DNA of 64,000 bases from NCBI GenBank assembly GCA_965208325.1, contig OZ242326.1, positions 1,828,859 to 1,892,858 of the forward strand, read 5' to 3'. Under the pieces are notes generated by a model, which saw only the letters and a list, made by a program, of their open reading frames with translations, searched no databases and had not been told where the DNA came from. Of the stretch, positions 1 to 64,000 are shown piece after piece; within the stretch, counting starts at the first letter, position 1; each line of letters opens with the position of its first letter. The stretch is from Candidatus Poribacteria bacterium (GTDB lineage: Bacteria; Poribacteria; WGA-4E; PCPOR2b). The position numbers and the translations under genes were made by a program.

Positions 1-86
1 CAGTGCTTTTTAAGAAAAATGAATTGAGGTACATTATCAATACAAACGTGCAATACCAAGTTGCATTCGGAGGTGTTGTTTTCATC

Positions 87-344
87 ATGCGAAACGTCCT
101 CTTCAGTTTCATTTTTTTAATTCTCGTTGGTTGCCAGTGAACTTATCCCCATTGTTTAGACTGTCATCAACGGAAATTTAGGTGTAATGGCTACCCAATC
201 CGGCTACGCTTCAACACCATCGAAATTAGGATTTGCACGAAGGTTGTGACCGAAATTCGAGAACAGATTTTTATCGGGACTTTTGCTAACGGTAATTACC
301 TTGCAATCGTTAACGATTTGAAAACGAAGTTCAGCGTTTACTAA
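87..344 (+). pseudogene. Probable degraded lipoprotein gene
   Basis: GGAGG upstream; MRNVLFSFIFLILVGC signal/lipobox, in-frame TGA at 138-140, frame then open to TAA 342-344 ending CTKVVTEIREQIFIGTFANGNYLAIVND. Confidence 0.4.
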
Positions 345-374
345 TTTTACACCGTCTCGCTCTATTTGTCCTTC

Positions 375-2993
375 CTAAAACAACGTCCGATATAGAATCT
401 TGACGTTACGCCCCGGCTCCGGCATCACCGATTTGATTCTAGAAAGGTGTTGACGGAATTCAGTATTGAATATATTCTCGACAGTGGCTACAAATTGATG
501 TTGAAGTTGCCACATTGAGAACACTACCTGCAAGCCGGCGTCGTAGACGAGGTACCCGTCTGTCTTTTCTTCAAATTCGCCTAGCCGCTGCTGGTCGTCC
601 GAATACCGCGCTGTCAAATGCAAATTTAACGGTAGGGTAACGTAGCGCAATGCCACTCGTCCGTTGAGCGGCGGGATGCGTTCGAGCGGCAACCCGCTTG
701 CCGCCAAAGACCCTTTGACGTAACTCATGTGCGACTCTACATGAATTCGCGGGAAAATTTCGGCGTCAATACTGATTTCGGCACCGTCGAGGATAGCGTC
801 TTGCCCCTGGTATTGATATATCCACAGCCACCCTGCTGCGCCGCTACCCCATTCCTTTTCCCCGGTTTGGGTCGGGCTCAGATAGCCGTAAATCTGGTTG
901 CGAAAAACGGCGAGATTGAACTTCATACGGTTGCCTGAATAGCGCAGAAATGCTTCCGTACCGAAGCCATCCTCCGAACCGAGTTCAGCGTTGCCGATTT
1001 CATATGAAAATACCGCGAGATGCGGACCGTCGGAAAAGAGTTCTTCAATTCCGGGCGTGCGGAATGTTCTCATGAACGTGGCGCCCAACCCAAGGTTTTC
1101 GTTCCATTGATAGATGCTTGAGACTGCGCCTGACGCGCCTCCGAAGTCGCGCTGCTGTACCTTTCCTGCACGTATTTCGACACCTTCAACAAACGGCTCA
1201 ACCCTTTTCGCGTCGTAACGAAGCGCTGCCTGTAGTGTGAAGTGGTTGTATCGCTTCTGTTTGAAGAAGAACCCCGCCAAAGATATCTCCCGGGTGTGAG
1301 GTGTCCAGTAAAACCCACCCGTCGCATGGTCGCGATACTCGCTCCAAATTCCTGCAACTGCATCGCCGCGCAAGTGCAGCAGTGCGGTTGTGTTGTATGT
1401 CAATACACCGAACTCCACGCCGAGCGTGTTGTTGGATTCATACTCTTGGTGTTGATAGCGCGCGTAGGTCGAGTGCAGCTTAATTTTTTCGAGAAACGAT
1501 CCCTCAAACGCGTATTCCAGATTGCCCTCATACCGTTGGCGATCGAGGTCAATGGTAACACCTTGGATGTGGCCTTCGGGCGAGCCGGGGATTCCATAGT
1601 CTGAACGGTAGCGGCCGCCGGAAATCCCGATGTGCCCCCAATCCTTTACCACTGAAGCACCGGTTGAAAAATTGGTGTTTGATAACGACGTGTTTTCCAA
1701 AGTACCGACAGGTGTTTGAATATCGCCGGCGCGGCGGCGGTTCAGCTCCAACCGCCACGCGAGGTTACCGACCGGAATCGTTACTCCTGTTGTTCCGGTC
1801 AGCCCTGAGTTTACCGATTCACTCTGAAACGTGAAGTTCATCGTCGGCTGGTTGGGGAGAGTTTGCGGGATGGTCTCGCGCTTGACGTTGACTACGCCGC
1901 CGAGTGTGCTTGAACCGTAAAGCAGCGACGCTGGACCACGCGTGATCTCAATCTTTGCCGCGGTAGTTGGGTCAATCGCAACGGCATGGTCAGCAGAGGA
2001 TGCCGATTTATCGCCTGAGCGCCCGCCGTCTTCGAGGATGAGCAGACGGTTACCGCCCATTCCCCGGACAACCGGCCGTGCTGCCGATCGCCCCATCGTG
2101 CGCTGGGCGATTCCTAGCTCTCCACTAAGGGTCTCGGCAATAGTTGCGCCCATTTGTTGATTTAGCTTCTGATCAGAGAGTTTGAAATCGGTTGTTTTCT
2201 CAAACCGAGCGAGTTCGTCATCGTCAGCCGTGACAATGATTTCACCGAGCTGGACCGTGCTAGGTTTTAATTTTACATCCAGCCTTATCGGATCCGCATT
2301 GACAGCAATTTTCTGATTTAATGTCTCATAACCAACGCACATGAATTGCATTCCATGTGTCCCCAACACAATTTGACCAAACTGAAACAGCCCAGTTTCA
2401 TCAGTTCGCGATTGGATAGTCTTCCCCGCGGCAACAAGGGTAACCTCGACGTCCGAGATTGGATTTTTCGTCTCAGCGTCAATCACTTGTCCTGAAACGG
2501 AAACGGTGCGGGGCGCGGACAATCCGTCTACATTATGCGTCAAGAGAATGGCAAAAAGAGAGAACGTAAAAAGTTTAATTGGAGTTATTTCTTTGACCTT
2601 GTTCGACAATTTGCAGAGTTGACACATACGGCAGAGATGGCGATTGATGAGGTGAACAACTGCTAGCAGAAGTCCGCCCATAGCTATGAAGATTACTTCG
2701 CTCCCCTCTGATGCGTGAAACCGTGCAATGTAGATGAGTGTTAATGCACCACCGAGCATTAGAAACACTCGCCATTTTCGGTGGTGCCGATAGCCCCACG
2801 TGAAACTGCCGACAGCAACTCCCACTGCGCCGACAACCAACGCCAACTCCGCTGACTCGCTGAGAATAAACCCAAGCCCAACCAGAGGCAATACGGTCAT
2901 CAAGAGCGGGGCTGCCATACAGTGGACGGCACACGCAAACGACAAGCATGCGCCTACATTGTCCACGACTGTGTGATTCAGATATCTGTTCAA
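375..2993 (-). CDS. TonB-dependent receptor (ZnuD-like) with N-terminal MerC domain and carboxypeptidase-regulatory-like domain
   Basis: aa 1-125 MerC-like (CAVHC, 4 hydrophobic segments); VSGQVIDAETKNPI domain; plug RPVVRGMGGNR, SADHAVAIDP, RGPASLLYGS; C-terminal PEPGRN..F. Confidence 0.9.
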   Translation of the reverse strand: MNRYLNHTVVDNVGACLSFACAVHCMAAPLLMTVLPLVGLGFILSESAELALVVGAVGVAVGSFTWGYRHHRKWRVFLMLGGALTLIYIARFHASEGSEVIFIAMGGLLLAVVHLINRHLCRMCQLCKLSNKVKEITPIKLFTFSLFAILLTHNVDGLSAPRTVSVSGQVIDAETKNPISDVEVTLVAAGKTIQSRTDETGLFQFGQIVLGTHGMQFMCVGYETLNQKIAVNADPIRLDVKLKPSTVQLGEIIVTADDDELARFEKTTDFKLSDQKLNQQMGATIAETLSGELGIAQRTMGRSAARPVVRGMGGNRLLILEDGGRSGDKSASSADHAVAIDPTTAAKIEITRGPASLLYGSSTLGGVVNVKRETIPQTLPNQPTMNFTFQSESVNSGLTGTTGVTIPVGNLAWRLELNRRRAGDIQTPVGTLENTSLSNTNFSTGASVVKDWGHIGISGGRYRSDYGIPGSPEGHIQGVTIDLDRQRYEGNLEYAFEGSFLEKIKLHSTYARYQHQEYESNNTLGVEFGVLTYNTTALLHLRGDAVAGIWSEYRDHATGGFYWTPHTREISLAGFFFKQKRYNHFTLQAALRYDAKRVEPFVEGVEIRAGKVQQRDFGGASGAVSSIYQWNENLGLGATFMRTFRTPGIEELFSDGPHLAVFSYEIGNAELGSEDGFGTEAFLRYSGNRMKFNLAVFRNQIYGYLSPTQTGEKEWGSGAAGWLWIYQYQGQDAILDGAEISIDAEIFPRIHVESHMSYVKGSLAASGLPLERIPPLNGRVALRYVTLPLNLHLTARYSDDQQRLGEFEEKTDGYLVYDAGLQVVFSMWQLQHQFVATVENIFNTEFRQHLSRIKSVMPEPGRNVKILYRTLF

Positions 2994-3051
2994 TTATTGG
3001 CTCCTAACGTCATACGTTACTTTTACCGGTTTCCGCTTTGCCGGTCCGGCA

Positions 3052-3083
3052 TGCCAAATCCGAATTAATCGCTAGATTTGGCA
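3052..3083 (-). other. Intergenic stem-loop between lipoprotein and merC (same in copy B)
   Basis: TGCCAAATC-N14-GATTTGGCA inverted repeat. Confidence 0.6.
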
Positions 3084-3110
3084 CGCTGACAGGCAAACTT
3101 ATGTCTTCGG

Positions 3111-3743
3111 TTACGGCGTAACCGTTACGGGAATCAAGAGCGCCGCCGTGAAATCGGGATGGTCGCCGTGCATGAGTTGGAGCTTGATTTGCGTTTGACC
3201 GGCTTTAAGCCCTTTTACCTCAAAGGTGAATTGCTCGGCAAGCTCATCGCCGTGTTCATCGTGTTCCTCATGCTCATCATGTTCCTCATGCTCATCGTCA
3301 TCGTCATGCTCATCGTCATCGTCGTGATCATCATGCTCATCGTGTTCGTCGTGATCGTCGTGGTAAAGGTGTACCTCAATGATTGATGAATCATATCCGC
3401 TGAGCGCTAAAGCAAACACCTCTTCCTCGCCATGTTCGTGGTCGTGGTCGTCTTCCTCTTCCGGATTCTCAGGAAAAAATTCATGGCTGTCGTGGTCAAG
3501 GAACGCGGTCAGAACGTCGAGTTCCTCTCCGACTTTGAGCGTGATACCTCCCGAATGCTCCCCTTCAAATTGACGGTATATCTCGTTCCCGTCAACCTTG
3601 AGGACAAAACCGTCTGCATCGGCGTGAAAGGGTTCATCGTCATGGCCATTGTCGACAATAGGATTGTCGTCTTCACCGCAAGCAGCGAAAAGTGCAACAG
3701 ATATGAGTAACAACAACGTAAAACGTAAAACAGGTGTAAACAT
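3111..3743 (-). CDS. His/Asp-rich lipoprotein, putative metal-binding
   Basis: GGAGG RBS before ATG 3743; lipobox LFAAC; HDDHDEHDEH tracts; C-terminal MHGDHPDF. Confidence 0.85.
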   Translation of the reverse strand: MFTPVLRFTLLLLISVALFAACGEDDNPIVDNGHDDEPFHADADGFVLKVDGNEIYRQFEGEHSGGITLKVGEELDVLTAFLDHDSHEFFPENPEEEDDHDHEHGEEEVFALALSGYDSSIIEVHLYHDDHDEHDEHDDHDDDDEHDDDDEHEEHDEHEEHDEHGDELAEQFTFEVKGLKAGQTQIKLQLMHGDHPDFTAALLIPVTVTP

Positions 3744-3902
3744 AATTTCCTCCAGACATAGATAGACTGTATTTCCCAAGCATCACGACTGATGAAACAG
3801 TGAAAAATAGGCAGACTACTGCCGAGACTATACACAAGTCAGCCGGGAAAGACAGATAAAGATTTGGTCAATAAAGACAGCGATATGAGATAAATGAGCA
3901 GT

Positions 3903-4208
3903 TTAAACGGGGATAGTCGGCGGGGCGCGACTCCGGACGCATTTGTCAAGAATCGTAGAAATGAAAGGTAAGGTGATTGGTCGGCGAATTGAGATGCAGA
4001 TGTCGAGATTGGTGACATCAACGGGGGTGAGTTCGATACCGACGTGGTTGGCATTGAAGAAACAGGCGGAGCAGTGTTCTGAACAGCAATCAACATGCTC
4101 ATGGTCGTGCGCAAGCGAGATAAGGTTTACCGTTATCAGGTAATAGACGATTCCAATCGCTATTGCCCAGGCCACGCTGTTTGGGTGGATTCTAATCTTC
4201 TGCAACAC
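3903..4208 (-). CDS. DUF2946/CruR-like leader peptide with CxxC and C-terminal RAPP motif
   Basis: Hydrophobic N-terminus, HDHEHVDCCSEHCSAC, RSRAPPTIPV*; RBS GAGGTGAGGAG; frame conserved in copy B. Confidence 0.8.
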   Translation of the reverse strand: MLQKIRIHPNSVAWAIAIGIVYYLITVNLISLAHDHEHVDCCSEHCSACFFNANHVGIELTPVDVTNLDICISIRRPITLPFISTILDKCVRSRAPPTIPV

Positions 4209-4254
4209 TCCTCACCTCATTCATACGTACGAAAATTCGCCAACACAGGACAGT

Positions 4255-4283
4255 ATATTAGCACAACCGATCGGTTTTGTCCA
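4255..4283 (-). promoter_or_regulatory. Sigma70-type promoter with palindrome in spacer
   Basis: TGGACA-17-TAATAT with extended TG; AACCGATCGGTT at 4265-4276; conserved in copy B. Confidence 0.6.
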
Positions 4284-4463
4284 ATTTTTCTGTTTCAAAA
4301 AATCGAACCCAGTGGGTATGACCGCCAATTCATCGCACTGATTGAGCTAATGATATTGTTGATTCACCCGTCATCGGTAGTAAAGTTTAGATTAAAAGAT
4401 TTCTATCCAGTCTCTCCTAAAATGCTGTACTATTTCCAATTTGGATTTGGCTTGCGCGTTGGC

Positions 4464-5753
4464 TCATTGGGGCTGTCTTTCGACCCCGATGGTGTGGACA
4501 ATCAGGTTAACGCCCCATTCTAGCCACCTTTCATTCTCGGAATTTTCTCCCCATTTTAATCCAATTCCAGCGGCGTCGTAGAACACGGCGGTTCGTCCAT
4601 TGAGCCTAAGCGCATAAAATTCGCCGCGCTTTTTGACGACACGCGGCGCCCCTTTCTTAAATTCAAAAAAGCTGCGGCAGACGGCATCCTTTCGATTTAT
4701 CGGCACGAAATGTGCTTTCTGACCGACAATCTTCCAAACCTCGAATCGAATGGAGTTTGCCACGGGACCTTCAGTCCCCCATGCGGTGGATATGTCCGAA
4801 AAAAGGAGCGTTCCGCCGCTCTGCAGGTAGGTTCGCAGGTTCGCGCGCTCCGTTTCGGAGAAGGTAAACGCATCTCTGGCTGCGATGTAGACTAGCGGAA
4901 TGCGGTGAATATCGGGCGAAGCAAGCGGCATCGTCTCAGGCAAAAGTTGCGTCCGTACCTTCGTCCATCTATTCATCGCATACACCAAGCGATTCAAAGC
5001 TTGGGCACGAATGGCATCTGCCGCGTCCTCGTATTGGACAACGACGATATTGTAATACCCTGTAATCGCACGTCCGGAACCGCGTACCTCCACCTGAGCC
5101 GTGTTTCCCGCGTTACTTTGAATTTTGTCAAGGATGCCGGCGGCACGGCTTGGCGCAATTACCTTTCCCTCAGAAGCCATTCGTCCATCTATCGGCGAAC
5201 TGCTCACTGACAAGTTGGGTTGGGAAACCGCATCCGCACTTAGCTCAACGTTCGTTTGGAATTCGGTCTCCGCCACCGGATTCAAGCTTACCCGAGCGGG
5301 GGAGTGCACGACTGTTGCTGATTGCGTTGCCAGGGGTCCCGTGCGAATCGGCACCGCAGCGACACGCCGGTTAATTGGATTCTTTCGATCCATGTCAACC
5401 GCGGCAATCTGCCGGTGCGGCCGTTTTCGGCGTTTGAGCGGCGATGGGTTCGGCAACGACACAACCGCCACTTGTATGGCAGACTCCGCAACTGGGTGCG
5501 GAGTAGGCAACATCGCCACCCATAAAAGGATAAAGGCGTTCAGCACAAGTGATAACAGCCAAGCTGTTGCGGCAATTCTCCGCCGACGGGCGACTGTAGG
5601 TAAGCGCGGCGCGGCTAACACTTCCTTTTTGCGTCCGGCAGTGAACTTGGGGCGTGACGGGAGCGATTCGGAATATTGGCGTACCTTACGGCGTCTACGC
5701 TTTGCCCTAGTGTAATTCAAGCGAGCAATTTGCCGATAACGTGAGTGATTCAT
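4464..5753 (-). CDS. Membrane-anchored DUF4159-domain protein
   Basis: One TM segment, Pro/Ala/Ser linker, PLVYI..FTFSETERANLRTYLQSGGTLLFSD and GVNLIV C-terminal motifs. Confidence 0.75.
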   Translation of the reverse strand: MNHSRYRQIARLNYTRAKRRRRKVRQYSESLPSRPKFTAGRKKEVLAAPRLPTVARRRRIAATAWLLSLVLNAFILLWVAMLPTPHPVAESAIQVAVVSLPNPSPLKRRKRPHRQIAAVDMDRKNPINRRVAAVPIRTGPLATQSATVVHSPARVSLNPVAETEFQTNVELSADAVSQPNLSVSSSPIDGRMASEGKVIAPSRAAGILDKIQSNAGNTAQVEVRGSGRAITGYYNIVVVQYEDAADAIRAQALNRLVYAMNRWTKVRTQLLPETMPLASPDIHRIPLVYIAARDAFTFSETERANLRTYLQSGGTLLFSDISTAWGTEGPVANSIRFEVWKIVGQKAHFVPINRKDAVCRSFFEFKKGAPRVVKKRGEFYALRLNGRTAVFYDAAGIGLKWGENSENERWLEWGVNLIVHTIGVERQPQ

Positions 5754-6017
5754 AAGTTAAATCCAAAGACGCTTCTGTTTTTCGGTTCCCTGCCGTGAGT
5801 ACCGCGTTTAACATGCTAGGAACGGTTGTAATGTTCCGCCGCCAGGTGGGTACTCGCGTCCCGAGTATTGGGTGCAAGGACATCGCCTTTGTAAACATCG
5901 TCAAGACTTTTCCGGTGCTGTATAATCCTGTTCCCTGAGAAACGGATTGAAAAATCAATCCGTTTTCACGCTTCAGATTCTGATTGTGTCCATGTAGACG
6001 GCGAACAGAACAAGACA

Positions 6018-9000
6018 CTATTTTTCGCTTGCGTACGCGCGATAATCCTCGGTGCGGAATATTGTCCACAGTTCTGTAGACAGATCATAACGACACACAC
6101 CAGCAGAAAACGTACCTACCCACACGTATTTGCCGTCCAGGCTAATGCTGCGGATGTTGTTGTCGGATAAGCCATTATCAATGTTGAATCTATCCCACCG
6201 TTCTTCGGCGCGGTTGTATCGGCTGAGTCCTTCGCCAGCGGTGCCAACCCAGACGTATTTTTCGCCTGCAGTGATTGTACTGATGTCGTTTCCGATGAGT
6301 CCGTCTAACACTGTTAGCGTTCCCCACCGCCCTTGCGGCGCATTGTACCGGAATACGCCTTGTCTCGTGCCGACCCACATGTTTTCGGGGTCAGAAGCCA
6401 GTGCAGTGATTTCGGCATTCTTAAGATATGAAGGCACTTCAAACGTGTTCGCCGGCGCCAGTCGTTGAGAATCTATTTCAAAAACTTTCAATCCGATTTC
6501 CCGTCCAAGCCAGAGTTGATTGTTTAGAAACGCCATCGCGGTGCAGCCTACAATCCCTAAATCTTCGGGCGTGGTTTCTAAGCTTTCAGTCAATCCAGCC
6601 CCGGTCTGCACGCGTGTATGTTCAACGATTTGAGCGTTCGTTATCAAAAGCCAAGAGTCCGCTTTCCGGTCATAAATTGCGATTTGGTTGTCGCTGAGCA
6701 CCCAAACCTTACTGTCTCGCGGCTGAATATGGCGCACCCACGGGAGAAGTGGGTGGATTTCCCTAGCCGCATTTGCGGCTTTATCGTAGATGATGACGCC
6801 CGCGTCCGTGCCAAGCCAGAGCTGGCCGAGGACGGGGGCGATTGCTCGCACGGTCGGCATCGGCGGGAATTCGACGTTTACTGTTATGAGCGGCGACGGC
6901 ACAGTCGGGTCGCCGGGTTGCGGGGTTCTGCCTTCAACTATTCGTTGAATGATTGCAATCGCCTCCTCGCGCGCGACATCTGGATGGTAATCAACGTAAA
7001 CCTTGCGCGTCCGGGCGGGATTGTTAGCTTGCAAAGCGGATTCAACCGCCCGTGCATTTTCATCTACACGCCGTTGTAAATTGGCAAACTCCTCATTTTC
7101 GGCGTCATCAAGTGGAAAACCTAAATTCGCAATTCGCCAAGAGTGCGAGATCTTGTCGTATTTGGCTAAACCGAGACGAGTACCCACCCACAGAAAATCG
7201 CCATCCGACGCAACGGCTTTGATGTTGTTGCTAATCAAAGCCGAGGCATTTGATTCGATGTCTTCGAGGGCTTCCGAATAGGTTGTCCAATCGCCCTTAA
7301 CCCAGTGATGCCGCGCTAATCCGGCATTCGTACCGAACCAGATTTCATCTCCGTCAATCGCGACGACCTGTACGTGGTTGGAGGGGAGCCCATGCGCCTC
7401 GGTGAAATCGCTGGACAGGTCAGTGATCTGATTGTAAAGCGTTATGCCGTCGGAGGTGCCAATCCAGTGATATTTCTCCATTGAACCGATGCTTTTGGCG
7501 TCGTTGGCAGCGAGGCCATCCGCCTGAGAATACGGCGTCATGGATTCGACCTCCTTGTCGTACATGGTGACGCCGCCCGGCGTGGCGAGGAAGATGTACT
7601 TCTCTTCGACATTTATTGAGGTGACGATGTTGTTGATCAAGCCGTCGTCGGTGGTGTAGACCGCCCACTGACTCTCATCGGGCATGTATTTCGCCGCTCC
7701 CTGATTTGTGCCGAACCAGACGTAATCCCCATCAACCGCGACCGACCAAACAACATCATCGGGAAGCCCGTCTTTTTTTGTCAACGTTTGCCAGGTCCCC
7801 GCCTTGGTGTCGAATCGAGAGACACCGCTCTGTGTGGTTATCCACACGCTGTTTCCGTCTCGCGCGAGCGCGTTTACGCGATTATCGCAAAGCCCATCGG
7901 CAGTGGTTAGGGATGTCCACCTATCTAAGACCCAGTTGTATCGGCTGACACCGCCGTGCGTTCCGACCCACAGTTCGTTTTCCAACAGCAACAGACTCGA
8001 CACGTAATTGTGTTGAAGCCCATCTCGATTTGTATAGTTGAGCCAAGTATCCGCCGTTTTATCGTACCGGCTGATTCCCCGCGGCGTGCCGAAAAAAGCG
8101 TAATCATCGTTGATGACGATGGCGCGAATATCTTTGGCGACAAGCACTTCTTCATGACCGCGCTCGCGGCTTGGGGCGTATGCCCACCACGAATCGTTGG
8201 GCTTGTTGTACCGGTAGATACCGCCATCCGTCGCAACCCAGACGTATTCATGCGACGGGTGAATATCATGAATGCGTACTGTTGAAAGACCCGGCGCATC
8301 ATCGTCCGTGAACTCCCGTGTTTGCCCGGATGCCAAGTCGTACCGTATCAGATTTCGCCAACCACCGCCCCAAATTTCCCTGTCGTCCAGGGCGACGACA
8401 TCAATACTCGCTTCGCGGCCGATTTCCAGCTTTTGCCAGTTTTCACCTGATTTATCGTCGTGTAGATAAACGCCTGTTTCAGTGGCGACACAGGTGGTAC
8501 CGCCGGATTGATCTAAAGCCAGAATAGGCATGCCTTCAAAGGCATGCGTGGTGCGCCATTTCTGCGCCGATTTTTCGTACCGAGACAGCCCACTACCTGT
8601 GCCAACCCAGAGGTATTGCGAACCCGCGGCGAGGTCTGTGATTTTGTCATTGGCTAACCCTAACCGACTTGAGAACGCGGTCCACTCTTGCGTCGAATTG
8701 TCGTATCGGTTTAAGCCGCGTGTGGTGCCGACCCAAATCGACTTACCATCAACCCGGATTTTCGTAATTTCATCGGCAACCAATCCACTTTTCGCCGCGC
8801 GAAAGTAATCCCACGTTTTGTTGAATTTTTCGAACCGCGAAATTCCACGGTCGCTGCCTATCCATACGTAGTTGCCCACGACATCAAGACAGGAGATAGC
8901 CCCGGCGCCCAAGCCATCTTCGTTAGTATAGGATTTCCACCGTTCGGTTTTTGGATTAAACCGACTTATTGCTTTCTGAGTCACCAGCCAAACGCCGTCG

Positions 9001-10367
9001 GTGTCCTCACCAACTGCCAGCACATACGCGGAGGGAAGCGCTTTCTCTTTACGGTACGTTTTCCACCGGCCGGAAACCGAGTGAAACTGTGAAAGTCCGT
9101 GTATAGTTCCAATCCAGATGGTGTTTCCCTTGATCGCGAGAGAATTAATTTCGTTTGATGCCAATCCCATATCTTGATGGAACCACTGCATGGTTCCGAG
9201 TTTTGTGTCGAAATTGAGGAGTCCGTTTCCCGTCGCCATCCAGACTCGGCCCGCCGAGATTGCCAGGGCTGCAATTTGATTCGGTATCAACTCCTGGGTA
9301 TCACGATTCTGTACGGCGTTCGACGGGACGAAGACCTCCCAGCCGAGCGTTTTCCATGTGTCGACCTCCCGTTTGTTGAAAGCACGCATAGCGCGTTCAT
9401 ACTCCGAATCGGCAGCGCGCGCCTGAGCCCGCGTTGGATTCCGCGAAAATTGCCGATTTCTTGCCCGCACGGAGGCCGAGAAATGTTGCGGTTCTTTCAG
9501 TTTGCTATAGGCTTTATCCTCATTGGCGAGGTCGGTGGTGTTCATAAATTTCTTGCTGATAGTGCGGACAAGCCCCGATTTCGTCGCAATATAGACACTA
9601 TCGCCATTCGCTTCAATGTCCGTAATTGAATCGCCCAGAATGTCCATAATCGAATTAGGCACTATCTCCCGGCCGGGGCGCGGGACCGAGCGATTGCCGC
9701 CCCGGGTGCTCACCCAAAAGGCACTCTGTTTGGTGAAATACTCCCACTTATCATACTTAACGTTATATCTCGATAGTCCGCCGGGGGTTCCCAGCCACAC
9801 GTACTTTGAATCGTGATGAATCGCTGTTACGGACGGAGTTTTAATTCCCAAAAAGTCTGTGTATGAACGCCACCGATTCTTCTTCAATTGAAACGCACTC
9901 GCCCCCTTTTCAGTGCCCACCCAGATCCAGTCGCCGCGCGCTGAAATACACCGAATCTTGTTTGCAACCAGCCCGTCCTTGACGGTATAGCTTCTCCATT
10001 CGTCTCGGTTCATGTCAAAAACCGATAGCCCGGAATCTGTCCCGAACCACACGCGCCCGGACGGCTTTCGATCGAACACGCCCTGCTTCCACTCGATAGC
10101 GATGCAATTCACCTTATTGCTGACGAGCCCATCCTTCGTTGTGAAATAATCCCATGTTTTCGCGTCAAAATTGTACCTGCTGACGCCGGCACCGGTTGAA
10201 AGCCACAGATAATCACCGCCAATCTCGACCCCGCGCACATCCTCGCCAATTAACACCTCGCCCATCTCGTCTTCATCGGACTCTGTCTCCGGCACGTCCA
10301 TGGTGAACAGTAGGCTCAACAAAATAAACATTTTGCATACACATTTGATTGACCTCGGAAAAGTCAT
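6018..10367 (-). CDS. Secreted giant beta-propeller repeat protein (two-component regulator propeller-type blades)
   Basis: Signal-like N-terminus; many DGLxxNxIxxIxxDGxxVWVGTxxGxSRYD repeats; no kinase domain. Confidence 0.85.
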   Translation of the reverse strand: MTFPRSIKCVCKMFILLSLLFTMDVPETESDEDEMGEVLIGEDVRGVEIGGDYLWLSTGAGVSRYNFDAKTWDYFTTKDGLVSNKVNCIAIEWKQGVFDRKPSGRVWFGTDSGLSVFDMNRDEWRSYTVKDGLVANKIRCISARGDWIWVGTEKGASAFQLKKNRWRSYTDFLGIKTPSVTAIHHDSKYVWLGTPGGLSRYNVKYDKWEYFTKQSAFWVSTRGGNRSVPRPGREIVPNSIMDILGDSITDIEANGDSVYIATKSGLVRTISKKFMNTTDLANEDKAYSKLKEPQHFSASVRARNRQFSRNPTRAQARAADSEYERAMRAFNKREVDTWKTLGWEVFVPSNAVQNRDTQELIPNQIAALAISAGRVWMATGNGLLNFDTKLGTMQWFHQDMGLASNEINSLAIKGNTIWIGTIHGLSQFHSVSGRWKTYRKEKALPSAYVLAVGEDTDGVWLVTQKAISRFNPKTERWKSYTNEDGLGAGAISCLDVVGNYVWIGSDRGISRFEKFNKTWDYFRAAKSGLVADEITKIRVDGKSIWVGTTRGLNRYDNSTQEWTAFSSRLGLANDKITDLAAGSQYLWVGTGSGLSRYEKSAQKWRTTHAFEGMPILALDQSGGTTCVATETGVYLHDDKSGENWQKLEIGREASIDVVALDDREIWGGGWRNLIRYDLASGQTREFTDDDAPGLSTVRIHDIHPSHEYVWVATDGGIYRYNKPNDSWWAYAPSRERGHEEVLVAKDIRAIVINDDYAFFGTPRGISRYDKTADTWLNYTNRDGLQHNYVSSLLLLENELWVGTHGGVSRYNWVLDRWTSLTTADGLCDNRVNALARDGNSVWITTQSGVSRFDTKAGTWQTLTKKDGLPDDVVWSVAVDGDYVWFGTNQGAAKYMPDESQWAVYTTDDGLINNIVTSINVEEKYIFLATPGGVTMYDKEVESMTPYSQADGLAANDAKSIGSMEKYHWIGTSDGITLYNQITDLSSDFTEAHGLPSNHVQVVAIDGDEIWFGTNAGLARHHWVKGDWTTYSEALEDIESNASALISNNIKAVASDGDFLWVGTRLGLAKYDKISHSWRIANLGFPLDDAENEEFANLQRRVDENARAVESALQANNPARTRKVYVDYHPDVAREEAIAIIQRIVEGRTPQPGDPTVPSPLITVNVEFPPMPTVRAIAPVLGQLWLGTDAGVIIYDKAANAAREIHPLLPWVRHIQPRDSKVWVLSDNQIAIYDRKADSWLLITNAQIVEHTRVQTGAGLTESLETTPEDLGIVGCTAMAFLNNQLWLGREIGLKVFEIDSQRLAPANTFEVPSYLKNAEITALASDPENMWVGTRQGVFRYNAPQGRWGTLTVLDGLIGNDISTITAGEKYVWVGTAGEGLSRYNRAEERWDRFNIDNGLSDNNIRSISLDGKYVWVGTFSAGVCRYDLSTELWTIFRTEDYRAYASEK

Positions 10368-11025
10368 GTATGTCTCCCGTATTCGTTATTGGATCGTATT
10401 CGCTTATGGATAGATTAAGTTATTTGCCGACAGCCGGAACATGCGCACAAGCCTGTGCGGGTTTAATTGACCAGCCCTCATCCGGATAACCGAATTAGAC
10501 CGTAAACCCATCATACCACCATACGCTCCGGTTTTAGACGTTCGCCGGATACTGAGCAATAGTGATGCCAATATCATTCTCAAAGCTAACCGAAGCGATA
10601 TTGAACGCGGGATTTATGCGGCCGGTGTGCAAGAATCAAGGGTTAGACTACACGACGAAGTTCACCGCGGAACGGCTCAACCACAAGAACAAGCGTAATA
10701 TCAAGGGCAGCCGTGCTACCCCGTCACTGCAAAGATCTTTGATTCGCCCTCGAATTTGGCAAGATGCAATTAAGAAATGTAGACAAGGTTTTACCGGAAG
10801 CGGGCGGTATTAGTGTGGTATAAATTAGGCACATCTGTTTTATTGCCGATACACCTAATATTAGTTTACGAACCCTATCTACAGAACGGCTACCCGGAAT
10901 CTCCCGACCTATAGATTACACTTTGCTACCGACTGTGGCATGGCCGTTTGTCTTCGAGGACAGTTCGCCTGAATTACGGCAACTGCGTAAGAGGATACCT
11001 GAAAAAGAACATCTCGACGTATTAA

Positions 11026-11054
11026 ATTAGAACGGATTTAGGCGGCAATGTCAA
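11026..11054 (-). promoter_or_regulatory. Putative sigma70 promoter far upstream of the propeller gene
   Basis: TTGACA-17-TCTAAT on minus strand. Confidence 0.45.
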
Positions 11055-11103
11055 GTTAAAAGCAGGATTTACCTATAATCGTAATCGAAGGGCACCGTGC
11101 ATA

Positions 11104-14100
11104 CTACCTTCGTTTTTCGACAACGTAGTAAAGCACTGGTAGGACGAGCAGCGTCAAGAGCGTTGCGGTTATCATGCCGCCGCTGATGACGATTGCGAGC
11201 GGCTTCTGAAGTTCTGCGCCTGAACCGTGGGCGAGCGCAAGCGGCAGCATTCCTAACCCGGTGGTCAAGGCTGTCATCAACACTGGGCTGATGCGTTCTC
11301 CGGCGCCTTTCAACACGGCGTCGTACAGCGAGATGCCTTCCGCACGAAGGCTGTTTATGTGCGTCACCAATATAATGCCATTTCGCACAGCGATGCCGAA
11401 CAGGAGGATGAATCCCACCATAGATGGAATACTCAAAACGCCGCCAGTGAGAAAAACGCTGATGACGCCGCCGATTAACGCGAGCGGCAGGTTCAGCATC
11501 ACCAACAATGAAAGCCGCATTGAACCCGTCGCAAGATACAACAGGATACAGATGCCGACGAGGACAAAGCCGGTTTGAACCAGAATCCGTTTTTGCGCCG
11601 CTTGTTGGCTTTCAAACTGTCCGCCGTAGGTGAGGAAATACGCTTCGGGCAGGTTAATATTTTCGTTAATCTCCCGTTGAGCTTGAGCAATAAAGTTGCC
11701 TAAGTCTCGATTTTGAACGTTACACTGAATTACAATCCGCCGAGATACGTTTTCTCGGTTGATGGTATTCGGCCCGAACCCGTATCCGACATCGGCAACC
11801 TGTTTTAACTGAACGAAAGTTCCGGCAGGCGTTCTTAGTTTTAAGTCTCCGACAGATTCAATAGTGTTGACAAGCGTCGGGTCAATTCGAATCACGAGCG
11901 CATACTGCCGTTGCCCTTGAATGACTTGACTCACCGCTTCGCCTTTGAACGCTGTCTCTGCGAAATGCGTCACATCTTCAACGCGTAAGCCGTAGCGAGC
12001 TGCTTCACGCCGCTTGACCTTGATTTGGAGTTGCTCGACTTGCGCCTGTTGCTCCACCCACAGGTCCACCACGCCGGGAATTTCCGCGATAACCGACCGA
12101 ATCTCTTCGGCCTTTTGCCTGAGGGTGTTTAGATTTGGCCCAAACAGTTTCAACGCTACTTGTGCGTTTACACCCGACAGGAGGTGGTCAAGGCGATGCT
12201 GAATGGGTTGACCAATGGAGACGTGCACACCGGGGAAATTTTCCGCGGATAGCAAAGAACGCACTTCGGCAAGTAGTTCCTCACGAGTTTTATCTCTCTC
12301 ATCGGGGGGAATAAAGTTCACTACCATTTCGTGGGTATCCACGCTGTGAGCATGTTCATCGGTTTCTGCCCTCCCGGTACGGCTGCTGACGCTTGTCACT
12401 TCCGGAAGCGTCAGGAGTCTGGATTCCATCTCACGACCGATGCGCGTGGATTCTCCCAACGAAGTTCCCGGCGGCGAGTGGACCGCCACAGAAAAGGTTG
12501 CTTCATCCATAACCGGAAGGAATTCGCGGCCCAAGCGGGGTATCGACATTATAGTCAAGGTAATCAGCAACAACGCCAACGCAACAACAAGCCACCGCAG
12601 CCTCATGACCCAAGAGAGAACAGGTCGATATGCCAGTTTAATCCATACAACCACGGGGCTTTCCTTCGCGGCCGGAATTCCTGATTGGGATTCATTTTGC
12701 GAACGCCGCATTCGGAAACGTGTCAACAGCAGGTCACTTAGTACGGGAACCACGGTTAGCGCGACGAGCAGCGATGCCGCCATTGAAATGACCACCGCCC
12801 AACCAAGGGGGCGGAACATACTGCCCTCCATACCGCTCAAGTTGAAAAGCGGTACGAAAACGAGGATGATAATCAGCGTCGCGAAGACAATTGATGACCG
12901 AATCTCATTACTTGCGCGTGTTACAACCTGCGTCGGCGTCTCGCCGTTTGCTTCGCCCCGGGCGCGGCGCCGGAAGTGCTCCTGCAATCGGCGGTAGATG
13001 TTTTCGACGTAGACAATGGCGTCGTCAACTACCATACCAACAGCGATCGCCAAGCCAGCGAGCGTCATGATATTGAGAGTACCACCCTGAGAAATCAGGG
13101 CAATGACAGCTATGATTAGAGAGAGCGGAATGGCTGTCAGTGTAATTAAGGCGGTGCGAATGTTGAATAGAAAGATAGCCAAGATTATAACGACGAGAAT
13201 TGCGCCGTCACGCAACGCATCTTTAACAGTATCTACGGCGCGCCGTATCAGATCGGCTTGCGCATACTCGATTTTAACCTCAACGCCTTCCGGCAGCGAC
13301 CTTTCCAGCGATTTTAGGACGGAAACAACTTTGTCGTTAAGGTTTAACGTATTGATCCCCGGTTGCTTAACCACCTTGCCCAAAACCGTCTCTTTCGCAT
13401 TGCGGCTCCCTGCGCCGCGGCGTATTTCTGGCAGTTCGCCTATCTTCAACCTCCCGATATCTTTGACCAGAATCGGCGTGCTGTGCCCCCGCACATCAAT
13501 GACAACGTTTTCGATGTCGGCAACTGTAGAGATACGCCCCAACCCGCGAATCATCAACTCGCGCGTATCCTTGATGAGAAATCCGCCCGCTGAGTTTTCG
13601 TTGCTTTTCGCAAGGGCATCTGCAACATCTTCCAGCGAAAGATTATAGTTTACCAACTGGGCAGGATTAACGAAGACTTGGTATTGCTTCACGTAGCCGC
13701 CAATGTTAATTACATTTGCGATACCGCCCTGGGACTGGAGTTGATAGCGGATGACCCAATCTGCGAGATCCCGCATTTCCATTTCGTCAAATTCCCCGGT
13801 TTCATCAACAACAGCGTACTCTAAGATTTCGCCCAAAAGGGAGGAAGTCGGCAAGATAATCGGCGCATCCACGCCGTGAGGTAGATTCGGGGCAACGAGT
13901 TGAAGCCGTTCAGAGACCATTTGCCGCGCCAGAAAAATATCCATTCCCCAATCAAATTCAACGAATACCAGCGACAGGCCAACGGCGGAGGAAGACCGAA
14001 CTCGCGAGACATACGGTGCACCGTTCATCGCACTTTCGATTGGTAACGTGACTAAGGTTTCCATCTCCTCAGGAGACCAGCCGTGCGCCTCGGTAAGAAT

Positions 14101-14244
14101 AGTAATGCGGGGCGGATTGATGTCGGGATAGACATCAATCGGCGCCGAACGGAATACCCGAAAGCCGATGACAACTATCACAATGGTACACGCGATTGTT
14201 AGGAGTCTATTTCTGAGCGAAATTTCCGTGATTTTCGACCACAT
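11104..14244 (-). CDS. czcA: CzcA/CusA-family heavy-metal efflux RND permease
   Basis: 1046 aa; PIDVYPD, SPEEMETLVTLPIE, GMVVDDAIVYVEN, RISPVLMTALT. Confidence 0.92.
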   Translation of the reverse strand: MWSKITEISLRNRLLTIACTIVIVVIGFRVFRSAPIDVYPDINPPRITILTEAHGWSPEEMETLVTLPIESAMNGAPYVSRVRSSSAVGLSLVFVEFDWGMDIFLARQMVSERLQLVAPNLPHGVDAPIILPTSSLLGEILEYAVVDETGEFDEMEMRDLADWVIRYQLQSQGGIANVINIGGYVKQYQVFVNPAQLVNYNLSLEDVADALAKSNENSAGGFLIKDTRELMIRGLGRISTVADIENVVIDVRGHSTPILVKDIGRLKIGELPEIRRGAGSRNAKETVLGKVVKQPGINTLNLNDKVVSVLKSLERSLPEGVEVKIEYAQADLIRRAVDTVKDALRDGAILVVIILAIFLFNIRTALITLTAIPLSLIIAVIALISQGGTLNIMTLAGLAIAVGMVVDDAIVYVENIYRRLQEHFRRRARGEANGETPTQVVTRASNEIRSSIVFATLIIILVFVPLFNLSGMEGSMFRPLGWAVVISMAASLLVALTVVPVLSDLLLTRFRMRRSQNESQSGIPAAKESPVVVWIKLAYRPVLSWVMRLRWLVVALALLLITLTIMSIPRLGREFLPVMDEATFSVAVHSPPGTSLGESTRIGREMESRLLTLPEVTSVSSRTGRAETDEHAHSVDTHEMVVNFIPPDERDKTREELLAEVRSLLSAENFPGVHVSIGQPIQHRLDHLLSGVNAQVALKLFGPNLNTLRQKAEEIRSVIAEIPGVVDLWVEQQAQVEQLQIKVKRREAARYGLRVEDVTHFAETAFKGEAVSQVIQGQRQYALVIRIDPTLVNTIESVGDLKLRTPAGTFVQLKQVADVGYGFGPNTINRENVSRRIVIQCNVQNRDLGNFIAQAQREINENINLPEAYFLTYGGQFESQQAAQKRILVQTGFVLVGICILLYLATGSMRLSLLVMLNLPLALIGGVISVFLTGGVLSIPSMVGFILLFGIAVRNGIILVTHINSLRAEGISLYDAVLKGAGERISPVLMTALTTGLGMLPLALAHGSGAELQKPLAIVISGGMITATLLTLLVLPVLYYVVEKRR

Positions 14245-14265
14245 TTATTTGCCTCCTTGGTGCAC

Positions 14266-16293
14266 CTAATGAGAGTGCCCCGCGTGCGAATGACCCCCTT
14301 CGGTAACCTTTACGTTTGCGCGTAACAACTGGTGCTGTCCGTGAATTACCACGCGCTCGCCCGCGGACAGACCGTCCTTTATCTCAATATACCGGTCATC
14401 GGCGGCACCTGCCGCGATTTCACGCTTCGTGTAAGTGGATCCGTGTTCGACGAAAACAAACCGGCTCCCAGCCTCTTCAATCACCGCATTCAACGGAACG
14501 CTCAAAACCGGCGCCGCTTTTTCGAGGACGATTGTCTGTTCTGCGAACATCCCCGGCTTGAGCTGATGGGCCGGATTTGCCACCTCCGCCCAAAATTGGA
14601 CGGTGCGTTTATCGGGATCCATTTCATCTGAAATGTGGGAGATTTTACCGGTGAAAGTCGTATCGGGATACGCCGGTACGCGAATGCGTACCAAGCGGCC
14701 CGTCTGGAAATTTTCCTGAATGACTGCGAGCGCGCTTTCATACGCGTCGCCTTCAACCCAGACGATGTCGGTGTCCAGTATTGAGAAGAGTATATCACTT
14801 TTTTCAACCGTGGCGCCGAGTGTCACGTGTTGGTTGACGATTTGTCCAGAAGCCGGCGCCTTGACGTAGAAAGTTGGTGATGGCTGACCGGTTTGCGCAA
14901 TCTTTTCAATTTCGGCGGGTGTGAGTCCGGACACTTGAAGTTTTTGGCGAATTTTGTTCAAAGTGATTACAGCACTGCGCAGTTCATCTTCAATGTTAAG
15001 CATTCCTTCCAATGCTTCCGAACTGGCTACGAAGGCGAGGTAAATTTCAATCAATTCCTCAGCGGATAATTCGTCGAAAGACACAATTGAACCGGTTTCA
15101 GCCAGAGTGTCAAGAAGTGATTCACGCAAGCCTGCAGCCAGTGCGCGCTGTTTGTTTGCCGCAACCTTGATAGCCGCAATGTTGTACGCCGCAATGGCAT
15201 CAACCAACTCCGCCCCTGCCTCACTGAGCATGGCGAATTTACCAAGCAAGAATTCGCCATCACGCTCCGCCTTCAAATCTGAGTCTAATGTTTCTAAATT
15301 TAGCAGCGAAAGGATTGGGGTTTCTCCTCCGTCCATAAGGATATTTTCCAGTGACTGCCCGCTGAATCCGAGGATTTGGAATTGCCGCTTCGCGTCTGCC
15401 AGTTCAATTTTCCCTTTCCGGTATTCTGCCTGCTGCGCCACCAAGTCCTTTTGCGCCGAGATACGCTTTTCCGCAAGGGTTTCTGTCCTGTTGAGTGTAG
15501 CCTTTAGCAATCTGAGTTCAACGTCCGCTTTGACTAATCTGAAACGCATCTGTTCCAACACGGAGGTGGTCTTCGCTACAGCAAGAACATTTCGTTTATC
15601 AACTGCAGTTTTCATCTGTTTCAACTCGGATAGCGATTCCAAGTAATCAATTTGTCGAGTTTGCAATTCGCGGCGAATCTGCTTGGCGAAAACTTCCGTC
15701 AATCTCCCTAATTCATCGACTAAAGATTTCTGTTGAGCCTCCGCTTCAATGAGTTCAATCTGCACCATCTGCAGGTCAAGGCTTTCTAATTCAACTAATA
15801 CATCCCCCTTCTTTAGTGAGTCACCGAGACTAAAATGGATGCGCTTTACAATCCCGCCGATTCTAGGTGTGATAACGCTCCGCCTACCGGGGTGAGCGAT
15901 TACATTGCCGGAAACGTGTACACCCTTCTCAATTGTGCGGACATCAGTCTCGGCTGTTTTCAAACCGATGTTGGCTTTTGCTTTATCGGTAAGGGTCACC
16001 GTGTTTTCTTGGCTGTGCGCATGACCTGCGTGTTCGCTGTGAGGGTGTCCATGCGTGGGAGTGGCATGTTCATCGTGGGAGTGGCCGTGATCGTCTTTTG
16101 CATGTGAGTGATTCGCGTGTTCGCCGTGCGAGTGACCATGATTTGACGTGTTGTGCGTGTGATCCCCACTTCCCTCATGGACACCTTCACCTTGCGCCCA
16201 AATAAATGTTCTAGCGGCATTAAATGAAACCAAACATCCTGTCACGATACCAGTGATTGCCACAATTCGTGCGAGACGAGAGCTACGCAGCAT
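14266..16293 (-). CDS. czcB: RND periplasmic adaptor (CzcB-like), His-rich ends, extended helical region
   Basis: PRIGGIVKRI..GD..KKGD and VKAPASGQI lipoyl halves; LKPGMFA; His-rich N-terminus. Confidence 0.85.
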   Translation of the reverse strand: MLRSSRLARIVAITGIVTGCLVSFNAARTFIWAQGEGVHEGSGDHTHNTSNHGHSHGEHANHSHAKDDHGHSHDEHATPTHGHPHSEHAGHAHSQENTVTLTDKAKANIGLKTAETDVRTIEKGVHVSGNVIAHPGRRSVITPRIGGIVKRIHFSLGDSLKKGDVLVELESLDLQMVQIELIEAEAQQKSLVDELGRLTEVFAKQIRRELQTRQIDYLESLSELKQMKTAVDKRNVLAVAKTTSVLEQMRFRLVKADVELRLLKATLNRTETLAEKRISAQKDLVAQQAEYRKGKIELADAKRQFQILGFSGQSLENILMDGGETPILSLLNLETLDSDLKAERDGEFLLGKFAMLSEAGAELVDAIAAYNIAAIKVAANKQRALAAGLRESLLDTLAETGSIVSFDELSAEELIEIYLAFVASSEALEGMLNIEDELRSAVITLNKIRQKLQVSGLTPAEIEKIAQTGQPSPTFYVKAPASGQIVNQHVTLGATVEKSDILFSILDTDIVWVEGDAYESALAVIQENFQTGRLVRIRVPAYPDTTFTGKISHISDEMDPDKRTVQFWAEVANPAHQLKPGMFAEQTIVLEKAAPVLSVPLNAVIEEAGSRFVFVEHGSTYTKREIAAGAADDRYIEIKDGLSAGERVVIHGQHQLLRANVKVTEGGHSHAGHSH

Positions 16294-16379
16294 TTTCTTT
16301 CTCCTTGTCCTTTTTGGATAAAAAAATCCTTCAATATTGACTCACAAGATGATCGGCGGCCGGCACAGTCTGTATTCTG

Positions 16380-17660
16380 TCAGCCTCCTATGCTGTTCGA
16401 CTGTTGAAACATTTCTACGGAAATTCCGATTGCGGCTTCAAGTTCTATCAACGCCTTGTGGAACGCCGCCAGCGCGTCGAGGTGCGCGAACCGAATCTTG
16501 ATAAACTCATTCTGAATTAGTATAACCTCTAAAATCCCGGTTTGACCTAATTCGTACGCGGCGCGCGTCAGTTTAAGATTTTCATTTAGCAAATCCAACA
16601 TATCGCCTTCATAAAACTTGAGTTTTTTTTGCGCAGCCTTCAAAGAAATGAATGCCCCCATCACCTCGCGGGTAATTTGCCGTTCTTTGTTACTAATTTC
16701 GATGGCGTTGACCCCCTGTTCGGCTTTTACAACATCAATCTTGGCACGATTTCGGTCAAAAACCGGCAATTGAAATGAAAACTTTACACCGAATGCCCGC
16801 TCATCTGGGCTGCGCTGAGCTATACCTGCTATATTCAGGACGGGGATATTTGCAGATTTTGCCAGGCGAAGTTCCCTGTCAGTCAACTGCGCGTTTAATC
16901 GGAGCGACTTTAGGTCGCCTCGATTTGCCAGAGCGCGAGCCGTTAATGCGTCGAGTGTCAGGCTTTGAAGCTGGTTCAGCGGCATCTTTTCTGACAAACT
17001 CACGACTGCGATAGGTACTGCTTCAAGTGAGGCGCCCATCAGATTGTTGATTTCAAGTTGTGCGAGCTGCAATTCGCCCTCTAATGCAGCCGCGCCGCGC
17101 AGCGCCGCTTGCAATTGAACCCTCGCCAGATTTAGCTGTGTTACCGAAATGTCTCCTGTTTCAAATTGAACCTGAGCGATGTTACGCATGCGTTCGTAGT
17201 GCTGAATGACTGCTTCGGTCAGTTTTAGTTTCTCTTGGACAAGCGCCAAATCGTAAAAACCGAGTTTCACCGACGTAGTAAGCAACCGGGATGCATCTGC
17301 GAGCTCAGCATTCACCTTTTCAAGTAAAATATTTGCGATTCGTTTCCGGTGTCCGTGCTGCCCACCGAGTTCAAAGGGTTTTGATAGTTCAAATACCTGA
17401 TCACCATCTATCCCCCCAACAAACTCGGTTTCCAGTTCAGGGTTGCCGAGCAACGCAATGCCATCAATTCGGGCACGGGCGACCTTGAGTCTCTCACGAA
17501 TCGCGCTAAGTTCCGGGTTGTCACGCAGCGCCGTCTGGATTGCAGTATCAAGCGCAATTTTGCCTTCCCCCTCCGAAAAGGCAGCTGGAATTTTCACGGT
17601 GCTTAATATGAATAGGTACATGCTCACCATTATGAGAATGCGGCTAGGTGTGGTTTTCAT
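16380..17660 (-). CDS. czcC: CzcC/TolC-family outer membrane efflux protein
   Basis: ALRDNPEL, LPVFDRNRA, YELGQTGILEVI; first gene of RND operon. Confidence 0.85.
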   Translation of the reverse strand: MKTTPSRILIMVSMYLFILSTVKIPAAFSEGEGKIALDTAIQTALRDNPELSAIRERLKVARARIDGIALLGNPELETEFVGGIDGDQVFELSKPFELGGQHGHRKRIANILLEKVNAELADASRLLTTSVKLGFYDLALVQEKLKLTEAVIQHYERMRNIAQVQFETGDISVTQLNLARVQLQAALRGAAALEGELQLAQLEINNLMGASLEAVPIAVVSLSEKMPLNQLQSLTLDALTARALANRGDLKSLRLNAQLTDRELRLAKSANIPVLNIAGIAQRSPDERAFGVKFSFQLPVFDRNRAKIDVVKAEQGVNAIEISNKERQITREVMGAFISLKAAQKKLKFYEGDMLDLLNENLKLTRAAYELGQTGILEVILIQNEFIKIRFAHLDALAAFHKALIELEAAIGISVEMFQQSNSIGG

Positions 17661-17877
17661 GCGTGATGTTCTCCTCCAAGTGGAATGGACAGATAGACCT
17701 ATATTTTATTCCGTACGTTTGGGGCTGTCAACCGCTGCGGGATTCTACTGAACGCCGCTGTTGCGCCTACATACAGAACGACGCACGGTTGAATAAGGCT
17801 CATCAAGGCAGCCCACCGCACAATTTGTGATTAAGCCAGAAGCGATGAAACCTGCGGGTAGATTTTATGAAATAAGT

Positions 17878-18309
17878 TCAAATGAGGAGGGTTGAAATAC
17901 GAAGGGATACTAGTGTTGAATTGATTAACGCCGGTGCGTGGAAAGACGGCGTGCAGATTGGAATAGTAGGGAAAGGCGGTTGAGATGCCGTTAGACCGAC
18001 AGCGGAAACCGCGTGGAGAGATTGCATGTCTTTGGCGGGAATGACATGTGGGTGTTTGTCTAAGGGGAAAAAGATGGCGAGATCGACACATGAATCACAG
18101 TGGTAAGTTTCCGATGCCGCTTCAGCGTGCATAACATCTTCTTCCGAGTCAAAAGGGTGGTTGTCGGTACACCGCCCGTTAGCACCCACTTCAAGTTCGA
18201 CGTGATCGTCCGAACCGATACACAGCACATAGTTGGACAGCGACACCGGTGTGGCAACGATATAAAGAAGTAACCAAATCAGAGGGATGGGCGTGCCCTT
18301 CTTAAACAT
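17878..18309 (-). CDS. Small exported Cys/His protein upstream of czcCBA (putative leader)
   Basis: GGAG RBS, hydrophobic N-terminus, VLCIGSDDHVELE, HCDSCVD, C-terminal LRISTLLI*. Confidence 0.7.
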   Translation of the reverse strand: MFKKGTPIPLIWLLLYIVATPVSLSNYVLCIGSDDHVELEVGANGRCTDNHPFDSEEDVMHAEAASETYHCDSCVDLAIFFPLDKHPHVIPAKDMQSLHAVSAVGLTASQPPFPTIPICTPSFHAPALINSTLVSLRISTLLI

Positions 18310-18710
18310 AAGAAAAAGACTCCATTCTGGTTGACTTGGTAAATGGCTAAAGATTCAGTGATACTCATTTCGACGGCGGTTGTTGAAGGCGCGGCTGGAC
18401 GCACAGGTCGTGTTTATCTTGAATTATAGATCGATGTCGTCATTGGTCAAGAACAACAAGTACACAGGGCTCGGAATGAAATCTCTAAATCCCGCTTGTG
18501 TGCATTTTCATGGATTTCCGCTCGTTTCAATGTAAACGTTACATGAGCAACGGTGTTGAACACAGCTGTAACGGATCGCGGATTGGCGCTGATGGCCACA
18601 TGACAACCCACTCCCGATGGAGGTTGACAGGTTAGTAAAAAATTTGGAATACTCGTGGTTTTGAAGGCTACGAATACAAGCAGTTCCGGTTTTTATGTTC
18701 ACAATTAAAG

Positions 18711-20018
18711 TTAGCATCTTTGTAAGCGTTCAAAGAGCTTAAGCTGCCGATCCAAACACTCAGCTTGAGGGAAATATTGTGGTTCGTAATTTCGGGTTTC
18801 GTTCCATGTAGCATAAACACAGTATTCAAAAAGCTCTTTTTTGCTATTGCGTTTCCTAACGACCTTGCTACCAATATTCGTGAATCCAAGAGATCTCAAA
18901 GAATCCTCAAGTAGCTTCTCCGTATGAACTTGCACACCGTAGAAGCTAGAGTTTCCCACAATGTATGCCAAAACTGCGCCTTTCTTCAGGCTTTTTCGCA
19001 AATTCTGTAGATGCAGGTGCATGTCATGGAAATATTTCCAAACATAATTTGCCATTAGTAAGGCATTCTTTTTTTTCGTTTCCAAAATTTGGCAAACAAC
19101 AATGTCCAATGATTTCGGGAGTTCACGTTCTTTTGATGTCCAATCTTGAAGCCTGCTAGTTGCAACACCCCAGGTTCCGCCAATTGCCTTCCAATCCAAT
19201 TCACCCGCTTCCCTAGCGGAGTCAAGAAACTTCGTCCAGTACATGTACGGGCGAAGTTCACGAATATAACTTATGCGGTTGGGATATGGCGGAGATGTGA
19301 TAACGTATGAATATCTCACATTATTGATTGATACTGGCGCCCGTGAATCCTCAAAATGCACAGACGCAGAACCAGATATTTCATCACCAGCACTTTCGAT
19401 GATTGATTTTGATATTTTTCCATACAATGCCCCAATTTGCTCAATTTTATAAGTCACTACTTCATTTTGAAACGACATGGAAACATGGTTGAATGCCGCC
19501 GAAGATGTTTCAATTATTAAGCGACAAAATGCAATCCACGCCAAATTAGCAACATGGTTTTCTTTCGGTTCTCCAAACTGATTAACAAGCGCCTCACGAA
19601 ATGCAGCAAGCGCTGACAAAGTATGGCCGCACCACCACCGCGTAATATTATGTATTTCGGGTATCCAGTTGTCTCCGTTCGCAATCTTTTTGCAATCGGC
19701 AAGGACTTTAATGTTTTCTAATTTCAGCCATTCCAACTCAGCACTTGAGTAGTTCCGGCATTTGGCATTTCCAAACCAAATGAGAAATGGGTTTATATCA
19801 AGACAATGTGCAGATAGCCCATGTTCCGCAGCGACCAATCCGCTTGTAGCTGTCCCAGAAAAAGGATCGAGAATAAACGCATCCTCGGGGACACTATCAA
19901 TAATCTCCTTTACTAGCTTGACCGAATAAGCGGGCGTCAAACGTAGCCACCCATGCCTGCCGAGTTTATTGTTGTATTTGAATGTATAGTCTGACCGTTG
20001 CTGAAATCTCTCGTTCAT
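18711..20018 (-). CDS. Amino-DNA methyltransferase, probably N4-cytosine (motif I before motif IV)
   Basis: ILDPFSGTATS and VITSPPY motifs; ATGA overlap with upstream gene. Confidence 0.85.
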   Translation of the reverse strand: MNERFQQRSDYTFKYNNKLGRHGWLRLTPAYSVKLVKEIIDSVPEDAFILDPFSGTATSGLVAAEHGLSAHCLDINPFLIWFGNAKCRNYSSAELEWLKLENIKVLADCKKIANGDNWIPEIHNITRWWCGHTLSALAAFREALVNQFGEPKENHVANLAWIAFCRLIIETSSAAFNHVSMSFQNEVVTYKIEQIGALYGKISKSIIESAGDEISGSASVHFEDSRAPVSINNVRYSYVITSPPYPNRISYIRELRPYMYWTKFLDSAREAGELDWKAIGGTWGVATSRLQDWTSKERELPKSLDIVVCQILETKKKNALLMANYVWKYFHDMHLHLQNLRKSLKKGAVLAYIVGNSSFYGVQVHTEKLLEDSLRSLGFTNIGSKVVRKRNSKKELFEYCVYATWNETRNYEPQYFPQAECLDRQLKLFERLQRC

Positions 20019-20818
20019 TTCTCAGCATTCCGTAGTGTGTCTAATACATCATGTATTTCTTTCTTGATTCTCGTTGTGTGATGTTTGAAGAAACCCGCTA
20101 AGTCGTACGTTAAAACTTGTTCACAGAATGCATACAAGGATACGTTATTGTTTCCGCAAGTCGTACCGATGAGAATCCCGCAACGATTGTTACGGTATCT
20201 TAAAACGATATCAGCGTCAATTTGAGAAGAAAAAACTGCAAACACAGGTAAGTAATTGTTTGCCCATGCGACTGTAGCGTTGTCAATGTCCGCATTTTGA
20301 CGTTTAGAATCTTTGCTCTTGTAGCCCTGTCGAACTTCAAAAACAATTCCGCTAGTGGGTTCGGAAACTTCACCCAATTCCGAGCAATACCGCTCTGTCC
20401 ACTGCTTAACGTTGGTCAGTACCCGTTTATTTTGGATCTCTGAAAGTTCTAATCTGCCATCTAGAGATAACTTCTTCAATTTCCCGGAAGGTGTTTTGGC
20501 AGTGTACGACCATGTGGCGAACTCAGCATTTTTGTAACCAGTCGTATCCACCAGCACTGCGCGAAATAACCGTTCGCAGCCAATCCCAATCTGGCGGTAC
20601 ACAGAAGTCATCCCACCCGCAAGGCGGTGGGCGGCATACATAAGATCGGTATCAAGGCCGGTCCATGAATAGAAAGGATCTGAACTGTAAAGTGTCTTGA
20701 ACTCGTTCAGAGAAAATCCTTCTTCTTTGTTCGCATGACCGAATTTTGGTCGGTATCGTTTGCACCTCTGAATTGGGTCCAAAAATGTATCAAGGTATCG
20801 TCCTTCGTCTCTCGTCAC
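20015..20818 (-). CDS. Putative type II restriction endonuclease
   Basis: Coupled to the MTase; GCERL...LDG...FEVRQ resembles a PD-(D/E)XK variant; AT-richer. Confidence 0.7.
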   Translation of the reverse strand: MTRDEGRYLDTFLDPIQRCKRYRPKFGHANKEEGFSLNEFKTLYSSDPFYSWTGLDTDLMYAAHRLAGGMTSVYRQIGIGCERLFRAVLVDTTGYKNAEFATWSYTAKTPSGKLKKLSLDGRLELSEIQNKRVLTNVKQWTERYCSELGEVSEPTSGIVFEVRQGYKSKDSKRQNADIDNATVAWANNYLPVFAVFSSQIDADIVLRYRNNRCGILIGTTCGNNNVSLYAFCEQVLTYDLAGFFKHHTTRIKKEIHDVLDTLRNAEK

Positions 20819-21327
20819 ATCATCCTCAATGCGAGTTTTTGTATTCGTTTAACTGACATAGCTAACTGCAGAATAGGGAAAACCTGTTTGAAACTTGTTC
20901 AATCGCTTTAATCCTAAAGCCAATTCCGAGCTAATTCATAATGACCGTAGTCAATTCCAACACCAATTCGCCGATTAATGTGCACCTCGACTACGTAGGC
21001 CATTAAATTCTCCTGTAAACAGATCGGGTTGACAAGTGTCTCCATTGATTATATACACACCTACTTCCTCAAATAAAGGCGCGACTCTGAAATGAGTGTG
21101 TCTATCCAATTCTGAAATTTGCATACCAGGCAGTTTCCCAATCTGGTTACAGTTGAACCCATTAAAGGGTTTAGCGGGTTGCTTCATCCCTGAATATATT
21201 ACATCAGATTTACCCCCGGTTGTCAATGATTCCTTCTGCACATGCACAATTCCGCCTTACGAAATCAATCCTCACTTCAAACTCCTTCAAGACGTCCGTA
21301 TCGTAGCACACAATGAATTAGGCGACT

Positions 21328-22101
21328 TTAGGATTTACGAAGTTTGAGTGAATCTGCTTTTAAACGATCGAGCTCAAGATGGTAGATGCCGACAAGTATA
21401 TCGCCCTCAAACTTTTGCCCAACACGAAAGGTGCCGCGAAGCGAAATTGGCACATCTTGATAACTGCGGATTTTCTTTTTTTGCGGAACCTCTACATACA
21501 CCCATTCGTTAAGGAGCGGGATTGCGCCGAAACAGCATGCCATTTGGTCTTTGAGCAACACGAAAGTTCGAACGTTATCGAATTCACCTTCAAGCGGCAA
21601 CATGAACCCTTCAATCTCAATTTTCGACCCGTTCAACGCTCTGATTTGCGGCGGAATTTCTTCGTCTAGGTTCAGCGCGGAGACGTATTCCGGATCGTCC
21701 AATCTAGCCCAGTTCGGCTCCCTGATTCGAAAGCTAGTGAGGGTGTCAAAGGTCAGTGATTCATAATCGCCCGTGCGCTTGCCGCTCCGTTGACTTTCAA
21801 CTCTTGGCGGCTGGGAGTCCGGCACCGCGCCCGGCTGTAAATCCACGCTGATCTCCGGTGTGGTGTTCACCTCCTCGCGCGGATTGGCATCGCCAGATTC
21901 TGCGACCGCCAGCGGGGCACCCTGCACCTCAAAACGTCCAGCGTTCGACGCTGATTGCTCGCTTACCTTCCTAAGGGCGCGAATCGGATGTGGTTCCGGT
22001 AACATTTGAGAAAGACCGAGCGCCAGCGCAACAACAACTACACTCGTAATTGCAAAAGGAAGCCAAGAGCTTCGTCGTTTCTCCGTTTTAAGCTGCTTCA
22101 T
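21328..22101 (-). CDS. DUF3299-domain protein
   Basis: N-terminal TM; RALNGSKIEIEGFMLPL, ACCFG..P..NEWVYV. Confidence 0.8.
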   Translation of the reverse strand: MKQLKTEKRRSSWLPFAITSVVVVALALGLSQMLPEPHPIRALRKVSEQSASNAGRFEVQGAPLAVAESGDANPREEVNTTPEISVDLQPGAVPDSQPPRVESQRSGKRTGDYESLTFDTLTSFRIREPNWARLDDPEYVSALNLDEEIPPQIRALNGSKIEIEGFMLPLEGEFDNVRTFVLLKDQMACCFGAIPLLNEWVYVEVPQKKKIRSYQDVPISLRGTFRVGQKFEGDILVGIYHLELDRLKADSLKLRKS

Positions 22102-22117
22102 CGCATTCGCCTCCTAA

Positions 22118-22651
22118 CTAATGGTGATGATGTTCACCGTGCCCACCCTCGTTGCCTTCGGGAAAATCAAAATCAACGTCAGTGAAGTGCTGCCCCTTCA
22201 CCGAAATTGACGTGATTTGCGCGTGAAAATCCGTCACGCCCTTGAGCACGTCGGATTGTCCCTCATATTGAGAGGTATCACCTTCGGTTTCTCCTGTTAA
22301 AACGTTTGCAGCGGCTTTGAGTTGCAAAGTAATTGACTGCCCAGATTTCAACCGATTTAATTTGAGTTCGATGGTGTTCTGCGTGAGGCGCACCGGTTTT
22401 TCCGCCTCGCTATCTAGGACATAACCAGTGAGTTTTCCGGTTGATTCTTCCAGCACAAATTCGAGGTGCGCGAACTCTTTGCCCAACACCACGAGTGCTC
22501 CACCGTGCGGCGCCGTATGATGATGGTCGGCGTGTGTTCCATGTGTCTCACTCTGATTACCGTGGTGAGCGTCTTTTTTCTCACAACCGAATTGGACAAA
22601 TGCAATTGTAAAAATTGTCATCAATGTCACGATGGTTTTTTGGAATTTCAT
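22118..22651 (-). CDS. His-rich lipoprotein (APHGG motif)
   Basis: Lipobox-like FGC; HHHTAPHGGALVVLG..FAHLE; C-terminal HGEHHHH. Confidence 0.8.
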   Translation of the reverse strand: MKFQKTIVTLMTIFTIAFVQFGCEKKDAHHGNQSETHGTHADHHHTAPHGGALVVLGKEFAHLEFVLEESTGKLTGYVLDSEAEKPVRLTQNTIELKLNRLKSGQSITLQLKAAANVLTGETEGDTSQYEGQSDVLKGVTDFHAQITSISVKGQHFTDVDFDFPEGNEGGHGEHHHH

Positions 22652-22774
22652 GATGGTTTTTCCTACTCCAAATTTGAGTTAATGGAAACGTCAAATTCTT
22701 CGTTATGATTCAGACGTTCCCACACGTTTATGTGGTATCCTTAGCATATGGATATGCGTCCAAAGGTGAACTCA

Positions 22775-22909
22775 ATGATTAAGGACTCGCCCATGGTTGA
22801 AGAAATTCGCCGCATCAGGTGTGCCCTTTCGGCGCAATTTGACCGTGATGTGGATAAATATATTTACTACTTGACAAAGGGAACAACGGGGCAAACGGAC
22901 CTCGTGTAA
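22775..22909 (+). CDS. 44-aa small protein or remnant (DPIVEEIRRIR type, often a partner of PIN genes)
   Basis: AAGGTGA RBS; MIKDSPMVEEIRRIRCALSAQFDRDVDKY; antisense within operon. Confidence 0.45.
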   Translation: MIKDSPMVEEIRRIRCALSAQFDRDVDKYIYYLTKGTTGQTDLV

Positions 22910-23087
22910 CTACGGCCGGAATCCCCACCGAATGAGACACAAGACACGTACGATAAGGGTTAGCTAATTGGCGTTATCGTCATTTGGGTTCATATTTGCA
23001 CAAGGAGAGATTGACTGATTGATAATCAAGGCTAGGAAGCCTCTCCCACAAACCAATGCGTAAATGTATAATTTTTAGTTGCAATGC

Positions 23088-24341
23088 CTATAAGTTTGCC
23101 GCAACATCCGTCCGATACGCTTTGACGGCGGGCAAAACGCCCGCAACTGCCCCTAAGATTATAACACAAACTGGTGCGATGATAAACGCAGGATGAAAAC
23201 TTAACAGGTCCAATACGATTCCGGTTTGTGCACGAACAATCGCCGACGCTGCCGTGAAGATTATTCCGTAAACGATGAAACCAATGACGACGCCCATTGC
23301 GGCGATAGATGCGGCTTCCAACACGATTACGGAAAAAACCGTTTTCCGACGCGCACCGAGCGACCGCAAAATGGCGAACTCACGCCGCCGTTCGTTAATC
23401 GAATTATACACGCTTGCGAGAATTGAGCCTGCCGCCACCACAACGACAAGATAGGAAACCAGCGCCAAAATTTGATTCATCCAACCAATTTTATCAAACA
23501 GTCTCGCCATCACCGCGCCTATCGGCCATGCGAGAGTTGCCGCCTTACCCTGTTTATTTATTGTGGCGTCCATCATGAAGCCAATCTGCGGATTGCGAAA
23601 CTTCAGCATAACGGCACTGACCTCTTTGTGCTCGTCGGGAATCTCTCGTCCTGGTTCAGCCACATAATCCTCCCCACTTCCGCGCAACACATGCCCCTCC
23701 ATCCGGTAAATCCCTTCAATCGGAATCCAGATGACGCGGTCAGACGGAGAATTGGTCGGTTTAAGCACACCGACGACGGTATATTGCTCGTCATGCCGCA
23801 TCGACTCATCAAATACTAATCCGTGATAGGGGTTAAAGTTATCGCCTACCTTCAAGCCTAACTTATCCGCGGTGTAGCTGCCCAAAACCGCTTCTTGCCG
23901 AGCCGGATTGAAAAAACGTCCGCCGCCTTGAGTTTGAAACCGAACGCCATCACGGTACTCAAACTCTGTGAATAACGTCCGCGTCGTGCCGACGATGCGG
24001 AATCCGTGATAGTTGTCTCCGAGTGCGTAAGGCACGGCGAGTTCGACGCGAGGGTCGTCTCTCATCGCCTGATACATCGCCCATGGTATATTGCCGGGTG
24101 AGGTTTCGAGATGAAAGACAGTGTTCAATACCAGTTGCAGCGGACTGCCGCGCGCACCGAGAACCGCATCAAAGCCGATCTGACCGCCCGTGAATGCGGC
24201 TACAGATTGCGCCTTGATGCCGATGACTGCCATGACGAGTCCGGTTCCGAGCGCTATCGACAGCGCAGCGATAAGCGTCGATAGGGCGTGTTGCCGCAGG
24301 CTGCGTCGAACGATGAATAACAAACTCATGCGCTTTTTCAT
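23088..24341 (-). CDS. MacB/FtsX-type ABC permease (ZrgC-like)
   Basis: GARGSPLQLVLNTVFH, ERRREFAILRSLGA, PAVKAYRTD. Confidence 0.88.
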   Translation of the reverse strand: MKKRMSLLFIVRRSLRQHALSTLIAALSIALGTGLVMAVIGIKAQSVAAFTGGQIGFDAVLGARGSPLQLVLNTVFHLETSPGNIPWAMYQAMRDDPRVELAVPYALGDNYHGFRIVGTTRTLFTEFEYRDGVRFQTQGGGRFFNPARQEAVLGSYTADKLGLKVGDNFNPYHGLVFDESMRHDEQYTVVGVLKPTNSPSDRVIWIPIEGIYRMEGHVLRGSGEDYVAEPGREIPDEHKEVSAVMLKFRNPQIGFMMDATINKQGKAATLAWPIGAVMARLFDKIGWMNQILALVSYLVVVVAAGSILASVYNSINERRREFAILRSLGARRKTVFSVIVLEAASIAAMGVVIGFIVYGIIFTAASAIVRAQTGIVLDLLSFHPAFIIAPVCVIILGAVAGVLPAVKAYRTDVAANL

Positions 24342-24459
24342 TTTTCCACGTGAATATTGTGCCGCAGGATTTTCAGTACGGTGTCACATGTTCGTGCTCA
24401 ATGCGGGATTCGGATATGCACACTCGCCGGCTGATGCGGCGGGCGCATTTTTTATGCGA

Positions 24460-25122
24460 TCACGCACGATTCACATGTGCGAAATCTGTTGCCTTCTCAA
24501 ACTGCTCCAATATTCCGACATCGTGGCTAACGGTGAGCAACGCGGCGTTGTTTTCATGGCAAATCTCGCGGATAAGCGCTATCGCTTCGTTAGCGCGGTG
24601 ATAATCCAGATTTCCAGTCGGTTCGTCGGCAAGCACCAAGCGCGGACGGTTGGCGATAGCTCGGGCAACCGCAACACGCTGCTGTTGCCCGACGGATAAT
24701 TGCGACGGCGGATATCCCATTCGATCGCCCAATCCGACCCGTTCAAGCAGGTGTTGGGCGAACTCTACATCAACGCCCTTCCCAAACATCATGCCGAGCA
24801 CGACATTTTCCAATGCGGTGTAACCGTGGAGCAGATTGAAGGTCTGGAAGATGTAGCCTATATGGCTGGCGCGCAGTGAATCCCGCCCAGACTCGGAGAG
24901 GCCAGTCATCTCCTCACCATTAATGACGATCTGTCCGCTATCGGCGTGCAGAATTCCAGCGACAAGATTAAGAAACGTGGTTTTACCCGTGCCGCTGCTT
25001 CCCTTGAGCGCCGTCTGCGAACCTGCCTCCAGCTCGAAATGAGGCACATCAACGACCCGAGTCTGCGTGCCTTCAGGCGAGCAATAGGCTTTTTCGAGAT
25101 TAGCGACTGTCAAGAGCGGCAT
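24460..25122 (-). CDS. ABC transporter ATP-binding protein (LolD/ZrgB-like)
   Basis: GSSGTGKTT, LSVGQQQRVAVARA, LADEPT. Confidence 0.92.
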   Translation of the reverse strand: MPLLTVANLEKAYCSPEGTQTRVVDVPHFELEAGSQTALKGSSGTGKTTFLNLVAGILHADSGQIVINGEEMTGLSESGRDSLRASHIGYIFQTFNLLHGYTALENVVLGMMFGKGVDVEFAQHLLERVGLGDRMGYPPSQLSVGQQQRVAVARAIANRPRLVLADEPTGNLDYHRANEAIALIREICHENNAALLTVSHDVGILEQFEKATDFAHVNRA

Positions 25123-25134
25123 AACACACCGTGA

Positions 25135-25533
25135 TTAGTTGTTCGACGTTTCGCAGTGTTGACACATACGGCAGAGGCGGCGATTGATGAGGTGAACAAC
25201 TGCTAGCAGAAGTCCGCCCATAGCCATGAAGATTACTTCGCTCCCCTCTGATGCGTGAAACCGTGCAATGTAGATGAGTGTTAATGCACCACCGAGCATC
25301 AGAAACACTCGCCATTTTCGGTGGTTTCTATAGCCCCATGTGAAACTGCCTACAGCAACTCCCACTGCGCCGAATACCAGCGTCAACTCCGCTGACTCGC
25401 TGAGAATAAACCCAAGCCCAACCAGCGGCAATACGGTCATCAAGAGCGGGGCTGCCATACAGTGGACGGCACACGCAAACGACAAGCATGCGCCTACATT
25501 GTCCACGACTGTGTGATTCAGATATCTGTTCAA
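25135..25533 (-). CDS. MerC-domain membrane protein (stand-alone copy)
   Basis: CAVHC, 4 hydrophobic segments, CRMCQHC tail. Confidence 0.85.
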   Translation of the reverse strand: MNRYLNHTVVDNVGACLSFACAVHCMAAPLLMTVLPLVGLGFILSESAELTLVFGAVGVAVGSFTWGYRNHRKWRVFLMLGGALTLIYIARFHASEGSEVIFMAMGGLLLAVVHLINRRLCRMCQHCETSNN

Positions 25534-25650
25534 TTATTGGCTCCTAACGTCATACGTTACTTTTACCGGTTTCCGCTTTGCCGGTCCGGCATGCCAAATC
25601 CGAATTAATCGCTAGATTTGGCACGCTGACAGGCAAACTTATGTCTTCGG

Positions 25651-26292
25651 TTACGGCGTAACCGTTACGGGAATCAAGAGCGCCGCCGTGAAATCGGGAT
25701 GGTCGCCGTGCATGAGTTGGAGCTTGATTTGCGTTTGACCGGCTTTAAGCCCCGCCACCTCAAAGGTGAATTGCTCGGCAAGCTCATCGCCGTGTTCATC
25801 GTGTTCCTCATGCTCATCGTCATCGTCGTGATCATCGCCCTCATCGTGATCGTCATCATCGTCGTGATCGTCATCGTGTTCATCATGCTCACCGTGATCG
25901 TCGTGGTAAAGGTGTACCTCAATGATTGATGAATCATATCCGCTGAGCGCTAAAGCAAACACCTCTTCCTCGCCATGTTCGTGGTCGTGGTCGTGGTCGT
26001 CTTCCTCTTCCGGATTCTCAGGAAAAAATTCATGGCTGTCGTGGTCAAGGAACGCGGTCAGAACGTCGAGTTCCTCTCCGACTTTGAGCGTGATACCTCC
26101 CGTATGCGCCCCCTCAAATTGACGGTATATCTCGTTCCCGTCAACCTTGAGCACAAAACCGTCTGCATCGGCGTGAAATGGTTCATCGTCATGGCCATTG
26201 TCGACAATAGGATTGTCGTCTTCACCGCACGCGGCGAACAGTGCAACAGATACAAGTAACAACAACGTAAAACGTAAAACAGGCCTAAACAT
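25651..26292 (-). CDS. His/Asp-rich lipoprotein (paralog of 3111-3743)
   Basis: GGAGG RBS; lipobox LFAAC; His/Asp tracts of different length. Confidence 0.85.
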   Translation of the reverse strand: MFRPVLRFTLLLLVSVALFAACGEDDNPIVDNGHDDEPFHADADGFVLKVDGNEIYRQFEGAHTGGITLKVGEELDVLTAFLDHDSHEFFPENPEEEDDHDHDHEHGEEEVFALALSGYDSSIIEVHLYHDDHGEHDEHDDDHDDDDDHDEGDDHDDDDEHEEHDEHGDELAEQFTFEVAGLKAGQTQIKLQLMHGDHPDFTAALLIPVTVTP

Positions 26293-26450
26293 TATTTCCT
26301 CCAGATATAGATAGACTGTATTTCCCAAGCATCAAGACTGACGAAACAACGTAAAACAAGCAGACTACTGCCGAGACTGTATAAAACTCAGCCGGGAAAG
26401 ACAGATAAAGATTTGGTCAAAAAAACAGAGATATGAGATTATTGAGCAAC

Positions 26451-26753
26451 TTAAACGGGGATAGTCGGCGGGGCACGACTCCGGACGCCCTTGTCAAGAA
26501 TCGCAGAAATGAAAGATACGGTGATAGGTTGTTGAATTGAGATGCAGGCAGCAAGATTGGTGACGTCAACGGCGTTGAGTTCAATACCGACGTGGTTGGC
26601 ATTGAAAAAGCAGGCAGAGCAGTGTTCTGAATTGACATCAACATGCTCATGGTCGTGTACAAGTGCAACAAGGTTAACCGTTATCAGATAATAAACGATT
26701 CCAATCAATACCCCCCAGCGAATGGGAGTAAAATGGATTTTAACCTTTTGCAA
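26451..26753 (-). CDS. DUF2946/CruR-like RAPP leader peptide (copy B)
   Basis: TTG start with AAGGAG RBS; HDHEH..EHCSAC; RSRAPPTIPV*. Confidence 0.8.
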   Translation of the reverse strand: MQKVKIHFTPIRWGVLIGIVYYLITVNLVALVHDHEHVDVNSEHCSACFFNANHVGIELNAVDVTNLAACISIQQPITVSFISAILDKGVRSRAPPTIPV

Positions 26754-26802
26754 GACTCCTTACCTCATTCAAACGTTCAAAAATTCGCCAACACAGCATT
26801 GT

Positions 26803-26831
26803 ATTTTAGCACAACCAATTGGCTTTGTCCA
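26803..26831 (-). promoter_or_regulatory. Sigma70-type promoter of copy B
   Basis: TGGACA-17-TAAAAT; CCAATTGG palindrome in spacer. Confidence 0.6.
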
Positions 26832-27006
26832 ATTTTTTTGATTCAAAATCGACAGGAATGGGTATCAAACCAAATCCATCGTACTGCCGCTAGGCACCTT
26901 GACAAAACTGGTAATAATCGTTTATTCTAAACTACAGCGAGGCCTTGGAATGTAATGGACCGAAACTGATTTCATTCATGATGACAAGAAAGGACTGTAA
27001 TCCAGA

Positions 27007-27693
27007 ATGGATAGATTCTTCGCTGTTTTGATGGTTGTTTGCATTGTGACTTTTACAAGTATTTCAGATTACGCGGTAAGCGATGAAGGTGAAGCATCAG
27101 CCGAAAAATGCCACGTCCCCGGGTGGTTCCGAGTCGATACGGATAGTTTAGGTACGCATTTCCTGATTGGGGCTACACATTGTGTCGGCAGTGTTTCGAT
27201 TGAGTCGAATATATTCATTGATGATACACTCGGTGAGTTTGACCTCGGTGTTTCCATACCCGCTGTTAAGGGCGACAGTTTCAGCCTTACCGTGCTGCCC
27301 ATGCTTGGACTTGGGTTTGATTATAAGGCGCCGGATGGCCCCTCCGCAATTTTCCCGCACCTGTTTGTTTTCATGCCCGCAGGTAAGATATTTCTCAAAT
27401 CGTGGTCGATTGGGTCATTCTATTCTGTGTTCGATGAGAAAAGGAGCAACGAATTCTACACCCGCAATTATGCCACCTATTCCCTGAACAGGACGGTTGC
27501 GGTCGGACCCCAGGTTGAAGCCGTGTTAGGGCTTGGGGATGACGGGAAACTCATTAGCCTGATTCTCGGCGCGCGAATCAACATCGGCTACGGCGAAAAT
27601 AACACGCTCGGCATACTTTATGGGTACGACACCAAAAAAACGGAAGAGCAATCAGGGTTGACAGGAAGGTTGAGTTTTACACGCAGATGGTAG
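27007..27693 (+). CDS. Hypothetical outer-membrane beta-barrel protein
   Basis: Signal peptide, alternating hydrophobic strands, terminal aromatic (RLSFTRRW). Confidence 0.65.
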   Translation: MDRFFAVLMVVCIVTFTSISDYAVSDEGEASAEKCHVPGWFRVDTDSLGTHFLIGATHCVGSVSIESNIFIDDTLGEFDLGVSIPAVKGDSFSLTVLPMLGLGFDYKAPDGPSAIFPHLFVFMPAGKIFLKSWSIGSFYSVFDEKRSNEFYTRNYATYSLNRTVAVGPQVEAVLGLGDDGKLISLILGARINIGYGENNTLGILYGYDTKKTEEQSGLTGRLSFTRRW

Positions 27694-27747
27694 CAACATG
27701 TCGTCTCCGGTAGATATTTTCATGCGTGAACGCGCGTAAACGACTAC

Positions 27748-28362
27748 CTACTGCAGCAGGAGCATAATTTCCTTGCGCCGGTCACGGCGCAGTGCATAGT
27801 CGTAAGGCGTATCGCCCTTGGCGGTCTTGATGGTTTTGTCGGCAGCAGCACCAAGTAACATCTTGATTACTTCTATATCGGCAGCTACAGCCGCAATGTG
27901 AAGTGGAGTTTCTCCCCAAACTGTGCTGAAGAAATCCATCTCTGTGCGACCGCCGACTTTGGTTTGCCGATTAACATCGCCGCCCCGTTGAATTAGGAGT
28001 TTCAATGTTTCAGGCTGATTTCGGAGAGCGGCTTTGTGCAGCGCAGTTTCCCCGCCGGCAGGGAGTTGCAAATTTACATCCGCCCCCGCATCAATTAGAA
28101 AAGACGCGAATTCCACATCGCCCCTAACCGTTGCGCTCATAAGCAGCGTCATTTCACTGAATCTATCGTGATTGATTTTACCGCCATAACCGAGCAGCCA
28201 TTTGCATATATCCTTGTGACCTCTGAAATACGCCCAAAAAAATGGTGGAAGGTCGCTGTGGTTCACGTCTGCGCCCTGTTGCACTAGCCGGCGGACGTCG
28301 TTGAATTTGCCGTTCTTTGCTGCTTCGATCAGCGCTTCGTTGATTCCCATTTCCTGTTCCAT
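27748..28362 (-). CDS. Ankyrin repeat protein
   Basis: GETALHKAA, GETPLHIAA, GADVN repeats. Confidence 0.92.
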   Translation of the reverse strand: MEQEMGINEALIEAAKNGKFNDVRRLVQQGADVNHSDLPPFFWAYFRGHKDICKWLLGYGGKINHDRFSEMTLLMSATVRGDVEFASFLIDAGADVNLQLPAGGETALHKAALRNQPETLKLLIQRGGDVNRQTKVGGRTEMDFFSTVWGETPLHIAAVAADIEVIKMLLGAAADKTIKTAKGDTPYDYALRRDRRKEIMLLLQ

Positions 28363-28440
28363 GATAATTTTCTATTATTTTTATTAATAGTCAATTCCAC
28401 TTATATTTGCTTATGTTTCGGTCGGTGCGGCTGCCGGCAA

Positions 28441-28905
28441 TCACCTATCAGCAACAATCCATCCACCATCTATCAGCCCAATGCTGGCGCAACTAGGCCC
28501 GCCTTCGTCATCTGTACCCATATACCTCGCCATGAGCACTTTATTCGGATTTTTGTACACCTCTTTCACCATTTGCCAAGTCACTTCCTGTTGGACATTG
28601 AATTTTGGATAGCCGGATGAAATCCAGATTTTTGCCCGTCGGCTCCATTCACAGTCCGCCTGACCCGCCGATTGGCCAATATTGATGTAGAAGAACCGCT
28701 TCGAGGGAGTTCCCCGTGCGAATGGCCCTGTGAAGTTAGGTAAACCCGTATTGCGCTGCGGTTTTACAATTGCCTCAAAATCGAACGCGATATCTTCGCC
28801 TGTTGATTGGGTAACCGAAACCAATTTTCCGTTGTTTTCCAGCGAGAAATTGACTCCGGCTGGCGGGCTCACTACGACGATGCGCATCGGGATGTTGTGT
28901 TCCAT
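28441..28905 (-). CDS. DUF5990-like protein
   Basis: GPFARGTPSKRFFYI, WSRRAKI, GGPSCAS. Confidence 0.7.
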   Translation of the reverse strand: MEHNIPMRIVVVSPPAGVNFSLENNGKLVSVTQSTGEDIAFDFEAIVKPQRNTGLPNFTGPFARGTPSKRFFYINIGQSAGQADCEWSRRAKIWISSGYPKFNVQQEVTWQMVKEVYKNPNKVLMARYMGTDDEGGPSCASIGLIDGGWIVADR

Positions 28906-29047
28906 AATTTAATCCTCGCCATTCATTTTAAGTTTTCAGCTTAGCTAGCGTCATGTCTGTAAGACGTATTCTATCATAACCATGGATTTCAGGACAACAC
29001 GCTTGAGTCTGGTCTGTGTTTTGAGTTGAATTGAGTGTGCTTTTCGC

Positions 29048-29076
29048 TTGACAGAAACAAGGAGCTGTGATAAATT
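29048..29076 (+). promoter_or_regulatory. Sigma70 promoter of molybdoenzyme operon
   Basis: TTGACA-17-TAAATT. Confidence 0.6.
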
Positions 29077-29150
29077 GAGTTTATCATCTCAACGTAGAAT
29101 AAACCATTTTTTGCGGCACCCCTATAAATCTATCGGTTACGGAGGGGGAC

Positions 29151-29801
29151 ATGGGAAAAGAAAAGGATTTAGAAAAAAATAAGGAATCCGTCATTTCGCG
29201 GCGGGGTTTCTTGAAGGGTATGGGTACCGGAGCGGTTGCGGCGACGGTTGCACCGACGGCGCTCGTTAGTGCTGAGAAATCGGCGGACGCCAAGATGGGC
29301 GATGCGATTACCCGCGCCAAAATCAAGCTCCATGTCAACAACGAAACGCATGAGGTTGAAGTTGAACCTCGTACAACGCTGTTGAGTGTGCTTCGGGATG
29401 GGATCGATACCAGCGGCAAACGTATTGATTTGACTGGTGCCAAGTCCATCTGCGACCGCGGAGAGTGCGGGGGTTGTACAGTTCAGGTAGACGGGAAGCC
29501 AATCTACTCCTGTATGATGCTCGCAATTGATGCCGCGGGGAAACAGATTACGACGGTCGAAGGGCTTGCGAACGGCGATCAGTTGCACCCGGTGCAGGAA
29601 GCGTTTGTTCAACACGACGCCCTGATGTGCGGCTTCTGTACACCCGGATTCGTTGTGGCGTCAAAATCGTTGCTAGATGAAAACCCGGCGCCTACGCTTG
29701 AAGAAATTAAGGGCGGGTTGTCCGGCAACATTTGCCGATGCGGCACGTATCCGTTTATCTTTGAGGCAGTGAAAACGGCTTCGGGCAAGATGGGAGGTTA
29801 G
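29151..29801 (+). CDS. Xanthine dehydrogenase family 2Fe-2S subunit with Tat signal (PaoA/YagT-like)
   Basis: SRRGFLKG; CDRGECGGC; CGFC; CRC. Confidence 0.92.
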   Translation: MGKEKDLEKNKESVISRRGFLKGMGTGAVAATVAPTALVSAEKSADAKMGDAITRAKIKLHVNNETHEVEVEPRTTLLSVLRDGIDTSGKRIDLTGAKSICDRGECGGCTVQVDGKPIYSCMMLAIDAAGKQITTVEGLANGDQLHPVQEAFVQHDALMCGFCTPGFVVASKSLLDENPAPTLEEIKGGLSGNICRCGTYPFIFEAVKTASGKMGG

Positions 29802-29805
29802 ACGA

Positions 29806-31932
29806 ATGGCATCGTGGGGAGAAGCACACGAAACACGCCTGATTGGAAAACGCATCCCCCGTTTGTCAGGCGCGGACAAAGTCTCGGGGAAAGCGAAATA
29901 CACGTTCGACATTAACCGGCCTGGGATGCTTTACGGCCGTATTCTGCGCTCTCGCGTTGCACATGCTACGATTACGGCAATAGATCTCAGCGGTGCGGAA
30001 TCGTTATCCGGTGTCAAAGCCGTCATTCCGCTGATTGAACCCGGCAAACGCTTGCGACACGAAGGACAGGAAATTGCCGCAGTGGCCGCGATCACTGACG
30101 ACATTGCGAAGGATGCGGTACGGTTAATTCAGTACGACTTTGAAGAACTGCCCTTTGTGGTTGATGTCGAAGAAGCCATGGATGAAAGTGCGCCGCAAAT
30201 TCGAGACGATTGGCACCGGAATCAGAGTCAACCAGGTATTGATGAGCGCGGCAACCTTGAAGCCGGCTTTGCCGAGGCGGCCGTGGAAGTAGAGGCGACT
30301 TATAGCGCACCCGTTCAAACGCATGTTTGTCTGGAAACCCATGGGCACGTTGCGGAATGGGACGGAGACAATTTGACGGTTTGGGCTTCGACACAGGCGG
30401 TATTTGGGACACGCCGAGATTTTGCCCAACACTTTAAAATTCCTGAAGACAAGGTCCGCATCATCACTGAACACATGGGGGGCGGTTTCGGAAGTAAGTT
30501 TAGCCCCGGTGTCGAAGGACGCGCGGCGGCAGAACTTTCGCGAAAAGCTGGTGCGCCTGTGAAGTTGATGCTAACGCGTAAAGATGAGCATCTGGTCGCT
30601 GGAAATCGGCCGTCAATGACGCAGCGCGTGCGGGCGGGCGCGACAAACGACGGCCGTTTAATCGCTTACGACCTGCGGGGCTATGGCACCGGCGGAATCA
30701 GCGGCGGCGCTAGTTTCACGGGTCCTTATGTTTATGAGGTGCCGAATTATCGGACCGAGAAGATTGCTGTTGCCATCAACGCAGGAAGTGAACGCGCAAT
30801 GCGCGCGCCGGGACACCCTCAAGGCGAATTTGCGATGGATTCGCTGATGGATGAACTCGCCGAAAAACTGGGCATGGATCCACTAGAATTCCGCCGAATC
30901 AACGACCCTAGCGAGATTCGCCAAGCGGAATACACACTCGGCGCCAAAGAAATCGGCTGGCACCGACGCAACGAAGTCCCCGGTACAGGGAAAGGCGTCA
31001 AGAAACGCGGCATCGGCATGGGAAGCGGACTCTGGGGCGGCGGCGGACACGCCGGAACACAAGCACGTGTGACAATCCACGCTGACGGTACGGTCGAAGC
31101 GGTTACCGGTACCCAAGATCTCGGCACCGGCATCCGAACAGTCATTGCGATAATCGTAGCGGAGGAATTCGGTCTACAACCGCAAGACATCAGTGTGAAA
31201 ATCGGGGACAGCGGACCAGGACTGCCGTCTGGCGGCAGCGGCGGCAGCACTACAACACCTTCTGTTGCCCCGGTGGTGAAGACTGCGGCAACAGCAGCCA
31301 AGCAGAACCTCTTCAAACGGATTGCACCGCAGTTTGAAACCCAACCAGAAGACCTGCGCGCTGCAGACGGCAAGGTATACGCCGCCTCGGATCCAACGAT
31401 GAGCGTGTCGTGGAAAGGCGCCGCGGGCCATCTCGGTATGGAGACGATTACCGGGAACGGCGCCTGGCATGACGGCCTCAGCGAACCGGGGGCTGCCGGA
31501 ACTCAATTTGCGGAAGTCGAGGTGGACACGGAAACCGGTGAAGTGAAAGTCATCAAGATCGCAGCAATACAGGACTGCGGCCTGGTGATGAACCGTTTAA
31601 CCTGCGAAAGCCAAATCAACGGCGGCGTTATCATGGGATTGGGTTATGCCCTGCTTGAGAACCGCATCATGGATCCGCTGACAGGCTATATGATTAATCC
31701 GAACCTTGAGGATTACAAGGTTGTAGGGGCTATGGAGGTTCCCGAAATTAAGTCTGTTGCTTTCGATACCGACCGGAAAGTGACAGGTGTCGGCGAACCT
31801 GCAACCATCCCGACTGCGGGCGCGATTGCTAACGCAGTTTATAACGCAATCGGTGTCCGGATTCGCGACCTCCCAATCACGGCCGATAAGATACTCAACG
31901 CGCTTGCCGAGAATGCAGCAGCGTCCGGATGA
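29806..31932 (+). CDS. Xanthine dehydrogenase family molybdopterin-binding subunit (PaoC/YagR-like)
   Basis: GGGFGSK, MRAPG, SGGS, QINGG, GVGEP catalytic Glu. Confidence 0.92.
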   Translation: MASWGEAHETRLIGKRIPRLSGADKVSGKAKYTFDINRPGMLYGRILRSRVAHATITAIDLSGAESLSGVKAVIPLIEPGKRLRHEGQEIAAVAAITDDIAKDAVRLIQYDFEELPFVVDVEEAMDESAPQIRDDWHRNQSQPGIDERGNLEAGFAEAAVEVEATYSAPVQTHVCLETHGHVAEWDGDNLTVWASTQAVFGTRRDFAQHFKIPEDKVRIITEHMGGGFGSKFSPGVEGRAAAELSRKAGAPVKLMLTRKDEHLVAGNRPSMTQRVRAGATNDGRLIAYDLRGYGTGGISGGASFTGPYVYEVPNYRTEKIAVAINAGSERAMRAPGHPQGEFAMDSLMDELAEKLGMDPLEFRRINDPSEIRQAEYTLGAKEIGWHRRNEVPGTGKGVKKRGIGMGSGLWGGGGHAGTQARVTIHADGTVEAVTGTQDLGTGIRTVIAIIVAEEFGLQPQDISVKIGDSGPGLPSGGSGGSTTTPSVAPVVKTAATAAKQNLFKRIAPQFETQPEDLRAADGKVYAASDPTMSVSWKGAAGHLGMETITGNGAWHDGLSEPGAAGTQFAEVEVDTETGEVKVIKIAAIQDCGLVMNRLTCESQINGGVIMGLGYALLENRIMDPLTGYMINPNLEDYKVVGAMEVPEIKSVAFDTDRKVTGVGEPATIPTAGAIANAVYNAIGVRIRDLPITADKILNALAENAAASG

Positions 31933-31980
31933 ATCTATTCATCTTCAAACTACGCATGGAACGAATGAGGAGAAAGTGAT

Positions 31981-32955
31981 ATGGAAAATTTTGCTTACGT
32001 CAATGCAACAAACGTCGAACAAGCCTCCTCCTTGTTGAGCGGCGAATGGGGCGAAACGATGGTCATTGCAGGCGGAACGGATCTTCTCGGTGAGCTCAAG
32101 GAGTACATTGAAACGCCTGCGAAGGTTGTCAACCTCAAAACCATCCCCGGTTTGGATGAGATTAATGCCGATGCTGCGGGATTGACAATCGGCGCGTTGG
32201 CAACAGTAGGAGATATTGCCGCACACCCTACAATCCAAGAGCACTACACCGTCCTCGCGGAAGCCGCCGCCTCGGTTGCATCGCCGCAGATTCGCAACGT
32301 TGGCACGCTTGGCGGCAATCTGTGCCAGCGCCCGCGTTGCTGGTATTACCGCAACCCAGAGATAATCTGCCTGAAGAAGGGCGGCGACATGTGTTACGCG
32401 GTCGAAGGATTGAGCAAGTACCACGCAATTTTTGGCGGCGGACCGGTGTATATTGTTCATCCTTCTGATACAGCACCGGCGTTAATCGCTCTTGGCGCCT
32501 CCGTGAAGATTATTGGCCCCGAGGGCGAAAAGACGATGCCGCTGGAGGAATTTTTCATTTTGCCGGATATCAACCCCCAACGTGAAAACGTGCTTGAACC
32601 GAACGAAGTCGTAGCGGAGATTCATGTTCCAAAACCGCCGGCGAATACGAAGAGTTTCTATATCAAAGCCCGCGAAAGGGGATCATTCGACTTTGCGTTG
32701 TCGAGCGTCGCTGCCGCGTTAGAGATGAACGGTTCAACCTGCCGGGCGGCGAGCATCGTGCTCGGCGGCGTCGCACCAATCCCGTGGCGATCGAAGGAGG
32801 CAGAAGCCGCACTGAACGGCGTGCGTATCACGGAAGCGGTTGCAAAGCGCGCAGGGAGTGAAGCCGTCAAGCATGCCGAACCGCTGAACGACAACGGGTA
32901 TAAGGTTGCATTAACCCAAAATCTCGTCAGCCGTGCAGTAATGAAGGCGTCTTAG
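31981..32955 (+). CDS. FAD-binding subunit with 4Fe-4S insertion (PaoB/YagS-like)
   Basis: AGGTDL, QIRNVGTLGGNLCQRPRCWYYR..CLKKGG..C. Confidence 0.92.
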   Translation: MENFAYVNATNVEQASSLLSGEWGETMVIAGGTDLLGELKEYIETPAKVVNLKTIPGLDEINADAAGLTIGALATVGDIAAHPTIQEHYTVLAEAAASVASPQIRNVGTLGGNLCQRPRCWYYRNPEIICLKKGGDMCYAVEGLSKYHAIFGGGPVYIVHPSDTAPALIALGASVKIIGPEGEKTMPLEEFFILPDINPQRENVLEPNEVVAEIHVPKPPANTKSFYIKARERGSFDFALSSVAAALEMNGSTCRAASIVLGGVAPIPWRSKEAEAALNGVRITEAVAKRAGSEAVKHAEPLNDNGYKVALTQNLVSRAVMKAS

Positions 32956-32972
32956 GGAATAGGAGAGCAGAC

Positions 32973-33212
32973 ATGGAAAAGGCAAAAGATTTGTCCATCT
33001 TGAATCGACCGATATGCCAAAATCTACGCACAAAAGCGCTTTATGTGGCCGGCGGGAGTTTGCAGAATCTTGTTGAAACCAACCCTTACTCGCAATATTG
33101 GTGCAACTGCACAATGGCAGCGGTTGGTCCCGATGATAAATTCGTTTCACCGGAGGGATGCAGCCGTTCTCGAAGGTGTTTCGAGCCGATTGGCGGCGAG
33201 ATTGTTGCGTAA
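32973..33212 (+). CDS. Small Cys-rich protein of molybdoenzyme operon
   Basis: AGGAG RBS just after the FAD subunit; CQNLRTK, YWCNCT, GPDD, CSRSRRCF. Confidence 0.7.
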   Translation: MEKAKDLSILNRPICQNLRTKALYVAGGSLQNLVETNPYSQYWCNCTMAAVGPDDKFVSPEGCSRSRRCFEPIGGEIVA

Positions 33213-33353
33213 TTGACTCGATCCGAACGTACGCAAGTCAAGAGAGTTAGTTAGTTTCATACGCGGAACGCTGGCACGTGCGGTTTCTGTGAATCCTGAC
33301 ATCCTACGTTTAACCCCCATTCGAACGAATTCCGTATCACACTTCGCGTCACC

Positions 33354-33815
33354 ATGACATTTCTTCCGGCACTGATACAGTGGCTGCACGTCGCGTCTGT
33401 CGTGCTAATGATTGGCGGTTTTTTCTTCCTTCGTGTCGTGCTTATCCCCGCTTCCCGCAGCCTCCCGAATAGCCACCAACCAAAACTCATGGCAGCGGCG
33501 CTGCGCCGATTCAGCGTTGTCGTCTGGATTGCTCTTGTAACTATATTGGCGTCAGGGATTTATAACTTTGTCTCATTCCTGAGATCCGCGAACGCAACAA
33601 CTGCGGCGGGCATATCTCCTGACTTTTCATATTATATTCTCGTCCTCGGCATCAAGCTATTTATCGTTTTTCTAATTTTTACGCTTGGCATCGTCCTCAC
33701 GTTTCCGTACCCGGTTTTTGAACCTTTCCAAAAACGCCCCTCGCCGTGGATCAACCTGACAATGATATTGGGGCTAATCGTGATTTTTTTGTCCGCGCTG
33801 CTGCGGAGGTTGTAG
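33354..33815 (+). CDS. CopD-like 4-TM membrane protein
   Basis: WLHVASVVLMIGG, RRFS, SGIYN, LGIKL. Confidence 0.7.
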   Translation: MTFLPALIQWLHVASVVLMIGGFFFLRVVLIPASRSLPNSHQPKLMAAALRRFSVVVWIALVTILASGIYNFVSFLRSANATTAAGISPDFSYYILVLGIKLFIVFLIFTLGIVLTFPYPVFEPFQKRPSPWINLTMILGLIVIFLSALLRRL

Positions 33816-33942
33816 GAGATTTGGAAATCGGGTGATCCAAATTACCTTTGCAAAGCGAAGATCTCACGCCGTGTAAACCATTTTTATGTCGTGAACTAAT
33901 AATGCATTCAGAACCGGGATTGGGGAAGGAGTTATTCTGACA

Positions 33943-35202
33943 ATGGATGTTACAACAATAGAACTGCCGTACGGGCGTTCATCGGTGAGTGTTGATGCGC
34001 CGGCCGAGAATATTCTCGGTATCTACAGGCCGGAAACGGACGGAGGGGTCCCGGACGAGGATGTGCTTTTGCGCGAAGCGTTGGAGAAACCTGTCCGTTC
34101 TCCGCGTTTGCGCGACTTGGTTCGACCTGGGCAAAAGATAGCGATTGTGACCAGCGACCTGACGCGTCCGTGTCCGTCCGAGCGGCTGCTGCCGCTAATC
34201 CTTGATGAACTGGCGGCAAGCGGGATCCCCGATGCGGATGTGACTGTGGTCATCGCGCTTGGGTTGCATCGACCGATGACAGCGGAGGAATTGGAGGTTA
34301 CAGTTGGTACAGATGTATACCGCCGTGTCACGGTAATCAACCACGATCCCAGAGACACGGTCCGATTAGGCGTTACCGCTGCCGGTACGCCCGTCGAGAT
34401 TTTTCGGCCTGTTGTTGAATCCGATGTACGCATCTGCTTAGGCAACGTTGAGCTGCATTATTTCGTGGGCTATTCCGGCGGCGCGAAAGCGATTCTGCCC
34501 GGATGCGCTTCGGACGCGACGATTACAGCCAACCACGCCATGATGGTACGCGCCGAGGCGTGCGCCGGCCGATTGGAAGGCAACCCGGTGCGCGGCGACA
34601 TTGAGGAAGGGGTTGCCATGGTGGGTGTCGACTTTATATTTAACGTGGTGTTGGACGGCAATCACCGCATAATCGGCGCAGTGGCAGGCGACGTAACCGC
34701 CGCTCATCGACACGGGTGCGAGATTGCGGCGCAACGCAGCACGGTTGCAATTCCCAAACAGGCGGACATTGTATTGGTAGGCGCGGGGGGATACCCTAGC
34801 GACGTGAACCTGTATCAAGCGCAAAAGGCGTTGGACAACGCACAATACTCCGTCCGCGATGGCGGGGTCATCGTTATGTCAGCCGAGTGCAGTGAGGGCT
34901 TCGGCAATCAGACCTTCGAGACTTGGATGACGAACGCCAACTCTCCCGAAGAGGTGTTAGACAGAATTCAGCAAAAATTCGTGATAGGCGGACATAAAGC
35001 GGCTGCGATTGCGGCGGTGCTGCGGCGAGCGACGGTTTATCTGGTCTCAGCCCTATCGCCCAAGCCGGTACGAAATTGCGGTTTAGTGCCATTTGCTAAT
35101 CTGCGCGAAGCAATGCAAGCGGCGTTTGATGAGGCGGGAAAGCGATCCGACATCATTGTGATGCCGAACGGCGGTTCAATTCTTCCGGTTGCGGGGAATT
35201 GA
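33943..35202 (+). CDS. larA: Nickel-pincer-dependent lactate racemase family protein
   Basis: SDLTRP, GLHR, HYFVGYSGGAK, ANH, NLYQAQK. Confidence 0.9.
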   Translation: MDVTTIELPYGRSSVSVDAPAENILGIYRPETDGGVPDEDVLLREALEKPVRSPRLRDLVRPGQKIAIVTSDLTRPCPSERLLPLILDELAASGIPDADVTVVIALGLHRPMTAEELEVTVGTDVYRRVTVINHDPRDTVRLGVTAAGTPVEIFRPVVESDVRICLGNVELHYFVGYSGGAKAILPGCASDATITANHAMMVRAEACAGRLEGNPVRGDIEEGVAMVGVDFIFNVVLDGNHRIIGAVAGDVTAAHRHGCEIAAQRSTVAIPKQADIVLVGAGGYPSDVNLYQAQKALDNAQYSVRDGGVIVMSAECSEGFGNQTFETWMTNANSPEEVLDRIQQKFVIGGHKAAAIAAVLRRATVYLVSALSPKPVRNCGLVPFANLREAMQAAFDEAGKRSDIIVMPNGGSILPVAGN

Positions 35203-35469
35203 GAGGGCGTGGCATCAGTAAAGGTGGGCTGTCAACCCTCCTAGACCCGCTTTGTTAAGCTTGCTAATACCCACACCTTAATGAGGGTGTTAGAAACAGC
35301 GCGCAACGCAACCTATAAGAACTAGGAAGAACTAAAAAAACTATCGCCTTCCCTATTCGATGAGTTAAAACTCTTTGGTAAGGCTTACTATTGCCCACAA
35401 GTCCGTAAAGTCGGATGGTGTACGGGTTTTCTCACCTCATTCTTGACGTAACCATGCCGTGAAGCTCCC

Positions 35470-35520
35470 GTGGGAAGAGCTTCCTAGCCCTGATTATCGG
35501 GACAAGGATGTCCCTCCCAC
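35470..35520. repeat. REP-like inverted repeat; related half-sites near 23030-23050 and 35645-35670
   Basis: GTGGGA...TCCCAC ends with internal imperfect palindromes. Confidence 0.45.
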
Positions 35521-35716
35521 AGTTTACACTATACCGAATTGAACAATCGTTCTTAGCCGCAACATGGACTGCGTCTAACTCCAAAGATTTGTGGGTAAGT
35601 GTAATCATGGTAAGGAGGAGAATGATTATTCTAACGAATCGACAATCGGGAGAAGGAATTTCCTCCCACAGCGCGGCTCCGTGCGGATTCGAATGGTTAT
35701 CGGATGGTGCTAGCGG

Positions 35717-36427
35717 TTAATCGTCGTGAGATTCGTCTTTGGCGGGTGATACAGCGTCTTGGCTTTCGAAAAATTCCTTTGCCGTTTGATGAATCCGATT
35801 CAAATCTGACCGTGACGGACGATGGCGGGCAAACTGAACCATGTCACATGTGCGGAGGATTTCGCCGACGTGGTCGGCAACACTATCCGTCAAATCGTGG
35901 GGCAGACCTGCGAGGATTTGCCCGGTGTCTACGATTTTGATTTGATATTTTTCGCTGATATACCGCTTGGTCGTCATGGCGATTGATTCGTAATATTGTG
36001 GAATGTCACCTTCATCGCGCAGCCGCAAGGCTTGTTCCAACGCGTTCAATGCTGCGCCCTCAAGCGTAATTGAATGGGTCTCAGTTTCTAAAGGAATGAC
36101 TTCTTCTGCAGGTTTGATTTCAGACCGATTGACATTCGCCCTGGGCGTCATAAGAGGCATTCTGTCGTTTAAAATTTGATTATCTTCAGTGGATTCATGG
36201 CGGCGGAATAGGCGAGGCAGGTTCGATCTATTTTGGCGGAGCAAAGCATAGGTGCAGAGGACAACCCCCACCACAAGCAATGCCGGAATAATTATTGAGA
36301 CGACCGTAATTACGAGGTCAAAGAAACTCGCCTGGTTTTCATTCAGCGTTACGCTTTGAGAAAATCCAGTTGAGGCAAGCAAAGGAAGCGTTATTGATAG
36401 TAATATTGCGAGTGTTGTCGGTATCAC
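35717..36427 (-). CDS. Hypothetical membrane protein (BatD/DUF4381-like C-terminus)
   Basis: GGAGAG RBS before GTG 36427; two hydrophobic segments; YYESI..KRYI..CDMVQFA. Confidence 0.6.
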   Translation of the reverse strand: MIPTTLAILLSITLPLLASTGFSQSVTLNENQASFFDLVITVVSIIIPALLVVGVVLCTYALLRQNRSNLPRLFRRHESTEDNQILNDRMPLMTPRANVNRSEIKPAEEVIPLETETHSITLEGAALNALEQALRLRDEGDIPQYYESIAMTTKRYISEKYQIKIVDTGQILAGLPHDLTDSVADHVGEILRTCDMVQFARHRPSRSDLNRIHQTAKEFFESQDAVSPAKDESHDD

Positions 36428-36488
36428 ATCTCTCCAACAATTGAATTGCCGCGGTATTGGGATACGGCAGCGGCATGCACCCAATGGT

Positions 36489-37916
36489 TTAGCCAGCGCT
36501 CAAGCCGTATTCCTTAATTTTTCTGAAGATAGTTCGCTTTGAAACGCCCAATATCTGTGCTGCCTTGGCTTTATTATTCTCCACATGTTTGAGCGTGGCT
36601 CGAATTGATTCCTTCTCAATCTCCGCCAGCGACAGTCCAACCTCAAGATCGAGATGAGATTCGGTAAGTTCGCTTTGCGCCGCATCAAGAGCGGTTGGCG
36701 CAGAAAAAATAAATTGCGAGCTTTCGCCGGCTGCTTTTAATGTGTGTTCGGGGAGATCTTCGAGATTTAGCTCCGACCGATTAGACATAACGACCATTCC
36801 TTCAATACAGTTTCTCAACTCACGCACATTTCCGGGCCAGTCATGATTTATTAAGGTTCGCAGGGCACGGGAGGTTATGTTCTTAACCGCCTTTCGATTT
36901 TCTCTACTGAACTCCTCAATAAAAACCTTGACTAACAGCGGAATGTCCTCTCTCCTTTCACGAAGCGGCGGCAAGGCGATCTGAATTACGTTTAGCCTAT
37001 CATAGAGATCTGCCAAAAATTCTCCATTCTCTACGGCGTCCTCAAGATCGCGGTTTGTTGCGGAGACGATGCGAACATCGACCTGGACGGGTTCATTGCC
37101 ACCTACTCTCTCAAACGTTCTTTCCTCAAGTACGCGGAGCAACCGCGATTGATTGGATAGGCTTAACTTGCCGACTTCATCAAGGAATAGGGTGCCGCCG
37201 TGCGCGGTCTCAAACCGGCCTTTGCGCATGCGGTGAGCACCAGTAAATGCGCCGCGTTCATGTCCAAACAGCTCTGATTCAGCTAGCCCCTCAGCCAAGG
37301 CGGCGCAATTGAAAACGACGAGTTGCCCGGGCCGCAGACTGCGATGATGGATGGCGCGGGCAACGAGTTCTTTTCCGGTACCGCGCTCACCGCGAATCAT
37401 GACGGTCGCTTTTGTCGGAGCAACTTGCGAGATGATTTGCCGAACTTCTTGCATCCCCGCTGAGTGCCCTGTTAATTGGAGCGGTCCCACTCTGTTGTCA
37501 ATCTGGGACTGCAATCGGCGGTTTTCGAGGGTGAGGCGGCGGGTCTCAAGTATTTTGTGTAGAAATGCTTTTAGGTGTACGGGCCTGAGCGGTTTTGGAA
37601 GGAAAAAGCTGGATTTGTGGTGAAGTGTGGCTTTGATGCCGGTGTCGGTTTCCAATACATTTGCCGCTGTTGTGAAAATGACGCCAACGTCCGGGTTTTT
37701 GCCATAAGCGGCTTCGAGGAGTTTTAAGCCGTCAATCCGGTCTGCTTTAAGCGGAGCGATTAGGACATCAATTTCTAGGCGTTGAATGCGATCTAGGGCC
37801 GCGTATTGATTGTCGGTGACATGCACCTGCAAGCCTTCGCCTTCAAGTGCGTGACAAATGGTTTCGCATTGTCTTCGGTCAGAATCAACAACGAGGGTAG
37901 TCGTCTTGCTGTTCAT
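36489..37916 (-). CDS. Sigma54-dependent activator (NtrC family) with degenerate receiver
   Basis: GERGTGKE, ESELFGHERGAFTGA, WPGNVREL, Fis HTH. Confidence 0.92.
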   Translation of the reverse strand: MNSKTTTLVVDSDRRQCETICHALEGEGLQVHVTDNQYAALDRIQRLEIDVLIAPLKADRIDGLKLLEAAYGKNPDVGVIFTTAANVLETDTGIKATLHHKSSFFLPKPLRPVHLKAFLHKILETRRLTLENRRLQSQIDNRVGPLQLTGHSAGMQEVRQIISQVAPTKATVMIRGERGTGKELVARAIHHRSLRPGQLVVFNCAALAEGLAESELFGHERGAFTGAHRMRKGRFETAHGGTLFLDEVGKLSLSNQSRLLRVLEERTFERVGGNEPVQVDVRIVSATNRDLEDAVENGEFLADLYDRLNVIQIALPPLRERREDIPLLVKVFIEEFSRENRKAVKNITSRALRTLINHDWPGNVRELRNCIEGMVVMSNRSELNLEDLPEHTLKAAGESSQFIFSAPTALDAAQSELTESHLDLEVGLSLAEIEKESIRATLKHVENNKAKAAQILGVSKRTIFRKIKEYGLSAG

Positions 37917-38002
37917 TTTACTCGCTCAATTTTTTTCGGCCCGTTGAATGATTTCCGCAATGTAAGACGTGAGTATTCACATGTGTTACGTTGGGGTACT
38001 AA

Positions 38003-38078
38003 ACACCTGTCGCCCCGCTGGGGCTTTTGATATGGGGCAAATCGACTTTTCTATACACCTGCCGCGCCTCCGGGGCTA
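38003..38078. repeat. REP doublet (ACCTGTCGCCCCGCTGGGGCT family), near-identical to 42828-42899
   Basis: Direct sequence match including spacer. Confidence 0.8.
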
Positions 38079-38316
38079 AATGCTGTTAGAGATTTATGTA
38101 TAACGGTGATTTGCTCCTCTCCTTTTGAACGGAATCGCCGCGATTGGGGTTTCGCAAGTTCACAGTTAGAACATTTTGCGTTGACGGGACAAGTTCACTT
38201 TTTCATCATTTACGGTAGCGTATTTGCCTAAATTCGGACAGAAAATGATACCTTATTCCCAAAACTTCGTCAAGCGGAAAACAGGCGGATGACGACGATT
38301 TGCCGCCTGTGTTTTA

Positions 38317-39291
38317 TCATGTTCTCAGTGCATCCACAACCCGCTGCATATCGATTGGCATCGGCGCCGAAAACGTCAATTTCTCGCCGGATTCAGGGTG
38401 GTTAAAGCCAAGTGTTCGCGCGTGCAAGGCTTGGCGATTGAGCTTCGCAAACGCCTCCGCCAATGCGGGCGAATGAGCGTTATACAATGCACGGCGCCGC
38501 CCTCCGCCATAGACGGCATCTCCCGCAACCGGAAGACCGATGTGGCTGAGATGCACGCGGATTTGGTGAAGGCGCCCGGTCTCCAAATTCAACTGAATGA
38601 GGGAAAATTTGCCATAAATTTCCAGGGCACGATAGTGGGTAACGGCATGACGACCCGACTCCACCGATACGGTCATTTTTCGCGGATCTCTGCGACTGCG
38701 GCGGATTGGTGCGTTTATTGTGCCAGACTCCGATTTTGGAACGCCGCAAGCCACAGCGAGATACTCCCGTACGGTGGAATGGGCTTCAAATTGCGCCGAT
38801 AGATGACGATGCGCGTGATCGGTCTTCGCGGCAACGAGCACCCCCGATGTATTCTTATCGAGCCGATGTACGATACCGGGCCGTTCCGCGCCGCCAATTT
38901 GAGACAGAACGCCGCAGTGTGCAAGCAAGGCATTGACAAGCGTTCCGGTGTTGACGCGGCCGGCAGGGTGAACAAGCATGTCCGCGGGTTTGTTCACGAC
39001 GATAAGGACGGAATCTTCGTACAGAATATCGAGCGGTATGTGATTGGGTTGGATAGACTCCATCACGGAGCCATTTGGAATGGTGAGGGAGATTTGATCG
39101 CCTGCTCGAAGTTTATGACCAGGCTTGGCAACTTTGCCGTTGACTGTGACGGCGCCACCGCGGACTAATTTTTGTATAGCTGACCGGGACAACTGATTTG
39201 GCTGGCCAGGAACATGCTGCTCGTCTACAAACCGATCTAGCCGGAAATTTTCGTGTTCTGTTTCAACGAGATAGTTGTAGATACGTGACAT
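38317..39291 (-). CDS. rluD: RluA/RluD family pseudouridine synthase
   Basis: S4 domain RLDRF, RPGIVHRLDKNTSG, LETGRLHQIRVH, RQALHA. Confidence 0.9.
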   Translation of the reverse strand: MSRIYNYLVETEHENFRLDRFVDEQHVPGQPNQLSRSAIQKLVRGGAVTVNGKVAKPGHKLRAGDQISLTIPNGSVMESIQPNHIPLDILYEDSVLIVVNKPADMLVHPAGRVNTGTLVNALLAHCGVLSQIGGAERPGIVHRLDKNTSGVLVAAKTDHAHRHLSAQFEAHSTVREYLAVACGVPKSESGTINAPIRRSRRDPRKMTVSVESGRHAVTHYRALEIYGKFSLIQLNLETGRLHQIRVHLSHIGLPVAGDAVYGGGRRRALYNAHSPALAEAFAKLNRQALHARTLGFNHPESGEKLTFSAPMPIDMQRVVDALRT

Positions 39292-39339
39292 ATCAAAGAG
39301 GGATTCGCCTACTGTAACCGATCTTCACGCTCTTACGAA

Positions 39340-40545
39340 TTATTGAACTTTCCGCGAGATAGCATGGCGTTTCATCTTCTTTTTATAAACCGGAGATATG
39401 GCACGCATTTGCTCGACAATGGCGGGCACTTTTTCGACGACTTCCTCGATTTCGCCCTGGGTGTTATCTTTACCGAGCGAGAATCGAACTGTGCCCTGCG
39501 CCAACTGCGGCGAGATACCGAGCGCCGCCAGCACATGCGACGGTTCCATCGATCCAGAGGTACAGGCGGAACCGGTCGACACACAGATGCCTTCCATATC
39601 CAACCTCAGAATCAGGCTCTCCCCTTCGACGAATTCAAACGAAATGTTTAGGGTTCCCGGCAGGCAGTATTCCGGATGACTGTTCTCGTAGATATTAGTT
39701 AGGCGTTCATGGAGCCCAGTGCGCAGCTTGTTAGTTAGCCGGTTGAGATGTTGGCTATAGGATTCGCGGTGTTTTTTCGCCAATGCGGCGGCTGCGCCCA
39801 TACCGACGATTGCGGGGACATTTTCTGAGCCTGCGCGGCGGTTGCGCTCATGCGTCCCGCCGTGAATGAGGTTTTCCAAACGGGTGCCGCGCCGAGTATA
39901 TAAGGCGCCGATGCCTTTGGGACCGTAAAATTTGTGCGCGGAGAGGGTGAGCAGGTTCACGCCTAACTCTTGGACATTGAGCGGAAGTTTGCCAACGGAC
40001 TGTACGGCGTCGGTGTGAACGGGGATGCCGTGCGACCCAGCGATTTCGCAAACGTCTTCAATCGGTTGAATTGTTCCGTTTTCATTGTTCGCATGCATAA
40101 TCGAAACCAAAATTGTGGTGTCACGGATTGCCTCGGAGAGATTCTCGATTTGAATTCGCCCGTACCGGTCAACCGGCAGGTAGGACACTTCAAACCCGTG
40201 CTTTTCAAGGTGTTGACACGTATGGAGCACGGCGTGATGTTCAACTGAGGAGGTGATAATGTGGTTTTTGCCGTACCGATGTTTTTGGAACTCGGCGACG
40301 CCTTTGACGGCGTAGTTGTCCGCTTCGGTGCCGCAACTGGTGAAAACGATTTCGCTCGGACTTTTTGCACCAATTAAATCCGCGACGTGTTCACGCGCGG
40401 TATCGATTGCGTTGCGCGCCTCGCGCCCATAAGCGTGGATGCTTGAGCCGTTCCCGAAGTGCTCCATCATGTAGGGCATCATGGCTTCCCGCACTTCAGA
40501 ATGGAGCGGGGTTGTTGCATTATGGTCTAAGTAGATGCGTTGCAT
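39340..40545 (-). CDS. iscS: Cysteine desulfurase (IscS/NifS group I)
   Basis: YLDHNATT, SAHKFYGPKG, STGSACTSG. Confidence 0.93.
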   Translation of the reverse strand: MQRIYLDHNATTPLHSEVREAMMPYMMEHFGNGSSIHAYGREARNAIDTAREHVADLIGAKSPSEIVFTSCGTEADNYAVKGVAEFQKHRYGKNHIITSSVEHHAVLHTCQHLEKHGFEVSYLPVDRYGRIQIENLSEAIRDTTILVSIMHANNENGTIQPIEDVCEIAGSHGIPVHTDAVQSVGKLPLNVQELGVNLLTLSAHKFYGPKGIGALYTRRGTRLENLIHGGTHERNRRAGSENVPAIVGMGAAAALAKKHRESYSQHLNRLTNKLRTGLHERLTNIYENSHPEYCLPGTLNISFEFVEGESLILRLDMEGICVSTGSACTSGSMEPSHVLAALGISPQLAQGTVRFSLGKDNTQGEIEEVVEKVPAIVEQMRAISPVYKKKMKRHAISRKVQ

Positions 40546-40878
40546 GAATTTTCCTTGAAAACCAGTTTCCGGTACAATTTTCGCCGCGAATCGCCGTTTT
40601 TTTCATCAAAAGAGACACGTAAAACACCCTAAGCGGACATTTACAAGCATGTGATTAAAGTGCGCGAAAACCGCGCGTGCATATCGTAGCTAATGGCGAT
40701 CTAAGCCAGTGCCAGCGCAGGTTTGCCGGATAAGTGTACATACCGCAGCGAGCGCTTAAAAATGTTAATTTTGGCACAAAATTTCCTAAAAAAGCGGACA
40801 GCCAGCGTGATTTTTTGATTTCAGTTAATTTTGCCAGCGGCGTGTAAAAAAGCTTTCCCCTTCACACCCGACTGTCAT

Positions 40879-42699
40879 TTAATCGGATCGAGCGGTTATT
40901 TGATCTTGGACGAGGGCGATGAACTGCTGCACGGGCATGTCATTTTGACGAGAGCCGTCGCGTTTTCGAAGCGAAACGGTGCCGCCGTCGACTTCCCGGT
41001 CCCCGACTACGAGCATGTAAGGCACTTTCATCAACTGGGCTTGGCGAATCTTCGCATTCATGCGTTCGCTACTCAAATCCGCCTTCGCACGGAGACCTGC
41101 GTCATTTAACTGTTCGGCCAACTTTTGTGCGTAGCCGTTATGATTGTCGTTGATTGGAATCACGCGAGCGTGCTCCGGAGAAAGCCAGACCGGGAATCGG
41201 CCAGCATAATGTTCGATTAAGAAACCGATAAAACGTTCGTGGGTACCGAGCGGCGCGCGGTGGAGGCAGATTGGTACTTCAGGATTCCCTTCACTGTTTA
41301 TAAAACGCAAACCAAAGCGTTCAGGTTGGGCGAAATCGACCTGATTGGTAGCAAGCGTGAATTCGCGGCCGATGGTGCTCCAGATTTGTACGTCAATCTT
41401 GGGACCGTAGAAGGCGGCTTCATCGGTGACCTCGACAAAGGGCACCTCGCCGTTTTTCATGGCGTTTCGCACCATTTCCTCGGTTTTCAGCCACATCCGT
41501 TCATTATCGACATATTTTTTGCCGAGACCGCTTTTGTGGTGTGTGCTGAACCGCATAATATATTTTTCGATGCCGAACAGCCGAAAATATTCGAGGTAGA
41601 GGTCAACGACCCGCAGAAATTCATCTTCAAACTGTTCTTCCGAGCAATAGATGTGGGCATCGTTCATCTGCATGGATCGGACGCGCATCAGACCGAAGAG
41701 TTCGCCGCTTTTTTCAAAGCGATAGCAGGTGCCGTATTCGGCGAGCCGAAGCGGCAGATTGCGATAGCTGCGGGGGCTGCTGGCGAAGATTTTGTGGTGG
41801 AAAGGGCAGTTCATGGGTTTAACGAAATAACGGACTCCTTCCAACTCCATTGGTGGATACATGCTCTCCGTGTAGTGCGCCAAGTGACCGCTGCGCTCAA
41901 AAAGCGCATCCTTTGCCAAGTGAGGGGTGCGGACGCGGTCGTAACCGGCTCTGAGTTCAAATTCTTTTGCGAGTTTTTCCAGTTCTTCGATAATGATTCC
42001 GCCGTTCGGCAACCACAGCGGCAGACCGGGACCTACCTCTTCATCGAAAATGAAAATCTCCAATTCCTTTCCGAGTTTGCGGTGGTCGCGCTTTTTAGCT
42101 TCTTCAAGCCGTTGCAGGTGCTGTTTAAGTTCTTCTTTTGTGCGCCAAGCCGTCCCATAGATGCGTTGAAGCATGGGTTTATTCTCGTCGCCGCGCCAGT
42201 ATGCGCCGGCAGTGTTTAACAGCTTGAAGGCGTCGGGGCGGATGTGTTTTGTATCTTCGACGTGGGGGCCTCGGCAGAGATCTTCGAAGGTATCATGACG
42301 GTATGTGCTAATGACGGGAACATCCTCGGTTGCGGCGCCGTATTCATCCGTACCGCCCTGTACGAGTCCGTCAATTAACTCTAACTTATAGGGTTCGTTC
42401 TTGAACAGTGTTCGCGCCTCATCAACGCTGACTTCGCGATAGGTGAATCTGTGGTTGCCCGCGATGATTTGCCGCATACGTTTTTCGATTTTTTTTAGGC
42501 TTTCGGTTGAAAATGCAACCGGATTGCCGTCGTCGTCCGTTCCCAAATCGAAGTCGTAGTAAAATCCGTTTTCAATGGGAGGTCCAATTGCGAGTTTAGC
42601 GTTCGGGTAGAACTCGGTTACGGCTTGGGCCATAACATGGGCGGCGCTATGCCGGGTTTTATAAAGTATGTCCTGCTCGAGCTCATCTGATTTTAACAT
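40879..42699 (-). CDS. thrS: Threonine--tRNA ligase (no N-terminal TGS domain)
   Basis: RHSAAHVMAQA, DLCRGPH, KPMNCP, AAFYGPK; ATG 42699 with AGGA. Confidence 0.96.
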   Translation of the reverse strand: MLKSDELEQDILYKTRHSAAHVMAQAVTEFYPNAKLAIGPPIENGFYYDFDLGTDDDGNPVAFSTESLKKIEKRMRQIIAGNHRFTYREVSVDEARTLFKNEPYKLELIDGLVQGGTDEYGAATEDVPVISTYRHDTFEDLCRGPHVEDTKHIRPDAFKLLNTAGAYWRGDENKPMLQRIYGTAWRTKEELKQHLQRLEEAKKRDHRKLGKELEIFIFDEEVGPGLPLWLPNGGIIIEELEKLAKEFELRAGYDRVRTPHLAKDALFERSGHLAHYTESMYPPMELEGVRYFVKPMNCPFHHKIFASSPRSYRNLPLRLAEYGTCYRFEKSGELFGLMRVRSMQMNDAHIYCSEEQFEDEFLRVVDLYLEYFRLFGIEKYIMRFSTHHKSGLGKKYVDNERMWLKTEEMVRNAMKNGEVPFVEVTDEAAFYGPKIDVQIWSTIGREFTLATNQVDFAQPERFGLRFINSEGNPEVPICLHRAPLGTHERFIGFLIEHYAGRFPVWLSPEHARVIPINDNHNGYAQKLAEQLNDAGLRAKADLSSERMNAKIRQAQLMKVPYMLVVGDREVDGGTVSLRKRDGSRQNDMPVQQFIALVQDQITARSD

Positions 42700-42825
42700 T
42701 ATTTTTCCTACGGGAACGGCGTGTTGTTTTAAGAACGTGATTGAAAAAAATGATGGTGAATTGACGTTTTTATATGCCAGCCGCGCGCGGGGAGAGATGA
42801 TCCGCATACAAGCTGGCGTGGACTA

Positions 42826-44233
42826 TTACCTGTCGCCCCGCTGGGGCTTTTGATGTGGGTAAATCGAATTTTCTATATACCTTTCGCCCCTCCGGGGCTT
42901 TCGGTTATGGCTAATAGTGCGGCGATGAGGGCAACCACAAGGGTTGCCCTTACAGAAAATGAATCCGATGTAAGGGATGGCGCTATAACCGTTGGATCTT
43001 CTAGTGCACGGGATTTGCTATCGCCTTGGTTTTTAGATCGGTTTGCCCTATTCAGTGGCTAGATTCCACGAAATACCTCACTCCAGCGTTGAGCGCGGCA
43101 AGATGCCGCGCCTACGGGGGGCGGTGGCACACGCGCGGCAAGATGCCGCGCCTACGGGGGGCGGTGGCACACGCGCGGCAAGATGCCGCGCCTACGGAGG
43201 ATGGTGAGGTACGATACGCTATATACCTTTCGCCCCACCGGGGCTTTCGGTTATGGCTAATAGTGCGGCGATGAGGGCAACCACAAGGGTTACCCCTACA
43301 GGGAATGAATCCGATGTAAGGGCTGGCGCTATAACCGTTGGATCTTCTAGTGCACGGGATTTGCTATCGCCTTGGTTTTTAGATCGGTTTGTCCTATTCT
43401 GTGGCTAGATTCCACGAAATACCTCACTCCAGCGTTCAGCGCGGCAAGATGCCGCGCCTACGGGGGGCGGGGGCACACGCGCGGCAAGATGCCGCGCCTA
43501 CGGGGGGCGGGGGCACACGCGCGGCAAGATGCCGCGCCTACGGAGGATGGTGAGGTACGATACGCTATACACCTGTCGCCCCGCCGGGGCTTTGGGTTAT
43601 GGCTAAAAGTGCGACGATGAGGGCAACCACAAGGGTTACCCCTACAGAAAATGAATCCGATGTAAGGGCTGGCGCTATAACCGTTGGATCTTCTAGTGCA
43701 CGGGATTTGCTATCGCCTTGGTTTTTAGATCGGTTTGTCCTATTCTGTGGCTAGATTCCACGAAATACCTCACTCCAGCGTTCAGCGCGGCAAGATGCCG
43801 CGCCTACGGGGGGCGGTGGCGCACGCGGGGCAAGATGCCGCGCCTACGGAGGATGGTGAGGTACGATACGCTATACACCTGTCGCCCCGCCGGGGCTTTG
43901 GCTTATGGTTAATAGTACGACGATGAGGGCAACCACAAGGGTTACCCCTACAGAAAATGAATCCGATGTAAGGGATGGCGCTATAACCGTTGGATCTTCT
44001 AGTGCACGGGATTTGCTATCGCCTTGGTTTTTAGATCGGTTTGTCCTATGCAGTGGCTAGATTCCACGAAATACGTCACTCCAGCGTTCAGCGCGGCAAG
44101 ATGCCGCGCCTACGGGGGGCGGTGGCGCACACGGGGCAAGATGCCCCGAATACAAGGCGGCGTGCCTCACGCGGGGATAGTCAACCCCCATAAAAGGCGG
44201 CGCGGCGCACTCGGGGCAAGATGTCCCGCCTAC
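42826..44233. repeat. Tandem composite REP array: units of 346, 346 and 306 bp plus a degenerate fourth
   Basis: Units start near 42905, 43251, 43597, 43903; each has three palindrome classes and a constant ~140-bp core. Confidence 0.95.
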
Positions 44234-45189
44234 AAGGCACCGCCGGGGTTAAGTTCTATTTCCAGTCGATCTAAGCAATATTCCCAGTATTTGACGGCGT
44301 ATTTTTGAACTTCCTCGGGTTGTCCCAAGCTATTGAGATAGTGTCCAATCCATGCAAGCAATTTACCGCGCATTTCCTTCTTGACGGCATGAACCTCCGG
44401 ATCATAAGCGATATCGTCAAAAGTGTCCCAGTCTTCAGGTGTGAGTTGAAAATCAATCTCACGATACAAAATTAAGTTTACCATCAATGCCTGCGTAATT
44501 TGCCGAGGCAGGTCGTCACTAATTTGGAAGAGCAAATCGGGTGCTAAAACCTTTTCCTGCGGAAGCGCTTGGAAATAGCACAGTCGAAGGTCGAAATTGT
44601 CCAACTGCCGATTGGCGACCGCGATTTCCTCAAGGTTTGTTATGGGATGCGGCATCGAAATGTGATCCAGCACGACTTGGGCAGCGTCAATGACCAGCTT
44701 CCGCCCAGAAATAGATTCCAGAAATTCGCGTTCCCAATCGTTGAAAACGGGGATTTCTTTCGGAGCGATATTCAGCGGCATGGGCTGCTCCAGAACCCTG
44801 AGTATTGCGGCTTCAAGCGTGTTTTGGGCACGCGCCACCAGCCCATCAACGAGCGTATTTCCGATTTGAAAAAATTTTATTGTGCGATTCTTATTCAGCA
44901 AAAGGACGGATTTTTCCAAATCGCCCTTGCTGCCGTACTCCAGCCCTATGCTTGTTAGCGCGAATGCCTCCTGAATATGTTTTCGAATGGCTGTAGACGA
45001 TGCGAAATCCTCTGCTTTAATCGTAATCAGCTTGTGAGAGAGTACCGCGGTATCCTCGTGGATTTCGTCTATTCTCTCAGGTGTTATTTCACCAGTCTTC
45101 TGCCCGATTGCGAGTGTTTGCGCGAAAAACAGTCGATTGTCATATTGAATCAGGGCATCGGTTTCAGGTATTTTTATGTTCTTCGTCAT
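44230..45189 (-). CDS. Hypothetical protein resembling the DUF6178 C-terminal region
   Basis: TSIGLEY..GDLEKS..L...KFFQIG; overlaps upstream gene. Confidence 0.6.
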   Translation of the reverse strand: MTKNIKIPETDALIQYDNRLFFAQTLAIGQKTGEITPERIDEIHEDTAVLSHKLITIKAEDFASSTAIRKHIQEAFALTSIGLEYGSKGDLEKSVLLLNKNRTIKFFQIGNTLVDGLVARAQNTLEAAILRVLEQPMPLNIAPKEIPVFNDWEREFLESISGRKLVIDAAQVVLDHISMPHPITNLEEIAVANRQLDNFDLRLCYFQALPQEKVLAPDLLFQISDDLPRQITQALMVNLILYREIDFQLTPEDWDTFDDIAYDPEVHAVKKEMRGKLLAWIGHYLNSLGQPEEVQKYAVKYWEYCLDRLEIELNPGGAL

Positions 45190-46018
45190 CTTCTATACTA
45201 GATTTCTCAGATGTTTCGTCCGAATTGCCGCCTTCAAGATTCAGATTATCGAGATCGACCTTTTCAAAAACTTCCTCCTCCGTAATATGGATGCCGGCCG
45301 CGGTATCGCGCGCTTGAACACGTTCGTCGCGCTGCTCCTTAACTTGGTCAAGGACTCGATCGGGTTCTAGACCTAATTTTTCTCGATCTGCCGTCCGCGC
45401 CTCCAGCGTAAAGATTTCATTCAAAAGACTTGTGAACAGATCTTCATCCGCTTCCCAAATTGCTGTTACGATGTCTCTTGTCCGCTCATCGGCATACACG
45501 ATTTCTTTTGATGTGGGATCGATTAGACCTGCTTCAATAAACAGGGCTTTGTAGCTAGTTTTAACTTTAACCCGATCGTGCAGCATGTTGGCAATTAACC
45601 TGACATCCACGCGAGCGAGCAAATATCCGAGTTCATCCCGGTCACATTCCGACAATTCATAAAGCCAGAGGTTGAGTGATTTATCATCGAGTTTGCCGTT
45701 CCGCCATAATGTCAAATCCATTAGTTCTTCAAACTGTTCTGGCGAGAGGCATTGTAACATAATCGATGCCAATCCCGTGCCGATTGTCCTGTCCAATATT
45801 TGCAGCACATCTTGTGTTGGGGAATTTTGGACAAGTTCGGTACAATCTTCCGCGAGGTAATACAGTTCTTCCCGATCCCGGGCGTTCCGCGTGGACGAGA
45901 TAATTTCTAGCTGCTGCCCTGTTGAATAGCTTTGAAACAGCGCCTCCGCCGCCTGCGTGGGCATTGCCAACAGTTTTTCGGCTTCTTGCGATGAATCAAC
46001 GAGTTTGTTTTGGGTCAC
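45164..46018 (-). CDS. DUF6178-like protein (N-terminal region)
   Basis: SPEQFEELMDLTLWRNGKLD...WL; GGAG RBS before GTG 46018. Confidence 0.65.
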   Translation of the reverse strand: MTQNKLVDSSQEAEKLLAMPTQAAEALFQSYSTGQQLEIISSTRNARDREELYYLAEDCTELVQNSPTQDVLQILDRTIGTGLASIMLQCLSPEQFEELMDLTLWRNGKLDDKSLNLWLYELSECDRDELGYLLARVDVRLIANMLHDRVKVKTSYKALFIEAGLIDPTSKEIVYADERTRDIVTAIWEADEDLFTSLLNEIFTLEARTADREKLGLEPDRVLDQVKEQRDERVQARDTAAGIHITEEEVFEKVDLDNLNLEGGNSDETSEKSSIEDDEEHKNT

Positions 46019-46103
46019 GTAGTTCTCCCTATGGCATGCAGAAAAAAACGCGCACATTTACAAATGCGATTCGGACATCGCTCATACAGCAAAAACGCGA
46101 TAA

Positions 46104-46184
46104 ATTCTAACTTGTAAAGCGCGCAATGTCAAGGTATGATTCACGGCGATTTGTGTTGACCGGCAAAAATGCGCATGATAAAAT
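46104..46184. promoter_or_regulatory. Divergent sigma70 promoters
   Basis: Minus TTGACA-17-TAGAAT (46132-46104); plus TTGACC-17-TAAAAT (46156-46184). Confidence 0.7.
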
Positions 46185-46283
46185 CGAACGCCAAAATATT
46201 ATGTAGCCGTATGATGTGCAAAGCTAATATTCACCACGGCGCACTTCTATTCCGCGAGATAAAATGACGCTGGAAAATCTTCC

Positions 46284-46823
46284 ATGACACGGTATCAGAA
46301 TCAGTCAATGTCCGAACTAAATTTTTATCTCTTGGAAACAGAAAATCTGCCCGACGGCATAGAAGTGCTGCAACATAAACGTTTTCACCAATCAGACTAT
46401 CAACTAGATTTGCGTGTGGTGAGTACGAGCCACGCCCTATCAATCAGCACGCCGTTTGCCGCAATAACCGAGATAGTGGCGTGTTCAACGATTGACAACA
46501 TGCAAAGGGCTATGGTTTGTGGTAAACGGCTGCATGAATCCGGCGGCGAGGTGTTTAGCTGCACGAATTTGCGGTATACGATTGATTGGGAGATACAACG
46601 GTACACACCCGGCGATTTTTTGCAGCGGTGCCGGCAGTTAAATTCGCAGAAGAAGGCGGGGATTTACTATGAATTTCCACGGGAATCAGCCGGTTTTGAA
46701 GTCCCTGCCATAACGCTCATCGAGTGTGACTGCCAAGAGAAGCGCATTTGGGCGCAAACCTGCCATACTTATCCGAACGAATTCGGGGTGGTTACGACGC
46801 AAACACAGATTGAAATGACATGA
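46284..46823 (+). CDS. DUF2617-like protein
   Basis: STSH, YEFP...PAIT, TCHTYP; ATGA-coupled to speE. Confidence 0.65.
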   Translation: MTRYQNQSMSELNFYLLETENLPDGIEVLQHKRFHQSDYQLDLRVVSTSHALSISTPFAAITEIVACSTIDNMQRAMVCGKRLHESGGEVFSCTNLRYTIDWEIQRYTPGDFLQRCRQLNSQKKAGIYYEFPRESAGFEVPAITLIECDCQEKRIWAQTCHTYPNEFGVVTTQTQIEMT

Positions 46824-48364
46824 ACACCAACCCTTCCGATCCGAACCTTCAATCTGTGAAGTCTCGAAGCGTTATCCTGTTGCTTTCTACCTCAATCATC
46901 GCCATTTGCGCGCTTGTTTATGAGTTAGGCATCGGGAGCTTATCGTCCTACCTGCGCGGCAACAGTGTCTACCAGTTTTCGATTACCATCGGGCTGTTCA
47001 TGACGGCCTTAGGCATTGGATCCTACCTCTCCAAATACTTTACCCAACGACTCATGACGGCGTTTATTTCGGTTGAGTTGGCAATCGGATTCATCGGCGG
47101 TTTTTCGTGTCCGCTTCTCTTTGCGGCGTACAGCTTTAAACTTTTCTACGCGCCGATGATGTGGGGTTTGATTATACTGATTGGCACTCTCACGGGGCTG
47201 GAACTTCCGCTATTGACACGAATTTTCCGCGAATACACGCCGCTGCGGATTGCACTAGCGAACGTCTTGACCTTTGACTACTTGGGCGGATTGATTGGCG
47301 CCCTAGCTTTCCCGTTGCTGCTGCTGCCGGTGGTCGGTATTTTTGATATTTCTATGGTAATGGGGTTGGCTAATCTTGCCGTTGTGTTCGTCAACCTAGT
47401 TTTGTTTCGACGTGAAATCCGACATCTGAAGTTAATCTGGTTTATAAGCGTATTGACGGCGATCGGGTTAGCGGCCGGGTTGATAGTCAGCAATCCAGTC
47501 GGCGGTTATCTTGAGCAGCGCATCTATGCGGATAAAATCATCCTATCGAAAGCGTCCAAATATCAGCGGATTGTGCTAACACGTTGGAGAGATGATATCC
47601 GCCTTTTCATCAACGGACGGCTGCAATTCAGCGCGATGGACGAACACCGCTATCATGAAGCCCTTGTTCATCCTGCGGCTTCGCTTATTTCGCCGCGGTC
47701 AGAGATACTTGTACTCGGCGGCGGCGACGGGCTTGCGGTACGAGAGATTTTGAAATACAGCGATGTGAATGCTGTAACGGTGGTTGACATTGATCCGATG
47801 ATTACGAATCTGGCGCGCACGGACAGTATATTCCGCCAACTGAACCGGGATGCCCTCCACAATCCGAAGGTGCAGGTGATAAACCGGGATGCCAAGCAGT
47901 TTCTTCAGACGACGGATAAGCGGTACAACCTTATTGTCATCGATTTGCCGGATCCGGATGATGAAGGGTTGGTATCGCTTTACTCAAGGGAGTTCTACGA
48001 ACTTGTGAAACGCCGACTTACTCGAGACGGGTTGGCTGTCACGCAGAGTTCTTCGCCTTTCTTCGCGCGGCAAGCGTTTTGGTGTATACATCAGACGATT
48101 GAATCGGCGGGGTTGCATGCGATTCCTTACCATGTCTATGTACCAAGTTTTGGCGAGTGGGGATTCAATATGTTCGCTGCATGGCGTCCGAATCCGGACG
48201 AAATCAGCATAACGGTACCGACGCGATTTCTCTCGGAGGCATCAATTGCCGCCGTGTTTACGTTTGACAAAGACATGCAGGAGATCGAGACGAAAATTAA
48301 TACACTCTTGGCGCCGATTTTGATGCGCTATCACCGGTCAGGCTGGAAATCTTGGGGGCTGTGA
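46820..48364 (+). CDS. speE: Membrane-bound polyamine aminopropyltransferase (spermidine synthase-like)
   Basis: Multi-TM N-terminus; LQFS.MDEHRYHEALVH, LGGGDGLA, DLPDP, VPSFGEWGF. Confidence 0.9.
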   Translation: MNTNPSDPNLQSVKSRSVILLLSTSIIAICALVYELGIGSLSSYLRGNSVYQFSITIGLFMTALGIGSYLSKYFTQRLMTAFISVELAIGFIGGFSCPLLFAAYSFKLFYAPMMWGLIILIGTLTGLELPLLTRIFREYTPLRIALANVLTFDYLGGLIGALAFPLLLLPVVGIFDISMVMGLANLAVVFVNLVLFRREIRHLKLIWFISVLTAIGLAAGLIVSNPVGGYLEQRIYADKIILSKASKYQRIVLTRWRDDIRLFINGRLQFSAMDEHRYHEALVHPAASLISPRSEILVLGGGDGLAVREILKYSDVNAVTVVDIDPMITNLARTDSIFRQLNRDALHNPKVQVINRDAKQFLQTTDKRYNLIVIDLPDPDDEGLVSLYSREFYELVKRRLTRDGLAVTQSSSPFFARQAFWCIHQTIESAGLHAIPYHVYVPSFGEWGFNMFAAWRPNPDEISITVPTRFLSEASIAAVFTFDKDMQEIETKINTLLAPILMRYHRSGWKSWGL

Positions 48365-48476
48365 TAATGAGTGACAGCGGCGTTATGCGGGGTTGTGAAT
48401 GGGGTAATCGCGGTATGGCTTCGCCCTAAACTTTAAGGTTTCGATTCCGTCATAATCAGTATTGGGTTGACCTGAG

Positions 48477-49322
48477 CGATAAGGGCAACCACAAGGGGTG
48501 CGCCTACAGAAAATGAATCCGATGTAAGGGATGGCGCTATAACCGTTGGATCTTCTAGTGCACGGGATTTGCTATCGCCTTGGTTATTAGATCGGTTTGT
48601 CCTATTCAGTTGAGCGCGGCAAGATGCCGCGCCTACGGAGGATGGTGGCATACGCGCGGAAAGATGCCGCGCCTACGGAGGATGGTGGCATACGCGCGGA
48701 AAGATGCCGCGCCTACGGGGGTGGCGGCACACACGCGGCAAGATGCCGCGCCTACGGAGGATGGTGGCATACGCGCGGAAAGATGCCGCGCCTACGGGGG
48801 ATGGCGGCACACGCGCCGCAAGATGCCGCGCCTACGGGGGATGGTGGCATACGCGCGGAAAGATGCCGCGCCTACGGGGGGGCGGTGGCACACGCGCGGA
48901 AAGATGCCGCGCCTACGGGGGAGGCGGCACACGCGCGGAAAGATGCCGCGCCTACGGAGGTGGCGGCACACGCGCGGCAAGATGCCGCGCCTACGGGGGT
49001 GGCGGCACACGCGCGGCAAGATGCCGCGCCTACGGGGGGCGGTGGCACACGCGCGGCAAGATGCCGCACCTACGGGGGGCGGTGGCATACGCGCGGAAAG
49101 ATGCCGCGCCTACGGGGGTGGCGGCACACACGCGGCAAGATGCCGCGCCTACGGGGGATGGTGGCATACGCGCGGCAAGATGCCGCGCCTACGGGGGTGG
49201 CGGCACACGCGAGGCAAGATGCCGCGCCTACGGAGGGCGGTGGCACACGCGCGGCAAGATGCCGCGCCTACGGAGGAGGTGAGGTACGATACGCTATACA
49301 CCTGTCGCCCCTCCGGGGCTTA
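48477..49322. repeat. Composite REP element with 17 tandem 39-41-bp GTAG-REP subunits
   Basis: GCGCGG(C/A)AAGATGCCGCGCCTAC copies start from 48614 to 49249; same flanks as the 42.9-kb units. Confidence 0.95.
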
Positions 49323-49473
49323 ATGATTTCGAGTTTCTATGATATCTATATACACGGGAAAATAATTTTTGAAGTTATGATCGAAGATCCCCGCAGGGGT
49401 TTTGCTAAAGACTACCGGTGTTGAAAAATGTGAAATTTCAAACAGGTTCGTAATAAATATTCAGGAGGTGAGA

Positions 49474-50862
49474 ATGACTCGATACAACATGTGTTTAGTT
49501 ATTATTTGTGCAGTGTTAATTTGCCCGCTCGTTGGTGTCTTGGATACCACCGCGGAAATTCAGGATGAACAAGAAGCCGATCCGCCGGAGCCGCTTACAC
49601 TTGAACAGTGTATTCAGCTTGCTGTTGAAGAGTCGTCTGACATGAGAAACGCGGCGATAGATTCGGCACTTCAGGAACTCCGCATAAAGAACGCGCGAGC
49701 GCTCTATTACCCAGAACTTTTCCTAAATGGACGTTATCTAGTTTCGGACCGCTCAAATCAGATATTTGACCAGCGCCTGCTTGGCGGCGATCAGGAGGGT
49801 TCCGTGTCTATTGGGCACAACTATGATGCCGGCGTCACGGCGCGGTATACGTTATGGGATCATGGTCAGAGAAGGGCAAATTTCGCGCGGGCGAAGGAGA
49901 GCCTGAACGTGACCGAGCGGCGGAACCGCCGGATAAAGCAGAATCTGATTTTTGATGTGACACAGGCATACTATAATGTGCTAAAAACACAAGCGTTGGT
50001 CAAGGTTGATAAAGAGGTTTTGGCGCGTTCGAGGGAGAACCGCGAGCGTGTTGAGGACTTTGTCAAGGCGGGCGTTCAGATTGAAGCGGATATTGCGACG
50101 GCACAAGTCAGGGAGGCGAACGACGAATTAAACTTACTGAACGACGAAAACGAACTCGAGATTGCGATGGCAAATCTACCGCGGATTATGGGGTTGGATC
50201 CGGGCACACTCATCACGGTGGCGGAGGACACAACGTATCAGTTGTACCGCGAAAACGGGAAGGTCGAATTGATTGAAATTTCGCTTCAGGAAGCTATTGA
50301 GCGAGCCAATGAGAATCGCCCCGAATTTGGGGAGGCAAAATCCAGAATTAAACAGCTTGAATCAGATTTGGTATTGGCAAAGTTGGGCCGATGGCCGCGG
50401 CTAAACGCAGAGTCGAGTTATGAACTCTCCATTGATGATTCGGTTGATGAATCCAGGAATTTCAATGATTTTCAGAATTGGAACATTACCGCGACGCTGA
50501 ATTTTCCCATATTTGACGGCGGGGTCACAAAACGCCGCACGCAAGAAGCTACACTGACACTTGAGCAGGAACGTGAGACTGCCGGAGACCTTGAACGGTC
50601 TATCGCATTAGAGGTTCGCCAAGCCTACCTCAGCCTGAAGCGGGCGGAACGGGCGTTGGAAATTACCGACACGCAGGTGCGAAACGCTGAGTTAAGCCTC
50701 GAAGTGACGCGAGGACGGTATGAACAGGAACTTGCCATCTTGTTGGAACTGCTCGACGCACAGACTGAATTTGCGGGCGCCTTGACGAATCAGGTTCGCG
50801 CCTTTTACGACTATAAAATTGCGCAAGCGGCGCTGCAGCGCGCTATGGGCATTCTCGGATGA
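49474..50862 (+). CDS. TolC family outer membrane protein
   Basis: AGGAGG RBS; LTLEQCIQLA, FPIFDGG, LELLDAQ. Confidence 0.9.
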   Translation: MTRYNMCLVIICAVLICPLVGVLDTTAEIQDEQEADPPEPLTLEQCIQLAVEESSDMRNAAIDSALQELRIKNARALYYPELFLNGRYLVSDRSNQIFDQRLLGGDQEGSVSIGHNYDAGVTARYTLWDHGQRRANFARAKESLNVTERRNRRIKQNLIFDVTQAYYNVLKTQALVKVDKEVLARSRENRERVEDFVKAGVQIEADIATAQVREANDELNLLNDENELEIAMANLPRIMGLDPGTLITVAEDTTYQLYRENGKVELIEISLQEAIERANENRPEFGEAKSRIKQLESDLVLAKLGRWPRLNAESSYELSIDDSVDESRNFNDFQNWNITATLNFPIFDGGVTKRRTQEATLTLEQERETAGDLERSIALEVRQAYLSLKRAERALEITDTQVRNAELSLEVTRGRYEQELAILLELLDAQTEFAGALTNQVRAFYDYKIAQAALQRAMGILG

Positions 50863-50944
50863 AAATGTCAGGAACGGGGTTCAATAAACCACAGCTCGAC
50901 GTTCAAAACTTACGAACGCAAATTACAATCCAAGGGGTAGCCAA

Positions 50945-51625
50945 TTGTTAATTGATGTCCGCAATTTAAAGAAGATATACGCAATCGGAAAAGTTGAAGT
51001 TCACGCCCTGCGCGGCGTTTCGTTTACTGTTGAATCCGGCGAGTTTATCGCTATCATGGGGCCGTCTGGTTCCGGGAAATCCACACTGATGGATATTCTC
51101 GGCTGCCTCGCAAAGCCGACGGAAGGCGAGTATTATCTTGAGGCGCAAGAGGTCGGCAAGCTATCGGATAATCATCTTGCGGAGATTCGCAACCGAAAAG
51201 TCGGTTTTGTGTTTCAATCGTTCAATCTACTGCCGCGGACGACAGCGTTACACAATGTCGAGTTGCCGCTTATCTACAGCGGTGTGGGGCGTAGAGAGCG
51301 GAAGCGGAGAGCTTTTGAAGCGTTGGAAGCTGTTGGATTGGCGGACCGCGTCAACCACAAATCCAATGAACTGTCCGGCGGGCAGATTCAGCGCGTTGCA
51401 ATTGCGCGCGCACTGGTCAATAATCCGTCAATTACCTTTGCCGATGAGCCGACGGGGAATTTGGACACGAAGTCAAGTGCAGAGCTTATGTCAATCTTCG
51501 AGGAGTTGAACCAAGGCGGCAACACGATTATCATGGTGACGCACGAGGCGGAACTTGCTGCCCATGCGCGGCGAATTCTCCACATTCGCGACGGTATGAT
51601 TGAACGAGACGCGCGGCGAGGGTGA
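50945..51625 (+). CDS. MacB/LolD-type ABC ATP-binding protein
   Basis: [33 protein letters not shown]. Confidence 0.93.
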
Positions 51626-51896
51626 ATGAAGGAGGGTAAAGAACCCCGCGGAGAAGCAAGGGTGGAAGGATGGAAGAGTAAAAACACTGCGGTTGCGTTG
51701 GTTGGCGGCCGCGAGGGGATTAATGCTAAAGACTTTAGGAATACCATCGCCCTCCCTATTCGGTCGGTTGATTAATTTACGCGAGAAACAACCTACAAAA
51801 ACTATCGCCTTCCCTATTCGGTCAGTTGATCCTCCTTGGCAAGGAGGGGGACAAATGCTAACTTGTCCTTGGGAAGGAAGAGGGGAAGAAAACACC

Positions 51897-52493
51897 GTCT
51901 GAACTGTGTTTTGGGGGATTGAATGATGGGGTGGGATTGTCCGAACTGTGATGCGTGGGATTAAATGATGGGCTATGATTGTCTGAACTGTGATTTATTT
52001 GATTAAATGGTGGGGTGTGATTGTCTGAACTGTGATTCGTGTGATTAAATGATAGACTATGATTAAAGAAGAGCACAAGTTTTCGGAATTGACTGGGAAG
52101 GTGATTGGATTCGCGATGAAAGTTCATTCAGCGTTGGGAAACGGATTTCAGGAAGTTATCTATCAGCGGGCATTAGAAATTGAAATGGCAAACGCAGGCG
52201 TAATTTTCAGCCGCGAGCACGAGATGCCAATCTACTATAATGGGGAGCAAATTGGCGCTCGAAGGGTTGATTTCTTAGTAGAATCCGTTGTCTGTGTGGA
52301 ATTGAAGGCAATCATGCAACTGGAAGATATCCATTTGGCGCAGGCGATAAATTATTTGGAGGCATACGATTTGGAGGTTGGGTTACTTATTAACTTTGGT
52401 GCAAGAAGTCTTCAGTTTAAAAGGGTAACCAATGAGAATTTTAAGCAGAGAAATCTAGGTAATCCTAAAATTGCATGAATCACGGTTAAGACA
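51897..52493 (+). mobile_element. Putative GxxExxY element E1: 4 x 42-bp left-end array, gene, inverted right end
   Basis: GTCTGAACTGTGAT units at 51897, 51939, 51981, 52023; AATCACGGTTAAGACA at 52478-52493. Confidence 0.65.
52059..52478 (+). CDS. GxxExxY protein (PD-(D/E)XK nuclease fold)
   Basis: LGNGFQEVIY, RVDFLVE..VELKA, QAINYL, GLLINFG. Confidence 0.93.
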   Translation: MIKEEHKFSELTGKVIGFAMKVHSALGNGFQEVIYQRALEIEMANAGVIFSREHEMPIYYNGEQIGARRVDFLVESVVCVELKAIMQLEDIHLAQAINYLEAYDLEVGLLINFGARSLQFKRVTNENFKQRNLGNPKIA

Positions 52494-52500
52494 TATTTGC

Positions 52501-52812
52501 TGTCTGAACTGTGATTCGTGTGATTAAATGATGGGCCATGATTGTCTGAACTGTGATTTATGTGATTAAATGATGGGCTGGGATTGTCTGAACTGTGATT
52601 TATGTGATTAAATGATGGGCTATGATTAAAGAATAGCATGAGTATTCGGAGTTGACTGGGAAGGTGATTGGATGTACCATAACAGTTCGTTCGGGCGTGA
52701 ACAGGAGAGGCCTATATGCTTTAGAGAGCAACAATACGGCGCGCAAAGAAACGATAATTTCAAGCAAAGAAATAGAAGGAAGTTTAATATTCTATAAATC
52801 ACGGTTAAGACA
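52501..52812 (+). mobile_element. Internally deleted GxxExxY derivative E2 (3 x 42-bp array)
   Basis: Units at 52502, 52544, 52586; MIKE*HEYSELTGKVIG remnant; gene 3' remnant; right end 52797-52812. Confidence 0.65.
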
Positions 52813-52815
52813 ACG

Positions 52816-55404
52816 ATGGCACTGAAGAAATCACAAATTTACGCGTCGCTTTGGCAGAGTTGCGACGAGTTGCGCGGCGGCATGGATTCCTCCCAATACA
52901 AGGATTATATCCTGACGCTGCTGTTTATGAAGTATGTCTCGGACAAGTACGCCGACGATAGTTACGCTCTGGTTGATATTCCTGACGGAGGCGGCTTCGA
53001 GGACATGGCGAAGCTAGGCGGCGACAAGGAGATTGGCGACAAAATCAACAAGATTATCGGAAGGTTTGCGGAGGCAAACGAACTCAAAGGGGTCGTCGAT
53101 CAGGCGGATTTCAACGACGCGAGCAAACTTGGCGCCGGCAAAGAGATGCAGGACCGGTTATCCAAGCTGGTCGCTATATTCGATGCGCTCGACTTTCGTG
53201 CCAACCGTGCCGAGGGAGACGATTTGCTCGGAGACGCATATGAGTACCTCATGCGCCACTTCGCCACCGAGTCTGGCAAAAGCAAGGGACAGTTCTACAC
53301 TCCCGCCGAGGTATCCCGCATCATGGCGAAGGTAATCGGAATTGGGCCGGACACCCGGCAGAACCACACCATCTACGATCCGGCTTGCGGCTCAGGTTCG
53401 TTGCTGCTGAAAGCCGCAGACGAGGCGCCAAACGAAATTAGCATTTATGGTCAGGAAAAGGACATCGCTACCTACGCGCTTGTGCGAATGAACATGTTTC
53501 TGCACGGCAATCCGACTGCGGTCATCTGGCAAGGAAACACGCTGTCTACCCCGCACTTCAAAAATCAAAACAGCGGCTTAAAGACCTTCGATTTCGCCGT
53601 CGCTAATCCGCCCTTCTCCGACAAAGCCTGGAACACCGGCTTCAATCCAGCGCACGACGAGTTTCGTCGCTTCGAGTATGGGGTTCCGCCCGCCAGAAAC
53701 GGCGATTACGCCTTTCTGCTGCACTTCATTACCTCGCTCAACAGCAGAGGCAAAGGCGCAATTATTCTGCCTCATGGCGTACTGTTTCGCGGCAACAAGG
53801 AGGCGGATATCCGAAGGAAGCTTATTCAACAAGGATTCATTAAAGGAATCATCGGTTTGCCCGCCAATCTTTTCTACGGCACCGGCATCCCCGCCTGCAT
53901 TCTGGTCATCGACAAGGAGAACGCCCACGCACGTACCGGCATTTTCATGATTGACGCCAGCAAGGGTTTCATTAAGGACGGCAACAAGAACCGACTCCGC
54001 GCCCAGGATATCCACAAGGTTGTGGATGTCTTCAATACGCAGACTGAGCTTGAGGGCTACTCCCGGATGGTGCCGGTATCCGAGATTTCGGCCCCTACCA
54101 GCGATTACAACCTCAATATCCCGCGTTACATTGACGCCAGCGAGCCGGAAGATTTGCACGACCTTGACGCCCATCTGAACGGCGGCATCCCAGACACGGA
54201 CATAGATGCGCTTAATACTTATTGGTCGGTATTTCCTTCGCTTCGTCCAGAACTGTTTAAGGCTAACGGGAGGCAAGGCTACAGCGACCCTAAAGTGGCG
54301 ACGCAGCAGGTAAAAGCCACTATCCTCAATCATAGTGAGTTTGCCGCGTTCAAACTACGTGCGAGAATCATCTTCAACACTTGGTGGGATGCCCACGAAC
54401 CGATTCTGCTAGGTGTCAATGCCGACACTATTCCCAAGAGAGTCGTCGACCGGTTATCGCAAGATCTCCTCGCCCAATTCAACAAACTTCCACTCCTTGA
54501 TCGGTATGATGTGTACCAGGGACTAATGGACTATTGGGAAGACGTCATGCAGGACGATGTATATCTGGTCGTAGCAGACGGCTGGTTGGCAGGACGAACC
54601 CTAAGGCAAACCTACGACAAGGAATTGCCGGATTTCACGAGAAAGAAAGGACAAAAAACTGTTAAGTACGTTGGTGAACTAATTCCAGCGTCTTTAGTGA
54701 TTAGCAGATTTTTTTATGATGAAAAGAAGAAACTAGAGCGACTTGAGGCCGAAATTGAAGTGTTGACGCAACGAAAGGAAGAATTTGAAGAAGAACACGG
54801 AGATGGCGAAGGGGCACTGGTTGGTCTTGAAGGTAGCAATGGGAATATAACTAAAGGCAATGTCACCAAACGAATGAAGGAACATCACGAAAACCTTTTG
54901 AAGGTATACCCAGATAAAACATCTAAACACACGCAAATTAAATCGGTAAAGATCAAAGATCTGAGTAATAGAGAATGGATTGAGAAAATCAGAAACAAAG
55001 AAATTTTATCTAAGGAATCAAATAATTCTTATACTCATGATGCTGAAGGAATACTTGAGGAATTAGACGTGCTTTACGACTATCTCGAACTCCTAACAGT
55101 AGAAGCGAGACAAAAGAAGCTACACAAGTGTACACTTAATAACCTACATACCGCGGTTATAGCAAAGTATGATAATCTGACCGAGGCAGAAATCAAAATA
55201 CTTGTAGTTAAGGACAAATGGTTTACAGGAATCCAGGGAGTGATCGAAGGCGAGGTTGAACGACTGACACAGCAACTTACCGGTCGTGTGAATGAGTTAG
55301 AGGAGCGGTATGCGCAGGCATTGCCAGAATTGGATTGCAAGGTACAAGCGTTCGCCATGAAAGTTGCAGCGCATTTACGAATGATGGGGATTGATTGGGC
55401 ATGA
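52816..55404 (+). CDS. hsdM: Type I R-M methyltransferase subunit (long form)
   Basis: GQFYTP, DPACGSG, ANPPF, YNLNIPRY. Confidence 0.95.
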   Translation: MALKKSQIYASLWQSCDELRGGMDSSQYKDYILTLLFMKYVSDKYADDSYALVDIPDGGGFEDMAKLGGDKEIGDKINKIIGRFAEANELKGVVDQADFNDASKLGAGKEMQDRLSKLVAIFDALDFRANRAEGDDLLGDAYEYLMRHFATESGKSKGQFYTPAEVSRIMAKVIGIGPDTRQNHTIYDPACGSGSLLLKAADEAPNEISIYGQEKDIATYALVRMNMFLHGNPTAVIWQGNTLSTPHFKNQNSGLKTFDFAVANPPFSDKAWNTGFNPAHDEFRRFEYGVPPARNGDYAFLLHFITSLNSRGKGAIILPHGVLFRGNKEADIRRKLIQQGFIKGIIGLPANLFYGTGIPACILVIDKENAHARTGIFMIDASKGFIKDGNKNRLRAQDIHKVVDVFNTQTELEGYSRMVPVSEISAPTSDYNLNIPRYIDASEPEDLHDLDAHLNGGIPDTDIDALNTYWSVFPSLRPELFKANGRQGYSDPKVATQQVKATILNHSEFAAFKLRARIIFNTWWDAHEPILLGVNADTIPKRVVDRLSQDLLAQFNKLPLLDRYDVYQGLMDYWEDVMQDDVYLVVADGWLAGRTLRQTYDKELPDFTRKKGQKTVKYVGELIPASLVISRFFYDEKKKLERLEAEIEVLTQRKEEFEEEHGDGEGALVGLEGSNGNITKGNVTKRMKEHHENLLKVYPDKTSKHTQIKSVKIKDLSNREWIEKIRNKEILSKESNNSYTHDAEGILEELDVLYDYLELLTVEARQKKLHKCTLNNLHTAVIAKYDNLTEAEIKILVVKDKWFTGIQGVIEGEVERLTQQLTGRVNELEERYAQALPELDCKVQAFAMKVAAHLRMMGIDWA

Positions 55405-56666
55405 ACACGGCAAAGACACTATCGCCAATACCACATCTACAAAGGTTTAGCGGTGATTGGCAAATGAAGCGACTTCAGGAAATTTCAGATATTAATCCCC
55501 AGAACGTTTTAAGTAACACAAATCCAGACTACAAATTCAACTACATTTCGCTTGAGCATGTAGATAAGGGAAGTTTGCTGGGTTATTCCGAAGAAGTCTT
55601 TCGCACAGCTCCCTCAAGGGCACAGCGCATCCTTCAACATGGTGACGTACTCATGTCAACAGTCAGGCCAAACCTTATGGCACATCTCTTTTTTCACGAC
55701 CAAGTACCGAATGCCGTTTGTTCCACAGGCTTCGCCGTCCTTCGTGCAAAATGCAACCTATCCGCCCCTTATTTTCTATTTGTCCAATTATTTAGCCAAA
55801 GCGTGAATGATCAGATTACAAAAATCATTGCCGGATCGAATTACCCAGCTATCAATAGCCGTGACATCATATTTATTGAGATTCCTTGCCCCCCTCAAAT
55901 ATGCGAACAGCACGCGATTGCCAAGGTACTGTCGGATGTGAACGGTTTGATTGGGGCGTTGGATGCACTCATTGCGAAAAAGCGGGCAATCAAACAAGCA
56001 ACCATGCAGCAACTCCTCACCGGTAAGGCACGCCTGCCGGGGTTTAGTGGGGAGTGGGAGGCAAGACAGTTGAGAGAGCTTGGTACCTTCAAAAAAGGCC
56101 GCGGGATAAAGCGAGATGAAATATCTTACGAAGGGCTGCCATGTATCCGCTATGGAGAACTATACACACGATACCAAGACTATATCTTGAAGTTAGCATC
56201 TCGTATACCACCTACTGTTGCTGCAACTGCGTTGCCTATCAGGACTGGAGATCTCCTATTTGCGGGGTCAGGTGAAACCGCAGAAGAAATTGGGCGCTGC
56301 GCGGCGTATGTCGGCAAAGAAAAAGCGTACGCCGGTGGAGACATCATCGTATTGACAGCATCAGGACAGAATTCGATTTATCTTGGTCATCTAATGAACC
56401 ATCCAATTGTGTCTGTGCAGAAAACTCGTATGGGTCAGGGCGACGCTGTCGTTCATATCAGTACCAATAATTTGGCTCAAATTCAGATAAAACTCCCGCC
56501 TATTGCAGAACAAAACACCATCGCCACTGTACTCTCCGACATGGACGCCGAAATTGTCGCGTTGGAGGAGCGTCGGGACAAGACCCGTGCCATCAAGCGG
56601 GGAATGATGCAGCAGCTTCTTACGGGGCGGGTACGGTTGGTGAAATCTGGTGCGGGTACGGTCTGA
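55401..56666 (+). CDS. hsdS: Type I R-M specificity subunit
   Basis: ATGA overlap with hsdM; two TRDs each followed by EQ..IA.VLSD...MQQLLTG. Confidence 0.93.
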   Translation: MNTAKTLSPIPHLQRFSGDWQMKRLQEISDINPQNVLSNTNPDYKFNYISLEHVDKGSLLGYSEEVFRTAPSRAQRILQHGDVLMSTVRPNLMAHLFFHDQVPNAVCSTGFAVLRAKCNLSAPYFLFVQLFSQSVNDQITKIIAGSNYPAINSRDIIFIEIPCPPQICEQHAIAKVLSDVNGLIGALDALIAKKRAIKQATMQQLLTGKARLPGFSGEWEARQLRELGTFKKGRGIKRDEISYEGLPCIRYGELYTRYQDYILKLASRIPPTVAATALPIRTGDLLFAGSGETAEEIGRCAAYVGKEKAYAGGDIIVLTASGQNSIYLGHLMNHPIVSVQKTRMGQGDAVVHISTNNLAQIQIKLPPIAEQNTIATVLSDMDAEIVALEERRDKTRAIKRGMMQQLLTGRVRLVKSGAGTV

Positions 56667-56836
56667 GCTGTGATTCGTGTGATTAAATGATGGGCTATGA
56701 TTAAAGAAGGGAATAAGTTTTCTGAGGTGACTGGGAAGGTGATTGGCTGTGCCGAGACGGTGTATTCGGCAAACCGCCATTCACACAATCTTCAATCGAT
56801 AAAATCGTGACAAATCCTTAAATCACGGTTCAGACA
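56660..56836 (+). mobile_element. Internally deleted GxxExxY derivative E3
   Basis: One 42-bp unit at 56661, MIKEGNKFSEVTGKVIG remnant, AATCACGGTTCAGACA at 56821-56836. Confidence 0.65.
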
Positions 56837-56894
56837 ATGTTAGATTTCGCCACTAAACTAGCTCCGCCATTTCGAATTAAAAGGACTGCCCTGC

Positions 56895-56984
56895 GGCATT
56901 AACCGGGGGATTATGCAGTAACTTCTCACGGGGCGGCTGCGGTTGATGAAGCCCAACCCAGCTCGGGAGCGATTGGAGAATTGA
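56895..56984 (+). pseudogene. Degenerate duplicate of the hsdS 3' end
   Basis: GINRGIMQ*LLTGRLRLMK versus hsdS AIKRGMMQQLLTGRVRLVK. Confidence 0.75.
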
Positions 56985-57191
56985 ATACTAAGCGGTCCTA
57001 TGTATGAAGATATAAAACTAAAATACACATTTACAATCGACTCCGTTTTTAATACCTCCTGCCAAGGAATTAAGAGCTATCTTATAGATAGACCTCGAAT
57101 CCCCATAACCAAATGTACCCGTCGACTAAAAAACGCCTACTAAAGAATCCTTAAGGACAACACGAGCGTTTCTTAAAGCGTTAGGAAGTGT

Positions 57192-57665
57192 ATGAATATT
57201 ACATTTTCGGATCAGGAAATTGAAGCGTTGATACAGGAACGCAAAGTTTTACCCAATAACTGGTATGGGCAATTCTCCACAAAAAGGAAGCGTCGTCACA
57301 AGGAACGACATCTAGATGTGATTGGTGAAGCGGAGAATGAATTTCACGTCATAATCAGGGAAAACCAAGTTAATCAGTTAGACTTTTCAGTCATTTTAGC
57401 GGTTCGTATTCCCGAATCAAGCAGAAGTTTCCGCCTTCGTCGCTACAACGGCGGGAGCCACGAACATACCAACCAGATTGAAAAAGTAAGGTTTCACGGC
57501 TTCCACATTCATTACGCGACAGAACAATATCAGCAGAAGGGACTAGCAGAGGACTTGTATGCAGAACCAACAAACCGCTATACTGACGTTAATGGCGCCC
57601 TTCAGTGTCTGATTGTCGACGCAAATTTCGAAGAATCGAATGAGTTGCAGGGCACTCTATTTTAG
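57192..57665 (+). CDS. Hypothetical protein (DUF6978-like)
   Basis: LRRYNG..HEHTN...FHIH motif; paired with DUF1828 gene. Confidence 0.65.
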   Translation: MNITFSDQEIEALIQERKVLPNNWYGQFSTKRKRRHKERHLDVIGEAENEFHVIIRENQVNQLDFSVILAVRIPESSRSFRLRRYNGGSHEHTNQIEKVRFHGFHIHYATEQYQQKGLAEDLYAEPTNRYTDVNGALQCLIVDANFEESNELQGTLF

Positions 57666-57677
57666 GAGGCGTAAGCA

Positions 57678-58448
57678 ATGTCCATCAATACCATAGAACA
57701 AGACTTCATGGCTAAGGTCTCGGCAGAGGTTCGACTTTCAGCCGAGGACAGCGAGCGTTTCCGTGTGTTTACCCCTTTCATGTTTGAGGACGGCGATCAC
57801 TTCGTCATTGTCCTGAAAAAAGACGGTAATCGGTGGATACTCACCGACGAAGCACATACCTTCATGCACCTCACCTACGACATTGATGAAAAGCTGCTTC
57901 ATCGTGGTACGCGCCGGGAGATTATTTCTAAAGCGCTCTCCATGTTCGAGGTGGAGGACCGCAATGGCGAGCTAATACTTGAAATACAAGATGGGTGTTA
58001 CGGCGAGGCCCTTTTTTCCTTTGCTCAGGCAATTCTCAAGATAGCCGACGTGTCGTACTTGACAAGAGAAAGAGTACAATCTACGTTTATGGAAGATTTT
58101 CACGCGTTGTTGCATGAAAAAGTGCCAAAACAGCGCATGAGTTTCAACTGGTGTCCTCGAGAATATGATACTAATGGAATATATGCGGTAGATTGTCGAA
58201 TCAACGGAATGCCTGAACCGCTCTTCGTTTACGCCCTCCATAGTAACACTAGGGTCAGAGACGCCATAATTGCACTGCAACGGTTCAAGGCGTGGGAGAT
58301 GCCATTTCAACCGCTGGGCATTTTTGAGGATAGGGAGAAAAACACTCGCAAGGTATTGGCATGTTTCGACGCGGTGTGCGAAAAGCAGTTTCACAAGTTT
58401 TACGAAAACCAAGAAGAGATTGGAGTTTATCTAAGTCAGTACATCTGA
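57678..58448 (+). CDS. DUF1828-domain protein
   Basis: TPFMFEDGDH...W.LTDEAHT; AGGAGG RBS. Confidence 0.75.
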   Translation: MSINTIEQDFMAKVSAEVRLSAEDSERFRVFTPFMFEDGDHFVIVLKKDGNRWILTDEAHTFMHLTYDIDEKLLHRGTRREIISKALSMFEVEDRNGELILEIQDGCYGEALFSFAQAILKIADVSYLTRERVQSTFMEDFHALLHEKVPKQRMSFNWCPREYDTNGIYAVDCRINGMPEPLFVYALHSNTRVRDAIIALQRFKAWEMPFQPLGIFEDREKNTRKVLACFDAVCEKQFHKFYENQEEIGVYLSQYI

Positions 58449-58497
58449 GGATTCCCCGATCAACAGCAACATGGTGGAACCGGTTTGAAGGAGATTC

Positions 58498-60054
58498 ATG
58501 ATTGAGAAGCGGTTAAGAAACCTCTGGGGCCAGTTACAAAGTAAGAAACCGCATCTGCCGCATTTTCTGTCAGAAATAAGCTTGGATGGTATCCGTGGAT
58601 TTAGTGATTTAAGGGTGCGATTCGATTACCCAGTGAGCGTAATTGCCGGAGGAAACGCTACGGGCAAGTCAACGGTACTCTTTACGGCTGCGTGTGCCTA
58701 TAAGGTGACAGGCGCCGGTGTTAAAGATTTCGTGCCCTCCTCTTTATTCCCGGATTACCACCCCAAGGTCGGCGGACGCAAAGACATGCGGCAGACGGTC
58801 ACGATGGATTTCTATTACCAAACACCTGACGGAATTGCTTCCATGCGGTGGCGGCGCGGCAAAGGCTGGAATCGGAGTTATTTTGGCCGCAAAAACGCCA
58901 GTCAGCCCGAGCGGCAGGTCTATCTCAGAACGCTCAGCAATCTGAGTAATCCGTCAGAGGTACGCGGCGTTCTCAACATGTCGCGCCTGAAGACCAAACC
59001 TGAAGAGACTCCCTTGACGGCACTAGAGATTGAATTTGCCCATCAGATGCTTCCTTTCAGATATTCTGAGGTGGTAAATTTGTCCAGCGGCAAGAAAAAT
59101 CTCCTCTTTGCCTCGCAAGAAGGCGGGGCGGCTTACTCCGAGTTGCACATGGCGGCTGGGGAACGGGCAATTCTGCGGTTATCGAAAGAAATTACAAAAC
59201 TCGAAGGCGTGTTGGTGCTGATTGACGAGGTGGAAGCGGGGCTGCATCCTTGGGTGCAGCAGTTACTCATGGTGCATTTGCAGCAGTTGGCACTTCGCCA
59301 AGATCTTCAGATTATTGTGACATCCCACAGTCCCGTGGTTCTCGAATCAGTTCCGTCAAATGGGAGAATTTTTCTCGACCGAGATGAGTTATCGGGTGAG
59401 GTCGTTGTGCGACCCGCATACCGCGATTTAATCCAGAATGCGCTCTATGGACGCATCAATGAGGAGTTCAAACTTCTTTGTGAAGACGAGATTGCTGAAG
59501 GTGTTTTGCAAGGCATATTCGACGTTTTGGTACCTGAAGAGGGAATCAGTATGGATTCGGTTCGCATCGGACGGGACACAGGAGCAGACCAATTTCCTGT
59601 ACATGCCGAGACTTTAAGTAAATTCGGTCAGATTCAAGACACCGTCTTCATTCTTGACGGCGATCAGCGCGGCGGGGAAACACCGGGCAGGATACAGAAT
59701 GCGGCTGGACCTGGTACAAATATTCCAATTCTGTTTCTTCCTGGCAAAGAGGCGCCGGAGAGTTGGGTATGGGAAAGGCTGCGGCATATTCCTGAAGAGG
59801 ATGCGTCACAACTGGGCTTAAATCGGGCAAGCCTGTCCAACGTCATACGCAAGTTGGATGCCATCTATGACTCGGCATCTGACAGCGCTTCAGAAATAGC
59901 GAAGAACAAATTCCGGAGTCTGTCCGAAAGTCTTCGTAGAGAGGCGCCGGAAATTTGTCGAATCGTCGCACGGTTGGAAGCAGATCGGAATGCGAGTGAC
60001 ATTCAACCGCTCGTTGGAGATTTACGCGGAATTCTAAGACTGTGGCGCGGGTAA
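58498..60054 (+). CDS. ABC-type (AAA_21) ATPase fused to TOPRIM-like domain (OLD-like)
   Basis: GGNATGKS, MAAGE, LIDEVEAGLHP, VTSHS; LLCED and ILDGD. Confidence 0.8.
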   Translation: MIEKRLRNLWGQLQSKKPHLPHFLSEISLDGIRGFSDLRVRFDYPVSVIAGGNATGKSTVLFTAACAYKVTGAGVKDFVPSSLFPDYHPKVGGRKDMRQTVTMDFYYQTPDGIASMRWRRGKGWNRSYFGRKNASQPERQVYLRTLSNLSNPSEVRGVLNMSRLKTKPEETPLTALEIEFAHQMLPFRYSEVVNLSSGKKNLLFASQEGGAAYSELHMAAGERAILRLSKEITKLEGVLVLIDEVEAGLHPWVQQLLMVHLQQLALRQDLQIIVTSHSPVVLESVPSNGRIFLDRDELSGEVVVRPAYRDLIQNALYGRINEEFKLLCEDEIAEGVLQGIFDVLVPEEGISMDSVRIGRDTGADQFPVHAETLSKFGQIQDTVFILDGDQRGGETPGRIQNAAGPGTNIPILFLPGKEAPESWVWERLRHIPEEDASQLGLNRASLSNVIRKLDAIYDSASDSASEIAKNKFRSLSESLRREAPEICRIVARLEADRNASDIQPLVGDLRGILRLWRG

Positions 60055-60072
60055 TCCGATGGAATTAGGGAC

Positions 60073-63000
60073 ATGAACACGGTAGGAAAAAAGGAATTCT
60101 TAACACAGCAGCGCGTGATTTCATTTTTCGTTCGCGAGCTCGGCTACGGCGGTCTTGGCAATCGCAAGGATCTTCCTAACAATAGCAACATTGAGACTGA
60201 GATTCTGACCAAATGGCTGAACAAGCATGGGTACAACGAACAAATTATTGAGAGGGCTTTATTTGAGGTAGACAAGGCTGCCGCGGTCGTCGGGAGCAGA
60301 AAGCTCTTTGACGCGAACCGAGAGGTTTACGGCTTGCTACGGTACGGAGTGAAGATCCAACCCGATGTGGGTGAACACCACCAGACCGTCCGCCTGATAG
60401 ACTGGAAAAACCCGGACAACAACGACTTCGGCATCGCGGAAGAGGTAACCGTTTCCGGGGAAAACGACAAGCGGCCCGATATTGTGCTCTACATCAACGG
60501 AATTGCGATCGGAGTGCTGGAGTTAAAGCGTTCGACGGTGTCGGTTTCCGAGGGAATCCGACAAAACCTCGACAACCAGAAGCCGGAATTTATCCGCCCG
60601 TTCTTTTCGACGGTGCAACTCATCATGGCGGGGAACGAGACCGAAGGGCTGCGCTACGGCGTGATTGAGACCTCTGAGAAGCACTGGCTGCGATGGAAGG
60701 AAACCGACGAAATTGACGACCACGACCGCCCTTTGTTTCGCGAGTTGCGCCAATTCTGCAGCAGGGAACGGATGCTTGAAATTCTGCACGATTTTATCGT
60801 TTTTGATGCCGGAACCAAAAAAATCTGCCGGCATAATCAGTTTTTCGGCGTGAAATCCGCGCAGGCGCGCGTCAAGAAGCGAGAGGGCGGTGTCATTTGG
60901 CATACCCAGGGCAGCGGTAAGAGCCTGACAATGGTCTGGCTGGCGAAATGGATTCGCGAAAACGTGACCAACAGCCGCGTACTGATAATCACAGACCGCA
61001 CCGAACTGGATGAACAGATTGAAAGGGTTTTCAAAGGTGTCAACGAGGACATCCACCGCACTCGGAGCGGTCCTGACTTGGCAGCGACGCTCGCTGACCC
61101 GGCAAAATGGTTGATTTGTTCGTTAATGCAGAAGTTCGGCAGATCGGGGGAAATCAGCGACGACGATGTGGATAGATACGTCAAGGAATTCAAACAGAAT
61201 CTGCCGGCCGATTTTCACGTCCGCGGCGAGGTATTCGTCTTTGTGGATGAATGCCACCGCACGCAGTCGGGCAAACTGCATAGGGCGATGAAGACTATTC
61301 TGCCGGGGGCAATGTTAATCGGCTTCACGGGTACGCCGCTGCTCAAGCAGGACAAATCTCAAAGTATCGAAACTTTCGGCACCTACATTCATACCTACAA
61401 GTACGACGAGGCGGTTGAAGACAACGTGGTGCTTGACCTGCGCTATGAGGCGCGGGATATTGACCAGCACATCACATCGCAGGAACAGATTGATGAATGG
61501 TTCGATCTCAATACGCGCGGGTTGGCTGACGTGCCGAAGGCGCAGCTAAGACAGCGTTGGGGCACGATGCAGAAAGTTTTGAGTTCACAGGAGAGATTGA
61601 ACCGGATTGTCGCAGATATTCTGATGGACATGGAGAGACGCGATCGTTTAATGAGCGGCCGCGGCAACGCAATGCTAATATCCGACAGCATCTTCTCGGC
61701 ATGCCGGTTTTTTGAGTTGTTTCAGGGAACGCCGCTGCAGGGCAAATGCGCTATCGTGACCTCTTACGATCCGTCCGTGTCTGACATCAAGGGAGAGGAA
61801 ACGGGCGAGGGAGAGACGGATAAACAGTTCAAATTCCACACTTACCGAAAGATGCTCGCGCAACACTTTAACGAACCGGAAAACGCCGCGCTGAACAGGG
61901 CGAAACAATTTGAGGGTGAGGTCAAGAAGCGTTTTGTCGAGGAGCCGGAACAGATGAAACTGCTGATTGTCGTGGACAAGCTGTTAACTGGTTTCGACGC
62001 TCCGCCGGCGACATATCTCTACATTGATAAGCACATGCAGGACCACGGCTTGTTTCAGGCAATCTGCCGAGTCAACCGCCTCCACGGCGAAGACAAGGAA
62101 TACGGCTACATCATCGACTATAAAGACCTGTTCCGCACCCTAAACAAGGCAATCTCGGACTACACCGGAGAAGCCTTCGCCGGCTATGATACCGAAGACG
62201 TAAAAGGGTTGTTGGAAAACCGCCTTGAGAAAGCGCGGGAGCGGCTTGAGGAGGCACGCGAGGCCGTCAAGGCGCTCTGCGAACCGGTCGAACCGCCTCG
62301 CGACAGCGCGGCATATTCGCGTTACTTCTGCGCCGCCGAGAGCGGCAACGAGGCGCAGCTAAAAGCCAACGAGCAGAAACGCTTAAACCTTTACAAACTG
62401 GTTGCTGCATTACTGCGCGCCTATGCCAATCTGGCAAACGAGATGAGTGAAGCGGGTTTTAGCGACGCGGCGGCAGAGGAAATCAAAGACGAAGTCGATC
62501 ACTACGAGACGGTGCGTCAGGAGGTCAAGCTGGCGAGCGGCGATTATATCGACCTGAAAATGTATGAGCCTGATATGCGCCATCTGTTGGATGCCTACAT
62601 CAGGGCGGAGGAGAGCAGGACGCTCTCCGAGTTCGATGATCTGACGCTCGTGGATTTAATCGTCAAGCGCGGCGAAGGCGCTGTTGAGGCATTCCCCGGC
62701 GGGTTGAAGGGGAATCCTAAAGCGGCGGCAGCAACGATTGACAACAACGTCCGCCGGTTGATTATCGACCGGACACCGGTCAATCCCATATACTATGAGG
62801 AGATGTCAAAGCTGCTTGATGCGCTAATCCAACAGCGCAAACAGGAAGCAATTGAATACCAAACCTATCTGTCCCGCATTGTCGAATTGACGAAGCAGAT
62901 TGATACATACGGCGCCCAGTCACCTTATCCGCCTGAAATCAAAAACGGAGCGCAGCGGGCATTATTCGACAACATAAAAATAACCAACATGTCGGAAATT

Positions 63001-63234
63001 GCAGAGACGCTAGGCCAGAACGAGAGCCCTCTCAGCCGAGAAATCAGGGGGCAGATGTCAATTGCAGTAGACGAGGCTATTCTCAATTCAAGAGAGGATG
63101 ATTGGAGAGGACATAGACTCAAAGAACGGAAAATACACAGGGCAATGGCTCGGGTCATCGCGGAAGAATTTGGCGATTACACTGTTGACGTTGATTCGCT
63201 CTTTGAGATTGTGAAAAAGCAGCGTGAGTATTGA
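60073..63234 (+). CDS. hsdR: Type I R-M restriction subunit
   Basis: RPDIVLYING..ELK, HTQGSGKS, DECHR, FTGTP, LTGFDAP, QAICRVNR. Confidence 0.95.
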   Translation: MNTVGKKEFLTQQRVISFFVRELGYGGLGNRKDLPNNSNIETEILTKWLNKHGYNEQIIERALFEVDKAAAVVGSRKLFDANREVYGLLRYGVKIQPDVGEHHQTVRLIDWKNPDNNDFGIAEEVTVSGENDKRPDIVLYINGIAIGVLELKRSTVSVSEGIRQNLDNQKPEFIRPFFSTVQLIMAGNETEGLRYGVIETSEKHWLRWKETDEIDDHDRPLFRELRQFCSRERMLEILHDFIVFDAGTKKICRHNQFFGVKSAQARVKKREGGVIWHTQGSGKSLTMVWLAKWIRENVTNSRVLIITDRTELDEQIERVFKGVNEDIHRTRSGPDLAATLADPAKWLICSLMQKFGRSGEISDDDVDRYVKEFKQNLPADFHVRGEVFVFVDECHRTQSGKLHRAMKTILPGAMLIGFTGTPLLKQDKSQSIETFGTYIHTYKYDEAVEDNVVLDLRYEARDIDQHITSQEQIDEWFDLNTRGLADVPKAQLRQRWGTMQKVLSSQERLNRIVADILMDMERRDRLMSGRGNAMLISDSIFSACRFFELFQGTPLQGKCAIVTSYDPSVSDIKGEETGEGETDKQFKFHTYRKMLAQHFNEPENAALNRAKQFEGEVKKRFVEEPEQMKLLIVVDKLLTGFDAPPATYLYIDKHMQDHGLFQAICRVNRLHGEDKEYGYIIDYKDLFRTLNKAISDYTGEAFAGYDTEDVKGLLENRLEKARERLEEAREAVKALCEPVEPPRDSAAYSRYFCAAESGNEAQLKANEQKRLNLYKLVAALLRAYANLANEMSEAGFSDAAAEEIKDEVDHYETVRQEVKLASGDYIDLKMYEPDMRHLLDAYIRAEESRTLSEFDDLTLVDLIVKRGEGAVEAFPGGLKGNPKAAAATIDNNVRRLIIDRTPVNPIYYEEMSKLLDALIQQRKQEAIEYQTYLSRIVELTKQIDTYGAQSPYPPEIKNGAQRALFDNIKITNMSEIAETLGQNESPLSREIRGQMSIAVDEAILNSREDDWRGHRLKERKIHRAMARVIAEEFGDYTVDVDSLFEIVKKQREY

Positions 63235-63958
63235 GATTGACGGCGGAAGTATAGAAGTTGCGGGGATACCGGTAGAAATCGTTCGCAAGGACATCAAAAA
63301 CCTGCATGTCGGTGTATATCCACCGAGTGGGCGGGTTCGGGTAGCGGCGCCATTGCGCCTTGATGATGAGGCGGTGCGGCTCGCCCTGATTTCACGCCTT
63401 GGATGGATTCGACGCAAACAGGCGGAGTTTCAACAACAGGTGCGTCAATCTCAGCGCGAGTTCGTTACCGGCGAAAGCCACTATTTTGATGGACGGCGTT
63501 ACCGGCTGGATGTAATCGAGCGAGACGCACCGCCAACGGTTAAACCACGAAACAACACGATACTTGAATTGGGAGTCCGCCCGAACACTGACTGGAAAGC
63601 GCGGGAAGCGGTGATTCATCGTTGGTATCGCCGCCACCTGCGTAACCAGTTGCCGCCACTCATCGGAAAATGGGAATCTAAGCTGGACGTGACCGTCGAA
63701 GACGCGCGAATCAAGAAGATGAAAACGCTTTGGGGCTCCTGTAACGTTGAGGCGAAACGGATATGGCTCAACCTTGAACTGGCAAAGAAACCGAAGTCAT
63801 GCCTTGTGTACATCCTTGTGCACGAAATGGTGCATCTGCATGAGCGTCAGCATAACGACCGGTTTCACGAGTTGATGGACAAGTTTCTACCACAATGGCG
63901 CAGCTATCGGAATGAACTCAACCGTGCGCCGCTTGCCCATGAAGAGTGGCGGTATTGA
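63224..63958 (+). CDS. YgjP/DUF45 M48-like zinc metallopeptidase
   Basis: WGSCN, YILVHEMVH...HNDRF; usual position after hsdR. Confidence 0.9.
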   Translation: MSIEIDGGSIEVAGIPVEIVRKDIKNLHVGVYPPSGRVRVAAPLRLDDEAVRLALISRLGWIRRKQAEFQQQVRQSQREFVTGESHYFDGRRYRLDVIERDAPPTVKPRNNTILELGVRPNTDWKAREAVIHRWYRRHLRNQLPPLIGKWESKLDVTVEDARIKKMKTLWGSCNVEAKRIWLNLELAKKPKSCLVYILVHEMVHLHERQHNDRFHELMDKFLPQWRSYRNELNRAPLAHEEWRY

Positions 63959-64000
63959 ATACAATCGGTGTCACAACGGCGACTAACCGGAGCGTGGTGG

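Follow-up and report, generated by a model that had tools for sequence, protein, structure and literature searches.

Among the described systems closest to the locus reported here, free-standing homing endonuclease genes include some with the PD-(D/E)XK fold, for example, I-Ssp6803I, and TnsA of Tn7 is a PD-(D/E)XK nuclease that cuts the 5′ ends of the transposon but works only with the DDE transposase TnsB. The BOX elements of Streptococcus pneumoniae are built of boxA-boxB-boxC modules, with boxB in tandem. To our knowledge, BOX elements do not carry a gene, long inverted arms do not usually frame homing genes, which also leave no dispersed arm copies, and even the smallest insertion sequences exceed the ~470 bp of the cassette described below. 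REP-associated tyrosine transposases accompany dispersed REP doublets in the REPIN/RAYT system (PMC3116915, PMC3337134, PMC5581495, and bioRxiv 10.1101/2021.07.10.451892).

The window, a 64,000-nucleotide stretch of the genome of a sponge poribacterium, contains a gene of the GxxExxY family that can be compared with each of these systems. It has in common with REPIN/RAYT a small gene that each genome carries once or a few times and that is flanked by repeats that are also dispersed without it, a repeat type that tracks the gene clade, and repeats that outlast the gene in genomes where it is absent. However, the gene is a PD-(D/E)XK hydrolase (PF13366) and not an HUH/Y1 (IS200-like) transposase, each of its arms is a series of 9-bp units with GTCTGAAC as the cap, unlike the REP hairpins of 20 to 40 nt, and the cassette is wedged between a stop and a start codon. 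Its occurrence across phyla at up to 81% protein identity suggests horizontal spread and not long vertical descent.

Like insertion sequences and MITEs, the cassette has terminal inverted repeats (TG...CA), subterminal repeated units, a single ORF that fills the element, and derivatives that either lack internal sequence or consist of a solo end. It differs from insertion sequences in that it encodes no transposase of a recognized family (DDE, HUH, serine, or tyrosine) and shows no target-site duplication, and in that this genome holds one intact cassette per arm type (two genes with different arm types) instead of several near-identical full copies. Short noncoding DNA with a parent's inverted repeats, as in a MITE, is found in two decayed copies (B and C) and in gene-less left-plus-right hairpins of arm types T2 and T3, but many dispersed two-ended copies with target duplication are not. 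With homing genes, the cassette shares a selfish nuclease gene predicted to rely on host repair for its copying, the absence of target duplication, and the sparing of neighboring genes; it is distinguished by its long inverted arms and dispersed arm copies, and cleavage of a target is in this case a prediction. The likeness to BOX elements lies in a modular repeat with variable tandem amplification of one module and partly complementary end modules, except that the amplified module is the middle one in BOX and the arm of a gene cassette here. A restriction-enzyme-fold nuclease, TGT...ACA termini, and several subterminal sites recall TnsA and Tn7, with action at the ends predicted for the GxxExxY protein, but the cassette encodes no TnsB-like partner.

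We propose, with about even confidence, that the locus holds three copies, one intact (cassette A) and two decayed (cassettes B and C), of a ~470-bp selfish cassette that spreads by host repair in a manner resembling homing or gene conversion. The cassette consists of a left arm (GTCTGAAC plus four or five 9-bp TGATT units), a RecB/Cas4-like nuclease gene of the GxxExxY family (125 to 139 aa), and an inverted right arm ending in GTTCAGACA. Coordinates of all features are collected in the table.

Table. Features of the GxxExxY locus and adjoining restriction island, numbered from the first nucleotide of the window
Feature	Coordinates	Strand	Evidence
Left-arm array, four 42-bp units	51897..52064	+	Tandem Repeats Finder, sequence, unit alignment
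Cassette A, intact: last left unit, GxxExxY ORF, right arm	52022..52493	+	Sequence, copy alignment
GxxExxY/PDDEXK_3 nuclease gene, 139 aa	52059..52478	+	PF13366, TIGR04256
Right arm of A, AATC-type 9-bp subunits	52431..52493	+	Repeat pairs, cross-phylum alignment
Cassette B, internally deleted	52501..52812	+	Tandem Repeats Finder, inverted-repeat pairs, copy alignment
hsdM, type I methylase, between cassettes B and C	52816..55404	+	PF02384 (E 6e-103), PF12161
hsdS	55395..56666	+	PF01420
Cassette C, internally deleted	56660..56836	+	Copy alignment, G001 comparison
Debris 3′ of C: ATG-led fragment, then degenerate hsdS 3′ end	56837..56990	+	Repeat pair, genome comparison
Rest of island: DUF6978, DUF1828 (PDC-M24B), AAA ATPase (HEC-04-like), hsdR, YgjP-like peptidase	57192..63958	+	
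hsdR	60073-63234	+	
YgjP-like peptidase	63224-63958	+	
Start of 1.6 left-arm units bounding the right side of the island	63981..64000	+	

The ORF of cassette A belongs to the GxxExxY/PDDEXK_3 family, matching both PF13366 (E 2.7e-37; 128.1 bits against a curated cutoff of 22) and TIGR04256 GxxExxY (E 4.9e-39; 133.3 bits against a curated cutoff of 35). PF13366 was the sole Pfam family found in it at E ≤ 0.001, and a search of the PDB by sequence gave no relative at the same threshold. Across 25 aligned sequences, the motif G29-x-x-E32-x-x-Y35 is conserved, as are D71, E81-x-K83, and Q95...Y99; all of these residues are invariant apart from E81, which is present in 90% or more. The catalytic residues of the 139-aa protein (E32, D71, E81, K83, Q95, and Y99) are intact. 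An AF2 model of the protein (pLDDT 89) had Cas4 SSO0001 as its best Foldseek match (E 4e-4), and the modeled fold is nearest to those of Cas4 and lambda exonuclease. The GxxExxY protein had no tblastn match in phages at 1e-5, and 8 of 72,556 plasmid records contained one. The articles searched yielded no description of the GxxExxY cassette layout, and the passages of PMC8934634 and PMC3424549 dealing with the family do not address repeats.

Each of the 42-bp left-arm units consists of GTCTGAAC followed by 9-bp subunits containing TGATT, and the last unit of the first array carries the ATG of the GxxExxY gene. Tandem Repeats Finder detected two arrays with a period of 42 bp, one of 3.7 copies (80% matches) at 51897-52053 and one of 3.0 copies (91% matches) at 52501-52627, and a single further unit starts at 56660, in agreement with the fourfold, threefold, and single occurrence of the left end given in a preliminary description of the locus. 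At the other end of cassette A, the 9-bp subunits of the right arm double as codons for the C-terminal tail of the protein, and the arm terminates in AATCACGGTTAAGACA at 52478-52493. The right end, AATCACGGTT(A/C)AGACA, is found there and at 52797-52812 and 56821-56836, and it is an imperfect inverse of the left terminus (arms of 16 to 27 nt, 81 to 95% complementary), confirming that the ORF lies between a left end and an imperfect inverted right end as first described. Cassette B retains three left units, a ~70-nt 5′ coding remnant, a 3′ remnant, and the right terminus, and the hsdM ATG lies 3 nt past this terminus. What is left of cassette C is a single left unit, remnants of the gene at its 5′ and 3′ ends, and the right terminus AATCACGGTTCAGACA. 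Alignment of the three copies bore out the earlier statement that B and C are internally deleted and keep the 5′ codons of the gene (~70 nt), and it revealed that ~60 nt of the 3′ end is kept as well.

The three cassette copies bracket the hsdM and hsdS genes of a type I restriction system. The stop codon of hsdS, TGA, falls within the left terminus GTCTGA of cassette C, an identical junction is present in G001, a genome of the same genus, and the layout of cassette A is also found in G001 and in other phyla. No target-site duplication is visible at A, B, C, or their G001 counterparts, as the preliminary description had also noted, and inspection by eye revealed no direct repeat around the 32 cassettes that have both. 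An integron attC reading was rejected, since the RYYYAAC/GTTRRRY consensus of attC cores is not matched by the terminus and the gene lies inside a palindrome and not between palindromes. The 42-bp unit was also considered as a sigma-70 promoter and rejected, its hexamers being 11 or 20 nt apart, an unsuitable spacing (by eye). A search of positions 51000-58000 against Rfam at E ≤ 1 gave weak chance matches of the microRNA/snoRNA type, far under gathering scores.

GxxExxY relatives are encoded in at least 592 stretches (592 of the first 600 scanned), and the best 80 of these, at 60 to 81% protein identity, are mostly from Bacteroidota and also include Binatia, the Chlorobi group, Leptospiraceae, Fibrobacterota, and Calditrichia. 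Cassettes from other phyla have the common termini GTCTGAAC...GTTCAGACA, and similarity ends abruptly at these points: in an alignment of two poribacterial and five other-phylum cassettes, the share of conserved columns was 0.05 to 0.3 outside the cassette, 0.5 to 0.9 inside, and 0 to 0.4 past GTTCAGACAA. Inverted repeats in the flanks exceeded all 100 shuffles at 46 of 78 GxxExxY loci from other phyla versus 2 of 52 neighboring ORFs. An exact GTCTGAA was present upstream at 49 of 108 loci, an exact TTCAGAC was present downstream at 54 of 108, and 32 had both. Left and right arms vary in step, and both do so with the protein clade; an arm agreed with its own partner at 14.06 of 23 positions, compared to 10.59 (standard deviation, 0.54; maximum, 12.78) in 2,000 partner shuffles. 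In both the copy alignment and the cross-phylum alignment, the first and last codons of the gene lie within the arms.

In many instances, the cassette occupies a tight junction between two operon genes, with the left end supplying the stop codon of the upstream gene and the right end abutting the next ATG. Of 49 left ends, 28 contained the stop codon of an ORF lying upstream (60 codons or longer), 13 of the 28 using the TGA of GTCTGA (control, 6.4%), and an ORF with the same minimum length started 0 to 8 nt after 17 of 54 right ends (control, 10.4%). A protein encoded in a Flavobacterium genome is 81% identical and has different neighbors, so the unit must have moved horizontally. Sequence comparisons support the conclusion that the gene and its two arms form a discrete unit that moved between lineages, and with near-identical cassettes sharing its sharp ends in distant phyla, this unit appears to be a hitherto undescribed form of selfish mobile DNA.

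Comparison within the genus shows that decay of the cassette proceeds by internal deletion at its own site. At the site of copy C, G001 has an intact GxxExxY gene, ruling out copy C as a transposed miniature element; C is what remains, in place, of another full gene. Cassette B is missing from the G001 locus. A weak contig joint skipping 52478-52796 was detected in one sequencing run (X6) of the nine assessed by contigs, where the sides of the joints are short (20 to 37 nt) and may derive from other organisms, and since contigs break at repeats they are uninformative on array copy number. In five 20-kb comparisons with same-genus genomes, a clean filled-versus-empty site for a single cassette was not found; T1 units were shared or were replaced together with neighboring modules, and they are usually preceded by another module that ends in CCTACARRARCT. 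Two clean indels in these comparisons were unrelated to the repeat.

In this genome, whole left-arm units number 58 at 39 loci, so that the 42-bp unit is both amplified in tandem and scattered genome-wide, partly with remnants of the first codons of the gene. These codons are retained in 22 of 53 last or solo units, and the 19 solo units that retain them outside the window locus descend from gene-bearing copies. The 16-mer TGTCTGAACTGTGATT has 38 exact occurrences in the 4.7-Mb genome and a reversed-pattern control has 0, so the repeat is not due to chance. Unlike the left unit, the CGG version of the right end is found in this genome only at the three places in the window; dispersed T1 copies are solo left units with no right end, and no pair of ends 0.6 to 6 kb apart encloses a longer transposase-bearing element. 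Genes for a four-helix-bundle protein (PF05635) were considered as sharing these ends and were rejected, as the single copy in this genome has different flanks. Direct 42-bp units flank a 12.7-kb restriction island, the full unit on the right lying at 64023-64064, just beyond the end of the window. The closest genome, G002, has one 42-bp unit at the site and no island, and repeats that mark the edges of an island missing from a close relative bear on the gain and loss of defense islands.

Three arm types (T1, T2, and T3) occur within the order, and arms accompany GxxExxY genes at 23 of 30 loci. On a tree of 28 proteins (L020 to L022 dropped), arm type changes three times, the minimum possible and a value that none of 200 shuffles reached, which answers in the affirmative the earlier question of whether end motifs follow GxxExxY phylogeny; with arms no more than 40 nt away from the gene, simple linkage could account for this agreement. 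Gene-less left-plus-right hairpins also stand beside genes. The preliminary description had listed three observations that would speak against it: ends confined to this locus, no empty alleles, and motifs unlinked to GxxExxY genes elsewhere. None of these holds. Arms are present at other loci and in other genomes, they are associated with the gene in the order and in other phyla at the frequencies given above, and absence was seen for the whole island in G002 and for B in G001, though not as a clean empty site of a single cassette. Its proposal of an element with nonautonomous derivatives survives in part, in that a discrete unit has moved between lineages and left dispersed first-codon remnants, but C decayed in place and the dispersed copies are solo left units.

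The arms could instead be an independent, lineage-wide repeat family, spread by an unlinked enzyme or by recombination and slippage, with the GxxExxY gene as cargo once caught between them and not acting on them. We consider this unlikely, even though the distribution of the arms is in its favor. Among 41 related genomes, 11 lack any PF13366 match at E ≤ 1e-5 but contain 31 to 338 arm-end matches (for example, 246 T2 and 92 T3 in G021, 234 T2 in G025, and 322 T3 in G040), while the arm ends of G001 are limited to the four that belong to its two intact T1 genes. These two observations also count against self-mobilization by the nuclease, as do the lack of a clean empty site and of target duplication. 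Further points at odds with the selfish cassette are that a T1-clade gene is absent among the typed matches of G032 (71 T1 ends) and G002 (30), that much of the high copy number consists of local tandem arrays, that arms fill the spaces between ordinary genes in G040, that genes of the T3 clade usually have direct ends, and that dispersed T1 copies in this genome have no right end. The tandem arrays, the arms between unrelated genes in G040, and the exchange of T1 units along with their neighboring modules also fit a passenger gene. A passenger gene is harder to reconcile with identical termini enclosing one gene family in distant phyla, where the arms mark the boundaries, with first and last codons built into the arms, or with the 19 solo units that retain the first codons. 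In addition, these ends were not seen around any transposase; the only DDE gene of the G040 array is flanked by two right ends in direct orientation.

A different order of events, in which hairpin repeats serving the host or themselves came first, would make GxxExxY a homing-type endonuclease gene whose product cuts an empty hairpin at its center, after which repair copies the gene in, and gene-less hairpins would be targets, not derivatives. The invariable position of the gene between arms, the separate arm type of each protein clade, the hairpins beside genes, the many genomes with arms but without genes, and the lack of target duplication all fit this account. It nevertheless seems quite improbable: B, C, and the 19 dispersed solo units hold coding remnants, so at least these are derivatives; the ORF extends into both arms, which are therefore more than flanking homology; and genes of the T3 clade usually have right-type ends on both sides, direct and not inverted. 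Most improbable of all is a nonmobile gene acting as a host or defense accessory of restriction operons, its arms serving as expression signals (translation stop and restart, or an RNA stem joining the ends) and the repeats spreading by recombination only. Stop and start codons at the termini and the co-varying arm pairing would suit such a role, and in this genome as in G001, both PF13366 genes adjoin hsdM or hsdS. However, a type I subunit lay within 1.5 kb of the gene at only 6 of 30 loci in the order (tblastn with the proteins of the window as queries; a lower bound), no PADLOC model fits the gene, and the Flavobacterium relative amid different neighbors needs horizontal movement.

If the locus does hold copies of a selfish cassette, the nuclease would bind the repeated 9-bp units in both arms and cut at the conserved termini. 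A hydrolytic nuclease is unable to join DNA, so copying would fall to the recombination and repair machinery of the host. Spread would resemble homing or gene conversion into places already bearing an arm, and not classical cut-and-paste transposition, which would account for the missing target duplication, the tandem units, and the internally deleted copies (as products of aborted repair). The arms may afterwards serve as recombination sites, which can explain the island between direct 42-bp units and the single unit in the closest genome.

A broader proposal, which we hold tentatively and think somewhat more apt to fail than to stand, is that GxxExxY cassettes form a new class of autonomous element, the smallest known at ~470 bp, in which the sole hydrolase would recognize 9-bp arrays and cut at GTCTGAAC/GTTCAGAC while host repair copies the element into operon junctions; its gene-less offspring would then include many of the intergenic hairpins and solo repeats found in Poribacteria, Bacteroidota, and other phyla. 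If true, a very large protein family without an assigned role would gain one, selfish mobility, a nuclease-only element would join the known classes of mobile DNA, and the origin of one class of hairpin and tandem repeats between genes would be explained. Lying exactly between stop and start codons, the cassette may also set the expression of downstream restriction genes.

The debris that follows cassette C has two parts. Its ATG-led fragment resembles the beginning of the gene found next after cassettes of this kind in G038 and in a Binatia genome, and the degenerate hsdS 3′ end, at 56890-56950, is 79% identical to positions 56584-56644.

The window carries three copies of a GxxExxY unit of about 470 bp, each made of a left arm, the gene and an inverted right arm, at the hsdM-hsdS locus of a type I restriction system. 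Cassette A is intact, and cassettes B and C are internally deleted, both keeping about 70 nt from the 5' side and about 60 nt from the 3' side of the gene. The preliminary description had placed the gene between inverted ends, with two gutted copies, 42-bp left-arm units repeated four, three and one times, and no target duplication; this layout was correct by sequence, and no target duplication was visible at any of the three cassettes.

Cassette features at the hsdM-hsdS locus (window positions)
Feature	Position	Remarks
Left array	51897-52064	42-bp units, x4
GxxExxY gene	52059-52478	139 aa, intact
Right end of cassette A	52478-52493	7-base spacer before cassette B
Cassette B	52501-52812	3 units, gutted gene, right end as in A
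Cassette C	56660-56836	third copy, gutted

In a profile search, the encoded protein matched PF13366 and TIGR04256 well over their cut-offs. Aligned with 24 relatives from the same order, it shared the conserved positions G-x-x-E-x-x-Y, D71, E81-x-K83 and Q95...Y99, with E81 kept in at least 90% of the aligned sequences and the other motif residues in all. An AlphaFold model built from the same-order alignment was confident (mean pLDDT 89), and among solved folds it came closest, with modest TM-scores near 0.5, to Cas4 SSO0001, lambda exonuclease, RecE and MGME1; no solved structure related by sequence to the window protein was found. Because of the conserved motif residues and these fold neighbors, the protein is a minimal hydrolytic nuclease of the RecB/Cas4 type, active in appearance. 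None of the PADLOC defence models matched the gene.

In a scan that took a single genome for each species, at least 592 stretches encoded relatives, of 600 matches listed. The best 80 of these had 60-81% identity to the window protein; most were from Bacteroidota, with the remainder from Binatia, Chlorobi-type, Leptospiraceae, Fibrobacterota and Calditrichia genomes. When 150 nt upstream was compared with 220 nt downstream, the best inverted match between flanks beat all 100 shuffles at 46 of 78 loci whose flanks were long enough, versus 2 of 52 neighboring ORFs of the same loci. Many other-phylum cassettes had identical termini, GTCTGAAC...GTTCAGACA, and when two poribacterial cassettes were aligned with five from other phyla, 100 and 85 nt of flank included, conservation began at GTCTGAAC and ended after GTTCAGACAA. 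Agreement between the arms of one cassette averaged 14.06 of 23 positions, versus 10.59 with arms of other cassettes; the own-arm value was reached in 0 of 2,000 partner shuffles. We regard it as shown that the cassette is a discrete unit, spread horizontally, whose two arms are matched and which has decayed and truncated derivatives; the sharp boundaries shared across phyla are the strongest evidence for such a discrete, moving unit.

Within the order, PF13366 matches were present in 22 of 41 genomes, and at 23 of 30 fetched loci TGTCTGAA/TTCAGACA-type ends with sub-repeats lay no more than 400 nt from the gene; the search for ends beyond the window genome that had been proposed thus found them beside GxxExxY genes both here and in other phyla. 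Arms were of type T1 (the window's, with units CTGTGATT), T2 (units TCAGGATT) or T3 (units TCGCGGATT). On a tree of 28 proteins, built after three truncated, fused or weak rows were dropped, T1 and T2 each formed a single clade (SH-aLRT 99 and 96), T3 formed a basal grade, and four armless rows were distant. The arm-type clades crossed host families. In the test proposed in the preliminary description, end motifs co-varied with GxxExxY phylogeny: arm-type labels changed three times, the possible minimum, and none of 200 shuffles was as low. With arms that directly adjoin the gene, this agreement shows that the two are inherited or transferred jointly and does not imply an interaction between them. 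T3 genes usually had right-type ends at both sides, direct rather than inverted. At one fetched locus (G003:C1:3954615-3957953), the left arm has one extra 9-nt unit, and the hsdM that follows the cassette is interrupted about 50 nt in, where a further left unit carrying a remnant of the gene's 5' part intervenes; past it, the sequence runs into an unrelated membrane-protein gene.

Cassettes were closely fitted between operon genes. Across 108 loci, and counting ORFs of at least 60 codons, the stop codon of the upstream ORF fell inside 28 of 49 left ends (13 by the TGA of GTCTGA), against 6.4% at random positions. Of the right ends, 17 of 54 had the start codon of such an ORF 0-8 nt further on, and in 9 cases the distance was exactly one base (control, 10.4%). 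Both features occur in the window, where the hsdS stop TGA lies within GTCTGA of the cassette C left unit and the hsdM ATG lies 3 nt past the right end of cassette B. We infer from these junctions that the cassette may be expressed from the host operon and pass translation on to it.

Arm ends (the conserved termini of left or right arms) were also counted in 41 genomes, with gene absence defined as no PF13366 match at E ≤ 1e-5; reversed-pattern controls gave 0-2 per genome. Many genomes without the gene had arm ends, including G029, with 11 T1 and 38 T3 ends.

Arm ends in further genomes with no PF13366 match (given as T1, T2, T3 as counted)
Genome	Arm ends
G005	35 and 64
G007	42 and 46
G012	29 and 45
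G014	42 and 24
G019	16 and 24
G020	35 and 46
G021	246 and 92
G025	14, 234 and 15
G028	2 and 29
G031	91 and 21
G040	3 and 322

In G021 and G040, the majority of copies were tandem arrays or fillers between unrelated genes. The same-genus genome G001 had two intact T1 genes and only these genes' own four T1 ends; G032 had 71 T1 ends and G002 had 30, neither with a T1-clade gene among the typed matches. The proposed comparison of filled and empty sites did not yield a clean single-cassette empty site: five 20-kb regions compared with same-genus genomes had no cassette-sized clean gap, and T1 units in them were shared or replaced along with neighboring modules. The gene-less arm ends, the counts in G001, G032 and G002, and the absent clean gaps are evidence against the nuclease as mover.

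In G021:C1 (e.g., 3401994-3402910 and 4098088-4098678), a genome with no GxxExxY gene, T2 ends formed satellite-like tandem arrays with periods of 100, 103, 113, 144 and 154 nt. In a 35-kb stretch of G040 (L034; G040:C2:10000-29999), almost all intergenic spaces consisted of a left-end block followed by right ends, among genes for a Uma2 nuclease, a fatty-acyl reductase/ligase fusion, a HAD hydrolase, a DDE transposase and repeated 300-aa proteins with weak, below-cut-off similarity to the Rpn family.

In the window's own genome, G000 (a single contig of 4.71 Mb), the left-terminus 16-mer had 38 exact sites and 75 with up to two mismatches, and right ends of the CGG form were confined to the three window copies. 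A 15-mer core gave 80 sites at up to two mismatches, 58 of them with the full 42-nt unit, at 39 loci (separated by over 5 kb). Inner units of tandem arrays accounted for five of the 58; a gene-start remnant followed 22 of the other 53, which were last or solo units (3 of the 22 in the window). The criterion was a match to the gene's first 20 codons at more than 27 of 60 positions, the 99.9th percentile for random 60-mers. Because these 22 keep such matches, many scattered units are descendants of gene-bearing copies. No right end was found beside the scattered units. They were linked to further short repeat modules and often stood at the head of composite tandem arrays, whose periods ranged from 286 to 490 nt. 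G000 has only two PF13366 genes, the second downstream of another hsdM and with an arm pair different from, but related to, the window's.

Modules combining with the 42-bp unit included ATCGCCCTCCCTATTCGGTCGGTTGAT, TCGCGATTCGGAGATCGCTCCTAC and CGCTCTACCCAACCTACAAGAAC (window 51740-51830 and many G000 places); composite arrays lie, for example, at G000:2007799-2008940 and 4247630-4248600. Intergenic differences between G000 and G002 were mainly exchanges of short repeat modules. At G000:C1:4397560-4398200, a sole four-helix-bundle gene (23S rRNA IVS protein, PF05635) has CATTACG heptamer arrays on both sides; it is likewise a small gene between arrays of short units, but the units differ and the terminus GTCTGAAC is absent. 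Another apparent defence-type island, with predicted ATPase, TIR-like and FRG-like proteins, lies at G000:C1:4538500-4551000; between its genes are T3-type ends and a gene-less hairpin of left and right ends, 73 nt long.

The most likely mechanism, at roughly an even chance, is that the cassette's own nuclease would act on the arms and that host repair would do the copying. A main rival makes the gene a passenger of an independent repeat family, a reading to be weighed with the abundant gene-less ends on one side and the gene-start remnants and the termini shared between distant phyla on the other. Another main rival has the gene homing into hairpins already present; gene-less arm pairs do occur, and arm type follows the protein tree. 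The arms could also be expression and recombination signals only, a further main rival for which the operon junctions are pertinent, as are, on the opposite side, the absence of a PADLOC match and the protein identity of up to 81% across phyla. Passages on GxxExxY or PDDEXK_3 in PMC8934634 and PMC3424549 did not have repeats as their subject, and the papers found on PDDEXK with inverted repeats and mobility concerned other subjects, by title and abstract.

In G001, gene 1 stands between a left unit and a right end; hsdM and hsdS come next, then a second left unit, an intact gene 2 and its right end, with downstream debris as in the window. Because G001 carries an intact gene 2 at the corresponding position, cassette C is by gene order the wreck, in place, of gene 2, instead of the transposed MITE-like derivative suggested earlier. 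Cassette B has no G001 counterpart. The debris after C (56837-56990) is a short ATG-led piece fused to a degenerate 3' end of hsdS; the piece is similar to the first part of the gene found downstream of such cassettes in G038 and in one Binatia genome. A second hsdM-hsdS (methylase-specificity) pair, since deleted, may have left this debris.

In G002, the closest genome at 91-95% nucleotide identity, there is no counterpart of 51630 to ~64369 (G000:C1:1880488-1893227; its right edge lies past the window end), an island comprising the cassettes, hsdM, hsdS, DUF6978, DUF1828 (PDC-M24B), a HEC-04-like AAA ATPase, hsdR and a YgjP-like peptidase. The island edges in G000 are 42-bp units in direct orientation, and the G002 site has one unit, directly past the stop of an ABC-transporter gene. 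The first half of this unit is nearest to left-array unit 2 (17/21), and its downstream flank resembles that of the right unit (9/14 versus 3-4/14). This picture fits gain or loss of the island through recombination within units, and is suggestive rather than clean because about 270 nt of other repeats left of the island in G000 have no G002 counterpart and the G001 island, at another place, lacks such a unit on its right.

Elsewhere in the window, a GC-rich 40-nt tandem repeat (48614-49281; 16.9 copies, 90% identity) produces long false ORFs in several frames, with an outer-membrane-factor-like gene downstream. Contigs of X5, a sequencing run from another study, were identical over the cassette A region (52024-52530; 0 differences in 507 nt), and the neighboring hsdM contig (52852-53747) differed at 79 of 896 positions, a pattern that could reflect either another strain whose methylase has been exchanged or a mixture of organisms.
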